A stretch of DNA of 64,000 nt from Longimicrobiales bacterium (GTDB lineage: Bacteria; Gemmatimonadota; Gemmatimonadetes; Longimicrobiales; Gaopeijiaceae): positions 2,368,001 through 2,432,000 of the forward strand of contig CBDAON010000004.1 in NCBI GenBank assembly GCA_965198065.1, read 5' to 3'. Below, in pieces: positions 1-64,000 of this stretch. A model generated the notes under the pieces. It worked only from the letters and a program-made list of their open reading frames with translations, was not told the DNA's origin and did not search any database. How positions within the stretch are numbered: the stretch's first letter is position 1; the number at the start of each line of letters is the position of its first letter. Position numbers and translations under genes: made by a program.

Positions 1-467
1 ACCACCCACACCCGCCTCTCGGGGTCGTACGGGCTGATCCGGATCCGGTGGGGTCCCGGCCCATCCGATCCCTCGCAGAGATGGTCCCACTGGTTCCACC
101 TCTCGACGACGGTTCCGTTCGAATCGATGGTGTAGATGCAGTTCTGCCAGACACGGCGCTCGGTGTCAGAGAGCACGTTGATGCCGATCGAGCCGGCGTG
201 CTGCGTGAAGGCCGCCGGGACGGGCGAGGGGAGTTGGGTCTCCCCCCGCTGGAGGATGAAGATCCGGTCCGGGGATTCCGCGAAGATGCCCGAATTCCCC
301 CCGAACGCGTATCCCTCGCCGGCAAACGGGTCGTGCCAGCCCGAGACGATGTCGTAGGGGCTGGGCCCGACGGGACCGGTGATCACTGCCTGCGGGGCGG
401 CCGCAGCCGGCCGAGCTCCGAGCAGGCTGAGCACAGCAATTGAGGCCACTACAGTCCGGGTGACCAT
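1..467 (-). CDS. NHL-repeat / peptidyl-alpha-hydroxyglycine lyase-like beta-propeller protein, N-terminal part (runs off window start)
   Basis: Not in the ORF track; hand translation from ATG at 467 (purine-rich RBS upstream) gives signal peptide MVTRTVVASIAVLSLLG and IFAESPDRIFILQRGE...RRVWQNCIYTIDSNGTVVERWNQWD...GPHRIRISPYDPERRVWV, which aligns by eye with the 56639-57841 protein. Confidence 0.8.
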   Translation of the reverse strand, partial: MVTRTVVASIAVLSLLGARPAAAAPQAVITGPVGPSPYDIVSGWHDPFAGEGYAFGGNSGIFAESPDRIFILQRGETQLPSPVPAAFTQHAGSIGINVLSDTERRVWQNCIYTIDSNGTVVERWNQWDHLCEGSDGPGPHRIRISPYDPERRVWV

Positions 468-516
468 GGTCGTCCTCTCCCCTTCCAGCGTCCCGGCCGC
501 TTCCCGAGCGGAGTGC

Positions 517-3297
517 TCAGGGATTCAGCCAGTAGTTGACCTTAACCATGAAGATGTTATCGGGGGCCACGGTGAACATGTCCCCGGCGTCACGGCTGAA
601 ATCGAAGCTCCCCACCCAGGGACGATCGCCCAGGATTCCCTGGCCGACCACCTCGTTGACCCGGCTCTGCTGCCAGACCAGGAACAGCGTGGAGCCCGGC
701 CTCCACTCCCACCGGAGGACCGCGTTCCCGAGGAGGCTGCGGTAGTTGAAGTCCCGGTTCGAGACCGAGAACGCTTCGGCGGGCCCCGTTGCATCGGGAT
801 CCACATCGTAGCCGCCCTGCTCGTTCGATGTGACGGTCCCGACATCCTCGCCGTAGTCGAGGAAGTCGAACGTTCTAGGTGCCCGGAACTCCCTGAGCCC
901 ACCGTAATCTCCCGTCGAGATGAAGGGCTCGAGATACAGTTGGAGCGAGAGCGTGGGCGAGAAGGTCAGGTCCACCCGTGTCTCCAGGGACAGCGTCGCT
1001 CGATCGATCTCGGCGAACACATACCGCGATCCGTAGGTCGCCTCGGCCAGCGGGTCGCTCACGCGAGCGATGTACTGAGCCGTGGAGTACGACCACGAGT
1101 AGGAGGGGGCCACGCTCACCCGGAGAGTCTCCTGGAACCGGCCGCCCAGATTGATCTGAGCCCGGCGATTCCACCCCCCCAGGTCATCGGATCCCCACTG
1201 GTACGACGCTCTCCCGGTCACGGCCCGTCGGCTGTCCGAGTTCAGGTTGACGTTTTGGGAGAACCGGCTCGGCGACCGCGCGTCCGGTCCGCCCCTCGTC
1301 AGCCGATCGTCAGAGGTCCAGGGCTCGATCTGGATCCGGGTGGACGCGGTCCAGTAGTTCAGGAACTCCAGTGCCAGCTGAACGTTGACGTTGGCGAAGA
1401 CCTGGTCGCCATCGAAGTTCCACACGGCGTCCGGACCGCCGAAGAATCGCCAGGAGCGGAGCACCCTCCCCGGTTCGACCTGGTTGTACTGGTAGTGGGT
1501 GTCGAGCAGAATCCGGTCGCTTGCGGTATGGAAGCCCAGGTCGTTGACCTCGTATCCCGGGCTCACGGCGGCCACGCCCGTCCGCATGGTAAACGTGCCC
1601 GCCTGCTTCCCGACGTACCCCATCACGTAGTACCCCGTAAGCGACGTCCTCGTCGGATCCACGTCCAGGTAGCCGGCGTCGGGACGCTGGTAGTAGCGGG
1701 TGGAGGATTTCTGCGTGCGCTCGATGGCGCTCGCATCCCCGCTGACATAGCTGCCCGAGATCAGGCTGCTGAAGAGCCAGATGCGGTCCGAGGTCTCGTG
1801 GGCGAAATCGATGCCGCCAGCGTACGCGGACGAATGGAGCCGGTCTGCCAGCGGGGTACCCGACACGTCCCGATTCACCGCCGACGTGAGCATGCCGAAA
1901 CGGGTCTGCCCACCCCGAATCTGGCGACGCACCCGAGTGACGAAGTAGTTGGCGACCGGCTCGACGGTCAGCTTGCCCTCGGCCCCTTGGCCATCCACGT
2001 ACGGGGCCCGCTCGCGAGCCGTGACGGCCTCGAGGATTCCGAGCGACCAACCGTCGCCCACCCGTCCGGTGATCTTCGCCGCGCCCGCGATCGTCGTGGC
2101 GTTCGGCATGTCCGAAAACTCCGCCTCGGACGGAACCGAGCCCGACGGCCGCTTCCCGATACGACGGGAATACACGAGAGCGGGCCCTTGGCCGACGCTT
2201 CCCGTGGGTCCGCCTTCTCCGAAGCGAAAGATGTCGGCCCCCTCGACGAAGAACGGCCGGCGCTCGCTGTAGCGAGTCTCGAAAGCGGTGAGGTTGATCA
2301 CGGAAGGATCCACCTCGACCTGCCCGAAGTCCGGGTTTACCGTGGCGTCGAGGGTGACGTTGGAGGTGATCCGGTACTTCAAGTCCAACCCGACGCTTCC
2401 GAAGTGATCGGAGCCCGACCGGTACGGGTTCTCGAAGGGCACTCCGGACGGCGATTCCAGCTGCAGGTACTCCCCCCGCGCAACGGCGTAGGGGAGCAGC
2501 TCGAGCCGCTGGCCCGGCTGGATGCCCTCGATCCCCTCTAGATGGGCGAAGCGGGACACACCGGCCCGCTCGAGAAGCGGCGTGAACGGAAAGGTGGCGT
2601 TCTCCTGGTTTCGGTTGATGTTCCGCTCCACCTGAATGCCCCAGACCTGCTGTTCGGCCCGCGCGAAGCGCAGCTGGCTGAACGGAATCCGCATCTCCAC
2701 GGTCCAACCCGACGCCGTCTGATCGGTCGCCACGTCCCACACCGGATCCCACGATGAGTCGCCTCCCCCCGCGCTGTTACCAGTCATGATCGCGTCGCCC
2801 GTGACGCCGGACGGGTTCGTCCAGAACCGGTACGCGGTCTCGTGATCGTGATAGCTGTCGATCAGCACGGTGAAGGAATCAGAGTCCCCGAGCCCGGCAT
2901 CCCTTCGCGCGAGACGGGTCGTTAGGGGACTCCGATCGTCGAGGGTGGCGGCCACGTAAATCGCGTCGTCGTCGTAGGCAATCCGCACCTCCGTGCGCTC
3001 CGAGGCGGGCTGGCCCTCCAGCGGCAGCGTCTGGATGAACTCCGTGATGGGAGTCGCGTCGGACCACGACGACTCGTCGAGCACGCCATCGACCGAGATC
3101 GGAGCCGCGAGGCGCACCGCACGCGCGCTGGGGGCGAGGGCGTGCTCGTACTCGGCGTTCGGATCCACTGCCGCCGTGCGCGCCCGGTCCTCCACTGGAA
3201 CCTGGGCCGCGAGGGCGGAAGGGGAGAGCGAGGCCAGCAGGCACCCGACCGCCAGGGGGAGGAGACTCGAGCGCGCCGGAGGTAGCTGGGAGTCCAT
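517..3297 (-). CDS. DUF5916 / carbohydrate-binding family 9-like outer membrane protein
   Basis: Signal peptide; DGVLDE..W, TEVRIAYDDDAIYV, WTVEMRIPFSQLRF, ATVNPDFGQVEVD, E.RPFFVEG, YSRRIG motifs; C-terminal KVNYW; alternative start 3324. Confidence 0.8.
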   Translation of the reverse strand: MDSQLPPARSSLLPLAVGCLLASLSPSALAAQVPVEDRARTAAVDPNAEYEHALAPSARAVRLAAPISVDGVLDESSWSDATPITEFIQTLPLEGQPASERTEVRIAYDDDAIYVAATLDDRSPLTTRLARRDAGLGDSDSFTVLIDSYHDHETAYRFWTNPSGVTGDAIMTGNSAGGGDSSWDPVWDVATDQTASGWTVEMRIPFSQLRFARAEQQVWGIQVERNINRNQENATFPFTPLLERAGVSRFAHLEGIEGIQPGQRLELLPYAVARGEYLQLESPSGVPFENPYRSGSDHFGSVGLDLKYRITSNVTLDATVNPDFGQVEVDPSVINLTAFETRYSERRPFFVEGADIFRFGEGGPTGSVGQGPALVYSRRIGKRPSGSVPSEAEFSDMPNATTIAGAAKITGRVGDGWSLGILEAVTARERAPYVDGQGAEGKLTVEPVANYFVTRVRRQIRGGQTRFGMLTSAVNRDVSGTPLADRLHSSAYAGGIDFAHETSDRIWLFSSLISGSYVSGDASAIERTQKSSTRYYQRPDAGYLDVDPTRTSLTGYYVMGYVGKQAGTFTMRTGVAAVSPGYEVNDLGFHTASDRILLDTHYQYNQVEPGRVLRSWRFFGGPDAVWNFDGDQVFANVNVQLALEFLNYWTASTRIQIEPWTSDDRLTRGGPDARSPSRFSQNVNLNSDSRRAVTGRASYQWGSDDLGGWNRRAQINLGGRFQETLRVSVAPSYSWSYSTAQYIARVSDPLAEATYGSRYVFAEIDRATLSLETRVDLTFSPTLSLQLYLEPFISTGDYGGLREFRAPRTFDFLDYGEDVGTVTSNEQGGYDVDPDATGPAEAFSVSNRDFNYRSLLGNAVLRWEWRPGSTLFLVWQQSRVNEVVGQGILGDRPWVGSFDFSRDAGDMFTVAPDNIFMVKVNYWLNP

Positions 3298-3386
3298 AGA
3301 AAGGGTCCGCTGGGTGAGTGTCATCCGAACGATGCGGTAAGCTCACGAGATCCCCCCGCCGCGGCAAGCCGGAGCTTCCGTGACCG

Positions 3387-3494
3387 CCGAGCGGAGACTC
3401 GAGTGCCGCCGAGGGCGTGGCCGCCGACCGGGACGGAGTCATCTACGGTGCGGAGGTGGGTCCGAGGCGGGTGGTCCGCTACACCAGGCCGTAG
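3387..3494 (+). pseudogene. Orphan C-terminal fragment of an NHL-repeat protein
   Basis: Reads PSGDSSAAEGVAADRDGVIYGAEVGPRRVVRYTRP* (NHL blade-like); in-frame TGA at 3381 and no start codon. Confidence 0.55.
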
Positions 3495-3593
3495 CGGCCC
3501 GGGCCGACGAGGGGGACAGCGCCCGAGCCGGGAGCAATTCCCGGAGAGCCGCCGCCCCCTGGCGTCCCTTGGGTGACGAAAGCGCGGGCGCCC

Positions 3594-5856
3594 TCAGTCC
3601 GCTCCCATCTCAGCGAAGCCGGAAAGGTCAAACTGACGGGTGAACTTGATCGCGACGGTGCGCTCGGGGGTCTCGAGCGCGCGCCGCGGCCAGAGCCCCG
3701 ACACGCCGGTTATGTCCATGTTCTGCCGTTCGTTGTACACGATGAACAGGCCGGTCCCCGCCGTGTCGAGCCAGCCGAAGCGGACGTTTCCGGACCAGAG
3801 CCCGGTTTGGTCACTTACTGAACCACTCCCTCGATGAACACACCCGGGCTGAACGTGTACTGCGCGTTCACGCGCGTAAGCGTCGTGTTGTAGTCGCCTT
3901 CGGGCAGGCTGATTCGATTGTGTGAGACGTTCACACCGCCCGTGAGCGTGGCCCCCCGCCGGATCGAGACGCCCAAGTTTCCGCCGGACGGTTGCCGCTC
4001 AGGTACGTTCCCACGTCGTAGCGGCCGTTCAGGGAAACCGGTGCGGACGGGTTCGTCCGGAAGGTGGCGTATGAGGTCCAGCCACGGTAGGTCCCCGCGG
4101 GGACCTCGATGCCGGTGCCTCGAATGCGGAACGGCTCCGTGAGGCCCTCGTGCACCCAGTTGATCGCGGGGTGGAACGTGCTCCCGTTCTCGAACGTGAG
4201 ATATAGGTGCTCGTGGAAGAAATCCAACTCCTTGAAGCCGTCTGTGTTGTATGCCCAGTTGCGACGAGATTGGAATCGAACCTCCATCATCCAGGGCGCC
4301 GCCGGTCGGAAGGTGCGTTCCACCTGTAGGGCGGTCTCCCGAAAGCCCGGGTAGGAAACGAAGCCCAGGTCGGGATTGAAGTTCTCGCCGACCTGGTCGT
4401 AATAGGCGCGGAGGTACCAGTCCCTGTTCCGGAACTCTCCGACGAAGCTCAAGATCTCACGCCCGGTATCGACTTCCGGCGTGTCCGAGAGCCCCGCGAG
4501 CGCGCTGAACGTCCAGATGTCTCCGATGCCCAGGCGCCCGTCGAAGGCGTACGTTGGGCCGTAATCGCCCGACCCGCCGCGGGAGTCGCGGGACGTGTAG
4601 ATGGCCCCCAGCTGCGAGCGGTTCGGCAGCTCACGGGCGATCCGCGCGACGCTCCACCCGGCCGGGTCCTGCACTCCGGGTAGGCCACCGGTCCTCATAT
4701 GAAGGAGGCCGACATCCATGCCCTGGACTCGGCCGGACAGGCGCCCGCCCCAGTCGATCGGCACCTGCTGCCCGGAGGCCACGCCGATGCGCCGGCTGTG
4801 AAACAGCCGGGTCCGGGCGCCCGTGCACCCCGGGGAGGACTGGATCCCCACGGAGAAGAGCCCCGCGTTCTCCAGAAAGAACAGGCGCTTCTCGGGGAAG
4901 AAGAGGCTGTAGCGGGACAGGTCCACCTGCTGGTCGTCGACCTCGACCTGCGCGAAGTCGGTGTTCACCGTGAGGTCGAGGGCGAGGCTCGGCGTGATTC
5001 CGATCTTCGCGTCGGCACCGTACTCGAACGGATAGTTCACGTCGGGATCCAACGCCGGGTCCCCCGAAGGGAGGCGTTGGGCCGCGCTCATCAGGTAGGG
5101 GGTCAGGGTCGTCTGCCTGCGCGGGGGCGGCTGGAGGCTCGCGAGAACCCCGGCTTCCGTCAGCCGGTAGAAGCCGAACTGGCGCGGCACGGGGGACCAG
5201 ACTACCTGCTCATTCTTTCGCCCGATGTACCTCGTGAGGTTCAGCCCCCACGTCTGCTCGACCCCCGCGCCGTAGCGGAGCGTCGAGAACGGAATGCGGA
5301 TCTCCGCGTACCAACCGTCGCCGTCCTGGGAAGCCGCCACGGTCCAGCTTCCGTCCCAGTTCGTGTCGGCGCCTCGCTCGCCCCTTACCTGCCCGTCGTA
5401 CTCGATGCCACCGGGGTTCGTCCCGAACACGAAGCCATTCTGCTGGTCGTGGTAGGTGTCCAGCACGAGGAGGATCGCGTCTACATCCGTCATGTTGGCG
5501 TCGCGCCGCCGCTCGCCGGGAATGATCCGATTCGGTTCGCGGTCGTACATCCAGGCGCCGACGTAGAGCGCTTCGTCGTCGAACAGAATCTTCACCTCGG
5601 TTGCTTCGGTTGCCGGCGCACCCTCCACGGGCTCGTGCTGGACGAAGCCCGACAGCGGCTGGCCCATGTCCCATACGGCCTCGTCGAGTCGTCCGTCGAT
5701 GGTGGGCCCCACCTCCGCACGGGTCGCGGCGCCTGATCGGACGGCAGCCGGACCGATCGACTGCGCCTCCGCCCGGGCGGCTCCCAGGGCCGGCGCCAGG
5801 AGGAGAAGGAGGATCAACGCGAAACGCGCGGTCGGTCCGGTCAAGGGGGTACCCAT
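3594..5856 (-). pseudogene. Second DUF5916-family outer membrane protein, frameshifted near 3985 and 3816 (probably artefactual)
   Basis: ORF 3931-6015 has DGRLDE..W, EIRIPFSTLRY, TVNTDFAQVEVD, FPEKRLFFLE, FHSRRIG; C-terminus continues in other frames (GNLGVSIRRG...VNAQYTFSP; NVRFGWLDTAGTGLFIVYNE...IKFTRQF) to TGA at 3594. Confidence 0.7.
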
Positions 5857-6011
5857 CGTGATCGCCCCGCGAATGTCGTCCAGGTTGTGCGTCCCGCGTG
5901 TCGCACGGCGGTGGGCCGCGCTCACGAGGGTGCCCGCACGTCGCCGTCCAGCGCTGGAAGAAAGGGGCGGCTCTCTGAGTGGCGGCCGGGCGCCGGGCCG
6001 GTGGGCGGGAA

Positions 6012-6893
6012 TCACCGGGTTCCCAGGATGATCACGACGGCGCCGAGCCCGAGGGCGACCACGATCCTCCGCAGGCTTAGGGGGTTCGCGTCCATTTCGG
6101 CCGAGGGATCCCGGGTCCAGAACATGACGACGCCGCAGCTCGTGAGGGCGGCGTACTGTATGGGAAGCGACGACGCGTGGTGAACCTCAAGGGCCTCTAC
6201 GTCCCGCGTCGCGAGCAGGTCGTCGATCACCACGGGGTTGCCCAGAACCACACCGTCCATGACGACCCGGGGCACACACCCGCCTCTCAGCCGGACGGTC
6301 GCACCGATTCCCACTCCCCCCGAGGCGACCCGCGTGCCCGGAATCGTGCGGAACAGATCGGTTATCTGGTAGGGATTTCGGGCCTCGATCTCGTCCCGGC
6401 TCATAAAGTCGCCGGTGCCCATCCGGCGGCGCGCGTAGAAGCCCTGGGTCTCAAGCAGGTTGCGGCGCCTGGCCGTAGCCACTACCGGCTCCAGCTCGAA
6501 GAAATCGACCGGAACCATCTGGGCTCGCATGTCGACGGTGGCGCCCTCGCTTATGACGACATCGGAGGAGAGGGGCGCATAGAGGACCGCCTCGAAGTCG
6601 ATCCGGTACCGCCCTGCCGGGATGTCCGCGGCGCGGAAGCGACCTGCTTCGTTGGACACCCCCTCCCATATCGGCTCGTCCTCGGCGTCGGCCGGAACGA
6701 GCCTGACGGTGGCCCCCTCGATCGGCTCCTCCTCTTGCCGGTCCAGGACGATGCCGGTCAACCGGATAGGACCTTGCAGCTGCTGCGGGGGGGGTGCGTC
6801 CTGCGCTCGCGCCCCCGCCGGTACGAGCACCAGCAGGGCGACGGCTGCCCCAGCCAACCGCCCTAGAAGCCTCGAGACGCGCGTATCTCGCAT
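6012..6893 (-). CDS. Carboxypeptidase regulatory-like domain plus TonB plug-like domain protein with C-terminal TM anchor
   Basis: Signal peptide; GIVLD..EEPIEGATV, GFYARR..G.GDF..RDEIE, GCVPRVVMDG, DVEALEV, CGVVMFWTR; hydrophobic C-terminus. Confidence 0.7.
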   Translation of the reverse strand: MRDTRVSRLLGRLAGAAVALLVLVPAGARAQDAPPPQQLQGPIRLTGIVLDRQEEEPIEGATVRLVPADAEDEPIWEGVSNEAGRFRAADIPAGRYRIDFEAVLYAPLSSDVVISEGATVDMRAQMVPVDFFELEPVVATARRRNLLETQGFYARRRMGTGDFMSRDEIEARNPYQITDLFRTIPGTRVASGGVGIGATVRLRGGCVPRVVMDGVVLGNPVVIDDLLATRDVEALEVHHASSLPIQYAALTSCGVVMFWTRDPSAEMDANPLSLRRIVVALGLGAVVIILGTR

Positions 6894-7095
6894 ACGTATA
6901 CGTTAGTTCCCCTGCCGACGCCGGGCCACCTTTTCGCGTCGGGAGCGCCCGCCTCAGAAGGCCAGAGAAGCCCAGGGACCAGAGGTAGCGGACGAGCGTG
7001 CGCGCCTCCTCGTCTTCCAGCGGCGCCGGGGGCATGGCCGGCAGGAGACCTCGCCGCGAGCCGTGGGACCCCGAAGGCCCCTGCCCCCGGACGGG

Positions 7096-8067
7096 TCAGG
7101 GCTCGGCCGTCTGCCCCAGGACGGCCGCGATGAGGAGCACGCCGGCCGCCAGCGTCACCTCCCACGTCGCCCGTCGGCGCACCCCGCGCAGCCCCTCCTC
7201 GGTGTCCAACACGGGGAGCCCCCGCCGCCAGTTCAGCAGTCCCAGCAGGAACACCGCACCGGCGAGGAGGACTTTGACGGAGAGGATCCGTCCGTACGGC
7301 GAGCCCCACAGGTCCCCGACCGAGTCGAGGTGCGTCCAACTCAGGAGTGTGCCGGTCGCGACCAGGGCAGTCACGCTCACGATGGCCATGCGCGAGAAGC
7401 TGCGAAGCTGCGCCGCCAGAAGAGGGCCTCCGTCGAATCCCCCTTCGGGGCGTCCTACCGCAAGGATGAGGCCGAGCGAGCCGATCCAGGCGCCGGCCCC
7501 GAGCGCATGAACCCCGTCGGCCAGGATTGCCACGGCTCTCCCGGACTCCACCCCCATCGCATGGCTCGAGAGTGCGACGGTCGCCACGAGGAGGAGCACG
7601 AGCACGCCTACGGCCCACCAGGCAGGCGAGGTCCCGGATCGGACGTCCGTCGGGCGCGCCGGCGCGCCACCCTTCGTCCTCCCACCAAAGAGAGCGCCCG
7701 GGCGTGCGATCCAGAATGCGGCCGCGAGGAGCGGAAGGAGCGCTCCCTGCACCAGCCAGACCGTGCCCCAGAACGTGTCACGGACGAGGAACGAGACATC
7801 CTCGGAGAGAGGAACGAAGGGATCCCGGAACCCCATTACCTGGACGACCAATCGCAGGACCCAGACTAGGATCAGGAGAGCCACGGTGAGCGCTCCCACC
7901 GCGGCGATCCTTCGCTCGACCCTTTGAAGCCCGGGAACCTCGTGAGCTCCGAGCGCGCGCGCCGCCCCCGGCTGGACGACACCTCTCCACGCGACGCAGC
8001 CCACGGCGAGGGCTACGCCGACTAAGAGCAACCACTGTTGAAGGGAGGGAAGGAACCCTCCGGTCAC
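7096..8067 (-). CDS. copD: CopD family copper resistance membrane protein
   Basis: Multi-TM; TFWG..W, ALSSHA, DGVHALGAGAWIGSL, FS.MA, SPYGRILSVK; GTG start overlaps the copC stop. Confidence 0.8.
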   Translation of the reverse strand: MTGGFLPSLQQWLLLVGVALAVGCVAWRGVVQPGAARALGAHEVPGLQRVERRIAAVGALTVALLILVWVLRLVVQVMGFRDPFVPLSEDVSFLVRDTFWGTVWLVQGALLPLLAAAFWIARPGALFGGRTKGGAPARPTDVRSGTSPAWWAVGVLVLLLVATVALSSHAMGVESGRAVAILADGVHALGAGAWIGSLGLILAVGRPEGGFDGGPLLAAQLRSFSRMAIVSVTALVATGTLLSWTHLDSVGDLWGSPYGRILSVKVLLAGAVFLLGLLNWRRGLPVLDTEEGLRGVRRRATWEVTLAAGVLLIAAVLGQTAEP

Positions 8068-8483
8068 TCGGCCGCGACCCGGAAGCTGTAGCTGTCCCGG
8101 ACCACGTGGCCGTCCTGGGCCATCACACGCCATTGGACCACGTACGCCCCGGGCGGGAGCGGGGACTCGAAGGCGACGTAGACCTGCCGGTGGTCCTCCT
8201 CGTACGCGGAGGGAGGCGTTGTCGTCATGAGGGACCGTCCCGAGTCCACAACCCTCACCGTGGTCGCGCGCATCTGGGGCGGCTCGGTAAAGAAGAGGCG
8301 GACCTCGGCGACGGGCGCCGAGGCGATCGAATCCGGCCCCGGAATGGAGTGATCGAGCGCGAGGTGGCGCGGCAGGACTTCCGCGCCGGCCATCGGCGAG
8401 AGAGGGATGAGCTGCGCGAGAACGGCACCCACGGCCAAAGCTCCCACGAGGATTGGGATGCGGTGCGTCGCAGCGTATCTCAT
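8064..8483 (-). CDS. copC: CopC family periplasmic copper-binding protein
   Basis: Signal peptide; HLALDHSIP, LFFTEP, LPPGAYVVQWRVMAQDGH; GAGGGAGGA RBS before ATG 8483. Confidence 0.85.
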   Translation of the reverse strand: MRYAATHRIPILVGALAVGAVLAQLIPLSPMAGAEVLPRHLALDHSIPGPDSIASAPVAEVRLFFTEPPQMRATTVRVVDSGRSLMTTTPPSAYEEDHRQVYVAFESPLPPGAYVVQWRVMAQDGHVVRDSYSFRVAAE

Positions 8484-8748
8484 CTCGGTCCTCCCTCGAG
8501 CGAAGAGGTTCGGATGGCTCGGACCCCCTAGACCGGTCGGAACAGGTCGGCGATCCTGGGTGGCCCTGGCGATGCTACCCCGGCGCGGGGCCCCGTGTCC
8601 CGGAGGGTGGGGACCCGCATGCGCGCGCTTGCCTTGTGGCAACCCCGGGAACAACCTTGGGGGTACCATAATACTCCCGACGCCGGAGCCCAAGGGGCTC
8701 GCCGGGGAACGTGAATCCTCTGACTCGCTCCCGGCCGAACCGAAGGAC

Positions 8749-9829
8749 ATGGACACACGCACGCGGGGGTTCGCGGCGCTGGCCGCTGCGGGCCTCGTCT
8801 TCTGCGCCTGCGAGGGCGAGGCCCCCGGTCCGGAGCCGGAAGCCGCGGAGCCACTTTCGCCGCTCGAGGGTCTCCACGTCGACACCGTCGCGACGGTAGG
8901 GGCCCCGGAGGGGCAGCCTTGGGAAGCGTTCGGAGGCATCTGGGAGGTCGCGGCAGCTCCCGACGGACGCTTTGCGGTGCTCGACATCGAGGCCGGCGCC
9001 GTCCACGTTCTACGACGCGACCGGAGCCCACCTGGGATCCGTCGCCGAGGCAGGACTGGAGCCCGGTCAGCTACGCCGTGCGACGGGGCTGGCCTGGAAC
9101 CCGAACGGCGAGCTCCTAGTCTGGGATCCGGGGGGGTCCTGGGTCTCGAGCTTCACAGTGAGTCCGGACGGCGTGAGCTTTGCGGACCGGCAACCCGCTT
9201 ACGCCTTCGGGGAGACGGGGTTCTGCGCGCTGGACGACCGGATCTACCTGAGCTACTTAGTGGAAGACCAGGTCGTCCACGAGATTAACGCCGAGGGGGC
9301 GGTGGCCCGCTCGTTCTCGCAGGCACCCGCCGTCGCGGGGATCGAGACGATCGCCGAGGATCTGAGGGCTCTCGCGCGCGAGGAGCTCACGCCGTCCAGG
9401 CTTCTCTGCCTCGCCGACCGCATCCTCGAGGTGAGCTACTTCCAGTCCCGGATCCAGCTCCACGACTCCGAGGGGTCGCTCGTCTGGAGCCGTGAGGTGG
9501 ACGAGTTCTCTCCGGTCGTGGCGTACAGCCCCGACAACATGGGGGTGGGTCTGCGATACGCGGAGGGGAGTGGGTCGCACCTGTCCCGCTCGGTGGTGCC
9601 CTGGGGGGTGGATCGTGCGCTCCTCCAGTACGAGCTCCGAACGCCTGGACCCCGCCCGGCTGGTGCGGACTACGAATCGCTGGAATCGCGCCTCATCCGG
9701 CTCGATACCGGCGAGGAAGTGGATCGGACGCGGGGCCTCCCCCTCTTTCTGGCCGGGTACGGAGATCGCCTCTACCAGGTCCGCCAGCTCCCCCTTCCTC
9801 AGGTCCTCGTTCTCGAGGGACGCGACTAG
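8749..9829 (+). pseudogene. Six-bladed beta-propeller lipoprotein, frameshifted near 9010
   Basis: Lipobox LVFCAC, then VG..EG...EAFG.I..VA..PDG.F.VLD; continues in ORF 8972-9829 (DATGAHLG...G.EPGQL). Confidence 0.6.
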
Positions 9830-10372
9830 GGGCCGAGGGCCTCACGGGCTCCCCGAAGGGGCGTGTCGTGCTGGCATTTCGTTGCGACTGTAAGTGACCT
9901 TCGAGTTCAGCTCACGGCGTTCCGAGCAAGTTCCGGAAACACCTGGGACGGGTGTGTTTCGCCGGCTGGGCGTGCCTTCAGGGGGTGCGTGGGTCAGCCT
10001 GCCGGTCGCGGGACGGCGGTGCGCACACCCCGACCCTTCCACCACCGAGCGCGGGGGCGGCCGGGAAGATGAGCCCGGCGGACGAGCGGACGCGGCAGGC
10101 GGCCGAGGGGACGGTGCGGGGGCGGGGTTGCGGCGGGGTGGGGCGAGTCCTGCTCGAGGAGGAGTAGTTGCCCGGGACCGTGGGCCAGCTGCTCGCGAGC
10201 TCGCCGCTCGTGGCTGGGCCGGAGCGGATCTACCGGCGGATGCAGGAGCAGCGCGGGTAGTCGGCAGCCGGGGGCGGGAGGATCGGGTGGTGGACGCCGG
10301 AGCACGAACCGCAGGCACGGTGGTCGGTCGGGCCCGAGGTGTGCCCGCCTGCGCACGGACGGTCCCGCCGAC

Positions 10373-11500
10373 TCACGGAGTCGAGCGTGCCTGAACGGCC
10401 CGGCGTCCGGGCCCGCCGGACGCTTCGGGGGTTGCCGCACTCCCGCGAGCACGACGCAGGACGTCGCCCTCGGCGCGCCGGCCCGAGCCTCCCGCGAAGG
10501 GCGCGGAGGAAGGCGCTCCGACGTTGCCCCTCCGTTGAGCCTCGGAAGCGGGGGCCACCGGCTTGAGCTGGGTGATCCGTCGGGGCGCCGCCTGGGGTGT
10601 CGCGCTGGGGGTCGCCTGGGGAGCGGCTCTGGGTGTCGCTCCGCGCGTCGCCTGGGGCGCCGGGACACCCCTCACCGCAGTCGCCTGCGAAGCAGCGTCG
10701 CCTCGGGGCACGGCGCGGCGCGGTGGGCGCCCGGATTCACCCGGGGGAGGCTCGTCGATCCACCCGGCCGTTCCAATCGTGAGACCACCGGCCCAGGGGC
10801 GGCCGCGTTCGACGACACGGGGCGGCGGCTCCTGAACGGCCCAGGGCTCCGGCGAGACCACGTAGATCGATCTCGGCGCGCGGGGCCGGCTCCCGTGCGA
10901 GACGCCCCAGCTTCCGGTCCAGCCGAAGGCGAAGATCCACCGTGGCCCGTAGTGCGGCTGCGGCGCGTAGTACGGCCAATGCCGTACTGGGCGCGCCTGT
11001 CCGAACGAGACGCGGAACGGGTCGTACCAGGGCCGCCAGACGGGCCCCGGCCACCAGAACGAGACCCGGATCCAGGACGATACGGGTCCCCAATCGCACG
11101 CCGGCCAGTACGCGAACCAGGGGTCCCACCATGCGGACCAGCACGACACTCCGATCCGTGCCAGGCGCGGGCGCCCCCGCCGGGGATGGGAATACGAGTA
11201 ACCGAGCCAGGCCCGGGCCAGAGGATCGCGGGTCACGCCCGTGCTCACGCCCAGGACGCGTATCGGGAGAAACGCGTCCATGATGCCGGCCCCCGGGGCC
11301 CCGATCGCTCCGACGGTCGCTCCATCGCCTCGCGCGGCCAGGGGCGAAAAGCCCTGGGCCGCGACAGAGCCGTGGGGCAGGAGGACCAACCCGGTCATTA
11401 CCGTGACGAGGAGACCGGTGCGTTCGAGGAGACGGTGTACCGCCGCCCGCCGGGGCTCGGCGGGACTTCTGGATTGTGGATCGGCGAAGAAGCTGGGCAT
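10373..11500 (-). CDS. Hypothetical secreted protein with Trp/Tyr-rich segment and Pro/Arg/Ala-rich tail (tail continues in frame past TGA 10373)
   Basis: Hydrophobic signal-like region, WWDPWFAYWP..., PQAT repeats; the same frame stays open in ORF 9842-10318. Confidence 0.45.
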   Translation of the reverse strand: MPSFFADPQSRSPAEPRRAAVHRLLERTGLLVTVMTGLVLLPHGSVAAQGFSPLAARGDGATVGAIGAPGAGIMDAFLPIRVLGVSTGVTRDPLARAWLGYSYSHPRRGRPRLARIGVSCWSAWWDPWFAYWPACDWGPVSSWIRVSFWWPGPVWRPWYDPFRVSFGQARPVRHWPYYAPQPHYGPRWIFAFGWTGSWGVSHGSRPRAPRSIYVVSPEPWAVQEPPPRVVERGRPWAGGLTIGTAGWIDEPPPGESGRPPRRAVPRGDAASQATAVRGVPAPQATRGATPRAAPQATPSATPQAAPRRITQLKPVAPASEAQRRGNVGAPSSAPFAGGSGRRAEGDVLRRARGSAATPEASGGPGRRAVQARSTP

Positions 11501-11673
11501 GAGGACCTCCCGCGCTCGTGAGCGGAGGAAATCAACTACCACCACGTCCGACGGACGCAGAGACCGTGCCACTGGATGGGGAGAGGAACGGCGCGCCTTT
11601 CGGGACCCTCGTGCGAGGGGGCGTGCAGCGGGGGGGACGCCCCCCTGTCTCCCGCGGAGGACGGTCGCGCGCC

Positions 11674-11862
11674 TCATCGGCCGAACAGTCGGTCGAGCAG
11701 GACCAGGACCGCGAACAGGACGAACGGCGTGGCCGCCAGGACCAGCGGGCCGAGCCAGCGACGCCCGCCTACTTGCGGATCGCTCGAATCGCCCCTCTCT
11801 TGTTCACGTGCGGACGCGCCGCCGGGCGACGGAGAGGGGGTGGGTTGGGTAGAGGCGCTCAT
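11674..11862 (-). CDS. Small single-TM hypothetical protein
   Basis: 62 aa ending LGPLVLAATPFVLFAVLVLLDRLFGR. Confidence 0.35.
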   Translation of the reverse strand: MSASTQPTPSPSPGGASAREQERGDSSDPQVGGRRWLGPLVLAATPFVLFAVLVLLDRLFGR

Positions 11863-11965
11863 CACTCTCGGTCTCTTTGAACCCTTCGGTCTCCCCAAGG
11901 GTTCCGTCAAGCAGCTGGGGTCCCGGAACTTCGTTTCGTTTCATCGTCCTTTCGACAGCGGGAAC

Positions 11966-13105
11966 GTGACCGACGACCAGTGGTTGGGCGTGCTGGAGGT
12001 GCTCTCCGGCGGCTCCGGCTTTGTGCGCCGGAAGAGCGCCGGATACGCGCCGAGCAACGACGACGTGTACGTGAGCGGAAAGCTCGTCTCGAAGTTCGGG
12101 CTCCGGACGGGAGACGAGCTCTGGGGGGCGGTCGGCGGACGGCCGCGGAACGGCAAGGCACCGCCCCTCGCCCGACTGGACCTGGTGAACGGCCGCTCGC
12201 CCCAGGACGCGGTGGATCGGCCGCAGTTCGATCGGCTCGGCGCCATGCACCCCGACGAACAGCTCGTCCTCGAGTGCGACATCCGGATGCGTGGGGAGCC
12301 CGACTACACGAACCGCGTGATCGACCTCTTCTGCCCCCTAGGGAAGGGTCAACGCGCGATGATCGTGGCGCCCTCGAAGGCTGGGAAGACCACCGTCCTT
12401 CAGCGAGTCGCCGAGGGTATTGTGAGGAATCACCCTTCGATCACCCTCTTCATGCTGCTCGTGGACGAGCGACCGGAAGAGATCACCGAGATGGAGGCGT
12501 GCGGGTTCGGCGAGGTTATGGCGTCGTCGTTCGACAATCCGGCGGAGCGCCATACGGCTGTGGCGGAGGTCACGCTAGAGAGGGCGCGCAGGAAGGTCGA
12601 GCTTGGGGAAGACGTCGTGATAATCCTGGATTCGATCACGCGGATGGCGAGGGCCTACAACACGGTTGAAGAGGGAAGCGGCCGGACCCTCACCGGGGGG
12701 CTCGACGCCACCGCCCTGGAGAAGCCGAAGCGGTTCCTCGGGAGCGCCAGACGGATCGACCCAACCCGCGGAGGCTCGCTCACCATCGTGGCGACGGCCC
12801 TCGTGGATACCGGGTCCCGTATGGACCAGGTCATCTTCGAGGAGTTCAAGGGCACGGGGAACAGCGAGCTCCTGCTCAGCCGCGAGCTCGCGGACAAGCG
12901 AATCTTCCCGGCCATCGACATCGTGGCCTCCGCCACGCGTCGAGAGGAGCTCTTATTCACGCCCGAGGCCCTCGCCGTCTCGCGCGCGCTCCGGCGCCAG
13001 TTCGCCGGCAAGGCCCCCGCCGATGCCATGAACGAGCTGCTTCACGTCATGAAGAAGACGAAGACGAAATCGGAGCTGCTCGAGCTCAGTCGCGCCCGGA
13101 TGTAA
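11966..13105 (+). CDS. rho: Transcription termination factor Rho (short, lacks N-terminal helical bundle)
   Basis: GVLEV..G.GF.R, DDVYVS, GKGQR..IVAPSKAGKT, LLVDERPEE, DSITR.ARAYN, TALVDTGSRMD.VIFEEFKGTGN, TRREELL; likely GTG start at 11966. Confidence 0.9.
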   Translation: MTDDQWLGVLEVLSGGSGFVRRKSAGYAPSNDDVYVSGKLVSKFGLRTGDELWGAVGGRPRNGKAPPLARLDLVNGRSPQDAVDRPQFDRLGAMHPDEQLVLECDIRMRGEPDYTNRVIDLFCPLGKGQRAMIVAPSKAGKTTVLQRVAEGIVRNHPSITLFMLLVDERPEEITEMEACGFGEVMASSFDNPAERHTAVAEVTLERARRKVELGEDVVIILDSITRMARAYNTVEEGSGRTLTGGLDATALEKPKRFLGSARRIDPTRGGSLTIVATALVDTGSRMDQVIFEEFKGTGNSELLLSRELADKRIFPAIDIVASATRREELLFTPEALAVSRALRRQFAGKAPADAMNELLHVMKKTKTKSELLELSRARM

Positions 13106-13754
13106 CGGCCGGTGATCCGGGGGGCGGCGGCTCGGATTCGCCGAGCGGTGGCTCGAGGAGCGCCTTCAGGGCCGCGAGGGATGCCTCCATCTGCGCACTC
13201 TGGAGCTCGTTCATGCGTCTCGCCAGATAGCCCAGAAGGGGGTTCCACCCGAAGTCCCCGTCCTCTTGCCACTCGAGTATCGTGCCGTCACCCTCGCGCT
13301 CGAGCACAATGCGCCCTTGAATCCGGATCGCTCCGCCCTCCACGAGAACCAGGTAGGTCACCTGGCGGGTCGGAGCGCTTGCGGTCACGACGAACTCCCC
13401 ATTGCCGTAGAGGGGATCGTTCCACCGGCGGCCGGACCCCGGTCCTTCAGGCGGCCCGAACAACTCGACGCCCGTCTCCGGCGACGGTGTCCAGTCTCCC
13501 CAGCGCTCGGCGCGGGAGAGGAAGGGGAAGACGGCCTCGGGGGGGGCGGCGATCCGGGTGCTCCGCTCGGCGTTCCATCCGCTCGGGAGTAGGAAGCCGA
13601 CGACCAGGATCGCGATGAAGAGGAGCGCCAACGAGCCGAGCACGAGCCCCGCAACGCGGTAGGGGTGATGCGTCGGGCCGTCCCCCAGACGACCGCGGGT
13701 GGCCTCCCGGGGCTCGCCCGGACCGGGAGGATGCTCACCCCTCCGCTCCGGCAT
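13086..13754 (-). CDS. SRPBCC (polyketide cyclase/dehydrase-like) family protein with N-terminal TM
   Basis: VGFLLP..W..ERS.RIAAPPEAVF..L...W..W; G.GS...W; SLAALKALLE. Confidence 0.75.
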   Translation of the reverse strand: MPERRGEHPPGPGEPREATRGRLGDGPTHHPYRVAGLVLGSLALLFIAILVVGFLLPSGWNAERSTRIAAPPEAVFPFLSRAERWGDWTPSPETGVELFGPPEGPGSGRRWNDPLYGNGEFVVTASAPTRQVTYLVLVEGGAIRIQGRIVLEREGDGTILEWQEDGDFGWNPLLGYLARRMNELQSAQMEASLAALKALLEPPLGESEPPPPGSPAVTSGRD

Positions 13755-14512
13755 CAGGGCTGGCCCCGTGACTGGCGCTCCGCCGCGACGCGGAAGATCG
13801 AATCCAGTGTGGTCCAGGCATTCTCCGCCATGCGGCGGTGCCCTTCCGCGGTGGGGTGGATCCCGTCGGCCTGGTTCAGCCCCGGGACCCCGCCGACCGC
13901 GTCGAGAAGAAGGGGGGTGAGAGCAACACTCCGGTCCCCGGCCACCCGGGGGAAGGCTTCGCGGAATCGCGTGGCGTACTCGGGCCCCAGGTTCGGTGGC
14001 GCCTCCATCTGGACCAGCACGATCTCGGTTTCCGGGTGGCTCTCCCGGACCCGGGAGACGATCGCATCAAGATTCGCCGCCATGTCGTCTGTGGGAATGG
14101 CGCGAAGCCCGTCGTTCGCCCCGGTCTCGACCACGAGCACGTCGGGGGACTGTCGGAGGATCCAGTCCACGCGCCGGAGCGCGCCTGCGCTGGTCTCTCC
14201 CGAGAGGCCCGCGTTCACGACCTCCACGTCGTGGCCCGCGGACCGCGCGAGCGCCCCCACCTGCGAGGGCCACGCCTCCAGCGCTGGGTCCACGAGTCCG
14301 AGCCCCTCGGTGAGGCTTGTCCCTAGAAAGACGACGCGAAGGGCGCCCCCGGCTGACTCGGCTTCGCTCTGCGAGAGAGAACCTTCGGTGCCGAACGGGC
14401 GTACCACTTCCGTCCCGCTCGCGGCGCGCTCGGCGGACGGGATCACCTCGGCTTCCTCGGGCGCGCATCCGGAAAGGGCGCCCACGGAGGCGAGGAGCCA
14501 GAACGTCGCCAT
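13754..14512 (-). CDS. tesA: GDSL/SGNH arylesterase (TesA-like), probable lipoprotein
   Basis: FLGTSLTEG, NAGLSGETS, ETGANDGLR, NQADGIHPT; lipobox LSGC. Confidence 0.85.
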   Translation of the reverse strand: MATFWLLASVGALSGCAPEEAEVIPSAERAASGTEVVRPFGTEGSLSQSEAESAGGALRVVFLGTSLTEGLGLVDPALEAWPSQVGALARSAGHDVEVVNAGLSGETSAGALRRVDWILRQSPDVLVVETGANDGLRAIPTDDMAANLDAIVSRVRESHPETEIVLVQMEAPPNLGPEYATRFREAFPRVAGDRSVALTPLLLDAVGGVPGLNQADGIHPTAEGHRRMAENAWTTLDSIFRVAAERQSRGQP

Positions 14513-15194
14513 GCGCATCGAGCTATCCGGGGTCGTGAAGGAGTACCGTAGCGGAAGCCACACCCTCCAGATCCTGAACGGCATCGACCTCACCGTCGAG
14601 TCGGGATCGGCGGTGACCGTGGTGGGTCCCTCGGGGAGTGGCAAGACCACGCTCCTCGGTCTGATGGCCGGGCTCGATCACCCGACGCAGGGGGAGATTC
14701 GCCTGGGGAACACCCTCCTGTCGAGTCTTACCGAAGACGGGCGTGCGGGGTTTCGGGCGGCCCACGTCGGGTTTGTCTTCCAGACGTTTCACCTCCTGGA
14801 GTCCCTTTCGGCTGTGGAGAACGTTCAGATCCCGCTCGAGCTCTCCCCACGCTCCCGTCTCTCGTCCACGCAGGTGCATCGGCGGGCCGCCGAGTTCCTG
14901 GACCGGGTGGGGCTCGGTGACAGGATGGACCACTATCCGGGACAGCTCTCAGGCGGAGAGCAGCAGCGGGTCGGGCTGGCGAGGGCGTTCGTGTCGGAGC
15001 CGAGCGTCCTGTTTGCCGACGAGCCCACGGGCAATCTGGACCGAAAGACGGGCGCTTTAGTCGGCCGGCTCCTTCGGGAGCTGAACGGCGAGCGGGGAAC
15101 AACCATGGTCCTCGTGACGCACGACGAAGCCCTCGCCGAAGGCGCGGACCGCGTCCTCCACATGAAGGGTGGCCGGCTCGAGGAGGTCGGGTGA
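14511..15194 (+). CDS. ABC transporter ATP-binding protein (YbbA/LolD-like)
   Basis: GPSGSGKTT, LSGGEQQRV, FADEPTGNLD, LVTHD. Confidence 0.9.
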   Translation: MRIELSGVVKEYRSGSHTLQILNGIDLTVESGSAVTVVGPSGSGKTTLLGLMAGLDHPTQGEIRLGNTLLSSLTEDGRAGFRAAHVGFVFQTFHLLESLSAVENVQIPLELSPRSRLSSTQVHRRAAEFLDRVGLGDRMDHYPGQLSGGEQQRVGLARAFVSEPSVLFADEPTGNLDRKTGALVGRLLRELNGERGTTMVLVTHDEALAEGADRVLHMKGGRLEEVG

Positions 15195-17748
15195 CGGTGC
15201 CGTTCGCGCTCCGGCACGCCTATCGCGAGGGGCGGTCTGGGATTCGTCGCGTGGGGTGGTTCCTCGCCGCCGTCTCGATGGGCGTGGGCGTTCTCGTCGC
15301 CCTCTACGGGTTTCAGCGGGACGCGGCGGAGTCCGCTCGCGCGGAGGCTCGATTCATCCTCGGCGGGGACGTGAGACTGCAGGCGGCGACGCCGTTCGAC
15401 CCGACGGTGGAGGCTCTCCTGGACTCGCTGGCGGCTCGTGGAGCCGTGGTCGCCCGGGGGGTCACGCTGGCCTCGATCGTCCAGGCTCCGGGGTCGGGGA
15501 CGGCTCGTCTCCTCCAGGTGAACGGAATCGATGACCGTTTCCCGGCCGCCGGGGTCGCCACGGGCGAGCCGGCAGACGTACCCCGGCAGCTGGCCCGGGG
15601 TGGCGGGCTCGCCGCGGACGGGCAGGTGCTCCTCCAGCTCCGCGTAGAGCCGGGGGACTCCGTACGGATCGGAACCACCCGGCTGGAGGTCCTGGGGGAG
15701 ATCCGGGACGTGCCCGTCGACCTGGAGCTCCAGTGGGCCGTCGGCCCACCGGTGTTCGTGTCCCTGGACGACGTCGAGGCCGCGGGGGTGCTCACGTTCG
15801 GAAGCCTCGCGCGCTACCGGGCGTGGGTCGCGCTTCCGGCCGGATCGGACATCCGGGGATTCGTGCGCACGTATCGCGGGCCTCTCAGGGCCTAGGGCGT
15901 CAGCCTCCGCACGGCGGAGCAGGAGCCAACGCGCTCGAGTCCGGCTTCGAGGAGCTGGCGCGCTTTCTGAGCCTGGTAGGCCTAATGGCGCTGATCCTCG
16001 GAGGGATCGGGGTCGGAAGCGCCGTGAACGTGTACCTTCGAGAAAAGGGGCCCACGATCGCGGTGCTCCGCTGCCTCGGCGCCGGTCGAAGGACGCTCGT
16101 TTCGGCCTATCTCGTTCAGACCGCCGGTCTCGGGGTGGTGGGCGCGGGGGTCGGGGTCGTGTGGGGTGTCGCGGCGCAGCTCTCCCTTCCTGGGCTACTC
16201 GCGCCCGTTCTGCCCTTCGATCTCACGGCCACGGTGCGTCCCGAGGGAGTTGTGCTCGGGCTCATCCTGGGGACGTGGGTCGCGGTCGTGTTCTCGCTTC
16301 TCCCGCTCCTCGGAGTCCACCGGATCTCTCCGCTGGCCGCTCTCCGCCCCCCCGGGAGCGAGGAGAACGGACGCGTCGGGGTCCTCGCGGTGGTGGTGGG
16401 CGCCCTCGTGTGGCTCAGCGTCTTCGGGCTCGCCTGGGTCCAGCTCGGGGGAGCCGAACCGGCCGCGATCGTCACAGCCGGCCTCACGGGCGTGTTCGTG
16501 GTGCTCGCGGCCGTTGCCCTGGCCCTCGCGCGCGCCGCGCGGACGCTCGTCCCCAGGGCCTGCGCCGTTTCCGGTCCGTCAGGGCCTGAGCGGCCTCTTT
16601 CGGCCGGGTAACCAGACCCCGGCGGTCGTTACGGCGCTCGGGCTCGGGGCGTTCCTGATCGGGGCCCTCCTCGTGGTCGAGGACGGCCTTAGAGCGGAGC
16701 TCCGGGTCCAGCTGGACGACGATCAGCCCTCCCTCGTTCTCTTCGACATCCAGAGCGACCAGACCACAGATGTGAGAGGGATTCTTCAGAGCGAGGGGCT
16801 TCCGGACGATCTCGTGCCCATCGTCCCCGCCCGGCTGTCGGAGGTCGCGGGGGAGTCGGTCTCCGACCTCTTGACCCAGCGTCGCAGGGGGCCGAGTTGG
16901 ATGTACCGGCGGCTCTACCGCAACACGTACCGGGGGGAGCTCGGTCCCGCCGAGCGGCTGCTCTCCGGAAGCTGGTGGGGAGAGGGGGGAGAGGATCCGC
17001 GGGTCACGCAGGCGCTGGGGTCGGGGGGCGTTCGGGTGTCGCTCGAGCGGGAGCTCGCCGAAGACCTGGGTGTGGGGCTCGGGGACGTCATCGAGTGGGA
17101 CGTCCAGGGCGTCCCCATCCGGTCGGTGGTGAGCTCGGTGCGCGAGGTGGAGTGGGCGTCGTTCCAACCCAACTTCTATGCCGTGTTCGAGCCGGGCTCG
17201 ATCGATGACGCGCCGGCCACCTTCGTGTCTCTGGTGCGCGCGGACGATCCGGCCGTTCGAGAGCGGATTCAGAGGGCGGTCCTGACGGACTTTCCGAACG
17301 TGTCGTTTCTGGACGTCGCCCTCGTGCGAGAGGCGCTCCAGCGCATCGCGAGCCAGGTGACGCTCGTGCTCAGGTCCATGGCCGGGTTCGTGCTGGGCGG
17401 AGGGGGGCTCGTGCTGCTCGCGTCGCTCATGACCACGCGCTTCAAGCGCCGAAGGGAGAGTGCGCTCCTGAAGACCCTGGGCGCGTCGAGCGCCGTGATA
17501 CGGAGAGTGCTCCTCTGGGAGTACGTCGCGATCGGCACGATCGGTGGCGCAGCGGGAGTCGCGCTCGCGGCGCTCGGAGGCAACTCTCTCCTTGGCTGGC
17601 AGTTCGACCTGACGGAACGCTGCCCTGGACCACGCTCCTGGCGCTCTGGGGCGGGATCGTCGTCCTGGCCGTCGCCGTGGGCTGGTCCGTGAGCGGTCCA
17701 GTCCTCCGTGCCACCCCGGTCTCCGTCCTCGGAGAGGAGCGGAGCTGA
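15191..17748 (+). pseudogene. ABC transporter permease (YbbP/FtsX-like), interrupted by TAG 15893 and frameshifts near 15925, 16560 and 17615
   Basis: Contiguous pieces: LGGDVRL, LILGGIGVGSAV..Y..EK..TIAVLRCLGA, FDIQ.DQ, REVEW.SFQPNF, RRESALLKTLGA. Confidence 0.8.
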
Positions 17749-17753
17749 CGCCC

Positions 17754-19820
17754 GTGACCGTCGCGACGCAGCCCGAGGGGGGCAAGAAGCAGGCGACCCT
17801 CTCGAGGGAGCTGTCCGAGTTCCTGATCGGGCTCTCGATCGCCGTCCATCGGTTTGCCATGTACCCGGGCGACCATCCGTCGCTGGCGCCGGCGGCCGAA
17901 AAGGTGATTACGGCGTTGGCGGACCTCCTCCAGGCGCGCCCCGCCCTCGCCCTGGGCGTGGCGCAGAAGCAGCTCATGGTCGAGGGCGTGGCCACGGACG
18001 AGCGTCATCCCGTGCTGTCGGACCTCGCCCGCCGGCTGCACTCCCATCAGCTTGGGGCGCTCAGCTTCACCAGTGGCACGACGCTCCAGGAGATCGAGCA
18101 GCTGCTTCGTACCCTCTCGGTCGAGCCAGAGCGGGGCGGCCGCCCCCTCGGGCTGCTCCCCGAGGAGACGCGTCCGACCTGGGAGCACGTGAAGCTTCTC
18201 TCAGTCGGGTACGAACGGCTCGAGCTCAAGGACTCGAGGGTTACCGGCGGCGACCGAGCCAAATCCCAGCAGCTCTGGCTCGGCCTGGCGCGGGCCGCCC
18301 TCGAGGACGAGGGGCTGGATCTGGACGACCTTCCCGATGGGGGGGCTTTGGCCGGGGTGATCCAGGCCCGCGGCGGGGACTCCAAGTACGAGCAGGTCAT
18401 CGTGAGCTATCTGCTTCAGATGGCCGAGGAGCTTCGCGGGGGGGAGGGGGCGGACGCGGCAGAGATCCGAGAGAAGATGTCCGAGCTGATTCGGGAGCTG
18501 GACGAGGACACGATCAAGCGGATGATCGAGCTGGGAGGGGCCCGGTCGGACCGCACCCGCTTCGTCCGTGACGCCAGCCAGGGAGGCTTGGCGGTGGACA
18601 CGGTGGTCAAGGTTCTCCAGGCGGCGGCCGAGGCGGATGGCCAGTCGATCTCGTCGTCGCTGACTCGCCTGCTTGCGAAGCTCTCTGCCCTCTCCGGGGA
18701 TGGCGCGAATACGCTCCGCGCCGAGGCAGAGTCGGCCGTTCGCGAGCACGTGGAGTCCCTCATCTCCGACTGGGAGCTCGACGATCCCAATCCCGACGCC
18801 TACACCCAGATCCTGGACGGGATGGCGCGCGCGGCGCCGGCGCTCTCGGTCCAGCTCGACGAGGAGCGGGAGGTGCCCGGCTCGGAGCGGGTGATCCAGA
18901 TGGCCCTCGAGTCGGACGCGTTCGGGGCCACCGTCCAGAAGGCGGTAACGGAGCTTATCGACCAGGGCGGAGTGGGCCGCCTGATCGAGCTTCTAGACGC
19001 CGCCCCTGAGGGGAGCCAGGTGGCGGATCGGCTGCGGTCCCACCTCATGACGCCTGTTCAGCTCAAGCGGATGCTGGCCGGGGACGACGTGGACGAGGAT
19101 AACCTCCGGATCCTCGTGGATCGGCTGGGGTCCCACGCCATCGATCCCCTCTTCCAGTACCTCACGGAATCCGAGTCGCGCGCCGTCCGTCGCAAGATCT
19201 TCGACACGCTCGTGCGCCTGGGAGACAGCATCGCCGACGTGGCCGTAACCCGGCTCCGGGACGAGCGGTGGTTCGTGAAGCGGAACATCCTGGCCCTCTT
19301 CCAACGTCTGGAGAACCTTCCCGAGGGACTTTCGCTGCTCCCGTACCTCCAGCATCCGGACGCGCGCGTGCGTCGCGAGGCGTTCCTGGTCTCGTTCCGC
19401 ATGCCGACGATTCGGGAGCGCGGGATCGCGTCGGCGATGGCCGACACGGACGAGCGCGTCGTGCGCATGGCGCTTCTCGAGGTGCAGGAGGAGCTTCCGG
19501 AGACCGTCGTCCCGGTCGTCGTGGGGCGTGTCCTCGAATCGGAGTCGCTCCGGCCGCTCAGGAGCCTCGCCGTCAGGGCGCTCGGAAACTCCGGATCGGC
19601 GCTGGCGCTGGAGACCCTGCTGAACGTCAGCTCCAGGGGGCGAACCCTTCTCGGAAAGCCTCGCCTGGCGCCCAAGTCGCCCGAGCTCCTGGCGGCCCTC
19701 TCGGCCCTCGCCGGTGGCTGGCGGAGCGAGCCCAGAGCCAAGGGGATCCTGGCCGTCGCGGAGCGGTCGAAGGATCTTCAGGTGCAGGCAGCGTCTCAAG
19801 GCGGAGGGAACGCGGGATGA
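17754..19820 (+). CDS. HEAT-repeat protein
   Basis: MYPGDHP N-terminal motif; L.DERWFVKRN, HPDARVRREA, D.DERVVR HEAT-like repeats. Confidence 0.7.
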   Translation: MTVATQPEGGKKQATLSRELSEFLIGLSIAVHRFAMYPGDHPSLAPAAEKVITALADLLQARPALALGVAQKQLMVEGVATDERHPVLSDLARRLHSHQLGALSFTSGTTLQEIEQLLRTLSVEPERGGRPLGLLPEETRPTWEHVKLLSVGYERLELKDSRVTGGDRAKSQQLWLGLARAALEDEGLDLDDLPDGGALAGVIQARGGDSKYEQVIVSYLLQMAEELRGGEGADAAEIREKMSELIRELDEDTIKRMIELGGARSDRTRFVRDASQGGLAVDTVVKVLQAAAEADGQSISSSLTRLLAKLSALSGDGANTLRAEAESAVREHVESLISDWELDDPNPDAYTQILDGMARAAPALSVQLDEEREVPGSERVIQMALESDAFGATVQKAVTELIDQGGVGRLIELLDAAPEGSQVADRLRSHLMTPVQLKRMLAGDDVDEDNLRILVDRLGSHAIDPLFQYLTESESRAVRRKIFDTLVRLGDSIADVAVTRLRDERWFVKRNILALFQRLENLPEGLSLLPYLQHPDARVRREAFLVSFRMPTIRERGIASAMADTDERVVRMALLEVQEELPETVVPVVVGRVLESESLRPLRSLAVRALGNSGSALALETLLNVSSRGRTLLGKPRLAPKSPELLAALSALAGGWRSEPRAKGILAVAERSKDLQVQAASQGGGNAG

Positions 19821-19857
19821 ACGATCTAGCGACTGGATGCCGAGGGACGGGCTTCTC

Positions 19858-20952
19858 GTGACGGCCCCGGTCCGGTTCCTGACGTCTCTTGCCCAGGCCT
19901 TCGCGGCCATGGGCCTCTACAAGGATGGCCACCCCGCGCGGGCCCGGGCGCTCGACGCGGTCTTCCAGCACGTGCAAGAGCTCCAGGAGCTCGATCCGCT
20001 GCCTGAGTTCACGTTCCTCGCCGGTGAGGTCCTGTACGGCAACGAGCCGCTTTGGGACCTGAAGGGGTGGGACTGGGCGGACCGGCTGGCCGCTGTGGGC
20101 GTCCAGCGGCTGGCTCTCACCGGGCCGGTCTCGCTCGGCGACGTCGAGCTCTTTCTCGAAGACGTGATGGGACGGGTGTCGGGAGAACCGAAACCCTCGG
20201 CCGAGGCGGTCGTGCGCTCGCTAGCCGTGGCGATGCACGGCGACCATCAGTTCCTCATCCCGCTCCTTCAGCTGAAGGAGTTCGATCAGTACACGACCAC
20301 CCACGCCCTGAACGTCTCGATCCTCGCGATGGCGTCGGCCGAGTTCATCGGCCTCGGCGCGGGGGAGGTGCGGACCTTCGGGATCTCGGGACTCCTCCAC
20401 GATGTGGGGAAGACGCGGATTCCGCCCGAAATCCTGAACAAGCCGGGGAAGCTCACCGACGAGGAGCGTGAGGTGATGAACGGGCACCCGGTGGACGGGG
20501 CCCGAATCATCATTGAGACCGACCATCAGCTCGATCTGGCCGCTGTGGTTGCGTACGAGCACCACATCCGGATCGACGGAGGTGGGTACCCAGCTCTCGC
20601 CTACCCCCGCTCGTGTCACCAGTGCAGCAATCTGGTGCACGTTTGCGACGTATTCGACGCGCTCCGAACGGATCGCCCCTATCGGGACGCGTGGGAGCAT
20701 CAGCGCGTGATCGACTACGTGCGAGAGGGCCTTGGGAAAGAGTTCGAGTCCGAGCTGGGGCGCCAGTTCCTCACCATGATGGAGCACTGGGAAACCAGGA
20801 TCACGACGATCCGGAGCGAGGACAAACCTCTTCCGATCGCGGCGGCCGGTGCGGAAGGTGCCGAGCAGGGGGCGGAAGGCGCCGAGCAGGGAGGGGAGCC
20901 GACGAGTGGCCCGGGCGGGGGGACCGGGGAGTCGGAGGGCCCAGCCTCCTAG
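19858..20952 (+). CDS. HD-GYP domain phosphodiesterase (probable internal in-frame deletion near 20205)
   Basis: LY.DGHP, YTTTHALNV, LLHDVGK, LNKPGKLT, EHHIRIDGGGYP, DVFDALRTDRPYR; alternative start 19837. Confidence 0.85.
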   Translation: MTAPVRFLTSLAQAFAAMGLYKDGHPARARALDAVFQHVQELQELDPLPEFTFLAGEVLYGNEPLWDLKGWDWADRLAAVGVQRLALTGPVSLGDVELFLEDVMGRVSGEPKPSAEAVVRSLAVAMHGDHQFLIPLLQLKEFDQYTTTHALNVSILAMASAEFIGLGAGEVRTFGISGLLHDVGKTRIPPEILNKPGKLTDEEREVMNGHPVDGARIIIETDHQLDLAAVVAYEHHIRIDGGGYPALAYPRSCHQCSNLVHVCDVFDALRTDRPYRDAWEHQRVIDYVREGLGKEFESELGRQFLTMMEHWETRITTIRSEDKPLPIAAAGAEGAEQGAEGAEQGGEPTSGPGGGTGESEGPAS

Positions 20953-22988
20953 TCGTGGGAGCTGCGGAAGATATCGGCCAGACGGGGAAGGGCGCTTCGT
21001 AGCGGGTCCATGAGCTTCGGGTCGAACTGCGAGCCGGCCCGCTCCGTGATCTGGGCCACGGCGTCGTCCCAGGGGAGCTGAGGGCGATACGCCCGGTGGC
21101 TCGTCATCGTGTCCAGCGAGTCCGCGACCGCGACGACCCGAGCCGGGACGGGAATGGCCTCCCCCGCGAGGCCGTCTGGGTACCCCTGTCCGTCCCAGCG
21201 CTCGTGGTGCCAGCCGGTAACAGCCAGCACGATGTCGTCACCGAGGAGCGGCTCCAGGATCCGGCGACCGGTACGAGGGTGCTTCTTCACCTGAGCAAAC
21301 TCCTCTGCACTGAGCTGCCCTTCCTTGTTTAGGATCGCGTCCGAGACTCCGATCTTCCCCACGTCGTGGAGCTCGCACCCCAGCCGGAACAGATCCAGAT
21401 CGAAGGAGCCTCCGTCGAGCTCCAGAACCTCGGCGAAGGCCACGCCGTACAGCGCAACCCGTTCGGAGTGTCCTCGCGTGTACGGGTCCCACACCTCCAC
21501 CGCGGTCACGAGCGCCCGCGCCCCCTTCAGGACCGCTTCGCGGGCTTCGTCCGTGCGCCTGCGGCCTCCTCCGACAGCTGACGGCGGGCGCGCCGCTCCG
21601 CCAGATGACGGTCCCTCCGCGCGATCACGTCCACGAGATGCGACTGAAGTTCCGGCATGCCGAAAGGCTTGAACAGGTAGCGATCCGCCCCGGCGTTTAG
21701 CGCTTCCGCCGCCACCTGCGCGTCCCGGAAGCCGGTGATCACGATGACCTGGGTATGGGGCCAACGGGCCTTCACCGCCGTAACCAGCTCGTTTCCGGAT
21801 GGCCCCGGGAGCCGGATGTCGGTGATGACGACGTCGAACTCCCGGCCCAGGGCCTTGATCCCTTGCGGGGCGTCCGGGACCTCAGTGACCGAAAAGCCCT
21901 CCCTCGCGAGAAACTTGGAGATCAGTGTACGCACGGAGGACTCGTCCTCCACCAGGAGGACGTGCCGTCCGGACCCGAACTTCGTGAACTGGTGGGGAAG
22001 CATGGTCACCGGGGGGCGGGACTTCCCGATCTCCTCGGAGGTGCGCGGGTACTCGGCCGCTGGGCCCTCCGGCTTCAAGGCGGCAGGGGCCGCTTCGTCC
22101 TGGGCGTCCGCATCGGGCATCACGAGGTCGAGCGGGCGACCGAAGATGCGGACGCAGTTCCGCCCGTCCTGCTTGGCCCGGTAGAGGGCGAGGTCCGCGG
22201 CGGCAATCAGCTCATCGGGCGAGCGCATCGAGGGGTGATACGCCGCGACCCCGGCGCTCACGGTGAGCGTGCCGTTGGAGAGGCGTAGGGAAGCGAGCGT
22301 CTCCCGCACACGCTCGGCGAAGACCAGCGCGCCCTCCTCGTCCGAGCCGGCAAGGACGGTGAGAAACTCCTCCCCCCCAAAGCGGCTGGACAGGTTCATC
22401 CTGCGCGTGGTGGACGCTAGGATCTCCGCGAACTCGCGAAGGCCTTCGTCTCCTGCCTGGTGCCCGTGGCGATCGTTGTACGCCTTGAAGTTGTCTAGGT
22501 CGAAGAGGATGACGGAGAGGAGCCGGCCGCGCTCCGCCGCCCCGAACTCGCTCTCGAGGAAGCCGCGGGCATGGCGGCGGTTCGGGAGGTGCGTGAGGAT
22601 GTCCGTGAGGGCCATGTCCTCCACGTCCGCCCGCTCGCGGTGAAGCATCTCCCGTCACCCACCCGATCCCCACGGAGATCCCGAGGTACACGACGACGAT
22701 CCAGAAGAGGAGGTCGGGGATCGCGCGGCCGAGCAGGGTCGCCATCACCTGCGTGAGGGAGATCGCGGCCATCCCCATCGCCAGGGCCGTGGCCACGCCC
22801 CTCCAACCTCGATAATAGGCGAGGAGGAACGCCGGGATCAGTGCGACGAGCCAGAGCAGGGCGCCGGCCTCGCCCAGCGTCTCGGGAAACCCGAGAGCAC
22901 CCACGACGGGGACGGCGAGCGCGCCGACGGAGAACCCCAGGGCCCGTAAGGGCACCTCTCTACCGGCGTAGGGTGAGGATTCAGCCAT
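20949..22988 (-). pseudogene. Membrane-anchored GGDEF-REC-HD-GYP protein, frameshifted near 22650 and 21560
   Basis: Three overlapping ORFs: TM region; DILTHLPNRR, DLDNFK.YND.HGHQAGD, RFGGEEF; VEDE...DIRLPG...KPF; DPYTRGHS.RV, HDVGK, HHERWDGQGYP. Confidence 0.8.
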
Positions 22989-23182
22989 CCGCGTCCGTCG
23001 TCACCCTCCGGTCGGCCCGAGATCCGCGTCTCCCCTCGGCTCCCCGGGTCGCCGCGCTCCTCTAGGTTGGGCGCACGAAGGTGGCCTCGGGGCAGGGAAT
23101 GGCGGAGAATATGCGGTTTGGGTCCCGAATTCGACAGCCGCGCCGACCCCTAGGCGGACCCGAATGACCCCCGGCCCCCCGG

Positions 23183-25279
23183 TCAAAGGTGGTCCCACCA
23201 GAGGGGGTCGATCGAGAGGATCGCTTGCCACTCGCCGCCGTTCCAGCCGCGAGCGGCCTCCACGAGGAGGATGTCCCAGAACAGCCCGACCCCGATCGAA
23301 AAGGTGGACCTGACACCGTCCGTCTCCGCGGCATCCCACCGAGAGAGGACATCCGCGTCCGCGCCCCCCGACCACCCGGAGTGGACGGCGCCTCGAAGCC
23401 GAAGGAGAGGCGTTCCGAGGTCGGTGGAAGCCTCCAGCGAAGCCGCGGCCGCATGCTGACCTGCGAACCGGTGGAACGGGTATCCGGGCAGCGTTCCCCG
23501 GCCGCCCAGGAGGCGATGCCCCTGGGGAATGGGGTCCCCGAGCCAGCTCCATTCGCGAGCCCGGAGCGCCAGCTCCCGCTCGCCCGACGGTGGCCCCCAG
23601 ATGGCCTCGAGTGCCAGGGCGACTGCCCAACCTGCCCCCGGGCCGCCGGCGAGAACGTCCAGACCGGCGTCCACCGTGCCCCGGCCCGAGCCCGGCCAGG
23701 ACACGGCCTCCTCGACTCGGGCTCCCGCCCTCAGGAAATCTCCCTCCGCGATGGCCCGTACGGGTCGGAACGATCGGCCCGAGGCGAGTGGCGCGCTTCG
23801 GACGAGAAGCTTGGCGTTTTCGGCGCGCTCCCATCCGAGGGCGAAGGAGAAGCGGCGTTCTGTGCTCGAGGTCCTGGCCAGCTGGAGATGGACGCCGGAG
23901 GCGTAGAACGGGTCCCGGTAGTCCTCTGCACGGACGAGGGCCGCCAGGCTCGATAGGAGGGGGTCGCTCCCCGGAGTGAGCCCCAGGTCGCTGAACGCCT
24001 TCCGGCTCGCCCCTACTTCGGCGGTGGTCTCCGGCCCGATCGCGAGCTCGACTCCCAAAGTTCCGTGCGGGTCCTCCGGCTCGACACGGTAACCGGCGTG
24101 GCCGCGCACGGTCACGCTCCCTCCCGGCCGGAAGGCGGCTCCCGCGCCCAGAGCCAGCCCCTCCGTCCGGGAAAAGTGGATCAGGGAGGAGAAGCCCGGG
24201 AGGTGGAGGCGCAGGGGAGAGAGCCCCGAGGACGGCTGGCCCCTCGCCAGCTCCATGGCCCTGGCCCGAAGCTCCCGGGGATCGGCGTCCACCACGACGT
24301 CGGAGAGCCCGTCCCGGGCCAGCCCGTCGAAGAGGCCGACGGGGAACTCGTACGCCCTCCGGGCCGCAACGGGCTCGGCAGTCACGGGCTCAAGGCTCGC
24401 CAGCGCGTCGGGCAGGGCGACGTTCAGCTGGTAATCCCCAGTTCGAAGGACCGCTCGGATGACCGTGCCCACGCCGATGTCGAGCTCGGGGATCTCTCGC
24501 CGGACTTCGATCCGCTGGAGGTTCGGGAGCCAGTAGAGTCCCTCCCACAGCCCGTAGTCCAGGTCGACCGAGATCCTGTCCGTGCGAGGGTCCACATACG
24601 ACGCGGGCGTGAACGTGAACGCCATCCGTACGATCTGGGCGGAACGCTGGTCCACGGTGACGGAGCCGATGATTCCCGGCGCGGCGGGATCGACGGGACG
24701 GACGTCCAGCTCGTACAGTGTCAGGGGCTCAGGTCGTCCCGGTAGCCGCAGCGAGAGGGAGTCCGCGAGGCGGAACTCGTACGGCTCCCCGCCGAGGCCC
24801 TCCTCGTCGAGGGGGGCGAAGGGGTGAGGAACGCCCGCCACGTCCCTTCCGGCGCCGACCCGGATCTCGTTCCCGAGCCCGTGCTGGACCAGGGTCAGCC
24901 GATCCACGTAATAGCGGAAATTGCGGACGGGGAGCCGGGTTTCGCTCCGCTCTCCGAGCATGTGCTGCTGGACCAAGTCCGGCGCTTGCCAGCGGAGCTC
25001 TACGGCGACCTGATCCACGCGGATGAGCGCGCGCTGGCCCACCTCCGGGTCCACGAAGAAGTAGATGTGCCCCTGCGTGAGCGCCCGATAGCTCCGGAGC
25101 GTCCCGTCCTGGACGAGGGTGGCCCGTGCCGCTCGGGCCCGCCCCACCAGCGCGAGGACCCGCTCCGAGCTCCAACTCTCCTCGATCTCGGCCGCCCCCT
25201 GCCCGGCGGCGGCCCCGGGAAGGGCGATCGAAGCGGCAATCGCGACCCGGATTGCCAGATGGGATCCGAGACGGTGCAT
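23183..25279 (-). CDS. Hypothetical outer-membrane protein (C-terminal beta-barrel-like)
   Basis: Signal peptide; long ORF with alternating beta-strand pattern in the C-terminal half. Confidence 0.6.
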   Translation of the reverse strand: MHRLGSHLAIRVAIAASIALPGAAAGQGAAEIEESWSSERVLALVGRARAARATLVQDGTLRSYRALTQGHIYFFVDPEVGQRALIRVDQVAVELRWQAPDLVQQHMLGERSETRLPVRNFRYYVDRLTLVQHGLGNEIRVGAGRDVAGVPHPFAPLDEEGLGGEPYEFRLADSLSLRLPGRPEPLTLYELDVRPVDPAAPGIIGSVTVDQRSAQIVRMAFTFTPASYVDPRTDRISVDLDYGLWEGLYWLPNLQRIEVRREIPELDIGVGTVIRAVLRTGDYQLNVALPDALASLEPVTAEPVAARRAYEFPVGLFDGLARDGLSDVVVDADPRELRARAMELARGQPSSGLSPLRLHLPGFSSLIHFSRTEGLALGAGAAFRPGGSVTVRGHAGYRVEPEDPHGTLGVELAIGPETTAEVGASRKAFSDLGLTPGSDPLLSSLAALVRAEDYRDPFYASGVHLQLARTSSTERRFSFALGWERAENAKLLVRSAPLASGRSFRPVRAIAEGDFLRAGARVEEAVSWPGSGRGTVDAGLDVLAGGPGAGWAVALALEAIWGPPSGERELALRAREWSWLGDPIPQGHRLLGGRGTLPGYPFHRFAGQHAAAASLEASTDLGTPLLRLRGAVHSGWSGGADADVLSRWDAAETDGVRSTFSIGVGLFWDILLVEAARGWNGGEWQAILSIDPLWWDHL

Positions 25280-25485
25280 GGAGGTCTGCGCAAACGCCAA
25301 AGGGACCTCGGGGAGTCAGGACTCCGGCGACCCCGCCAACGGGCACCGGAATTTGGTTAAACTACTCCCGCCGAAACAACCGAGCCCAGGGCCGGGCCGT
25401 GACCCGCTGCCCCCGGCCGTAACGTACCCCCGGCGGGCATCCGCATCCGCGCTTGCCCGCCCCACGTCAGGGAGAGCGTCTCCGC

Positions 25486-27078
25486 TTGTCCGTCGCGCTC
25501 GAGAAGGAGGTCCTCCGACGGAGGACCTTCGCCATCATCAGCCACCCCGACGCCGGGAAGACCACCCTCACCGAGAAGCTCTTGCTCTACGGTGGGGCCA
25601 TCCACCTCGCTGGCTCGGTCCGCGCGCGCAGGGCGGCCCGCCATGCCACGTCGGACTGGATGCAAGTGGAGCGGGAGCGGGGAATCTCCGTTACGTCCAG
25701 CGTGCTCCAGTTCGAGTGGAGAGGCTTCCAAGTGAATCTCCTCGACACGCCCGGCCACCAGGACTTCTCGGAAGATACCTACCGCACCCTGGTCGCGGCG
25801 GACTCCGCGGTCATGCTCCTCGACAACCGGAAGGGGGTGGAGGAGCGCACGCGCCGGCTTTTCGAGGTCTGTAAGCTCCGGCGGATCCCGATCGTCACCT
25901 TCGTGAACAAGTGCGACCGGGTGGGTGTGCCGCCCCTCCAGCTCCTGGACGACGTGGAGGCGGAGCTCGGCATCCGCTTCGCGCCCGTCACCTGGCCCGT
26001 CTCCGACGGGACAAACCTCGTGGGCGTCTATGACCGGGACGCGTCCGAGGTGCGCCTCTTCCGGCGGAGCGCTGACCACGGGCAGTCCAGGGCCGGGGAG
26101 GAGTCCGTAGTGCTCTCGGATCCGTCGTTCCGGGAGCGCCTCGGGCCCCAGGTCCACGCACGTCTCGTGGAGGAGCTCGAGCTCCTCGAGCAGGCCGGCG
26201 CTCCCTTCGACGAGGCCGCGTTCCTTGAGGGCGGCCTGACGCCGGTCTTCTTCGGGAGCGCGCTCACCAACTTCGGTGTCGAGCGGTTCCTCGCCTGGTT
26301 CCTCCAGCACGCGCCGCCTCCGGGCCCGCGGGCGACCGAGCGGGGAGAGGTGGCGCCGCTCGACCCCCGCTTCAGCGGGTTCGTCTTCAAGATTCAGGCG
26401 AACATGGACCCCAGGCACCGGGACCGGGTCGCGTTCCTCCGGGTGTGCTCCGGAAGGTTCGAGGCCGGCTCGACGGTGACGAATACCCGCTCCGGGAAGA
26501 CCGTCCGGCTCGCCCGCCCGCAGCAGTTCTTCGCCCGGGAGCGAGAGGCGGTGGAAACCGCTTGGCCGGGGGACGTCGTGGGGGTCCACGACCGCGGAGG
26601 CCTCCGGATTGGGGACACCCTCTCCGAGGGTGGAGAGGTCGCCTTCGACCCAATCCCCTCCTTCGCCCCCGAGCACTTCGCCCGAGTAGAGGTTTCCGAT
26701 CCCCTGAGACGGAAGCACCTGGATAAAGGGCTCGTCGAGCTGTCGGAGGAAGGTGCCGTGCAGGTGTTCCACGAGGACGAGGCCGGCGCGCCCCGACCCG
26801 TTATCGGAGCTGTGGGCCCCCTCCAGTTCGAGGTCCTCGTGCATCGGCTGGAGAGCGAGTACGGTGTTGCGGCTCGCTTGGAGCCCCTCCACTTTGCGGA
26901 CGCCCGGTGGGTGACGGGGCCAGATGAGGAGATCCGACGAGTAGCTGGAGGATACGACTGCGCCCTCGTGAGGGACTGGAACGAGCGGCCCCTTCTGCTC
27001 TTTCGAAGCGAGTGGGTCCGTCGGACCACGGAAGAGCGGGAGAAGAAGCTCGGGTTCCACACCGTCGCGCCGGGCTAG
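25486..27078 (+). CDS. prfC: Peptide chain release factor 3
   Basis: RRRTFAIISHPDAGKTTLTEKLLL, ERERGISVTSSV, LLDTPGHQDFSEDTYR, FKIQANMDPRHRDR, GAVGPLQFEV; TTG start with GGAGAG RBS. Confidence 0.95.
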   Translation: MSVALEKEVLRRRTFAIISHPDAGKTTLTEKLLLYGGAIHLAGSVRARRAARHATSDWMQVERERGISVTSSVLQFEWRGFQVNLLDTPGHQDFSEDTYRTLVAADSAVMLLDNRKGVEERTRRLFEVCKLRRIPIVTFVNKCDRVGVPPLQLLDDVEAELGIRFAPVTWPVSDGTNLVGVYDRDASEVRLFRRSADHGQSRAGEESVVLSDPSFRERLGPQVHARLVEELELLEQAGAPFDEAAFLEGGLTPVFFGSALTNFGVERFLAWFLQHAPPPGPRATERGEVAPLDPRFSGFVFKIQANMDPRHRDRVAFLRVCSGRFEAGSTVTNTRSGKTVRLARPQQFFAREREAVETAWPGDVVGVHDRGGLRIGDTLSEGGEVAFDPIPSFAPEHFARVEVSDPLRRKHLDKGLVELSEEGAVQVFHEDEAGAPRPVIGAVGPLQFEVLVHRLESEYGVAARLEPLHFADARWVTGPDEEIRRVAGGYDCALVRDWNERPLLLFRSEWVRRTTEEREKKLGFHTVAPG

Positions 27079-27317
27079 GGATGGACTGTGGCTCCAGCTC
27101 CGAGGCGGCAACCTCCTGAGCCGTCCGGCCCCCCCGCCCGTGGACGGGCGCTCGGGGCCTCGCGCTGCGTCATGAAACGAGCCTTCCTACGTCGCCCGAT
27201 TCGTTGCCCTGCGTCGAGTTCCTCACATACCTTCTCCACGGAGTCTTCGTTTTCCCGGAGCTTCGTGTTCGCACCATGGTCGGGCGCACTCGAACCTCCC
27301 AGACGAGGCACGTTCCC

Positions 27318-30128
27318 ATGCAAAGAACACTACGGCAGGTGGCCGGGGCCCGCGTGTCGGGGGCTCTCCTTCTTCTTCTCGCGGGCGCATCGGCGCTCGC
27401 GGCGCAGCAGGGTGCCATTCAAGGGAGCGTAACGGACGCCGAGACGGGAGCGGGGGTCCCGACCGCGCTCGTGACCGCCGCGGGACAGGACGGGCGCGAG
27501 GCCGGCGCGGTCCTCACGAACCGGGACGGACAGTACCGGATCGCGCTTCCGCCCGGCTCGTATGCGCTGACGGTGTCTGCTATCGGGTACGGGACACAGG
27601 AGATGGGGAGCGCACAGGTGTCGGGAACGGGCACGGCCACCTCGAACGCGACCGTCGGGAGACGGACGATCGAGCTCGCTCCGCTCGTGGTGAGCGTGGG
27701 ACGCACGTACGAGAAGGCCATTACCGCCCCAGCGCATGTCGAGGTCATTTCCCAGGAGGTCGTGCGCAGCCGCCCGACGATTACGCCAATAGACCATGTG
27801 CGCTCGATTCCCGGCGTAGACGTGATCTCCCAGGGACTCCAGTCCACGAACGTCGTGGTGCGGGGCTTCAATAACATCTTCTCGGGAGCGCTCCAGACCC
27901 TCACGGACAACCGGATCGCGAGCGTTCCGTCGCTTCGCGTGAACGTCATGAACTTCGTGCCCACCACGGACGAGGATATCGAGAGGATCGAGATCGTCCT
28001 CGGACCCGGCTCAGCGTTGTACGGGCCGAACACCGCGAACGGCGTGATGCACATGATCACCCGGTCTCCACTGACCAGCCCCGGCTCCTCGGTGAGCCTC
28101 ATGGCGGGTGAGCGGAGCGTGCTCGGGGGCACGGTGAGGATCTCGGGCCGGCCGTCCGAAACGTTTGGGCTCAAGATCTCGGGACAGTACCTCCAGGGGG
28201 ACGAGTGGATCTACCGGGACTCCGTGGAGGTGGCCGAGGTCGCCAAGTTCGAATCGGATCCGGCCTTCTGGAGGCAGGACCTCATGTCTGCCGCCGGGAT
28301 CGATCAGGCGGAGGCCGACCGCAGAGTCGCACGCGTTGCCGCCCGGGACTTCTCGATCGAGCGATGGAGCGGCGAGCTCAGAGCGGACTGGGCGATCGAC
28401 GAGCGCACGACCGCTGTCTTCACGACCGGGATCTCGAACGCCGCCAGTCAGATCGAGCTCACGGGCCTGGGCGCCGGCCAGGTGGACGACTGGCGGTACA
28501 AGTTCTATCAGGCGCGAGTGAGCCGGGACCGCTTGTTCGCTCAGCTCTACCTGAATCAGAGCGATGCGGGGGACACGTTTCTCCTTCGCAACGGCTCTCC
28601 GATCGTGGACCACTCGGAGCTGTTCGTGGCGCAGCTCCAGCATGGCGCGACTCTCGGCGCCCGCCAGACGTTCACGTACGGGCTCGACTTCATCTGGACG
28701 AATCCGGACACCGAAGGCACGGTCAACGGTGCCTACGAGGACGAAGACAAGACCACGGAGGTCGGAGGCTACATCCAGTCCGAGACCGAGCTCACGCCGA
28801 CCCTGGACTTCGTGCTCACCGGCCGGGTCGATGAGCACTCGGCCCTTCCGGACCCTGTCTTCTCTCCCCGGGCCGCCCTCGTGTACGAGCCCGTGCAGGG
28901 ACAGGCCTTCCGCCTGACCTTCAATCGGTCGTTCTCGACGCCGACCTCGATCAACCAGTTCCTTGATCTCGGGACGGCGAGCCCGGATCGGAGCGCCGGG
29001 CTCCTGGGCTTCAGCGTGCGGGTGCAGGGGACGGGGGAGAGGGGCTTTTCCTTCGCGCAGCCGGACGGGTCGTACCTCATGCGAGTGCCCGCGCTTCTCG
29101 GAGGGCCGAATCAGCTCCTTCCCGCAGCGAACGTGGCCCTGTTCTGGCCGGCCGCGGTCCAGGTCCTTGCCCAGCAAGCTGCCGCACTGGGCAGGCCGAT
29201 TCCCCAGGACCAGGTGAACTATCTCCTCACGCTCCAGCCTACGGAGGAGGACATCGCGCCGGGTTATCGTGACCCGGTAACCGACGAGCTGGGGCTCCTG
29301 GCCAACCGGGAGGTCCCGGATCTGGCGCCCATTCGGGAATCCACGCAGACGGGGTTCGAGGTCGGCTACAAGGGTCTCCTGGCGGGGCGGACGGTCCTCG
29401 CCGCCGACGTGTGGTATTCGCGTATCGAGCGCTTCGTCACGCCGCTGACCGTCCAAACGCCGTTCGTGACGCTTGCTCAAGGATCGGTTGCCACCTACCT
29501 CGTTCCGCGCCTTCAAGCGATCGGGATGGAGCCTGCGGTGGCGGAAGCCACGGCGGCGGAGCTCGCGGCTGGAATCGCGGCCATTCCGGTGGGCGTCGTT
29601 TCGTCGGCGGACGTGAACGCGAACGGCGCGCAGCTCCTGGCCACGTACTCGAACTTCGAGAAGGACATCGACCTGTGGGGCGTAGACCTTTCCGCGACGT
29701 ACCTGCTCAATAACGCATGGTCTGTAAGCGGAAACGCGTCGTTCGTGAACGAGGATTCGTTCACGAGCGAGCGCGGTCAGACCGTCGTGCTCAACGCGCC
29801 CAAGTCCAAGGGTGGCCTGGCGATCAGCTACCACGACAACGGGAGGGGCGTGGACGCCGAGCTGCGCGCGCGCTTTACCGGGGACTTCCCGGCGGCCTCC
29901 GGCGTGTACGAGGGATTGGCCTGCATCCCGGCGGGTGAGGGGGATAGCGACCCATGCGTCGATTCCAGCACTCTGGTGGACCTGAACCTGTCGCACCGGA
30001 TCCCGGGATTCCCGTCCGCCACGGTCCAGCTCTCCGTCCAGAACCTCTTCGACAGCGAGTATCGGAGCTTCCCCGGAGTCGCGCGAAGCGGCCGCCTGGG
30101 GCTCGTCCGGCTCCGCTACGAGTTCTGA
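27318..30128 (+). CDS. TonB-dependent receptor
   Basis: Signal peptide, carboxypeptidase-like N domain, plug (IERIEIVLGPGSALYG.N...G), VQNLFD..Y, C-terminal YEF. Confidence 0.9.
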   Translation: MQRTLRQVAGARVSGALLLLLAGASALAAQQGAIQGSVTDAETGAGVPTALVTAAGQDGREAGAVLTNRDGQYRIALPPGSYALTVSAIGYGTQEMGSAQVSGTGTATSNATVGRRTIELAPLVVSVGRTYEKAITAPAHVEVISQEVVRSRPTITPIDHVRSIPGVDVISQGLQSTNVVVRGFNNIFSGALQTLTDNRIASVPSLRVNVMNFVPTTDEDIERIEIVLGPGSALYGPNTANGVMHMITRSPLTSPGSSVSLMAGERSVLGGTVRISGRPSETFGLKISGQYLQGDEWIYRDSVEVAEVAKFESDPAFWRQDLMSAAGIDQAEADRRVARVAARDFSIERWSGELRADWAIDERTTAVFTTGISNAASQIELTGLGAGQVDDWRYKFYQARVSRDRLFAQLYLNQSDAGDTFLLRNGSPIVDHSELFVAQLQHGATLGARQTFTYGLDFIWTNPDTEGTVNGAYEDEDKTTEVGGYIQSETELTPTLDFVLTGRVDEHSALPDPVFSPRAALVYEPVQGQAFRLTFNRSFSTPTSINQFLDLGTASPDRSAGLLGFSVRVQGTGERGFSFAQPDGSYLMRVPALLGGPNQLLPAANVALFWPAAVQVLAQQAAALGRPIPQDQVNYLLTLQPTEEDIAPGYRDPVTDELGLLANREVPDLAPIRESTQTGFEVGYKGLLAGRTVLAADVWYSRIERFVTPLTVQTPFVTLAQGSVATYLVPRLQAIGMEPAVAEATAAELAAGIAAIPVGVVSSADVNANGAQLLATYSNFEKDIDLWGVDLSATYLLNNAWSVSGNASFVNEDSFTSERGQTVVLNAPKSKGGLAISYHDNGRGVDAELRARFTGDFPAASGVYEGLACIPAGEGDSDPCVDSSTLVDLNLSHRIPGFPSATVQLSVQNLFDSEYRSFPGVARSGRLGLVRLRYEF

Positions 30129-30150
30129 TGGGAGACGAGCGCCGAGGACC

Positions 30151-30546
30151 GTGACGCAGAGAGCAGATGGGGAGCCGGGTGGTGAGGGCTCGGGCTCCGG
30201 AGCCGTTCGCCTCATCGAGGGAGAGGACGATTTCCGGGCCTCGGTCCTCGAGTCCGCCGTGCCCGTTCTCGTCGCCTTCTCTGCGGTCTGGTGCGCCCCC
30301 TGCGCCTGGCTCGAGCCGTACCTCGAGGAGATTCAGCGACAGGGCGGGGAACGGATCCACACGGCCAAGGTGGACGTGGATCGTGACCGGGAGCTCGCGC
30401 GGCGCTACGGGGTGACCAGCGTTCCCACCGTCGTCCATGTCCGGGGAGGGGAGGAGGTGGCGCGAAGCCTCGGGATCGAGCCGCACCGCCTGCGCGCCAT
30501 GGCGTTCGGCGCAACCGAGCCAGAGGACGAAGCCGCTCCAGGCTGA
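30151..30546 (+). CDS. Thioredoxin
   Basis: VLVAF.AVWCAPC, KVDVD, YGVTSVPT. Confidence 0.85.
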   Translation: MTQRADGEPGGEGSGSGAVRLIEGEDDFRASVLESAVPVLVAFSAVWCAPCAWLEPYLEEIQRQGGERIHTAKVDVDRDRELARRYGVTSVPTVVHVRGGEEVARSLGIEPHRLRAMAFGATEPEDEAAPG

Positions 30547-30615
30547 TTCGAGATCGGGCCGCCCGGGCGTCGGCTGAGCCCGCGAGCCAACCGGAAACCC
30601 CGCGGCCCCTCAGCG

Positions 30616-30650
30616 TTGACGCGGGGTGGGCCTTTCGTATACATACGCGC
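30616..30650 (+). promoter_or_regulatory. Putative sigma70 promoter of arg operon with overlapping ARG-box-like palindrome
   Basis: TTGACG (30616-21), 16 nt spacer, TATACA (30638-43), 7 nt, ATG; CGTAT-AC-ATACG palindrome at 30636-47. Confidence 0.5.
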
Positions 30651-31625
30651 ATGAATCCCACAGGCGGTCCCGAGTCCCGGCGCGTTCTGGTCGGCGTGCT
30701 GGGGGCGACCGGTTATACCGGGCGGGAGCTGCTCGAGCGGCTCGGCCGGCACGACGGCGTTCGCGTCGTGTTCGCCACCTCGCGCTCGGGCGCGGGGGAG
30801 CCCTCGATCCTGCCGGAGCTGCACCTCGTGTCTCCCGAGGCCGCGCCGATCGGAGACGCGGAGGTCGTCTTCCTCTGCCTTCCGCAGGGCGATGCCGCGG
30901 CATGGGTCGATGAGACGAAGCCCGCCTCTCGCGTCGTGGACCTGACGGCGGACCATCGTCCCGGCTCGGGACGGGAGAACGGATTCGTGTACGGGCTGGC
31001 CGAGCTCCACGGGGCGCAGCTCAAGGGCGCCCGGAACGTGGCGAACCCGGGCTGCTACCCGACGGGGGTTCTCATGGCGCTCGTGCCCCTCGTAAGGGCG
31101 GGCGTCATGGACCGGGAGCGGCTCACGGTCGTAAACGCGGCCTCGGGCGTGACGGGTGCCGGCCGGACCCCCCGGACCGACCTTCTCTTCGCCGAGATCT
31201 TCGGGAACTACCGAGCGTACGGCGAGGGGAACAAGCACCGGCACCTGAAGGAGATCCACGCGCTGCTCCCGGATGTCCCGATCCTCTTCCAGCCGCACCT
31301 CCTCCCCGTCTCTCGGGGGATCCTGGAGACGATCACGGTCCCAGTCCGAGACGGAGAGGGCGCGGAGGCTGTGAGGAGGTTCTGGAGAGAGGCGTTTGCG
31401 GGCGCGGGCGCGGTCGAGATCCTTCCGGAGGGTCTCCCCGACCTCACGAGGGTCGTGGAGACAGACCGGCTGGCTCTGGGAGCCGTGGACGTGGTGGGCG
31501 TGACTCCGAGAGTGGTCACGGTCGTGGCCGCGCTCGACAACCTGGGGAAGGGTGCGGCGGGACAGGCCGTCCAGAACATGAACCTCATGCTCGGGTGGCA
31601 GCTCGATCGGGGACTGCTGTGCTGA
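30651..31625 (+). CDS. argC: N-acetyl-gamma-glutamyl-phosphate reductase
   Basis: GATGYTG.EL, YGLAE, VANPGCYPT, SGVTGAGR, DNLGKGAAGQAVQNMN. Confidence 0.93.
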   Translation: MNPTGGPESRRVLVGVLGATGYTGRELLERLGRHDGVRVVFATSRSGAGEPSILPELHLVSPEAAPIGDAEVVFLCLPQGDAAAWVDETKPASRVVDLTADHRPGSGRENGFVYGLAELHGAQLKGARNVANPGCYPTGVLMALVPLVRAGVMDRERLTVVNAASGVTGAGRTPRTDLLFAEIFGNYRAYGEGNKHRHLKEIHALLPDVPILFQPHLLPVSRGILETITVPVRDGEGAEAVRRFWREAFAGAGAVEILPEGLPDLTRVVETDRLALGAVDVVGVTPRVVTVVAALDNLGKGAAGQAVQNMNLMLGWQLDRGLLC

Positions 31626-32398
31626 CGGTCGTCAAGATCGGCGGGGCCTGGCTGGAGGGGGGTACGCGCTCGGAGACCTTCGCCGAGTTGGCCCGCTTGA
31701 GGGGTCGCGTCGTCGTCGTGCACGGGGGAGGGAAGGAGATCTCCCGCTGGCTCGACCGCGTGGGTGTTCCCGTGGAGTGGGCGGACGGGCTCCGGGTCAC
31801 GCGCGGGGACGCGCTCACGGTGACGGCCATGGTCCTCTCCGGTTGGGTGAACAAGCGGGTCGCGGAAGCCCTGGATCGGGCCGGGCGTAGGGCATTCGGG
31901 CTCTCGGGGGAAGACGCGGGGACGATCCGCGCGCTTCCGCTCGACCCCGCCCGTTACGGCGAGGTGGGCCGCGTGGAGAGCGTCGATGCGGCCCCGCTCA
32001 GGGCGCTCCTCGAAGCCGGCTTCACCCCGGTGGTCTCGCCCGTGTCCCGGGGCCCCGACGGGCGGCCCCTGAACGTGAATGCGGACGAGGCGGCGATCCG
32101 GGTCGCCGTGGCCCTCGAGGCCGACCGACTGCTCCTGCTCTCGGACGTGCCGGGCGTCCTGGTGGAAGGAGAGCTCCTCGGAAGCCTAGGCCGGGACGAC
32201 GCCCGTCGCCTGGCGGAAGGGGGCGTGCTCGAGGGAGGGATGCGGGTGAAGGTCGAGCAAGCCCTGGAGGCCGCGGACGAGGGGGTCGAGGTGCGCATCG
32301 GCGATGAAGGGCTCCTCACCGGGTCGCCGGGCACCGAGATCCGCGGCACCGCGCATTCGTCGGCGCTCTCCCCGCGACTGTCCTCGGGCTCCGGATGA
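31619..32398 (+). CDS. argB: Acetylglutamate kinase
   Basis: VVKIGG, VVHGGG, GLRVT, LNVNAD, SDVPGV, GGM..KV. Confidence 0.9.
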   Translation: MLTVVKIGGAWLEGGTRSETFAELARLRGRVVVVHGGGKEISRWLDRVGVPVEWADGLRVTRGDALTVTAMVLSGWVNKRVAEALDRAGRRAFGLSGEDAGTIRALPLDPARYGEVGRVESVDAAPLRALLEAGFTPVVSPVSRGPDGRPLNVNADEAAIRVAVALEADRLLLLSDVPGVLVEGELLGSLGRDDARRLAEGGVLEGGMRVKVEQALEAADEGVEVRIGDEGLLTGSPGTEIRGTAHSSALSPRLSSGSG

Positions 32399-33588
32399 GC
32401 CCCGTAAACGTGGATCTCCGGGCCGCGCTTCTTGACGTCTATCGGCCGCCCGAGCCCGTGTTCGTCCGGGCCGAGGGGAGCGAGGTCGTGGACGAGGCCG
32501 GTCGTCGCTACCTCGACTTCACTTCCGGGATCGGGGTAAACGCGCTCGGGCACGGCCATCCCACCGTCCTCGGGGCCATCGAGGGGGCCCTTCGCACTGG
32601 GCTCGTCCACGCGTCGAACCTCTTCCGGACCCGGCCCGCCGAGGAGCTCGCCCGGGTCCTCACGGAGCGGACGGGGCTCGATCGGGTGTTCTTCTGCAAC
32701 TCGGGGGCCGAGTCCGTTGAGGGTGCCCTCAAGTTCGCGAAGAAGTGGGCCAAGGTCGGTGGGGGAGCCGACAAATACCGCGTGGTCGCCCTGAAGGGTG
32801 CGTTCCACGGCCGGCTCCACGGGAGCCTCGCGGTGACGGATCGGCCCGACTATCGAGCGCCCTTCGAGCCGCTCATGCCGGGGGTGGACTTCGCCGACCC
32901 CGACAGCCCGGCCGATCTGGACCGGCTGCTCGATCCGGCCCGGACGGCTGCGCTCATCGCGGAACCCATCCAGGGAGAGGGCGGGATCCGGGCGCTGCCG
33001 TCTGAACTGCTCGTGCGGATGCGCAAATGGACCCGGGAGCGAGACATCGCCCTGATCCTGGACGAGGTTCAATGCGGGCTGGGTCGCACGGGGACGTTTC
33101 TCGCGTGCGAGGAGGCGGGGATTCTGCCCGACCTGCTCTGCCTCGCAAAGCCCCTGGGGGGCGGCCTCCCGATGGGGGCGATTCTCCTCTCCGAGAAGAT
33201 TGCCGCGGCCATAGAGGCCGGGGACCACGGAACGACGTTCGGGGGTGGGCCGCTGGTCTCAGCGGTGGCGCTCGCCGTAGTCGGCGTGGTGGGGGATGCC
33301 GCCTTCCTCGTGGATGTCAGGCGGAGGGGGGAGCAGCTGGGCGCGCTCCTGAATGGGCTCGCCCGGGAGCTCGGGCCGGTCGTGCGGGAAGTGCGGGGGA
33401 GGGGGCTCATGTGGGGGATCGAGATCGAGGAAGGCGCAGGTGCCGTGGTGAAGCGTCTCCGTGACCTGGGGCTCCTCACGGTTCCAGCCGGCTCCAACGT
33501 GGTTCGACTGCTTCCCCCGCTCACGGTGAGCGAACAAGAGATCGAGCGGGCCGTTGGGATCCTCCGAACAGGTCTCCCAGCGACGTGA
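32395..33588 (+). CDS. argD: Acetylornithine aminotransferase (class III PLP)
   Basis: YLDFTSGIGVNALGH, FCNSGAE, FHGR, EPIQGEGG, DEVQCGLGRTG, LAKPLGGG, HGTTFGG. Confidence 0.9.
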   Translation: MSPVNVDLRAALLDVYRPPEPVFVRAEGSEVVDEAGRRYLDFTSGIGVNALGHGHPTVLGAIEGALRTGLVHASNLFRTRPAEELARVLTERTGLDRVFFCNSGAESVEGALKFAKKWAKVGGGADKYRVVALKGAFHGRLHGSLAVTDRPDYRAPFEPLMPGVDFADPDSPADLDRLLDPARTAALIAEPIQGEGGIRALPSELLVRMRKWTRERDIALILDEVQCGLGRTGTFLACEEAGILPDLLCLAKPLGGGLPMGAILLSEKIAAAIEAGDHGTTFGGGPLVSAVALAVVGVVGDAAFLVDVRRRGEQLGALLNGLARELGPVVREVRGRGLMWGIEIEEGAGAVVKRLRDLGLLTVPAGSNVVRLLPPLTVSEQEIERAVGILRTGLPAT

Positions 33589-34955
33589 CCGGGCTCTGGG
33601 GTGGACGTTTCCGGGGAAAGCTCGCGCCCGAGATGGAGGCCCTGAACCGCTCCCTTGGAACGGACGGGCGCCTCTGGCGGGAGGACGTCCGGGGAAGCCG
33701 AGCGTGGGCGCGAGGGCTCCTGGGTGCCGGGGTGCTCACTCCGGACGAGCACGCCCGCCTTCAGGTCGGTCTCGATCAGGTCGAAAAGGCGCTGGAGGGC
33801 GGCATTCCCGGGGACGCCCCCGACGAGGACGTCCACTCCCTCGTCGAGCGACTCTTGGGGGAGGCAGTAGGAGCGCTCTCCGGAAAGCTCCACACCGGGA
33901 GGTCTCGGAACGACCAGGTCGCCACGGACCTCCGCCTTTGGGGGATGGAGGCCGCCCGCTCCCTCGAGAGCCTTCTCAACGAGAGCGTGCAAGCCCTTGT
34001 AGCGCTGGCGGATTGGGGCATTGACCTCATCCTCCCGGGATACACCCACCTACAGCCCGCGCAGCCGGTCAGGGCGGCTCACTGGGCCCTCTCACACGCA
34101 TGGCCTCTCCTCCGGGACCGCAACCGGATCCGTCGAGCGGGAGAGGCGGCGGGAGTCCTCCCGCTGGGCTCCGGAGCGGTGGCGGGCTGCCCGTTTCCTG
34201 TGGACCGGGAGGCGCTGGCGGCCGGGCTCGGCTTTCGGGCCGTGTCCGAGAACTCCATGGACGCGGTTAGCGACCGGGACTGGTCGGCCGAGGTGGTTTT
34301 CGCGGGCGGCCTCCTTGGGGTCCACTTGTCCCGCCTCGCGGAGGATCTGGTTGTCTTCAGCGCTCGGGAGTTCGGGTTCGTCCGGATCGGGGACGACTAC
34401 TCGACGGGCTCTTCCCTCATGCCTCAGAAGCGGAACCCGGACGTGGCGGAGCTCGTGCGCGGCAAGGCCGGCCGGCTCATCGGGAACGTGGTGGGCGTCC
34501 TGACCCTCCTAAAAGGCCTTCCGGCTGGCTACAACCGCGACCTGCAGGAGGAAAAGGCGATCCTGTTCGACACAGTCGATACGCTCGCCATAGCGCTTCC
34601 CGCCTTGACGGGGGCGCTCCGGAACACGTCGTATCGGCCGGACCGAATCACCCAGGCGCTAGATCCGGAGCTTCTCGCTACCGATCTCGCCGACTACCTC
34701 GTGAAGGCCGGAGTGCCATTCCGAGAGAGTCACGAGATCCTGGGCGGCCTCGTGCGAGAGGCGGAGGAGCGGGGGGTGCCGCTCAGCGGGTTGCCGGACG
34801 ACGTGTTCGGAAAGGCCCACGTAGCCTTTGCCGAAGGATTCCGGGCCATCTTCGATTGGGAGCGGTCCGTCGAGGCGAGAGACACCGTCGGCGGTACGAG
34901 CCGGAGGGCCGTGCAAGCCCAGATCGACGAGGCGCGGGGTCGCCTGGAGGGCTGA
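33585..34955 (+). CDS. argH: Argininosuccinate lyase
   Basis: LWGGRF, HTGRSRNDQ, PGYTHLQ.AQP, GSSLMPQKRNPD, YNRDLQE. Confidence 0.95.
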   Translation: MTGLWGGRFRGKLAPEMEALNRSLGTDGRLWREDVRGSRAWARGLLGAGVLTPDEHARLQVGLDQVEKALEGGIPGDAPDEDVHSLVERLLGEAVGALSGKLHTGRSRNDQVATDLRLWGMEAARSLESLLNESVQALVALADWGIDLILPGYTHLQPAQPVRAAHWALSHAWPLLRDRNRIRRAGEAAGVLPLGSGAVAGCPFPVDREALAAGLGFRAVSENSMDAVSDRDWSAEVVFAGGLLGVHLSRLAEDLVVFSAREFGFVRIGDDYSTGSSLMPQKRNPDVAELVRGKAGRLIGNVVGVLTLLKGLPAGYNRDLQEEKAILFDTVDTLAIALPALTGALRNTSYRPDRITQALDPELLATDLADYLVKAGVPFRESHEILGGLVREAEERGVPLSGLPDDVFGKAHVAFAEGFRAIFDWERSVEARDTVGGTSRRAVQAQIDEARGRLEG

Positions 34956-35018
34956 GGGGACCGCTGCCGGAGGCCGAGTGGCCCGGAGGAGCGCCCCTAT
35001 CGTCCCCTTCTCACACGA

Positions 35019-35790
35019 TTACCGCCCGATCTTACGTGCCGTCGGCGTTGTCGCGGTTTCGAGCGTCCGTCCCACCGCCGCGACGAACGGATGTAGCGTT
35101 CATGTTTCCCTGCTTCATCACGTACTCCGCGGCGAGCAGGAGGTCCTCGATCGTCGAGGATGGCCCCCGCTTGAGGAGGACGGGTCGATGGACGCGTCCG
35201 ACTTCGGTCAGGAGCGCGAAGTTCTGCATGTTACGGGCGCCCACCTGGAGGACGTCGGCGTGCCCCGCGACCACCTCGACCTGCCGGGTATCCATGACCT
35301 CGGTCACGACTGGGAGGCCCGAGATGGTGCGGGCGCGGGCCAGGATCTCCAGGCCCTCCTCCTCCAGGCCGCGGAATGAATACGGGGAGGTGCGGGGCTT
35401 GAAGGCACCACCCCGGAGGGCCCGGGCTCCCGCGGAGCTGACGGCGGCGGCCGTCTCGATGAGCATCTTCTCTCCCTCGACCGAGCATGGTCCGGCAATC
35501 ACGACGACCGCGTCGCCTCCGATCTCCACGTCCCCTACCGCAATCCTGGTCGGGCCGGCCGAAAACTCGCGAGCGGCGAGCTTGTAGGGGCGCATGACGG
35601 CATGCACGGCCTCGACCCCCGGCATCGCCAGGAGAGGAACGTGCTGGAGCCGCGCTTCGTCCCCAATGCACCCGATGACGGTCCGACTCTCTCCCCGGGA
35701 CACGTGTGTCCGGAGCCCCAACGCCTCGACCCTCTCCCGGATCTGATCGAGCTCCTCGTCGGTCACGTGGGGGCCTGTTACGATGATCAT
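35019..35790 (-). pseudogene. aroF: DAHP synthase type I-beta with N-terminal regulatory domain; internal deletion plus frameshift near 35100
   Basis: IAGPCSVE, RGGAFKPRTSPYSF, GARNMQNF, LLKRG; breaks after GNMN (no CERG/DPSH segment); a native-looking tail LHPFVAAVGRTL...* resumes in another frame to TAA 35019. Confidence 0.85.
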
Positions 35791-35830
35791 GGCGGCATTC
35801 CTCCTGGCGTTCTGACTGCAAGTGAGAGTG

Positions 35831-35867
35831 AAAAAAAAAATCGGCTTCCGGAGGTCCCGGGAGCCGA
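35831..35867 (-). terminator. Intrinsic terminator of aroF attenuator
   Basis: UCGGCUCCCGG-GACCU-CCGGAAGCCGA (10 of 11 pairs) followed by U10, about 40 nt upstream of the aroF ATG. Confidence 0.9.
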
Positions 35868-35904
35868 GTCGTCACGTGCGCATGTTGCTTTGCTCAGCCG
35901 ATCG

Positions 35905-36051
35905 CTATGCGCACGCCTCCTCGGGGCTCCCGAAGCGGGGCCAGAAGCCGAAGTACGCGAAGTACCGGGCGCGGCGGCGGGTGCGTGACGCCTCGCCCAA
36001 TGGGGCGACGCGAATCCCGCACGTCCAGGGCCTCGTTGAGGGTCGGCGCAT
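35905..36051 (-). CDS. Aromatic amino acid attenuator leader peptide (48 aa)
   Basis: MRRPSTRPWTCGIRVAPLGEASRTRRRARYFAYFGFWPRFGSPEEACA; 7 aromatic residues in an 11-residue stretch; lies between the promoter and the terminator. Confidence 0.8.
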   Translation of the reverse strand: MRRPSTRPWTCGIRVAPLGEASRTRRRARYFAYFGFWPRFGSPEEACA

Positions 36052-36058
36052 GAGGAAA

Positions 36059-36087
36059 AGTGTGTGAGAGGCGTCAGGGGATGTCAA
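36059..36087 (-). promoter_or_regulatory. Sigma70 promoter for aroF leader
   Basis: TTGACA (36087-82), 17 nt, CACACT (36064-59), 7 nt, ATG 36051. Confidence 0.65.
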
Positions 36088-36344
36088 GGGCGATCCGGGG
36101 CAATGTGGCGCGATCTGAGGGGATGCGGCGCGATCCGGGCCGAGCGCGCGCCCGACCGGCTCTCCGGGCGCCGACCCACGAACGGTGCACGGAGCGGCGC
36201 CGTACGCCCGGTTTCCTGTCTCAGTTTCCACTGGTCAGTGAGCGGGGCCCCTCCTAGATTTGCGGCAGTCCGTCCCGGGGGGCCGAAGGGCAGACCCGGT
36301 GAGATCCCGGGAGCGCCGAGGAATCCCGCGTGCGGAGGCCCGAA

Positions 36345-37289
36345 ATGGCAGGAAAGAGCGTGAGCGCGACCATGGCTCCTCCGAGTGACGCGGTCGTGCG
36401 CCGCCCCGCCCTGGATGAGCTGGACCTCCCCCTGGGAAAGCGGGTCCGGCTCCACCGCCTCCTGTACGAGAACGGGCTCCGGAACGGGACCCTCCTCGTC
36501 CTACCCATCGATCAGGGCCTCGAGCACGGGCCGGTCGATTTCTTCCCGAACCCCCCGTCGCTGGATCCGGACTATCAGTGGCGCCTGGCGGCCGAAGGGG
36601 GGTTCAACGCTCTCGCGTGCCACTATGGCCTCGCCCGGAAGTACATGGGCCGCTATGCAGGGAAGATCCCCCTGATCCTGAAGCTGAATGGGAAGACGAA
36701 TATTCCGTCGGACGACCTGGCCCTCTCGCCGGTCACGGGAAGCGTCGAGGACGCGGTGGCCCTGGGCGCCGAGGCGGTGGGGTACACCCTCTATGTGGGA
36801 TCGCCGCGCCAGGACGACGACTTCATCCAGTTCCAGTCGATCCGGGAGGAGTGCGACCGGTACGGGATGCCTCTCGTCGTATGGGCGTACCCCCGGGGCG
36901 AGGCGGTCGAGGCAAAGGGGGGCCGCAGCTCGCTCTATGCGGTGGATTATGCGGCCCGGGTCGCGCTCGAGCTGGGTGCGGATGTCGTGAAGCTGAACCT
37001 TCCGAAGCGCTCGGCCCGGGATTCCGACCAGCCGGGCGCCTATGCGAAGCTGGAGTGGGAGTTCGAAGAGGGTGTGCGGCGCGTCTTCAAATCCGCCGGC
37101 CGATGCCTGATCCTCGTGAGTGGAGGGAGCAAGCTGTCCGACGACGACCTTCTCGACAAGGTTCGCGTGTCCATGTCTTGCGGGGCCACCGGACTCATCT
37201 TCGGCCGCAACATGTGGCAGCGGCCCATGGACGAGGCCCTGGCGATTACCGCGAGGGTGAGGAACGTGCTGGCGGAATTCCCCGTTTGA
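36345..37289 (+). CDS. fbaB: Class I fructose-bisphosphate aldolase (DhnA/FbaB type)
   Basis: LPIDQGLEHGP, ILKLNG, VEDA..LGA.AVG.T.YVGS, VWAYPRG, ELGADVVK, SGGSK, GLIFGRN.WQ; GGAGG RBS. Confidence 0.88.
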   Translation: MAGKSVSATMAPPSDAVVRRPALDELDLPLGKRVRLHRLLYENGLRNGTLLVLPIDQGLEHGPVDFFPNPPSLDPDYQWRLAAEGGFNALACHYGLARKYMGRYAGKIPLILKLNGKTNIPSDDLALSPVTGSVEDAVALGAEAVGYTLYVGSPRQDDDFIQFQSIREECDRYGMPLVVWAYPRGEAVEAKGGRSSLYAVDYAARVALELGADVVKLNLPKRSARDSDQPGAYAKLEWEFEEGVRRVFKSAGRCLILVSGGSKLSDDDLLDKVRVSMSCGATGLIFGRNMWQRPMDEALAITARVRNVLAEFPV

Positions 37290-38002
37290 GCGAGGTGCAG
37301 GTACGGTCCTCGGAGTCCGAGAAGCGGGCGGCAGGGCGCGCGGCCCTGGAAGAAGTCGAGCCCGGGATGATCCTGGGGCTCGGGACGGGGAGCACCGTCC
37401 GCTTCTTCCTCGAGTCGCTGGGGGAGGCCCTCTCGGTGGGGCGAATCCGGGACGTCAGAGGGGTGCCTACGTCACGGGACACCGAGGCTCGATGCGAGCA
37501 CCTCGGGATTCCCGTGGTGGAGCTGGACGACGGGGTCGAGCCGGATCTCGCGGTGGACGGCGCGGACGAGGTGTCTCCCTCCCTCGACCTGATCAAGGGG
37601 CTCGGGGGTGCGCTCCTCCGGGAGCAGATCGTCGCCCAGGCCGCCTGCCGCTTCGTCGTTATCGTGGATTCGGGAAAGGAAGTGGCAGCGCTCGGAGAGC
37701 GGTCTCCCGTACCTGTGGAGGTTCTTCCGTTCGGGTGGCGGTCCCAGCTTCCGTTCTTCCGGGCGCTCGGAGCCGACCCCTGCCCGCGGGAGGGACCCGA
37801 GGGCGAGCTGGTTCGCACGGACAACGGGAACTATGTGGTGGACCTCCGGTTTTCCCCGCACATTCCCGATCCGAGGGAGCTCGAGCGCGAGCTTCGGGCA
37901 CGATCGGGCGTCTTGGGAACCGGGCTTTTTCTCCAGGTGGCCGACCGGGCGCTCGTCGGGACGGCCGAGGGGGTTGTTCGCCGGGAGCGCCCGAAGCCGT
38001 GA
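37286..38002 (+). CDS. rpiA: Ribose-5-phosphate isomerase A
   Basis: GLGTGST, DGADEV, IKGLGGALLRE, PVEV.PF, TDNGN, TGLF. Confidence 0.93.
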   Translation: MSEVQVRSSESEKRAAGRAALEEVEPGMILGLGTGSTVRFFLESLGEALSVGRIRDVRGVPTSRDTEARCEHLGIPVVELDDGVEPDLAVDGADEVSPSLDLIKGLGGALLREQIVAQAACRFVVIVDSGKEVAALGERSPVPVEVLPFGWRSQLPFFRALGADPCPREGPEGELVRTDNGNYVVDLRFSPHIPDPRELERELRARSGVLGTGLFLQVADRALVGTAEGVVRRERPKP

Positions 38003-38685
38003 GGCCGATCGTGATCGCCCCTTCGGTGCTGTCGGCGGATTTCGGCCACCTGGACCGGGAGGTCCGCGAGGCAGAGCGGGCAGGCGCCGATTGGATTCAC
38101 GTGGACGTGATGGACGGCCACTTCGTCCCGAACCTGACGATCGGCCCGGCGGTGACGAGGGCGGTCCGGGAAGCGACCACGCTTCCGCTGGACGTTCACC
38201 TGATGATCGAGCACCCGGAGCGGCTGATCCCGAGCTTTGTCGAGGCGGGAGCGAATCGGATCACCGTGCATCAGGAGGCGTGCGTGCACCTGCATCGGGT
38301 CCTTGGGCAGATCCGCGAGGCCGGGCTCGCCACCGGGGTGGCCGTGAATCCGGCTACGCCCTTGAGCACTGTGGCGGACGTGCTGGAGTGCGTCGATCTC
38401 GTTCTGGTCATGACCGTGAACCCCGGTTTCGGGGGGCAGGAGTACCTCCCCGGGTCCGACGCGAGGATCGGACGGGCCCGGAGGATGATTTCCGAGTCCG
38501 GGCGGGACGGAGACGTGGCCCTCCAGGTGGACGGAGGGATCGACGTCCACACCGCGCCCCGGGCGGTCGAGGCCGGGGCCACCGTACTGGTCGCCGGGTC
38601 CGCGGTGTTCGCGGAAGGAGGCGGTGGGCCTGGAGTAACCCTTCCCGCTTTGAGAGACGCGGCAGCTAGAGGAGGAGCCACGTGA
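37999..38685 (+). CDS. rpe: Ribulose-phosphate 3-epimerase
   Basis: IAPSVLSADF, HVDVMDGHFVPNLTIG, DVHLMI, MTVNPGFGGQ, VDGGI, VAGSAVF. Confidence 0.95.
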   Translation: MRPIVIAPSVLSADFGHLDREVREAERAGADWIHVDVMDGHFVPNLTIGPAVTRAVREATTLPLDVHLMIEHPERLIPSFVEAGANRITVHQEACVHLHRVLGQIREAGLATGVAVNPATPLSTVADVLECVDLVLVMTVNPGFGGQEYLPGSDARIGRARRMISESGRDGDVALQVDGGIDVHTAPRAVEAGATVLVAGSAVFAEGGGGPGVTLPALRDAAARGGAT

Positions 38686-39047
38686 GCGCTGATCCCGTAC
38701 CGATCCTAGACGCGGGAGCCTTGGATCGACTCGAGTCGTGGGGTGGAGCGGACTTGAGGGTCAAGATGGTCGATCTCTTTTTCAAGAACGGGCCTGAGAG
38801 GGTGCAGGGGATCCGGGACGGCCTCGCGAAGGGTGATCTCGAGCTCGCGGAGCGCTCGGCGCACTCCCTCAAGTCTTCGGCCGCGAACCTCGGCGGGGAG
38901 ACGGTTCGCCAGCTCGCGGCGCGGATCGAGGACTCGCTCGAGAAGGGGGACTCGTCCGCAGCCGCCGAACTGGCTCCGGAGCTCGAGGCGCGATTCGCGC
39001 AGATGCTCGATGCCCTGCGCGAGTCAGAAAACAGGGAGGACGGATGA
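38682..39047 (+). CDS. Hpt domain phosphotransfer protein
   Basis: AHSLKSSAANLG motif. Confidence 0.88.
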   Translation: MSADPVPILDAGALDRLESWGGADLRVKMVDLFFKNGPERVQGIRDGLAKGDLELAERSAHSLKSSAANLGGETVRQLAARIEDSLEKGDSSAAAELAPELEARFAQMLDALRESENREDG

Positions 39048-39421
39048 AGCCCACCATCGCTCTCGTGGAGGACAACCCGGACAATCGCTTGCTCGTGCAG
39101 GCCATCCTCGAGGATCGGTACGAGATTGTGGAGTACGAGACGGGGGTGGCCGCCCTGGCCGGGCTCAAGGAGTACGTGCCGGATCTGATCCTTCTGGACA
39201 TCTCCCTCCCGGAGATGGACGGGACCGAAGTGCTGAGCCGCCTTCGGGAGGACCCCCGCATGGAGGCGGTTCCGGTTATTGCGCTCACGGCGCACGCAAT
39301 GGCGGGAGACCGCGAGCGCTTCCTCGGCCATGGCTTCAACGACTACCTGACGAAGCCGATCATGGACGAAACCGTCCTGGTGGACGCGATCGAGCGGGGA
39401 CTCGCCTCGGGGAAGGAATGA
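39044..39421 (+). CDS. Single-domain response regulator (DivK/CheY-like)
   Basis: VEDNPDN, LLDISLPEMDG, IALTAHAM.GD, YLTKP. Confidence 0.92.
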   Translation: MKPTIALVEDNPDNRLLVQAILEDRYEIVEYETGVAALAGLKEYVPDLILLDISLPEMDGTEVLSRLREDPRMEAVPVIALTAHAMAGDRERFLGHGFNDYLTKPIMDETVLVDAIERGLASGKE

Positions 39422-42400
39422 TCCCAACCGAGCCGACGGCGGGCCGGAGGCGGCCCGGGAGCGGGAACCCGGTGCCGAGCGGGCGCGCCGAGGACTTCTT
39501 CTTCCACGAGAAGGATCTCGGCGGCCAGCGGGTCATTGCGTATGTAACCCTGGCGGTCGTGCTGGTCTCCGGAAGCGTCCTCCTGAACGGCGTCGAGCTC
39601 ACCGGTAGCCCGAACGTCCACACGCTGTTCGAGACGGTGGCGACCATCCTCGCGCTCATCGCGGGGGTGCTCGCGCTCGTCCGCTTCTACTCGCGCCGGC
39701 GGAGGACGTATCTCTTCATCGGGACCGGGTTCCTCGGGACCGCGCTCCTCGACGCGTACCACGCGGCTGTCACTTCTCCGTACCTGGCTTCGCCGGCGGA
39801 CCTGGAGTTCGCGGACCTGAAGGTCTGGACGTGGATCACGTCCCGCGTCTTCCTATCGCTCTTCCTGTTCGTGAGTTGGCTCGTCTGGCACGGGGAGGAG
39901 GCCGAGGAGGGGGAGCTGGGCGAGCCGGTGGAGGAACCGGAACCCGAGGCGCCCCTGGCCGCGTCCCTCCCCGCCGATGAGCCCGAGACGGTACCCGAGT
40001 GGTCGGTCTATACGACGGCAGGTGCGCTCACGCTCATCATCTTCGCGTTTTTCTTCTTCAGCCCGCTTGCCACCGCGTATGCGCCGGGCCAGACGTTCTC
40101 CCGCCCCGCCGAGATGTTCCCCGGATCGCTCTTCGCGCTCACCCTCGCTGGGTATCTCTGGAAGGAGGAGTGGAGACAGGACACGTTCGAGCACTGGCTC
40201 GTCGTGGGGCTCATGCTCGGTCTCACTGCCCACGTGGGCTTCTCGATCTTCTCGTCCGAACTGCACGACTTCGCCGAGTTGGCGGGACACGTCCTGAAGG
40301 TCCTGAGCTACGGCGCGGTCCTCGTCGGGCTCATGGCGAGCGTCTACCTGACGCTCCGCCGTGAGGCGGAGGCCTCCGCGGCGATCCTCGAGGCCAACGT
40401 GGCCTTGGCCCGGGAGATCGGGGTTCGCAGCCAGGCAGAGCGCGTCCTCCAGGAGGGCGAGGAGCGCCTCCAGGACTTCCTGGACCACGCGACGGACCTC
40501 ATTCAGAGCACAGATCCGAGCGGGCGGATCATCTAGGTGAACGAGGCGTGGAAGCGGACCCTGGGATACGGGGACGCCGAGCTGAAGGACCTCAACATCC
40601 TGTCTGTCATCCACCCCAGCTCGAAGGACTCCTTCCGTGCGACCATGCGGAAGGTGTTCAAGGGGGCGTCGGTATCGGACTTCGAGGTCGTCTTCCGGGC
40701 GAAGAAGGGGGAGGCGGTCATCTGCTCGGGGAGCTCGAACTGCCGGTTCGAGGATGGGCGCCCCGTGGCCACCCGGAGCATCCTCCGAAACGTCACCGAA
40801 GAGCGGCGGGCCGAGGACGAGCTGGCGCGCTCGCAGGCGAATGTACGGGCCCTCTTCGAGAGCACCGGCGACGCGATCTGGACCGGGAGCACCGGCTTCT
40901 GACGTTCAACACGGCCTACGCCCTGACGGTGGAGGCGCTCAGCAGGCGGGCTCCCGAGGCGGAGGATCGCATCGACACGCTGGTGCCCGCGGAGGAGGTC
41001 GACTGGTACGAGGGGTGTTACGATCGGGCCCTGGCCGGCACCCGTTTCTCGGCTGTCCGGACGGACGATCTCGGAGGGCAGCCCCGGATCTACGAGCTCT
41101 TCTTCAACCCGATCGAGGCCGAGGAGCGAGCCTCCGGTGTGGTCGTCTTCTCGAAGGACATCACCCGGCGTCGGAAGGTGGAGGAGGCGCTAAAGAGCGC
41201 GAAGCTCGAGGCGGACAAGGCCAACCAGTCGAAGAGCCAGTTCCTCGCGAACATGAGCCACGAGCTCCGAACTCCCCTAAACTCGGTGATCGGGTTCGCT
41301 AACATAGTGCTGAAGAACAAGGGGGGGCAGCTCGAGGCAAAGGACAAGGGATTCCTAGAGCGGATCCTGGCGAACGGGAAGCACCTGCTCTCCCTCATTA
41401 ACGAGATCCTGGACCTGTCGAAGATCGAGGCGGGGCGAATGGAGCTCGAGCTCGAGTCCACGGACGTGGAGGAGCTGGTGAATGAGACGCTCGCGCAGCT
41501 CGAGGGTCAGATCGGGGGCAAGCCCGTCCAACTCCGGAGCGAGGTGGAGGGCGATCCCGGGCCGCTCCTCACGGATCCCGGCAAGCTCAAGCAGGTCGTG
41601 ATCAACTTGGTCGGAAACGCGCTTAAGTTTACGGAAAAGGGCGAGGTCGTTGTGCGGATCGAGTCTGACGGCAGGGGTGAGGAGCCGCGCCGACTCAAGA
41701 TCCGTGATACCGGTGTGGGAATTCCCGAAGACCGCCTCGAGGCGGTGTTCGAGGCGTTCCAGCAGGTGGACGGGAGCACCGCCCGGAGGTTCGGGGGCAC
41801 GGGGCTGGGCCTCGCGATCTCCCGCTCGCTCTGCGCCCTCATGGGTTATTCGGTGACCGTCGAGTCGGAGGTCGGGGTGGGCTCGACCTTCACGATCCAC
41901 GTTGCGGAGGCGAAGCACGCGACGGGAGAGAAGGGCATGGACACCCTGGAGGATGCGCCGCACGCGCGCTGGGCGCCCACCACCGTAGATCCCGCCAAGG
42001 ACCTCAGCGGGAAGACCGTGCTCGTGGTGGACGACGAGGCCGATTCACGCACGCTCCTCACCCACTTCTTGGAGGAGCTCGGTTGCCGCGTGGTCACGGC
42101 GGGAGACGGGGTTGACGGGCTCGAGATGGCGAGGCGATTTCGGCCCGACATCATCACGCTGGATCTCATGATGCCTCGCATGAGCGGATGGGAGATGCTC
42201 CAGGCCTTGAAGGATGATCCGGCCCTTCGGGACATCCCGGCCGTGGTCGTGAGCGTCGTCGCGGAGGAGGGGGTGCGACAGTTCGTGGGGGCCGTGGACG
42301 TCCTGACCAAACCCGTGGATCGTGACGAGTTGATCCGCGTCCTGAGGCGAAACGTGTCCAAGGAGGCTGGCCGGGTCCTGGTCGTGGACGACAACCCGGA

Positions 42401-42755
42401 CGCGAGGCTCATCCTCCAGCGGTACCTCCGGGAGGCGGGGCTCGTCGTGCACACCGCCGAGCACGGGGAAGCCGCGCTCTCGTACCTGAGCCGGGAGGAT
42501 GTGGACCTTGTTCTCCTGGACCTGATGATGCCGGTTATGGACGGCTTCTCGACGCTGAAGCGTCTCCGTAGCGCGGGCCACCGGGGCTCGCTTCCCGTGG
42601 TCGTCCTCACCGCGAAGGAGCTTTCGGCCGAGGAGGAGCGCGTGCTCCAGGAGCAGTCCGAGGGCGTGATCATGAAGGACGGAGACGTCGAGGGGCGGCT
42701 CCGAGAGGTCCTCGATCGGTACTTCCGGCCGGAGGCGGTCCCCGAGGAAACCTGA
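39418..42755 (+). pseudogene. Hybrid histidine kinase (MASE3-like TM, PAS, PAS, HisKA/HATPase, REC, REC); in-frame TAG 40534 and frameshift near 40883
   Basis: HTLFE..A, multi-TM sensor; PAS GRII*VNEAW; FLANMSHELRTPLN, NLVGNALKFT, DTGVGI, GGTGLGL; two REC domains. Confidence 0.85.
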
Positions 42756-43714
42756 TGGAAACAGCGGAGGCCGTCGCGACACGCCCCCGAATGAGCGAGG
42801 AGGAGCCCGAAGCCACCGGCGTGGCGGTCACCGGAAGCACCGGACTCGTCGGTGAGCCGCTCGTCCGGGCCCTCCGGCAGGCGGGATACCGGGTCGTCCG
42901 CGTCTCCCGTCGGGCGAACGGACAGCCGGGCTGGGTGCGCTGGGATCCCCGGCGCGGCGTTCTGGACGGGAGCCGGCTCGAGGGGCTCCACGCGGTGGTG
43001 CACCTGGCAGGCGAGCCGATCGCTGGGCTTCGATGGACCTCCGCGAAGAAACGCGAGATCCTGGAGAGCCGCGAGGCCGGCACCCTCCTTTTGTCCCGGG
43101 CCTTGGCGAGCCTTCGCAAGCGCCCCACTGTCCTCCTGTCTGCCTCGGCCGTGGGGTACTACGGGGACCGCGGGAGCGAGAGACTCTCCGAGTCAAGCGG
43201 TCCCGGCGACGGCTTTCTCGCGGACGTATGCCGAAAGTGGGAGGCGAGCACCTACCCGGTTAGCGCACTCGGAATCCGGACCGTGCACCTTCGTTCCGGC
43301 CATGTGTTGTCCCCGGCGGGAGGGCTCCTCGGGGCAATCCTCCTCCCGTTTCGACTCGGCCTCGGGGGGCGGCTCGGCTCCGGTCGGCAGTATATGTCCT
43401 GGATCGACCTGGACGACGCCATCGGGATGATCCTCCACGCACTGACGGACGCGGGTCTGAGGGGACCGCTGAACGTCACCGCGCCGAACCCCGTGCCGAA
43501 CGCTGCCTTCACCGACGTCCTGGGCCGGGTCGTCGGCCGCCCCACCCTCATTCCGGCTCCTTCTCTCGCGATCCGCGCCGTCCTCGGGGAGATGGGCGAG
43601 GAGCTCCTCCTGGCGGGCCAGCGCGTGCTGCCGGAACGCGCGCTCCGCACGGGGTATCAGTTCCGCTTCCCCGACCTGGAGGATGCGCTCCGCCACCAGC
43701 TGGGCCTTTCCTGA
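42755..43714 (+). CDS. TIGR01777/YfcH-like NAD-dependent epimerase
   Basis: TGSTGLVG, VHLAGEPI...RW, SASAVGYYG, GSGRQYMSWI, N.TAPNPV. Confidence 0.88.
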   Translation: METAEAVATRPRMSEEEPEATGVAVTGSTGLVGEPLVRALRQAGYRVVRVSRRANGQPGWVRWDPRRGVLDGSRLEGLHAVVHLAGEPIAGLRWTSAKKREILESREAGTLLLSRALASLRKRPTVLLSASAVGYYGDRGSERLSESSGPGDGFLADVCRKWEASTYPVSALGIRTVHLRSGHVLSPAGGLLGAILLPFRLGLGGRLGSGRQYMSWIDLDDAIGMILHALTDAGLRGPLNVTAPNPVPNAAFTDVLGRVVGRPTLIPAPSLAIRAVLGEMGEELLLAGQRVLPERALRTGYQFRFPDLEDALRHQLGLS

Positions 43715-43749
43715 GGTTCCGGCGCCATCTTCTCGTCCGGAGGGCCGAC

Positions 43750-44373
43750 TTGAGCGAGCACGCATCCGAGCCCCTCTCCCGCGAGGCTCTGGTGAGCGAC
43801 GGGCTCCGGGCCTTCTCCGATTGGTTCGGTGACGCGCAGGCGCGCTCCGGCGTATCGAACCCGAACGCTGCGTGCCTTTCCACGGTGAGCCCGGACGGTC
43901 AGCCGCAGGGACGGATCGTGCTCATCAAGGGAGTGGATGAGCGCGGCATCACGTTCCACACGAACTACGAGTCGGCGAAGGGAAGGGAGCTTGCCGCCGC
44001 GCCCAGAGCCGCACTCACCCTGTACTGGCACGATCTGGGGCGCCAGCTGAGGGCCGGCGGGGCAGTCGAATGGCTCTCACCCGAGGAATCCGACGCCTAT
44101 TTCCGCACCCGGTCGCGGGGAAGCCAGATCGGCGCGTGGGCGTCGGACCAGAGTCGGCCCGTGGAGAGCCGCCAGGCGCTCGAGGCCCGGGCGAAGGAGG
44201 TCACCGATCGCTTTCGGGGCCGGGAGGTGCCGCGACCCCCTCACTGGGGCGGGCTCCTCCTCCGACCGACGGAGATCGAGCTCTGGCAGGAAGGCCGCGA
44301 ACGGCTTCACGACAGGATCCTCCTCCGGCGTGAGGAGGGCGGGCTCTGGGTGGCCGAGCGCCTCTTTCCCTGA
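43750..44373 (+). CDS. pdxH: Pyridoxamine 5'-phosphate oxidase
   Basis: RIVLIK, TNYES.KG, YFRTRSRGSQIGAWAS.QS, RPPHWGG, ELWQ....RLHDR, ERL.P. Confidence 0.95.
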   Translation: MSEHASEPLSREALVSDGLRAFSDWFGDAQARSGVSNPNAACLSTVSPDGQPQGRIVLIKGVDERGITFHTNYESAKGRELAAAPRAALTLYWHDLGRQLRAGGAVEWLSPEESDAYFRTRSRGSQIGAWASDQSRPVESRQALEARAKEVTDRFRGREVPRPPHWGGLLLRPTEIELWQEGRERLHDRILLRREEGGLWVAERLFP

Positions 44374-44419
44374 AGCGGGCTCCTGGGCCGGCCCCCTTCG
44401 CACCCTGGCCGATCGGCGC

Positions 44420-45070
44420 TCAGATCTTCCCGACGATCTGCCCGTCCTCGTCGAGCTCGGGGTAGGGGTGTCCGTGGCGGTGCAGATACCGGGCGATCTT
44501 GGGATACCCGCACTCGAAGAGGAGTCGGGTCCTGAGCTCTGGATCCAGCCGCGGCGAAGCGTACATGCCGGCCCGGTCCCTCTGGCGGAACGCCTCGTAG
44601 AGGAGCAGCGAGGTGGCGACGGAAACATTGAGCGATCGGACCATCCCCACCATTGGGACCCGAACCGTGCGGTCGGCCAACGCCAGGGCCGCCTCGGAAA
44701 TTCCGAAAAGCTCGGCTCCCACGAGGAACGCCGTGGGCCTCGTGTAATCGATTTCCCGGTAGTCCACCGACCCGGGACCGGGATCCGCGGCGACGACCTC
44801 GAACCCGTCGGCCTGGAGGGTGCGAACGGCCTCCGCGCCGTCCCCGTGCCGGCGTACCCTGATCCAGCGCTCGCTCCCGCGGGAGGTGGCGGGGTGGGGG
44901 GTCAGGCCTCCGTCCGGGACCACCGCGTGAATCTCGAGGACGCCGACCGCGCAGTTGCGGAGGATGGCCGAGAGATTGTGGGTCTTGTTCACCCGATCCA
45001 TGAGGACCGTGAGGTCCGGCTGGCGCCGCTCCAGGACTTCGCGGATTCGAAGAAAGCGCTCCTTTCGCAT
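44420..45070 (-). CDS. trmH: tRNA (guanosine(18)-2'-O)-methyltransferase (SpoU family)
   Basis: RRQPDLTV, HNLSAILRNC, DYTRPTA..VGAE..G, PMVGMVRSLNVSVA, FRQR..AGMY. Confidence 0.9.
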   Translation of the reverse strand: MRKERFLRIREVLERRQPDLTVLMDRVNKTHNLSAILRNCAVGVLEIHAVVPDGGLTPHPATSRGSERWIRVRRHGDGAEAVRTLQADGFEVVAADPGPGSVDYREIDYTRPTAFLVGAELFGISEAALALADRTVRVPMVGMVRSLNVSVATSLLLYEAFRQRDRAGMYASPRLDPELRTRLLFECGYPKIARYLHRHGHPYPELDEDGQIVGKI

Positions 45071-45226
45071 GGCCCTCCAGTGTAACCGCTGGCCGGGCCA
45101 GCTGTCTCGACTCTGCCCGTACCGCCCGCTGGCTGCGTCGCCCGTGCCGTCCTCCCCGCTTGTCACGGGTGCCTCTCGCAGCGATCCTGGGGGGAGCGGG
45201 CCGTACGCACCTCCACGGAGGCTTCG

Positions 45227-46885
45227 ATGAGTGAGCGCGGAAGGGATCGAGTGAGGGTGGTGCTGGGGACGCGGATCGTGGCCTCCATGTGGCTCGCGAT
45301 CGGTGCAGTGCTGATCGGACCGGTGGCCGGGAGCGGCCAGGTTCCCAATCCCCCCGAGGAGGCCGCCCTCGCGGTGCCTCCGGAGATGCCCTACTTGCCT
45401 GAGGTACTCGGGCCGTACAGGCGGCCGATCACGACTTCGTCGCCGTGGGCCCAGGCGTACTTCGATCAGGGCCTGCAGCTCCTTTATGCGTTCACGAAGC
45501 CGGCCGCGGTGAGCTCGTTCCGAGAGGCCCGGCGGCAGGACCCGTCCTGCGCCATGTGTTACTGGGGCGAGGCCCTGGCGCTCGGTCCCTTCCTGAACGG
45601 CAGGATGAGCGCGTCCAACGCGGGACCGGCGTACGAGGCTGCCATGGAGGCTCTGCGCCTCGCTGAAGCCCAGTCCCTGCCAGCCGCCGAGCGCGCGATG
45701 ATCGAGGCCATGTCCGTGCGCTACTCCGAGGTGCACGACCCCGCGACGCGCGCGCAGCTGGACAGCATGTACTCCTCGGTAATGGCCGAGGTCTACCGGA
45801 CGTTTCCGAACGACCTGGACGTTGCCACCGTCTACGCCGAGTCGATCATGCTCCTGGACACGGAGCGGGCCAACTACCGGCTCGGGAGCGAGTTCGTCCA
45901 GAGCTTCCACCGCGTTCTGGAGGCGACTCTGGCACGGGACCTCTCACACCCCGGAGCCTGCCACCTGTACGTCCACGGTACGGAAGCCACGGAGGATCCG
46001 GGCCGCGCTGAAAGGTGCGCGGATCTCCTCGGCAGCTCGATTCCGGGGGCTAGCCACATCAACCACATGCCCTCCCACACCTACAACCGTATCGGCCGCT
46101 GGGCGTCGGCCGTGCGCGCGAACATCGAGGCCTGGCATTCGGACCAGCGGGCCGAGTACGGGGAGGGCGTGTCGTACGCCGGGTCCCACAACCTGCACAT
46201 GCTCCTCTTCGCAGCGTCCATGGACGGTCAGGGCTCGATCGCGGCCATGGCCGCCCAGGAATACGCCGACGTGTCTCCGGGAGGCGTCTTCTACCAGGCC
46301 CTGGTCGCGCTCCGGTTCGGAGAGTGGGAGGACCTCCTCGCGCTAGATGGGCCTCCCGATCAGCCGATCCAGAGAGGCCTCTGGGAGTTCGCCCGCGGGT
46401 ACGCGCACCTGAGGACCGGAGACGCCCAGGAGGCGGCCGAGTACCTCGCCCGTGCCCGGGCGACGGCGACATCCGCGGGGGACCAGCGGTTTCGCGGCGC
46501 CTCGGCGATCGACCTGATCCAAATCGTGACGAACCTCCTCGAGGGAGAGATGCTGCGGGAGGAGGGTCTCACCGCGGAGGCGCTCCAGCTGTTCGAGCGT
46601 GCCGTCGAGTCGCAGGATGGGCTGCCGTACAGCGAGCCCGAGGTCCTGAACTTCGCCGCGAGGCACTGGCTTGGAGACCTGCTCCTGGAGTTGAACCGGC
46701 CGGCTGAAGCAGAGACCGTGTATCGGCGCTCCCTGGAGGCGCATCCGCACAACGGGTGGTCCCTCTTCGGCTTGGAGCGGGCGATCCGGGCCCAGGGCCG
46801 GAGCGCGGAAGCCGATCAGGTGAGGGCCGAGTTCCGGGAGGCGTGGGGGCGGTCCGACACGCTGATCCGGGCGTCGAGGTTTTAG
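45227..46885 (+). CDS. Secreted TPR-containing protein
   Basis: AQAYFDQGL.L.YAF, DPSCAMCYWG.ALALGP, HPGACHLYVH, HINHMPSH, P.NGWSLFGL. Confidence 0.75.
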   Translation: MSERGRDRVRVVLGTRIVASMWLAIGAVLIGPVAGSGQVPNPPEEAALAVPPEMPYLPEVLGPYRRPITTSSPWAQAYFDQGLQLLYAFTKPAAVSSFREARRQDPSCAMCYWGEALALGPFLNGRMSASNAGPAYEAAMEALRLAEAQSLPAAERAMIEAMSVRYSEVHDPATRAQLDSMYSSVMAEVYRTFPNDLDVATVYAESIMLLDTERANYRLGSEFVQSFHRVLEATLARDLSHPGACHLYVHGTEATEDPGRAERCADLLGSSIPGASHINHMPSHTYNRIGRWASAVRANIEAWHSDQRAEYGEGVSYAGSHNLHMLLFAASMDGQGSIAAMAAQEYADVSPGGVFYQALVALRFGEWEDLLALDGPPDQPIQRGLWEFARGYAHLRTGDAQEAAEYLARARATATSAGDQRFRGASAIDLIQIVTNLLEGEMLREEGLTAEALQLFERAVESQDGLPYSEPEVLNFAARHWLGDLLLELNRPAEAETVYRRSLEAHPHNGWSLFGLERAIRAQGRSAEADQVRAEFREAWGRSDTLIRASRF

Positions 46886-47356
46886 TGGCCTGGAAAGGAT
46901 GAACACTTGGCATCCGAGGATGCGCGCTGGGCTCGCTCCGGCTGCGTTTCTCCTCCTCGCCGTAGCGCTGCTGGGCCGCGTCGTCAGGCCTTGTCGGCTG
47001 GGGCCCGTCGCTCGTCTCGCTGCTCGAGCTTCGTCCGTTCCAGGCCACTAGCCCGGAGGCCCCTCCCGGGCGGCGGGAGGCCGAGGCTCTCGGGCGGATG
47101 ACGGGCGGGTCACGCGGCCGGCGTGCCCAGCTCCTCGGAAGACCATTCGCGCGGCTGATCGTCCACGCCAGGCGACGACGTCGCGTCGGCAGGGGCGAGA
47201 ACTCCGGAGATTCTCACGGAAACAACGCTGTCGGTCACGACCGAACTCCTGGGATCGGACCGATAGGGTGAGGACCCGTTTCGGGGTGGGGGGACGAAGT
47301 GAGATACCGGGACGGAGCGGGTGCCCCCGTCCCCGGCGGGACCGGACGCCTGGCGG

Positions 47357-48565
47357 TCATCGGCTGGCCGCGTCTGTGCCGGCGGGCTCGAGGCGCACGA
47401 TCGGGGTGAGCTCGCCGGTGCCACGGGCGTCGATAGCTACGTAGATCAGGCCGTCCGGGCCCTGGGTAATGGCGCGCACGCGCCCGAAACCGTACATGAG
47501 CGGCGGCCGCTCCATCCTCCCGACGTACACCCCTTCGCCCTCGCCCACGAGGGGAAGGCGGGCCATCTGGGGATGGGCCATGCCACCCATGAAGACGCTG
47601 TTCTTCCACTCGGGGAACGCGTCACCCGTATAGACCATCAGCCCGGACGGGGCGATGGACGGCGTGAAGTGCTGGAGCGGGTGCTCCATCCCCGTGACCT
47701 CCCTCGTCGAAAAGAGCTGGGTCCCACCGTAGTTCGTGCCGTAACCGACGACCGGCCAGCCGTAATTCCGCCCCCGCTGGATGAGGTTCAGCTCGTCCCC
47801 ACCCTGGGGGCCATGCTCGTTCTGGAAGATATCCCCCGTCTCCGGGTGGATGGCTAGCCCCTGCGGACTCCGGTGTCCGTAGCTCCAGATCTCCGGGAGC
47901 GCATCGGTCCGTCCGACGAACGGGTTGTCGGCGGGGACACGCCCGTCGTCGTGCAGCCGAATGGTCGTCCCCTGATGGTTGCTGAGATCTTGGGCCGGGT
48001 GTAGGTACGCGGTCTCAATAGCGGGGGATGCCTGCCGGTCTCCCACCGTGATGAAGAGGTAGCCCTCCCGGTCGAAGACCAGGCGAGATCCGTAGTGGCC
48101 ACCGCTGGTGCTCCACGCCTGAGCCTCGAAGATTTCCTCGACGTTTTCCAGCCGGTTGCCTTCCAGCCGGCCCCGTACCACCGCAGTTGTGCCCTGGCTC
48201 CCGTCCTCGTTCGGCTTCGAGAAGCTCAGGTAGATCAGCCGGTTGGATTCGAAGTCGGGGTGGAGGGCCACGTCCAGGAGGCCTCCCTGGCCCAGGTAGC
48301 GGACGCTCGGGGTCCCGGCGATCGGCTCCGGCTGCAGGACCCCGTCACGCACAATCCGTAGCCGTCCAGGCTTCTCTGTGACCAGCATCTCCCCGGTGGG
48401 GAGAAAGGCTATCGACCAAGGATCCTGGAGGCCGTCCACGACCGTCACGACCCGGTAGGGTCCGCGCTCGGCTTCGTATGCTGTCTCCTGGGCGCCGACC
48501 GAAGGTGCGAGCCAGAAGGCGAGGACGATGAAGCTAGCTGGAATCAAGAAGCGGGTCGGGTGCAT
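47357..48565 (-). CDS. PQQ-dependent sugar dehydrogenase (YliI/GSDH family)
   Basis: PWSIAFLP, GQGGLLDVALHPDF, HYGSRL, DGRVPADNPF, WSYGHRSPQG, EHGPQGGDELN, NYGWP. Confidence 0.92.
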   Translation of the reverse strand: MHPTRFLIPASFIVLAFWLAPSVGAQETAYEAERGPYRVVTVVDGLQDPWSIAFLPTGEMLVTEKPGRLRIVRDGVLQPEPIAGTPSVRYLGQGGLLDVALHPDFESNRLIYLSFSKPNEDGSQGTTAVVRGRLEGNRLENVEEIFEAQAWSTSGGHYGSRLVFDREGYLFITVGDRQASPAIETAYLHPAQDLSNHQGTTIRLHDDGRVPADNPFVGRTDALPEIWSYGHRSPQGLAIHPETGDIFQNEHGPQGGDELNLIQRGRNYGWPVVGYGTNYGGTQLFSTREVTGMEHPLQHFTPSIAPSGLMVYTGDAFPEWKNSVFMGGMAHPQMARLPLVGEGEGVYVGRMERPPLMYGFGRVRAITQGPDGLIYVAIDARGTGELTPIVRLEPAGTDAASR

Positions 48566-48693
48566 GTCGACTCCTTTGGCGAATGGACATCGCGCGTCGG
48601 TACGACCCGGTGCCGGAGATTGGCGACCGCGGGGCGTTCCATGTCGAATATGGTGGTGGACCTCGGCCGGATGGGCAAGCGAGGGAGGCGGGC

Positions 48694-50343
48694 CTACCCG
48701 AACGTCTGGTACCGGCCCGCCTTGTAGTCGGCCCAGTACGCGTCGAGTAGTCCCCGCACCTTCCCGCTCAGGATGTACACCCCGAGCAGGTTTGGGAATG
48801 CCATCCCCAAGATCATCAGATCACCGAACTCGAGAATTTGGGTCGCGGTGATGATCGATCCCAGGAACACGAACGCGAGGAACAGGATCTTGTACGGCAG
48901 GGAAGCTCCCGCCCCGAACAGCCAAACCGCGCAACGCTCCCCGTAATAGGACCAGGAGATCATGGTCGAAAACGCGAAGAGCGCGACGGCAAACGACAGG
49001 ATGTAGGGGAAGAAGGGCAGCTGCTCCCCGAAGGCCCTGGAGGTCAGCGCCGCTCCCGCGTTGCTCGCGATCAGATCGCTGTAGGCCGGATTGTTGTACG
49101 CGCCGCTGAAAACGATCACGAGCGCCGTCATCGTACAGATGACCACCGTGTCGATGAAGGGCTCGAGCAGGGAAACCATCCCTTCTCGGATGGGATACTG
49201 CGTGCGCGCTGCGGAATGCGCGATCGCTGCCGACCCGGCGCCCGCCTCGTTAGAAAACGCAGCCCGCTGGAACCCGATCACCAGGACGCCGATGAAGCCG
49301 CCGTACGCGGCCTCGGGGGCCAGGGCCTGGCGGAAGATGGTCAGGAGCGCCGCCGGGACGTTGGGCAGGTTGGAGAGGATCACGATCAGCGCCGCGGCCA
49401 CGTAGACCAAGGCCATGAGGGGAACGATCGCCTGAGCGGTGTGCGCGATCCGGCGGATCCCTCCGAGGATCACGATCCCCACCAGGATCGTCATGAGCAG
49501 GCCGTACACCCAGCTGAAGTCGTTGAGCGCCGGTATGGTCTCCTGGAGCGCGTTCAGCGACTGGCTCACCTGAAACGCGTTCCCGCCCCCGAGGGAGCCC
49601 CCGATGCAGAGCACCGCGAAGAGCACCGCCAGAACCCTTCCGAGGCTCCCGAGTCCCACCTCGGCCAGGCCCTTTCTCAGGTACTGCATGGGGCCGCCCA
49701 GCACGTTCCCCCTCGGCCCGACATCCCGATAGGCCTGACCCAGCGTGCACTCGGCGAACTTGGTGGACATGCCCAAGAGCCCCGCGATGATCATCCAGAA
49801 CGTCGCGCCCGGCCCGCCGATGCTCACCGCGATGGCCACTCCGGCAATGTTCCCCAGTCCGACCGTGGCGGACAGCGCAGTGCTGAGGGCCTGGAAGTGC
49901 GACACGTCCCCGGGCTCGTCGGGACTCGTGTACCGGCCGCGTGTGATCTGCACCGCGTGCTTGAACGCACGGATGTTGACGAAGCCCATGCGCACCGTGA
50001 GGTAGATCGCCGCGACGACAAGCCAGGCTACGACCAGCGGGAGCTGGGCGGTCTCATGCCACCACATCAGATCGACGAAGAAGACGGACGCGACCACCCC
50101 GTTCACGCGGCCCATGGCGGCATCGGCGCGCTCCTCCCAGCCGAGCGGGGCCTCCCCTTCGCCGGCCTGCGTCGCCGGAGCGGGGGGCGGCTCTGGAACG
50201 GGCACGGCCGCGGCGAGTCGGATCGGCGAGGTCGCTGTGGGGGGCGATCCAGGTGGCGTGGCCGCCACGGGGACCGGGGAGAGAGCGGCCACGCTCGCGG
50301 CCTGGAGCAGGACGAGGGGGAGGAGCCAGAGTCGTGATCTCAT
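48694..50343 (-). CDS. Alanine/glycine:cation symporter (AGCS) family
   Basis: SHFQAL.TALSATVGLGNIAGVA, GGPGATFWM, GGPM.Y, FSNEAG.GS, EPFIDT, FST.ISWSYYGE. Confidence 0.92.
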   Translation of the reverse strand: MRSRLWLLPLVLLQAASVAALSPVPVAATPPGSPPTATSPIRLAAAVPVPEPPPAPATQAGEGEAPLGWEERADAAMGRVNGVVASVFFVDLMWWHETAQLPLVVAWLVVAAIYLTVRMGFVNIRAFKHAVQITRGRYTSPDEPGDVSHFQALSTALSATVGLGNIAGVAIAVSIGGPGATFWMIIAGLLGMSTKFAECTLGQAYRDVGPRGNVLGGPMQYLRKGLAEVGLGSLGRVLAVLFAVLCIGGSLGGGNAFQVSQSLNALQETIPALNDFSWVYGLLMTILVGIVILGGIRRIAHTAQAIVPLMALVYVAAALIVILSNLPNVPAALLTIFRQALAPEAAYGGFIGVLVIGFQRAAFSNEAGAGSAAIAHSAARTQYPIREGMVSLLEPFIDTVVICTMTALVIVFSGAYNNPAYSDLIASNAGAALTSRAFGEQLPFFPYILSFAVALFAFSTMISWSYYGERCAVWLFGAGASLPYKILFLAFVFLGSIITATQILEFGDLMILGMAFPNLLGVYILSGKVRGLLDAYWADYKAGRYQTFG

Positions 50344-50551
50344 CGTTCCTCGGAGGAATGTGCCGTCGCGCCTCCCCGAACCCACCTGGGGTCGACCCGC
50401 AGATCGCGAATCGCGTGGGTACAGCGACGGCTCACGGACCGGAAATGCAGGGGCCCTCCCTTGCGGGGAAGCAAGGTACCGTGAGCCTTATGGGCGAGCA
50501 AGCGAGGACGATCCGGGTGGTCCGGCCCCGTGCCGGCAACCCGATCCGCCG

Positions 50552-52753
50552 TCAACGGCCCCCGCTTCCTCGAGCCTTCTTCGACGTACCCGCAGCCGAT
50601 GCCACGGGCTTCGTCTCCCGGAGGAGGATCCGCGCGTCGACCACGGCCAGGCCGTCCGGGTAGGCGATCACGGGGTTCAGGTCCATCTCCTGGATCGCGG
50701 GATAGGCTTCGACGACCCCCGAGACCTTCATCAGGAGATCGACGAGAGCCTCGCGGTCCACGGGCGGCTGCCCCCGGACCCCGTCGAGAATGGCGGCGGT
50801 GCGGATCGTGGACAGCATCTGCTTCGCGGCGAACCGGCTGATCGGGAGAACGCGGAAGACGACGTCTCGCACGACCTCCACCAGGATCCCGCCGATGCCG
50901 AACATGATCACGGGCCCGAACTGGGGATCGGTCTTGGTCCCGATCGTGACCTCGAGGCCCGGCTCGGCCATGGGAGAGACGACACATCCCCGGATGTCCG
51001 CCGATGGTTGCCGGCTCTCCGCGGCGCTTACGATCTCGCCGAACGCCTTACGTACCTCGGCTCCGGTCTCGAGCCTGAGGCGCACTCCTCCGACGTCACT
51101 TTTATGCAGGAAGGCTGGGGAGCACAGCTTGAGCGCCACCGGTCCCTCGAGCTTTCCGGCGAGGGCCACGGCCTCGGCGGGAGTCGTGGCCAGTCGATCA
51201 GCCGTCACGCTCGCCCCGTGCAAGCCGAGGAGCCGTTTCGCCTCGTGCTCGAGGAGGGAGCCCCGGCCCTCGGCCACGGCGATCTCGATGATCCGCTCGC
51301 CGGCCCGTTTAGCGTGCGTCCCCCAATTCATGACGAAGTTGGTTCTGCGGCGACCGCTGGCGCAGTAGCCGCCGTACTGCGAGAGGACCTCGAGACACCT
51401 GCAGGCTACGTCCACTGAATCGAAGACGGGAATCCCGTAGTACCGGAGGAGATCGTGGGCGTGCGGTCGGAGAAACTTGTACAGGCTGTGGACCACGATG
51501 GGCTTGCCGGTTTCGCGCACGAGCTTTCCCATCCGGTGGGCGGCGTCCTCTTCGATGAACCGGAGACGCTCGGCGAAGCGGAGCCCATACCCGCCGAACA
51601 GCCCGACGATCAGCAGCCCTCCAATACGTTGGCTCTCCAGGAGCACGCGCGCGCAGTCGGCGAAGACCCCCGGATCGCTGTCGGCGCTCCCCGCGAGATC
51701 CACGGGGTTCCGTAGCGCCGCGTTCGGTGAGAGGAGCTCGGTCAGCTCGTCTCGCACTCTCCGACCCAGGGGTGGGATCTCGACGCCAGCGTCCGTGAGC
51801 ACGTCCGAGGCGATCGTCGCGTGCCCGCCGCCGTCCGCCAGAATCGCCACGCGGTTGCCGCGGAGCGGCGGCAGGCAGGCTAGCGCCTCGGTGGCCGGGA
51901 ACAGCTCGTCCGAGTGCTCGATCGTTATGATCCCGCACCGGCGATAGGCGGAGCGTGCCACCTCGGAGATGCCGGCGAGAGCGCCCGTGTGCGACCCCGC
52001 CGACCGGCTCCCCGTCTCCGACCGGCCGCTCTGAAGCAGGACGACGGGCTTGTGCCGCGTCGTGAGATGGGCCTGCTGCAAGAACTTCCGCCCGTCGCTC
52101 ATCCCCTCGACGTACATGACGATGGCCCGCGTCTTCGGGTCGGCCGTGAGGAACTCGAGGTACTCGTGGAACTTGACGTCGGCCTCGTTGCCCACCCCGA
52201 TGTAGTAGGAGAAGCCCTGCTGGCTCTTCACCTGTGCCTCGGTGATGAGGTGGAGCGCCATGTTCCCGCTCTGCGAGAGAAGGGCGATGTTGCCCCTGGG
52301 CACGTCGCCGAGCCCCACCAGGTCCATCCCCGAGTGCACGTTGATGATGCCGCTGGTATTGGGGCCGATGATCCGCAGACCGTGCCGGTCGGCGATGCGC
52401 CGAAGCTTGTCCTGAAGGCGCTTCCCTTTGCGACCTAGCTCACCGAAGCCGCCCGCGACCACGACGGCGCCGGCCACCCCCTTCTTTCCGCACTCCTCGA
52501 GGAGGGGGGCCAGGCCCTCGGCGGGGGTTGCGACGAACGCTAGGTCTACCGGTCCCTCGATGTCGAGCACGCTCGGGTAGCACCGGAGCCCGAGAATCGT
52601 CTCCTCGTGCGGGTTCACGGGGTAGACCGCGCCCTCGTACTTGGCCTCGATCACAGACCGGATGGCTTGGTATCCGCGCTTCTTCTCGTCGCGCGACGCC
52701 CCTATGATCGCCACGGACCGCGCGTCCAGCACCCTCCCGAGGGACACGCTCAC
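50552..52753 (-). CDS. ADP-forming acyl-CoA synthetase (acetate--CoA ligase family, alpha-beta fusion)
   Basis: SVAIIGAS, IIGPN..G, SQSG, SHTGALAG, NPVDL, HKSDVGGV, DPQFGPV..FG.GG, EMDLNP. Confidence 0.9.
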   Translation of the reverse strand: MSVSLGRVLDARSVAIIGASRDEKKRGYQAIRSVIEAKYEGAVYPVNPHEETILGLRCYPSVLDIEGPVDLAFVATPAEGLAPLLEECGKKGVAGAVVVAGGFGELGRKGKRLQDKLRRIADRHGLRIIGPNTSGIINVHSGMDLVGLGDVPRGNIALLSQSGNMALHLITEAQVKSQQGFSYYIGVGNEADVKFHEYLEFLTADPKTRAIVMYVEGMSDGRKFLQQAHLTTRHKPVVLLQSGRSETGSRSAGSHTGALAGISEVARSAYRRCGIITIEHSDELFPATEALACLPPLRGNRVAILADGGGHATIASDVLTDAGVEIPPLGRRVRDELTELLSPNAALRNPVDLAGSADSDPGVFADCARVLLESQRIGGLLIVGLFGGYGLRFAERLRFIEEDAAHRMGKLVRETGKPIVVHSLYKFLRPHAHDLLRYYGIPVFDSVDVACRCLEVLSQYGGYCASGRRRTNFVMNWGTHAKRAGERIIEIAVAEGRGSLLEHEAKRLLGLHGASVTADRLATTPAEAVALAGKLEGPVALKLCSPAFLHKSDVGGVRLRLETGAEVRKAFGEIVSAAESRQPSADIRGCVVSPMAEPGLEVTIGTKTDPQFGPVIMFGIGGILVEVVRDVVFRVLPISRFAAKQMLSTIRTAAILDGVRGQPPVDREALVDLLMKVSGVVEAYPAIQEMDLNPVIAYPDGLAVVDARILLRETKPVASAAGTSKKARGSGGR

Positions 52754-53559
52754 CGCCCCCGGAAACGCGGCTTACGGCGCTCTGCGAAGGCCCGGATGCC
52801 CTCCTGCCAATCCTCGCTGTCCATGCACTCGAGGATGGCCTCGGCCTCCGCCTTGAGAGCGCTGACGATATCGCTCCCCGGGGAGCGACGGAGGAGCGTC
52901 TTGGCCAGACGAATGGACAGGGGCGCCCTCTCCGCTATCTCCCTCGCGAGGCGCCGAGCGTGGTCAAGCAGGAGCGGACCGGGGTAGGACGCCAGGGCCA
53001 GCCCCGTCTCCACCGCGGCGGGGCCGTCCAGGATCTTTCCCGTGTAGACCAGCTCCTTCGCCCGGGCCTGACCCACGAGGCCGGGAAGGGTGTGGCTGAC
53101 GCCCCCGCCGACGCAGGTCCCCAGCCCGGCCTCGGGGAGAGCGAGCGTCGCGTCGTTGGCCATCAGGATGAAATCGCAGGCCAGCGCGATCTCAGTACCG
53201 GCGCCCCGCGCCGGCCCGTTCACGGCCGCGATGACCGGCTTCGGGAACTCGTAGATCTCGCGGGTTGTCTCGTGGGCGAGCTGGATGTAGGCGCGCCGCT
53301 CGTCGGGGCCGCGGTCGCCCGAGGCGTGCCTCTTCAGGTCGGCTCCCGCCGAAAAAGCGGGTTTGTCCACCCCGTCCCTCCTCAGGACGGAGCCGGTCAG
53401 GATCAGGCAGCGAATCCCCGCGTCGTCCCTCGTCCTGGCCAGGGCGTCGCGAATCTCCAGGTACATCTCCTCGATCACGGCGTTCATCCGCTCGGGTCGG
53501 TTCAGGCGGACGATGCCCACGGGTTCCTCGGTTACGAGTTCGATCGTCTCGTAGCTCAC
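52750..53559 (-). CDS. Enoyl-CoA hydratase/isomerase family protein
   Basis: LNRPERMNA, FSAGADL, KPVIAAVNG.A.GAGTEIALACD, LPEAGLG. Confidence 0.9.
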   Translation of the reverse strand: MSYETIELVTEEPVGIVRLNRPERMNAVIEEMYLEIRDALARTRDDAGIRCLILTGSVLRRDGVDKPAFSAGADLKRHASGDRGPDERRAYIQLAHETTREIYEFPKPVIAAVNGPARGAGTEIALACDFILMANDATLALPEAGLGTCVGGGVSHTLPGLVGQARAKELVYTGKILDGPAAVETGLALASYPGPLLLDHARRLAREIAERAPLSIRLAKTLLRRSPGSDIVSALKAEAEAILECMDSEDWQEGIRAFAERRKPRFRGR

Positions 53560-54317
53560 GGGCGGCGCCGCTCCGCGATCCGACGCTTCAGCGCCTCCAG
53601 CCGGTCACGAAACTCCGGACGACCCACCGACCAGAGTTGCTCCTCCAGCTCACGATCGACAGCCTCGGCGTGATCAGTGACACCCGCCATGGACCGGATG
53701 GTCGCCTTGAGCCTCCGCACCATCTCGCGTGGCGCCGCCGCGGCCTGGGCCGCGAGGCGTGCCGCCTCGTCCAGGACGACGTCGTCATCGACGCAGCTCC
53801 AGGCGAGCCCCCTGCGGGCCGCCTCCTCACCGTCCAGACCTTCACCGCACAGCACGAGCGCCGAGACGCCCTGGGGGCCGACGAGGTCTCGGAGGGTCCA
53901 GGTGTGTCCACCGCCAGGGTGCAGGGCCAGGTCTAGGAAGCGGGACTCGAACCGCGCGCTCCGCGACGCGACGCGAACGTCACAGGCGAGAGCCAGGTTG
54001 AGCCCGGCGCCGACCGCGGGGCCGTTCACCGCTGCGACCGTGAGCAGCGGAAATCGCGCCACGGCCAGAAAGCCCTCGTAGATCTGGCGGAGGTGCGCGC
54101 GGTCGGCCCGCTCTAGGTCCGCCAGATCGGCGCCCGCCGAGAAGGCCGGTGGAGTGCCCGTGATCACGAGGGCTCCGACCTCCGGGGAGGCGGAGAGGGA
54201 ATCCAGGGTCGCCGCGAGCTCGTCGGCCATCGCCAGCGACAGCGCGTTCCGCCGAGCGGGATCGTGTAGCGTGACGAGGGCGAGGCCGCCCCGCACGTCC
54301 GTCTTCAGAAGACCCAT
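53556..54317 (-). CDS. Enoyl-CoA hydratase/isomerase family protein
   Basis: P.RRNALS, FSAGADL, AAVNGPAVGAGLNLALACD, HPGGG. Confidence 0.88.
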   Translation of the reverse strand: MGLLKTDVRGGLALVTLHDPARRNALSLAMADELAATLDSLSASPEVGALVITGTPPAFSAGADLADLERADRAHLRQIYEGFLAVARFPLLTVAAVNGPAVGAGLNLALACDVRVASRSARFESRFLDLALHPGGGHTWTLRDLVGPQGVSALVLCGEGLDGEEAARRGLAWSCVDDDVVLDEAARLAAQAAAAPREMVRRLKATIRSMAGVTDHAEAVDRELEEQLWSVGRPEFRDRLEALKRRIAERRRP

Positions 54318-54563
54318 GTCCTCCCCCCCGGCCCGGCGACGCCCTCCTCGCTCGGTGGCGAATATGGGGCGGTGGGCGACGACGTGGCCACCTTTCGGCG
54401 CCGATCCCCGGTGTGGTGATCCTCCCACGCGGAGCCGAGCTCGGGCGAGCGTGGCGGGTGGGAGCCCGTGGCGCGATCACGCGCCGGCTTGTAGAGTGGC
54501 GGGACGACGGTCTATTCCGAGCGAGTGATGACTTCCGCACTTCCCGATCCACGGAGGCTACCC

Positions 54564-55121
54564 ATGAAGCGCTTTCTCTTCGCTCTGTCTGCCGGGTTGC
54601 TCCTGCCGTCCGCTCTGCTAGGGCAGTCCCAGATGGAGATTCAGCGGGCCGTGATGGCGGCGCCGCCGAACATGCGAGACGACGTCACCGTGCTCCAGCT
54701 TCGCTCGGACGGTACCACCGCTGTTCTCCGGCCGGGCACGAACGGGCTCATGTGCTGGGACAACCGCGGTCGCCGGGGCTATAACAACCCCTTCGATGTC
54801 CAGTGCACCACCGAAGCCAACCGTCCCAGGCTCGAGCAGAACCATGCGTTCCAGGGCGCGGGCGGGAGCGACGAGGAGATCCAGGCCCGCTTCGATCGCG
54901 CCGAGGGGGACGGGAGCCGCGAACTGTCCGAGTTCGGAAGCATCTACTACCGAGTGATGGGCGAGTCCATGGACAATTTCCGGACCCACACCACGGTGGC
55001 GGTACCGTTCGGCACCGGAGAGTCCCTCGGGCTTCCGTCGCGGGGCGGCCGGGGCATGTTGTGGGTCATGCAAGGCGGTACGTCCAGCTCCCACCTCATG
55101 GTCGGGGATGTAGGGCGGTAA
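54564..55121 (+). CDS. Hypothetical secreted protein
   Basis: GGAGG RBS; signal peptide; AVMAAP...D.TV, LRPGTNG..C, W.MQGGTSSSHLM. Confidence 0.7.
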   Translation: MKRFLFALSAGLLLPSALLGQSQMEIQRAVMAAPPNMRDDVTVLQLRSDGTTAVLRPGTNGLMCWDNRGRRGYNNPFDVQCTTEANRPRLEQNHAFQGAGGSDEEIQARFDRAEGDGSRELSEFGSIYYRVMGESMDNFRTHTTVAVPFGTGESLGLPSRGGRGMLWVMQGGTSSSHLMVGDVGR

Positions 55122-55170
55122 TCGGGACGCGAGGGGCGGCCCACCAGTTCGGCGGAGCGCCCCTCGTCCG

Positions 55171-56214
55171 CTAACAGACGCTGCCCAGGATCCCTCCCCC
55201 TCCGCAGTACGTGGGGTCCTGGAGTTGGATGCGCAGCCCATCCGGATCGGAGAAGTACAGCTCGGGCGTGCCTCCTGGGGCGCCTCCGCGGTTCGGCATC
55301 CGCATGCTGACGGAGGATCGGAGCGGCACGGCGGAGCTCTCCCCCTCGGCCCTCGGCGGGATCCCGTAGTCTGCCAGCGTGGCCAGGATCTCCTCCGTCT
55401 CGAAGCCTTCCACCGTCATACATACGTGACCGATGGAACCCCTGGGAGGCGTTACCGGCTGGGCTCCTCCGCCACCGCCGCCGAACATGACGAACTGTGG
55501 TCCACCGCCGACGCCGAGCGCAGGCGTGCTGGCCTGATAGGCCTGCACCGGCAAACCAAACAGCTCCTGATAGAACTGGATCGCGCGTGCGGAATCCGAC
55601 ACGCCGTTGGTGAAGTGGTTGAGATCGCGGGCCGAGAGACGGCCGGGCACCGGCAGTGGCTCGGCGGTTGGACAGATCGTTCCCAAAGGCCCGCTGCCCC
55701 CGCAGTAGCCACGGTCCACTACCTGAACGACGATCCCGTGAGGATCGCCGAAGTACACCTCGCGCGTGCCCCCCGGGTCCCCACCGAGCTGGGGTCCCCG
55801 GGTCACCGTCCACACGCGCATCGCTGGTTCGGATGGGACGACGTCGCCGACCGACGTGAGCCCGGAATCCAGAAGCTGCTGAACAGCTCGATCCACGTCG
55901 AAATCCGCCACCGCGATTCCCATCCGGCTGATGCTCGGGGCCTCGCCGGCCTCGATGGCCACGAACTGGGGACCGTCGCCGAGCCGAAGAAGGGTCGTCC
56001 GGCCGCGGCGGGCCTGAATCGGCATTCCGAGCAGCTCCTGGTAGAACGCCACGGATCGACTCGGATCGGAGACCCGAAGAGCGACATGGTTCAGGGCCAG
56101 CGCAGGGAGGACGCGCGGATTGCGCAGCGTACCGCGCAGGGTGACGATCCGCGGCAAGACCGCGACGCCGGGAAGCGAAAGGAGGAAGGCCCGTCGGTCG
56201 ATGTTGGAGCTCAT
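55171..56214 (-). CDS. Tat-exported tandem VOC (glyoxalase-like) domain protein
   Basis: IDRRAFLL Tat motif; two LNH...VSD..R...FYQEL.G repeats; E.YF.DP.G...Q; each half ends YCGG.G.LG..C. Confidence 0.8.
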   Translation of the reverse strand: MSSNIDRRAFLLSLPGVAVLPRIVTLRGTLRNPRVLPALALNHVALRVSDPSRSVAFYQELLGMPIQARRGRTTLLRLGDGPQFVAIEAGEAPSISRMGIAVADFDVDRAVQQLLDSGLTSVGDVVPSEPAMRVWTVTRGPQLGGDPGGTREVYFGDPHGIVVQVVDRGYCGGSGPLGTICPTAEPLPVPGRLSARDLNHFTNGVSDSARAIQFYQELFGLPVQAYQASTPALGVGGGPQFVMFGGGGGGAQPVTPPRGSIGHVCMTVEGFETEEILATLADYGIPPRAEGESSAVPLRSSVSMRMPNRGGAPGGTPELYFSDPDGLRIQLQDPTYCGGGGILGSVC

Positions 56215-56638
56215 GGTTCTACTCCTGGCCTGGGATCATGCGTGCTCAGAGTGTTCCAATAGAGTCGCACCCTTCTAGAGTCGCACCTTCGACAGGGTGG
56301 GTTCGCAGGTTGCCCTCCGCTGATATGCATCACGGGACCGGTATCGGCAAGCTAGCGAGTGGTTCGTAAAGAACCGGGGCGGGTATTGTTGTGGCGGGTG
56401 CGCCGGGAGCGTACATTGACACCATTCGACCCGGTTGCCGGGCCGGCGTGTTATGACGACAATGCGGCGTACGGGGCTTCGGCCATGGTTTAGCGACGGT
56501 CCCCGAGATTGCCCAGCGATCTCCGGGGGCGCCCGTGCGTGCTGCGACGGCCCTTTGGGCCATCCGCTCGACGTCTCCCTTCGTTCTTTGTCGAGTGGCG
56601 AGCCCGCAGTCAGCATCCCTTTCGTAAGGAGGACTACC

Positions 56639-57841
56639 ATGCGGTCACGACAGTTCATGCCGACAGCCCTGGCCGTTGCAGCGCTGTTGGCGCCCGTACT
56701 CCTCGTCTCCTGCGCAGAATCGACCGGAACCCCGGCCGGCGCGATGACCATGCAGGAGGGCTCTGCGGCTCTCGGCATGCCCACGCTGGCTGCCCGGGAC
56801 ACGCAGGAGGCGTTCGGCCCTTACGCGCGTCCGACCGACTGGCCGAACTGGATAGCCAGCACGCCGGGCCACGAGGGGTGGACGTACCCCTCGAGTGCGG
56901 CGGTCTACGCCGAGAGCCCGGACCGGATCTGGGTTGCCGCGCGCGGGGAGGTTGGCGTGGCTGAGGGACCCAATGACGGTGAGCGACGATGGGAACACGT
57001 TATATACGCCGTGAATTCCGACGGACAGATGGTGGAGGAGTGGACGCAGAACGACGCGCTATTCTCACCCGACGGCGGACGCGGACCGCATAAGATCAAG
57101 ATGAGCCCGTACGATCAGGAAAAGCACATCTGGGTCGTCGACGACCAGCTGCATCAGATCTTCCGGTTCACGTATGACGGACAGCTCGATCATACGCTGG
57201 GCACCCTGCTCACGCCGGGGCGCGGACCGAACAACTTCGCGCGGCCCACGGACATCGCGTTCCTTCCGGACGGGACGTACTTCATCAGCGATGGCTACGA
57301 CGGTACCCGCGTGGCCAAGTTCGACGCCGATGACAACTTCGTCATGGATTGGGGTCAGGAGCCGGCCGATCCGGCCAATCCGGGCCCGAACGAGTGGAAC
57401 ACGGTCCACAGCATCGCAATCAGCTCCGACCGGCTGATCTACGCGGTGGACCGGGCGCACGCGCGGATCCAGGTCTTCGACGAGAACGGAAACTTCCAGT
57501 TCATGTTCTCGACGGGTGAGCGTGACCGCTCCCGCCCATACGCCCATGAGATCATGATGGACCCGCAGACGGGGCAGGAATACATCTGGGTCGCGGACGG
57601 CGGCAACCACCGCATCCTCAAGTTCGATCTTGAGGGGAACTTCCTGTATACGTGGGGAATCGGGGGAACCGGGATTGGTCAGTTCAACGGGCCGCACTCG
57701 ATCACCACGGACCAGGACGGCAACATGTATACCGCCGAGGTGTTCAACAACCGCCTTCAGAAGTGGGTTCCCAGACCCGGAGTGGACCCGGCCAAGCTGG
57801 CGGGTCAGCTGCTCCGGCAGTACACCCCGATGACCGAGTGA
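56639..57841 (+). CDS. NHL-repeat / PAL-like beta-propeller lipoprotein
   Basis: AGGAGGA RBS; lipobox LVSC; F.RPTDIAF.PDG...ISDGY..TRV.KFD, VHSIA, DR...RIQVFD.NG.F, FNGPHSI..DQDGNMY.AEV. Confidence 0.85.
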   Translation: MRSRQFMPTALAVAALLAPVLLVSCAESTGTPAGAMTMQEGSAALGMPTLAARDTQEAFGPYARPTDWPNWIASTPGHEGWTYPSSAAVYAESPDRIWVAARGEVGVAEGPNDGERRWEHVIYAVNSDGQMVEEWTQNDALFSPDGGRGPHKIKMSPYDQEKHIWVVDDQLHQIFRFTYDGQLDHTLGTLLTPGRGPNNFARPTDIAFLPDGTYFISDGYDGTRVAKFDADDNFVMDWGQEPADPANPGPNEWNTVHSIAISSDRLIYAVDRAHARIQVFDENGNFQFMFSTGERDRSRPYAHEIMMDPQTGQEYIWVADGGNHRILKFDLEGNFLYTWGIGGTGIGQFNGPHSITTDQDGNMYTAEVFNNRLQKWVPRPGVDPAKLAGQLLRQYTPMTE

Positions 57842-57881
57842 CGCTTAGGCGTCGAGGTCCCTTCAGAAGTTGATCTGGGAG

Positions 57882-57913
57882 GCGCGGCGGCCCTCGAGGG
57901 CCGCCGCGCTTTT
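57882..57913 (+). terminator. Intrinsic terminator
   Basis: GCGCGGCGGCCC-TCGA-GGGCCGCCGCGC perfect 12-bp stem plus TTTT between convergent genes. Confidence 0.75.
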
Positions 57914-57937
57914 CCTATGGGTGGAACGCCCGGGCCT

Positions 57938-58997
57938 TCACGTCCGCACGAAGCTTCGATCCAGGGCGGAGAGGCTCGGGCGCAGCCCAGGAGCGCCATG
58001 GCGAGCTCCACCTCGGTCCTCAGGAGCTCGAACACGTGGCGCACCCCCTCCTCGCCTGAGACGGCCAGCCCGTACAGGCACGGCCTTCCAATCGCGACAG
58101 CACGGGCTCCGAGCGCTACGGCCTTCACGACGTCGGTCCCCCTCCGGATTCCCCCGTCCAGTAGGATCTCCGCGCGGCCCCGCACCGCATCCGCGATCTC
58201 TGGCAGTACTTCGATCGTCGCTGGCACGGTGTCGAGCTGCCGGGCGCCGTGGTTGGACACGAAGATCCCGTCCGCGCCTCGCTCGCAAGCGAGGACGGCG
58301 TCCGCTGCCGTGAGAATTCCCTTCACGAGAATCGGGAGCGAGGTCACCGAGCGGAGCCAGTCCATGACGTCCCAGGTGAGGGACGGATCCACAAGGCCCT
58401 GGATGTACGTCTCGAAGCGCTCGTTTTCGGCCCCGAGCGCGGCGAGGTTCACGAAGGGCTCGAAGTTGAGGGGTCGAAGCGGCGGGGGAAGGGAGAACTG
58501 GTTACGAACGTCCCGTTCGCGGCGGCCCACCCGGGGGAGGTCCACTGTGAGGCACACGGCGCCGTAGCCCGCTCGACTAGCGCCCGGGTCACCCCCCGAT
58601 CCCGGAACGCATAGAGCTGGAACCATTTCGGTCCCCGGGCGGCAGCGGCCACGTCCTCGAGCGGAAAGCCCGACATCGTGGAGACCACCATGACCGTGCC
58701 TTCGGCGGCCGCGGCCCTCGCCGTGGCGAGCTCGCCGTCCGGGTGCGCGAGCGCGTGAAAGGCGGTGGGGGCAACGAGAACGGGGAAGCGAGTGCGCTGG
58801 TCGAGGACCTTCGTGGACGCATCGACCGACGACACGTCCACGAGCACCCGCGGCAGAAGCCGAATCCGGTCGAACGCGGCGCGGTTCTCGCTAAGGGTGA
58901 CCTCGTCTCCGGCACCGCCGGCGATGTAATCCCGGGCGCCCGGGGCCAGGCGCTCCAGGGCCAAGGCTTCGTAGTCCGCGAGGTTGACCGGCTTCAC
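57938..58997 (-). pseudogene. FMN-dependent alpha-hydroxy acid oxidase (glycolate/lactate oxidase family), frameshifted near 58570 and 57975
   Basis: YIAGGAGDE.T..EN, PRVLVDV, WFQLY, LTVDLP..GRRERD, SNHGARQLD, DGGIRRGTD..KA.ALGA. Confidence 0.85.
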
Positions 58998-59631
58998 GCG
59001 CCAATCATAGCGGCGGGGTTGATCATATCGCGAGCCGGCGGCGGCGGCAGGACACGTCCACGACCAGTACGGCGGCGGCACCGAAGGAGGAGAGAGGCCG
59101 GTGCTCGGATGTGCGTCCCTCCTGACGGCCCTCTGATCCGCGTCTGATCCCCCCTTCCTAGACTGCCTCGTGTGACATGCAGGTGGTGCGATCGGACGGG
59201 TGGAGCGTCCGTCCGGTCCCGGCCCGGGGACGAACTCCGGGTCGCCAAATCCTCGGCTTCGGCCGATGAACACGGGAGGGCATCATGAAAGGCGCACCAG
59301 GAGGATCTGATCGAGCGGGGATGGTGGACGTTCCAGTGGGTCGGCGTGATCACGGCCTACGTAGGCATCGTGAGTTTCCTCGTCTACACCGTCAGCGACG
59401 CTGAGGCAGATCACGTGAGTCCATCGTCCTGCCCTCCTCCTCCGTCCGGCGAGCACCACCGGGCGGAGGAGGGAGCGCTGAGGGGGGGAGGCGCCTGCCG
59501 GGTGGCGTTCGCTCACATCGGTCGTGGGATTGCCGCTTCCTCACCCCTGCGGGCATGTTGACCATCCCGGACGGGCGGCCGATGAGCGCCCGCCGGTGTC
59601 GCGTCCACACACTCATCCTCAGCGAGGATTC

Positions 59632-60018
59632 GTGAGCGCACGCGTCGTTCGCCTGGGCTCCGATCGCCTCTCCGGCGAAGGCCTGCGAATCGGGACCGTT
59701 CGGCGCCCTCCGCGCGGCGTTCCCAAGGCCAGCTACTCGGCCCAGGACTGGTTCGACGTGTGGTTTCCCGTGCTGGCGCCCAGCGCCCAGGCCGTCAAGC
59801 GCGCTAAGGCGGCCGATTCCGCAGCCGAATGGTCCGCGTTCGCGAGGACGTACCGGCGGGAGATGCGTGCCCCGGAGCCGAGGCAGGCCCTCTCGCTTCT
59901 GGCGGCCCTCTCGCACGCGACGGACTTTTCCGTGGGCTGCTACTGCGAGAACGAGGCGCGGTGCCACCGGTCCATCCTGAAGGAGCTCCTCGAGGAGCAC
60001 GGGGCCGAGGTCGAGTGA
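59632..60018 (+). CDS. DUF488 family protein
   Basis: IGTVRRPPRGVPK, DVW.P.LAPS, F.R.Y..EM, GCYCE.E..CHRSIL. Confidence 0.75.
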   Translation: MSARVVRLGSDRLSGEGLRIGTVRRPPRGVPKASYSAQDWFDVWFPVLAPSAQAVKRAKAADSAAEWSAFARTYRREMRAPEPRQALSLLAALSHATDFSVGCYCENEARCHRSILKELLEEHGAEVE

Positions 60019-60980
60019 CGGACGAGGTGGCTCGACCCCCCGAGACCCCCGAGCGGGAGCAGCACATGCAGGAGCCCTCGGGTTCTCGATCCGCCCGGCC
60101 GGTCACGGTGATCGTCCCGGCGTTCAACGAAGCCGAGGCCCTTCAGTCCACGTTGCCGCCGGTGCTGGAACACTGTCACCGGCTCGGCTGGCGGCTCGTG
60201 GTCGTGGACGACGGGTCCACCGACGGGACATGGGAGGTGCTTCGCCACCACGCCGGATCGACCGACGTGCACGTCCTCCGACATAAGCGAAACCGCGGCT
60301 ACGGGGCCGCGGTCAAGTCCGGGATTCGTCACGCCAAGACGGAGCTCGTGGCAACCATCGACGCGGACGGCCAGCACCGGCCCGCGGACCTCGAGGCCTT
60401 GTACGACCTGTGCGTACGCGTGGACGCGGATATGGTCGTGGGGGATCGCGGGCGGAAGGGCGCGAGCGCCTATCGCTCGCTCGGAAAGCGGATCCTGCGC
60501 GGTATCGCCGCCCTCCTCGTGTCGCTCCCAGTGCGGGACCTCAACTCGGGGATGAAGCTGTACCGCACCGATCTGGCTCGGAGGTACCTTCCGCTCTGCC
60601 CGGATTCGATGGCGTACAGTGATGTCATCGTCCTGGCCTTCCTGAGCGATAAGCACCTGGTCGTAGAGCATCCGGTGACCGTGGATCGACGTAGCACGGG
60701 ACGGAGCAGCGTCACCACCCGAACCGCCTTCGAGACGCTCATGAGCATCCTGACCATCATCACGCTCTTCAATCCGCTCAGGGTCTTTCTTCCGCTGGCG
60801 ACGGCCTCGTTCGTCGCGGGCGTGCTGTGGGGCGCCCCGATCGTCTTTCTGGGGCGTGGCGTGAGCGTGGGGTCGATGCTGGGCATTACGACGGGGCTAA
60901 TCCTTTTCGGGTTGGGGCTGATCGCCGAGCAGTTGGCGCAAATCCGGAAGAGCGCCGTTCTCGAGGCCAGCGACTCGTGA
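60015..60980 (+). CDS. Glycosyltransferase family 2 with C-terminal TM helices
   Basis: VIVPAFNE, VVDDGSTD, N.GYGAA, DADGQH, DLNSG.K. Confidence 0.9.
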   Translation: MTDEVARPPETPEREQHMQEPSGSRSARPVTVIVPAFNEAEALQSTLPPVLEHCHRLGWRLVVVDDGSTDGTWEVLRHHAGSTDVHVLRHKRNRGYGAAVKSGIRHAKTELVATIDADGQHRPADLEALYDLCVRVDADMVVGDRGRKGASAYRSLGKRILRGIAALLVSLPVRDLNSGMKLYRTDLARRYLPLCPDSMAYSDVIVLAFLSDKHLVVEHPVTVDRRSTGRSSVTTRTAFETLMSILTIITLFNPLRVFLPLATASFVAGVLWGAPIVFLGRGVSVGSMLGITTGLILFGLGLIAEQLAQIRKSAVLEASDS

Positions 60981-61060
60981 CCCTGCCCGGCAGTAGCGGC
61001 CCGTTCTTCAGACGTCCAGCAGCGTTCGTTCTTGCATGCGTCGCCAGCACGGCCCTCGCG

Positions 61061-62094
61061 TGCGCCCGCCGCTCCTGGCGGGCACCTGGGCCCTCACCGG
61101 ACAACAGCCCGGCCGGGGACCGATCTATGGCACGGTGGTGATCGAGGCGGGAGGGTCGGCGGACGAATTCACGACCCGTGCGATTTACGCGGCTCCGGCG
61201 ACCGGAGCTAGGGTGGCGCGCGAGGGCAGCTCCATCGTCTACACGGGATATCAGTGGCGTGGGCGGAGCCTCCAGGGCGGTGACGAGGAGCAGGCGCTCC
61301 GCGAGGTGATGCTCGTCGAGCGGGACTGGCAAACCATGTCGGGGCGCTGGTTCACGGGCGCCTACGACGAGCTCGGCCCCGACGTGACCCTCCACCGGGT
61401 GGGAGCGGAGCCGATGGTGACGGGCATCTATCCCGCGGCCGTCCGGACGGGGGGAACGCCCGCCATCCGTGTCTACGGAGCGAACCTCCCCCAGCAGGTC
61501 ACGCCGTCCGAGCTCGACTTCGGTCCTGGAGTCCAGGTGAGTCGGGTGGTGAGCGCGGCGGATGACGTGCTCGAGCTCGTGGTGAACGTCGAGGCGGGCG
61601 CCGCCGAGGGCACCAGAGATCTGTTCCTCGGCGGGGTCTCGCTCCGCGACGCGGTGGTCGTGTACAACGACGTGGACCGCATCGAGGTCCGGCCCGAATG
61701 GGGGATGGCCCGGGTGGGCGGGGCCAACATCCCGAAAGCCTACCAGCAGTTCGACGCAGTGGCCTTCAACGACGGGCCCGACGGCGAGGCCGGGACAGAG
61801 GATGACCTGAACCTCGGGATCGTGGACGCGAGCTGGGGGCTCGAGGAGTATTCGGCCACCTTCCAGGACGACGACATTCGGTTCGTGGGCGCTATCGGCC
61901 AGGACGGGCTCTTCACGCCGGCGCTGGACGGACCCAACCCCGCCCGCAGCGGAAATCGCAACAACATAGGCGACGTCTGGGTGGTGGTCTCGTTCACGCC
62001 GCCGGGCACGTCCGAGGTCTTCCGGGCGAGGGCCCACCTGCTCGTGACGGTCCCCAACTACCTGCGCTGGGCGCCGTGGGGCGAGGGCCCATGA
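61061..62094 (+). pseudogene. qhpA: Quinohemoprotein amine dehydrogenase alpha subunit, C-terminal domains only (no dihaem cytochrome c domain)
   Basis: LAGTW..G, G.SIVYTGYQWRG, GRWFTG..DE.G, MARVGG, QFDAVAF..GPDG..GT.DD, DD..F.G.I..DG.F.P...GPNP.R...NN.G.VWV, HLLVTVP; no CxxCH; upstream of the qhpD-type rSAM. Confidence 0.8.
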
Positions 62095-63587
62095 CCCCTC
62101 AGGCGGGTCTCTCGGCGAACGGGCATTCTGTGCACGCGAACGGCGGCGGCAAGCTCGCCCTGTGCGAGTTCCATCACTTCGAGGCCTCGGGGGAGCACTT
62201 CCTCTACCTCGTGCCCAGCGCCGGCGTGTTTCGAATCGATGAGGTCGGCTACGCGGTCCTGGAGACGATCGAGGAGGAACGACGCGCGCCCCGCGAAGTG
62301 ATGAGCGCCCTCGACGGAAGGTTCCGTCCCGAGGACGTGGCGAGCACCCTGGGTGAGCTCGTGGCGGCGCGGGCGATTCGCGAGGTGGACCGGCGGGAGG
62401 AGAGCATGCTTCCCGTGCTTCCGCCGCCCGACTTTCCGCTCACGACGATGGTGCTGAACGTCACAAACAAGTGCAACCTCGCCTGTACGTATTGCTACGA
62501 GTACGGGGAAGACCGGATCGTTCCCGAGAGCGGCAAGCCGCGCTTCATGAGCGAGGAGACCGCGCGCGAGAGCGTCGAGTTCATGCTCCGCGAGTCGGGG
62601 CAGAACCGGGTGGCCCACCTCACGTTCTTCGGCGGAGAGACGCTTCTCAACTTCAACGTTCTGGAGAAGACCCTCGAGTATGCGCGCCGGCGAGGCGAGG
62701 AGCTGGGGAAGGAGATCGAGTTCAGCCTCACGACCAACGCGACTCTCCTCCGGCCTGAGATCATCGAGTGGCTCGCCGAGAACCGCGTCGGCGTGACGAT
62801 CTCTATCGATGGCCCAAAAGACTCGCAGGACGAATTCCGCGTCTTCAAGAACGGGATGGGGAGCTACGAGGTCATCCTTCCCAAGATCCGGGAGCTGCTC
62901 CGGAAGCATAAGACGCGCCCGATCGGTGCGAGGGTCACCCTCACCAAGCAGAACCTGAACGTTATGAGGATCTTCCGGCACTTAACTGAGGAGATCGGCT
63001 TCTGGGAGGTGGGCTTTGCCCCAGTGACGACGTCTTCGGCCCGTGACTTCGCGATCGAGGACGAGGGGTTCGTCGGGATGCTCGAGCAGTTCGACGAGCT
63101 GGCCTACGAGTGGCTGGAGCACGCGGTGGAGGGCCGCCACCACGGTTTCTCCAACATCAAGGACACGCTCGAAGAGATCCACAAGGGCGTGAGCAAGGCG
63201 TTCCCGTGCGGTGCCGGGCTCGGCCTCATGGGTGTGGCAACGGACGGTGAGGTGGCGCTCTGCCACCGGTTCGCGGGATCGGAGGAGCACAAGATCGGAA
63301 CCGTCGCCGGAGGGATTGATCGGGAGCGGCAGTTCGCCTTCCTCAAGCAGCATCACATCGCGAGCAAGACGGACTGCCACACGTGCTGGGCGCGGCCGCT
63401 CTGCGCGGGCGGGTGTTATCACGAGGCCCATACCCGTTACGGCTCGACCGGTGTGCCGAACCTCCACTACTGCGAGTGGATTCGGTCATGGACGGACACG
63501 TGCCTCAAGGTGTACGGCGAGCTCTCTGTCAGGAACCCCGATTTCCTGCGGCTGTTCGATACGGAGGGGCGGGAGGCCGTGGCCTGA
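62091..63587 (+). CDS. qhpD: Radical SAM/SPASM QHNDH maturation protein (thioether-forming)
   Basis: CNLACTYC, FFGGE, TTNATLL, ISIDG, PCGAG.G, LCHRF, CHTCWARPLCAGGCYHE, HYCEW; lies between qhpA and qhpC (peaB is a synonym). Confidence 0.9.
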   Translation: MTPQAGLSANGHSVHANGGGKLALCEFHHFEASGEHFLYLVPSAGVFRIDEVGYAVLETIEEERRAPREVMSALDGRFRPEDVASTLGELVAARAIREVDRREESMLPVLPPPDFPLTTMVLNVTNKCNLACTYCYEYGEDRIVPESGKPRFMSEETARESVEFMLRESGQNRVAHLTFFGGETLLNFNVLEKTLEYARRRGEELGKEIEFSLTTNATLLRPEIIEWLAENRVGVTISIDGPKDSQDEFRVFKNGMGSYEVILPKIRELLRKHKTRPIGARVTLTKQNLNVMRIFRHLTEEIGFWEVGFAPVTTSSARDFAIEDEGFVGMLEQFDELAYEWLEHAVEGRHHGFSNIKDTLEEIHKGVSKAFPCGAGLGLMGVATDGEVALCHRFAGSEEHKIGTVAGGIDRERQFAFLKQHHIASKTDCHTCWARPLCAGGCYHEAHTRYGSTGVPNLHYCEWIRSWTDTCLKVYGELSVRNPDFLRLFDTEGREAVA

Positions 63588-63678
63588 GGCGCCACGGAGA
63601 ATCGTTGGACCGGGAGGGGATTCGCTGGAATCGCGGCGGAAGCACAGAGCGAACTTTGGATGAAGAGGAGCGGACCGC

Positions 63679-63919
63679 GTGAAACATCTGGAGCCGATCA
63701 ACCGAAAGGCGGGGCGGATCGAGGCCCACATCGAGGGTGCGCGTTCGCCCGGAGCCGTTCCCTACGCCGAGGCCGGCCCGGGTGTCGAGACGCGCGCGGC
63801 CGGCGGGTCGGGCGCGGACGCCACCGGATCGGCGACCGGGGATGGGCAGGACATGGTGGCACTCCAGGACGGCGGCGGAGTGCACATTCCGCTCGGATGC
63901 TCGTTGGTTTTTTCGCCGG
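63679..63919 (+). pseudogene. qhpC: QHNDH gamma subunit precursor, truncated at a junction
   Basis: Not in the ORF track; GAGGAG RBS and GTG, MKHLEPINRKA...QDMVALQ...IPLGCSLVFSP resembles the QhpC leader and first-Cys motif; expected GWE and later Cys/Trp core absent. Confidence 0.75.
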
Positions 63920-64000
63920 AGTCTCCAGGTCGAAGGTCCAGAACTCGTAGCGCCCGATGCTGGACGAGAGCCCGTACCCTTTCCTCCCGCCCGGCGCCAG
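63919..64000 (-). pseudogene. Inverted fragment of a beta-propeller protein, possibly QHNDH beta subunit
   Basis: Minus strand reads LAPGGRKGYGLSSSIGRYEFWTFDLET, a propeller blade-like sequence entering from the window end. Confidence 0.4.

Follow-up and report, generated by a model that had tools for sequence, protein, structure and literature searches.

A conserved putative attenuator with aromatic leader codons upstream of the DAHP synthase gene aroF in Gemmatimonadota

The window analysed here is a 64,000-nucleotide stretch of a Longimicrobiales genome, and the aroF locus within it is read on the minus strand. A −35 hexamer, TTGACA (36082–36087), and a weak −10 hexamer, CACACT (36059–36064; 3 of 6 matches), were read from the sequence with a 17-nt spacer between them. 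CACACT lies 7 nt from the ATG (36051) of a 48-codon leader ORF (35905–36051), which was taken from the ORF list and its translation and is probably leaderless. Codons 30–40 of the leader (35964–35932) translate as YFAYFGFWPRF, giving the aromatic codon cluster Y30, F31, Y33, F34, F36, W37 and F40 (35932–35964). Complementarity places segment 1 of a proposed, weakly supported 1:2 pairing at 35942–35949 and, together with covariation, places segment 2, the antiterminator strand, at 35925–35932. The 1:2 helix has 8 pairs, two of them G–U (−10.8 kcal/mol as an isolated hairpin), and the 2:3 helix has 8 Watson–Crick pairs. An inner helix of the antiterminator (35874–35916) joins 35916–35907, a strand that ends in the leader stop codon, with 35883–35874 through 10 pairs; the 2:3 and inner helices together amount to −38.6 kcal/mol. 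The predicted intrinsic terminator hairpin 3:4 (35841–35867; −16.7 kcal/mol, one C–A mismatch) is followed by a U10 tract (35831–35840), by AGGAGG as the ribosome-binding site of aroF (35800–35805) and by aroF itself (35032–35790), a class I-beta DAHP synthase gene identified by its NF006421 match and shown by strain comparison to be a pseudogene in this strain. The promoter hexamers, the ORF with its aromatic run, the GC hairpin with its U-tract and the four competing helices had all been described in the original prediction, and each was recovered at its position with the complementarity proposed.

Single-copy sequence signals are modest. A consensus promoter/terminator scanner reported neither a promoter nor a terminator at the leader; the −10 box, which falls below its threshold, is weak and the hairpin is mismatched. 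The fold z-score of the leader was −1.83, with 10 of 200 shuffles equally stable. The leader is also the longest of 76 compared (range 21–48 codons, most 25–29), and its aromatic codons lie at offsets of −32 to −2 nt relative to segment 2. It is conservation that raises the leader above chance.

The original prediction had correctly placed aroF downstream of the terminator and had overlooked that the gene is truncated. The match to NF006421 covers only positions 1–238 of 338, and the product is 252 residues long; approximately 280 nt are missing at ∼35097, out of frame, and the native C terminus resumes in another frame, ∼280 nt further on in relatives. Runs X1, X2 and X6, drawn from two studies and with X1 perhaps the source sample itself, all have contigs with the short form. 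In runs X3 and X7, from sister strains in other studies, an additional ∼280 letters stand at 35097, and X4 also breaks there; in the sister strains aroF is intact. An assembly error was considered as the origin of the short form and rejected, as the X1, X2 and X6 contigs span the junction unchanged and those of X3 and X7 hold the extra letters. The aroF deletion is a real strain-level event. Because the controlled gene is broken, the claim that a shortage of an aromatic amino acid derepresses pathway entry through this leader likely does not hold in this strain, where read-through would yield a truncated enzyme.

A family search of the genome gave a full-length class I-alpha DAHP synthase (locus L192, C4:368330–369358, minus strand), which led to rejection of aroF as the sole DAHP synthase of the genome. 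This class was found in 3 of 61 genomes, including this one, and its gene has no leader by rule. Neither a class II DAHP synthase nor a prephenate dehydratase (PF00800) was found in the genome (87.6% complete), nor was the second class I-beta paralogue that is common in relatives; aroB, aroC, a TrpE-like gene, trpA, chorismate mutase and tyrA are all kept. The class I-alpha enzyme likely supplies pathway entry in this strain, was likely acquired and may have freed aroF to decay. With the same queries, no class I-beta or class I-alpha DAHP synthase was found in G001, a member of the same genus with a 1.6-Mb genome (92% complete); this reduced genome may have lost pathway entry.

Comparison of the leader with those of the sister strains that keep an intact aroF revealed few differences, with the aromatic codons unchanged. 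In one sister strain a change at 35850 turns a G–C pair of the terminator into G–U, two substitutions fall in the inner helix among the sister strains, and the U-tract has 7, 8 or 11 U in other runs; no indel was seen inside the leader ORF across the runs compared. None of the runs listed as carrying the sequence was an RNA dataset, a result that has no bearing on expression. These data bear on the view that the element no longer functions in this strain and is decaying, for which we regard the case as evenly balanced. The out-of-frame deletion carried by X1, X2 and X6 from two studies fits such decay, as do the exceptional length of the leader, the mismatch in its terminator and the intact class I-alpha enzyme, rare among the genomes searched. 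Set against these, the leader is nearly identical to those preceding intact aroF and keeps its aromatic codons; furthermore, the long leader and mismatched terminator are common to the full-length-aroF relatives L031 and L033, and therefore both predate the deletion. The switch itself probably still works in this strain.

For the analysis of conservation, orthologues of the class I-beta DAHP synthase were collected, and leaders were sought with a rule blind to peptide content. The strict form of the rule asked for a TTG-type box 33–39 nt before the start codon, an ORF of 15–60 codons and a hairpin with a U-tract, and it gave a leader and terminator at 68 of 117 unique aroF loci, the window's own counted. 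Under a relaxed rule, 106 of the 159 aroF orthologue loci examined in Gemmatimonadota had a leader and the other 53 had none; of these 106 leaders, 103 hold at least three aromatic residues in 12. The aromatic-codon cluster that the original prediction had suggested looking for upstream of relatives' aroF genes is thus conserved at most loci. Of the leader residues, 11.3% are Tyr, 5.5% Phe and 3.3% Trp, whereas the remaining two frames give 1.0, 1.8 and 1.1%, respectively, and at least four aromatic residues in 10 occur in 57 of the 68 peptide-blind leaders versus 109 of 13,600 shuffles. Paralogous DAHP synthases gave 0 of 20 with a leader under a stricter rule, a weak control given that many lie inside operons, and two homologues from another class had no leader by rule.

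The nearest named relatives are Gemmatimonadota, many of them labelled Longimicrobiales, and leaders of this type also occur beyond that order, in families f4 and f5 of further orders in the class. In genera g6 and g54, the aroF orthologues examined (L136–L144, L146, L220, L222, L223 and L227) had no leader by rule, and the attenuator was possibly lost in these whole genera. L079, an aroF-pheA locus, lacks a leader because a coding region runs up to the gene. Upstream of aroF at L096, two leader-like short ORFs stand in tandem; the first, Tyr-rich, ends 345 nt upstream of aroF, and the second lies closer.

Spacing of the promoter was regular. In 65 of 66 leaders the ATG is preceded at a distance of 35–38 nt, with a mode of 36 (the rule allowed 33–39), by a TTG-type −35 box, and such a box was also seen in leaders chosen without a promoter rule. 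Among relatives, A is enriched at −12/−11 and T at −8/−7. A Shine–Dalgarno-like motif precedes 1 of 76 leaders, as against 55 of 76 aroF starts. Because the −35 box stands ∼36 nt before the ATG and a Shine–Dalgarno motif is lacking, transcription likely starts at or adjoining the A of the leader ATG, so that the leader would be leaderless.

For the amino acids concerned, codons were counted from −42 to −10 nt relative to segment 2 in 73 leaders. Tyr occurs in 71 of these, Phe in 41 and Trp in 35; all three are present in 21, Tyr and Phe in 20, Tyr alone in 16, Tyr and Trp in 14 and none in 2. The leader family is Tyr-dominant. The proposal that one leader reports the charging of all three aromatic tRNAs therefore has partial support, Tyr being nearly universal and the other two occurring in part of the family; in this copy W37 is borderline and F40 falls outside the predicted effective range.

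Operon content was assigned by tblastn with chorismate mutase (CM), TyrA, PheA and ArgH. The 32 leaders of loci in which chorismate mutase and/or prephenate dehydrogenase comes after aroF together contain 123 Tyr, 29 Phe and 3 Trp codons, with Trp in 3 of 32, and 5 leaders over aroF-pheA contain 17 Phe, 11 Tyr and 4 Trp. The 62 leaders over aroF alone (none of those genes within 1.3 kb) contain 156 Tyr, 97 Phe and 63 Trp; Trp is present in 47 and all three aromatics in 30. The tyrA group forms a single clade with weak support (0.72). Five leader-bearing switches away from tyrA lie within that clade, and Trp is present after four of them (L159/L165, L209/L210, L208 and L163) and absent after the fifth (L155). 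The leader of L152, the sister of L159/L165, is rich in Phe and lacks Trp, and three leaders of the Longimicrobium clade retain Trp over tyrA. That codon content tracks the operon is suggestive, with few events behind the pattern.

Codon presence is no proof of sensing, since the aroR leader of Corynebacterium glutamicum, with Phe-Tyr-Phe, is described as responding to Phe and not to Tyr (PMC11802643). That case also favours a narrower form of the attenuator, compatible with the main reading, in which only one or two amino acids are sensed (Tyr, or Tyr and Phe) and Trp codons persist as tolerated neighbours of TAY and of TGG/CGG-type codons, or are placed where a stall matters little. We give this a little less than an even chance. 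It agrees with Tyr being found in about twice as many windows as Trp, with the borderline position of W37 in this copy and with the closest relative, L031, whose leader keeps just one Tyr and one Phe. It accounts less readily for Trp at three times its other-frame frequency in the same window as Tyr and Phe, and for the scarcity of Trp over aroF-CM-tyrA compared with lone aroF, which is unexpected from drift alone, though the tyrA group is one clade; in addition, the trp genes of this genome have no leader by rule. The fullest form of the attenuator is one that we put forward tentatively and think somewhat improbable as a whole: a Gemmatimonadota-wide leaderless attenuator would integrate Tyr, Phe and Trp at the entry to the pathway, with its codons retuned per operon (rich in Tyr where aroF-CM-tyrA follows, rich in Phe where aroF-pheA follows, and with all three classes before a lone aroF), would form part of a set of aromatic, His, Cys and Thr leaderless leaders through which the phylum controls amino-acid synthesis and would have been orphaned here after takeover by the class I-alpha enzyme.

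Covariation was examined in a MAFFT alignment of 64 of the 73 leaders, from which 7 leaders whose segment-2 anchor was poor and 2 near-duplicates had been removed. Kin in the alignment are not independent, and the figures are not to be read as probabilities. For helix 2:3, 84% of cells are paired and 7 of 9 pairs have changed on both sides; none of 500 shuffles scored as high and slid registers gave 28–54%, in a test that leans towards structure as the sequences were cut relative to their best complement. For terminator 3:4, 96% of cells are paired and 9 of 10 pairs have changed on both sides (64 sequences), and segment 2 and the terminator arms change jointly in several sequence classes. A swap test was modest: the cognate duplex gave −18.8 versus −16.4 kcal/mol, and the cognate was best for 7 of 68 arms, with 38 of 68 beyond 95% of codon shuffles. 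A fixed-register 1:2 helix was 55% paired versus 52% in shuffles and was set aside as unsupported, barely exceeding its controls. A short hairpin does fold at the 1:2 position in most leaders, and it beats 95% of shuffles in 16 of 73.

In the stalling model the ribosome occluded positions −15 to +13 relative to the A site, and footprints of +10, +13 and +15 were compared on W37. Sliding-ribosome equilibrium folding of the full-length leader was mostly uninformative and was replaced by a nascent-transcript version. In the latter, the mean sequestration of the terminator arm across 64 leaders is 0.74 as far as the last aromatic codon and has dropped to 0.46 three codons further on. Aromatic codons are concentrated 39 to 10 nt before segment 2, and the last of them lies 13–14 nt before it in 31 of 73 leaders. 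For this copy, the predicted 2:3 probability is 0.40–0.94 with the ribosome on codons 30–36; 0.92, 0.68 and 0.11 on W37 for the three footprints in ascending order; and 0 from codon 39 to 47, so that a ribosome stalled on F40 never permits the antiterminator in the model and the last Phe comes too late. The inner helix has a probability of 0.97 until the ribosome reaches approximately codon 43. The 1:2 helix, complementary as it is, is hardly populated in the model, its probability with the ribosome at the stop codon being at most 0.05. The full-length model is less favourable to a switch: 2:3 forms again once the stop codon is reached (probability 0.98), the terminator partly forms with the ribosome on Y33–W37 so that this copy gives no clean switch, and in most relatives the terminator prevails for almost every position of the ribosome.

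Taken together, conservation, covariation and geometry support well the original identification of a ribosome-mediated attenuator, and we hold with high confidence that the leader is a classical transcription attenuator of DAHP synthase. The His-, Cys- and Thr-rich leaders of like layout elsewhere in this genome, before hisG, cysH and thrA, and the published aroR-aroF case point the same way. A short ORF carries a codon cluster for the end products of the pathway, and an intrinsic terminator is predicted, from structure and covariation, between leader and structural gene. The antiterminator excludes the terminator and has its 5′ strand inside the leader ORF, the modest swap test notwithstanding, and the regulatory codons (with the reservations for W37 and F40 given above) are placed to leave segment 2 free on a stall. 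Downstream, a functional biosynthetic gene is lacking in this strain and is present in the full-length-aroF relatives and sister strains.

In the proposed mechanism, DAHP synthase would be transcribed when charged aromatic tRNA is low, chiefly tRNA-Tyr or tRNA-Phe and, in many lineages, probably tRNA-Trp. With a ribosome stalled on Y30–F36 (W37 being borderline), segment 2 would stay available for pairing with the 5′ arm of the terminator, and RNA polymerase would read through. A moving ribosome would instead cover segment 2 and then the inner helix (codons 38–47) while segments 3 and 4 emerge, and with both covered the terminator would form. In the folding model the choice between antiterminator and terminator is likely kinetic, because, by the time the ribosome is at the stop codon, the 1:2 helix lacks the strength to keep segment 2 paired.

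Whether the leader peptide could instead be a nascent-chain sensor of a free amino acid (TnaC-like), or the RNA be switched by a protein or ligand, without regard to tRNA charging, was also weighed. The family-wide Arg/Gly-rich C-terminal half of the leader peptides and the imperfect switch in the equilibrium model would suit such a device, which we nevertheless judge quite improbable: the peptide is not conserved beyond codon class, and the frame in which segment 2 is translated takes two forms among relatives, so that the RNA and not the peptide is constrained; furthermore, no Rfam riboswitch or T-box was matched in the window or in the loci of five relatives. A chance assembly of a GC-rich intergenic region, a terminator and a fortuitous short ORF, although consistent with the low fold z-score and the silent scanner, is contradicted by the comparative counts, the covariation, the codon geometry and a strict rule that, of 71 candidate short ORFs in the whole genome, matches 3, all of them rich in the amino acid that their operon serves, and we consider it extremely unlikely.

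The classical attenuator favoured here shares with the E. coli trp, pheA, his, thr and ilvGMEDA leaders its regulatory leader codons, a 2:3 antiterminator and a 3:4 terminator; the E. coli leaders begin with a 5′ UTR and form a strong 1:2 helix, whereas the Gemmatimonadota leader is predicted to be leaderless with a weak one. The thr and ilv leaders sense several amino acids. Leader-codon ribosome attenuation is described for E. coli trp and pheA (PMC11802643). Closest in arrangement, as far as the cited descriptions go, is aroR-aroF of C. glutamicum, where a short leader ORF with mixed aromatic codons precedes a DAHP synthase gene (Mentz et al. 2013, PMC4046766; PMC3890552); ribosome stalling raises transcription there, as is proposed here, and the Gemmatimonadota leader differs in being Tyr-dominant, often with Trp, and in belonging to another phylum. 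The Acholeplasma element uORFC-13-1, for which attenuation has been proposed (Brewer et al. 2021, PMC8632094), likewise combines a uORF and an intrinsic terminator before aroF; as outlined in that report, it differs in its ribosome-binding site and a U-run for Phe, and has 24 representatives from Acholeplasma and environmental sequences. An attenuator sensing Tyr-tRNA is likewise predicted in the Shewanella aroF leader (PMC2659441), which is described as gammaproteobacterial and as preceding a Tyr-sensitive enzyme. Mycobacterial polycysteine leaders are leaderless short-ORF attenuators that head operons (bioRxiv 10.1101/834739) and resemble the present leader as leaderless amino-acid sensors; their output, by that account, is gating of a downstream ribosome-binding site, whereas here it is predicted to be an intrinsic terminator.

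Searches of catalogues returned nothing equivalent. Rfam (Trp, Phe and His leaders, T-box and others) gave no match in the window at gathering score and none at E values up to 1 in the loci of five relatives, and NCBIfam gave no match for six leader peptides. In a literature search that left most subscription journals outside, no report of an attenuator in Gemmatimonadota was found; nor was a Tyr/Phe/Trp leader before DAHP synthase, and additional aroF leaders may be recorded in subscription journals or in the supplements of motif surveys such as PMC8632094. Attenuation of DAHP synthase is already published as a kind, and the mechanism is textbook. The leader is a real, conserved and uncatalogued element, most probably an attenuator of a known type. 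It adds to the phylum an RNA family absent from Rfam and an unannotated small ORF, and offers a natural series on how one leader weighs three amino acids and on whether codons follow operon content. With its aroF broken, this copy does not lend itself well to such tests.

The three genome-wide matches to the strict rule are the leaders of aroF, hisG and cysH. A relaxed scan gave 22 matches among 781 candidates, including a Thr-rich leader before thrA; the other 18 relaxed-scan matches had no clear amino-acid cluster, and none lay before trp genes. The hisG, thrA and cysH leaders, all on the minus strand of C4, are recorded here as observations in their own right. A candidate his attenuator consists of a His-rich leader and terminator before hisG (TIGR00070 above cut-off; C4:1280963, L229). 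A candidate thr attenuator has a Thr-rich leader and terminator before the gene for a bifunctional aspartate kinase/homoserine dehydrogenase I (C4:2472857, L234). A candidate cysteine attenuator has a Cys-rich leader and terminator before cysH and a sulfite/nitrite-reductase-like gene (C4:1122989, L230) and, unlike the mycobacterial polycysteine leaders as described in the preprint cited above, would act through its terminator.
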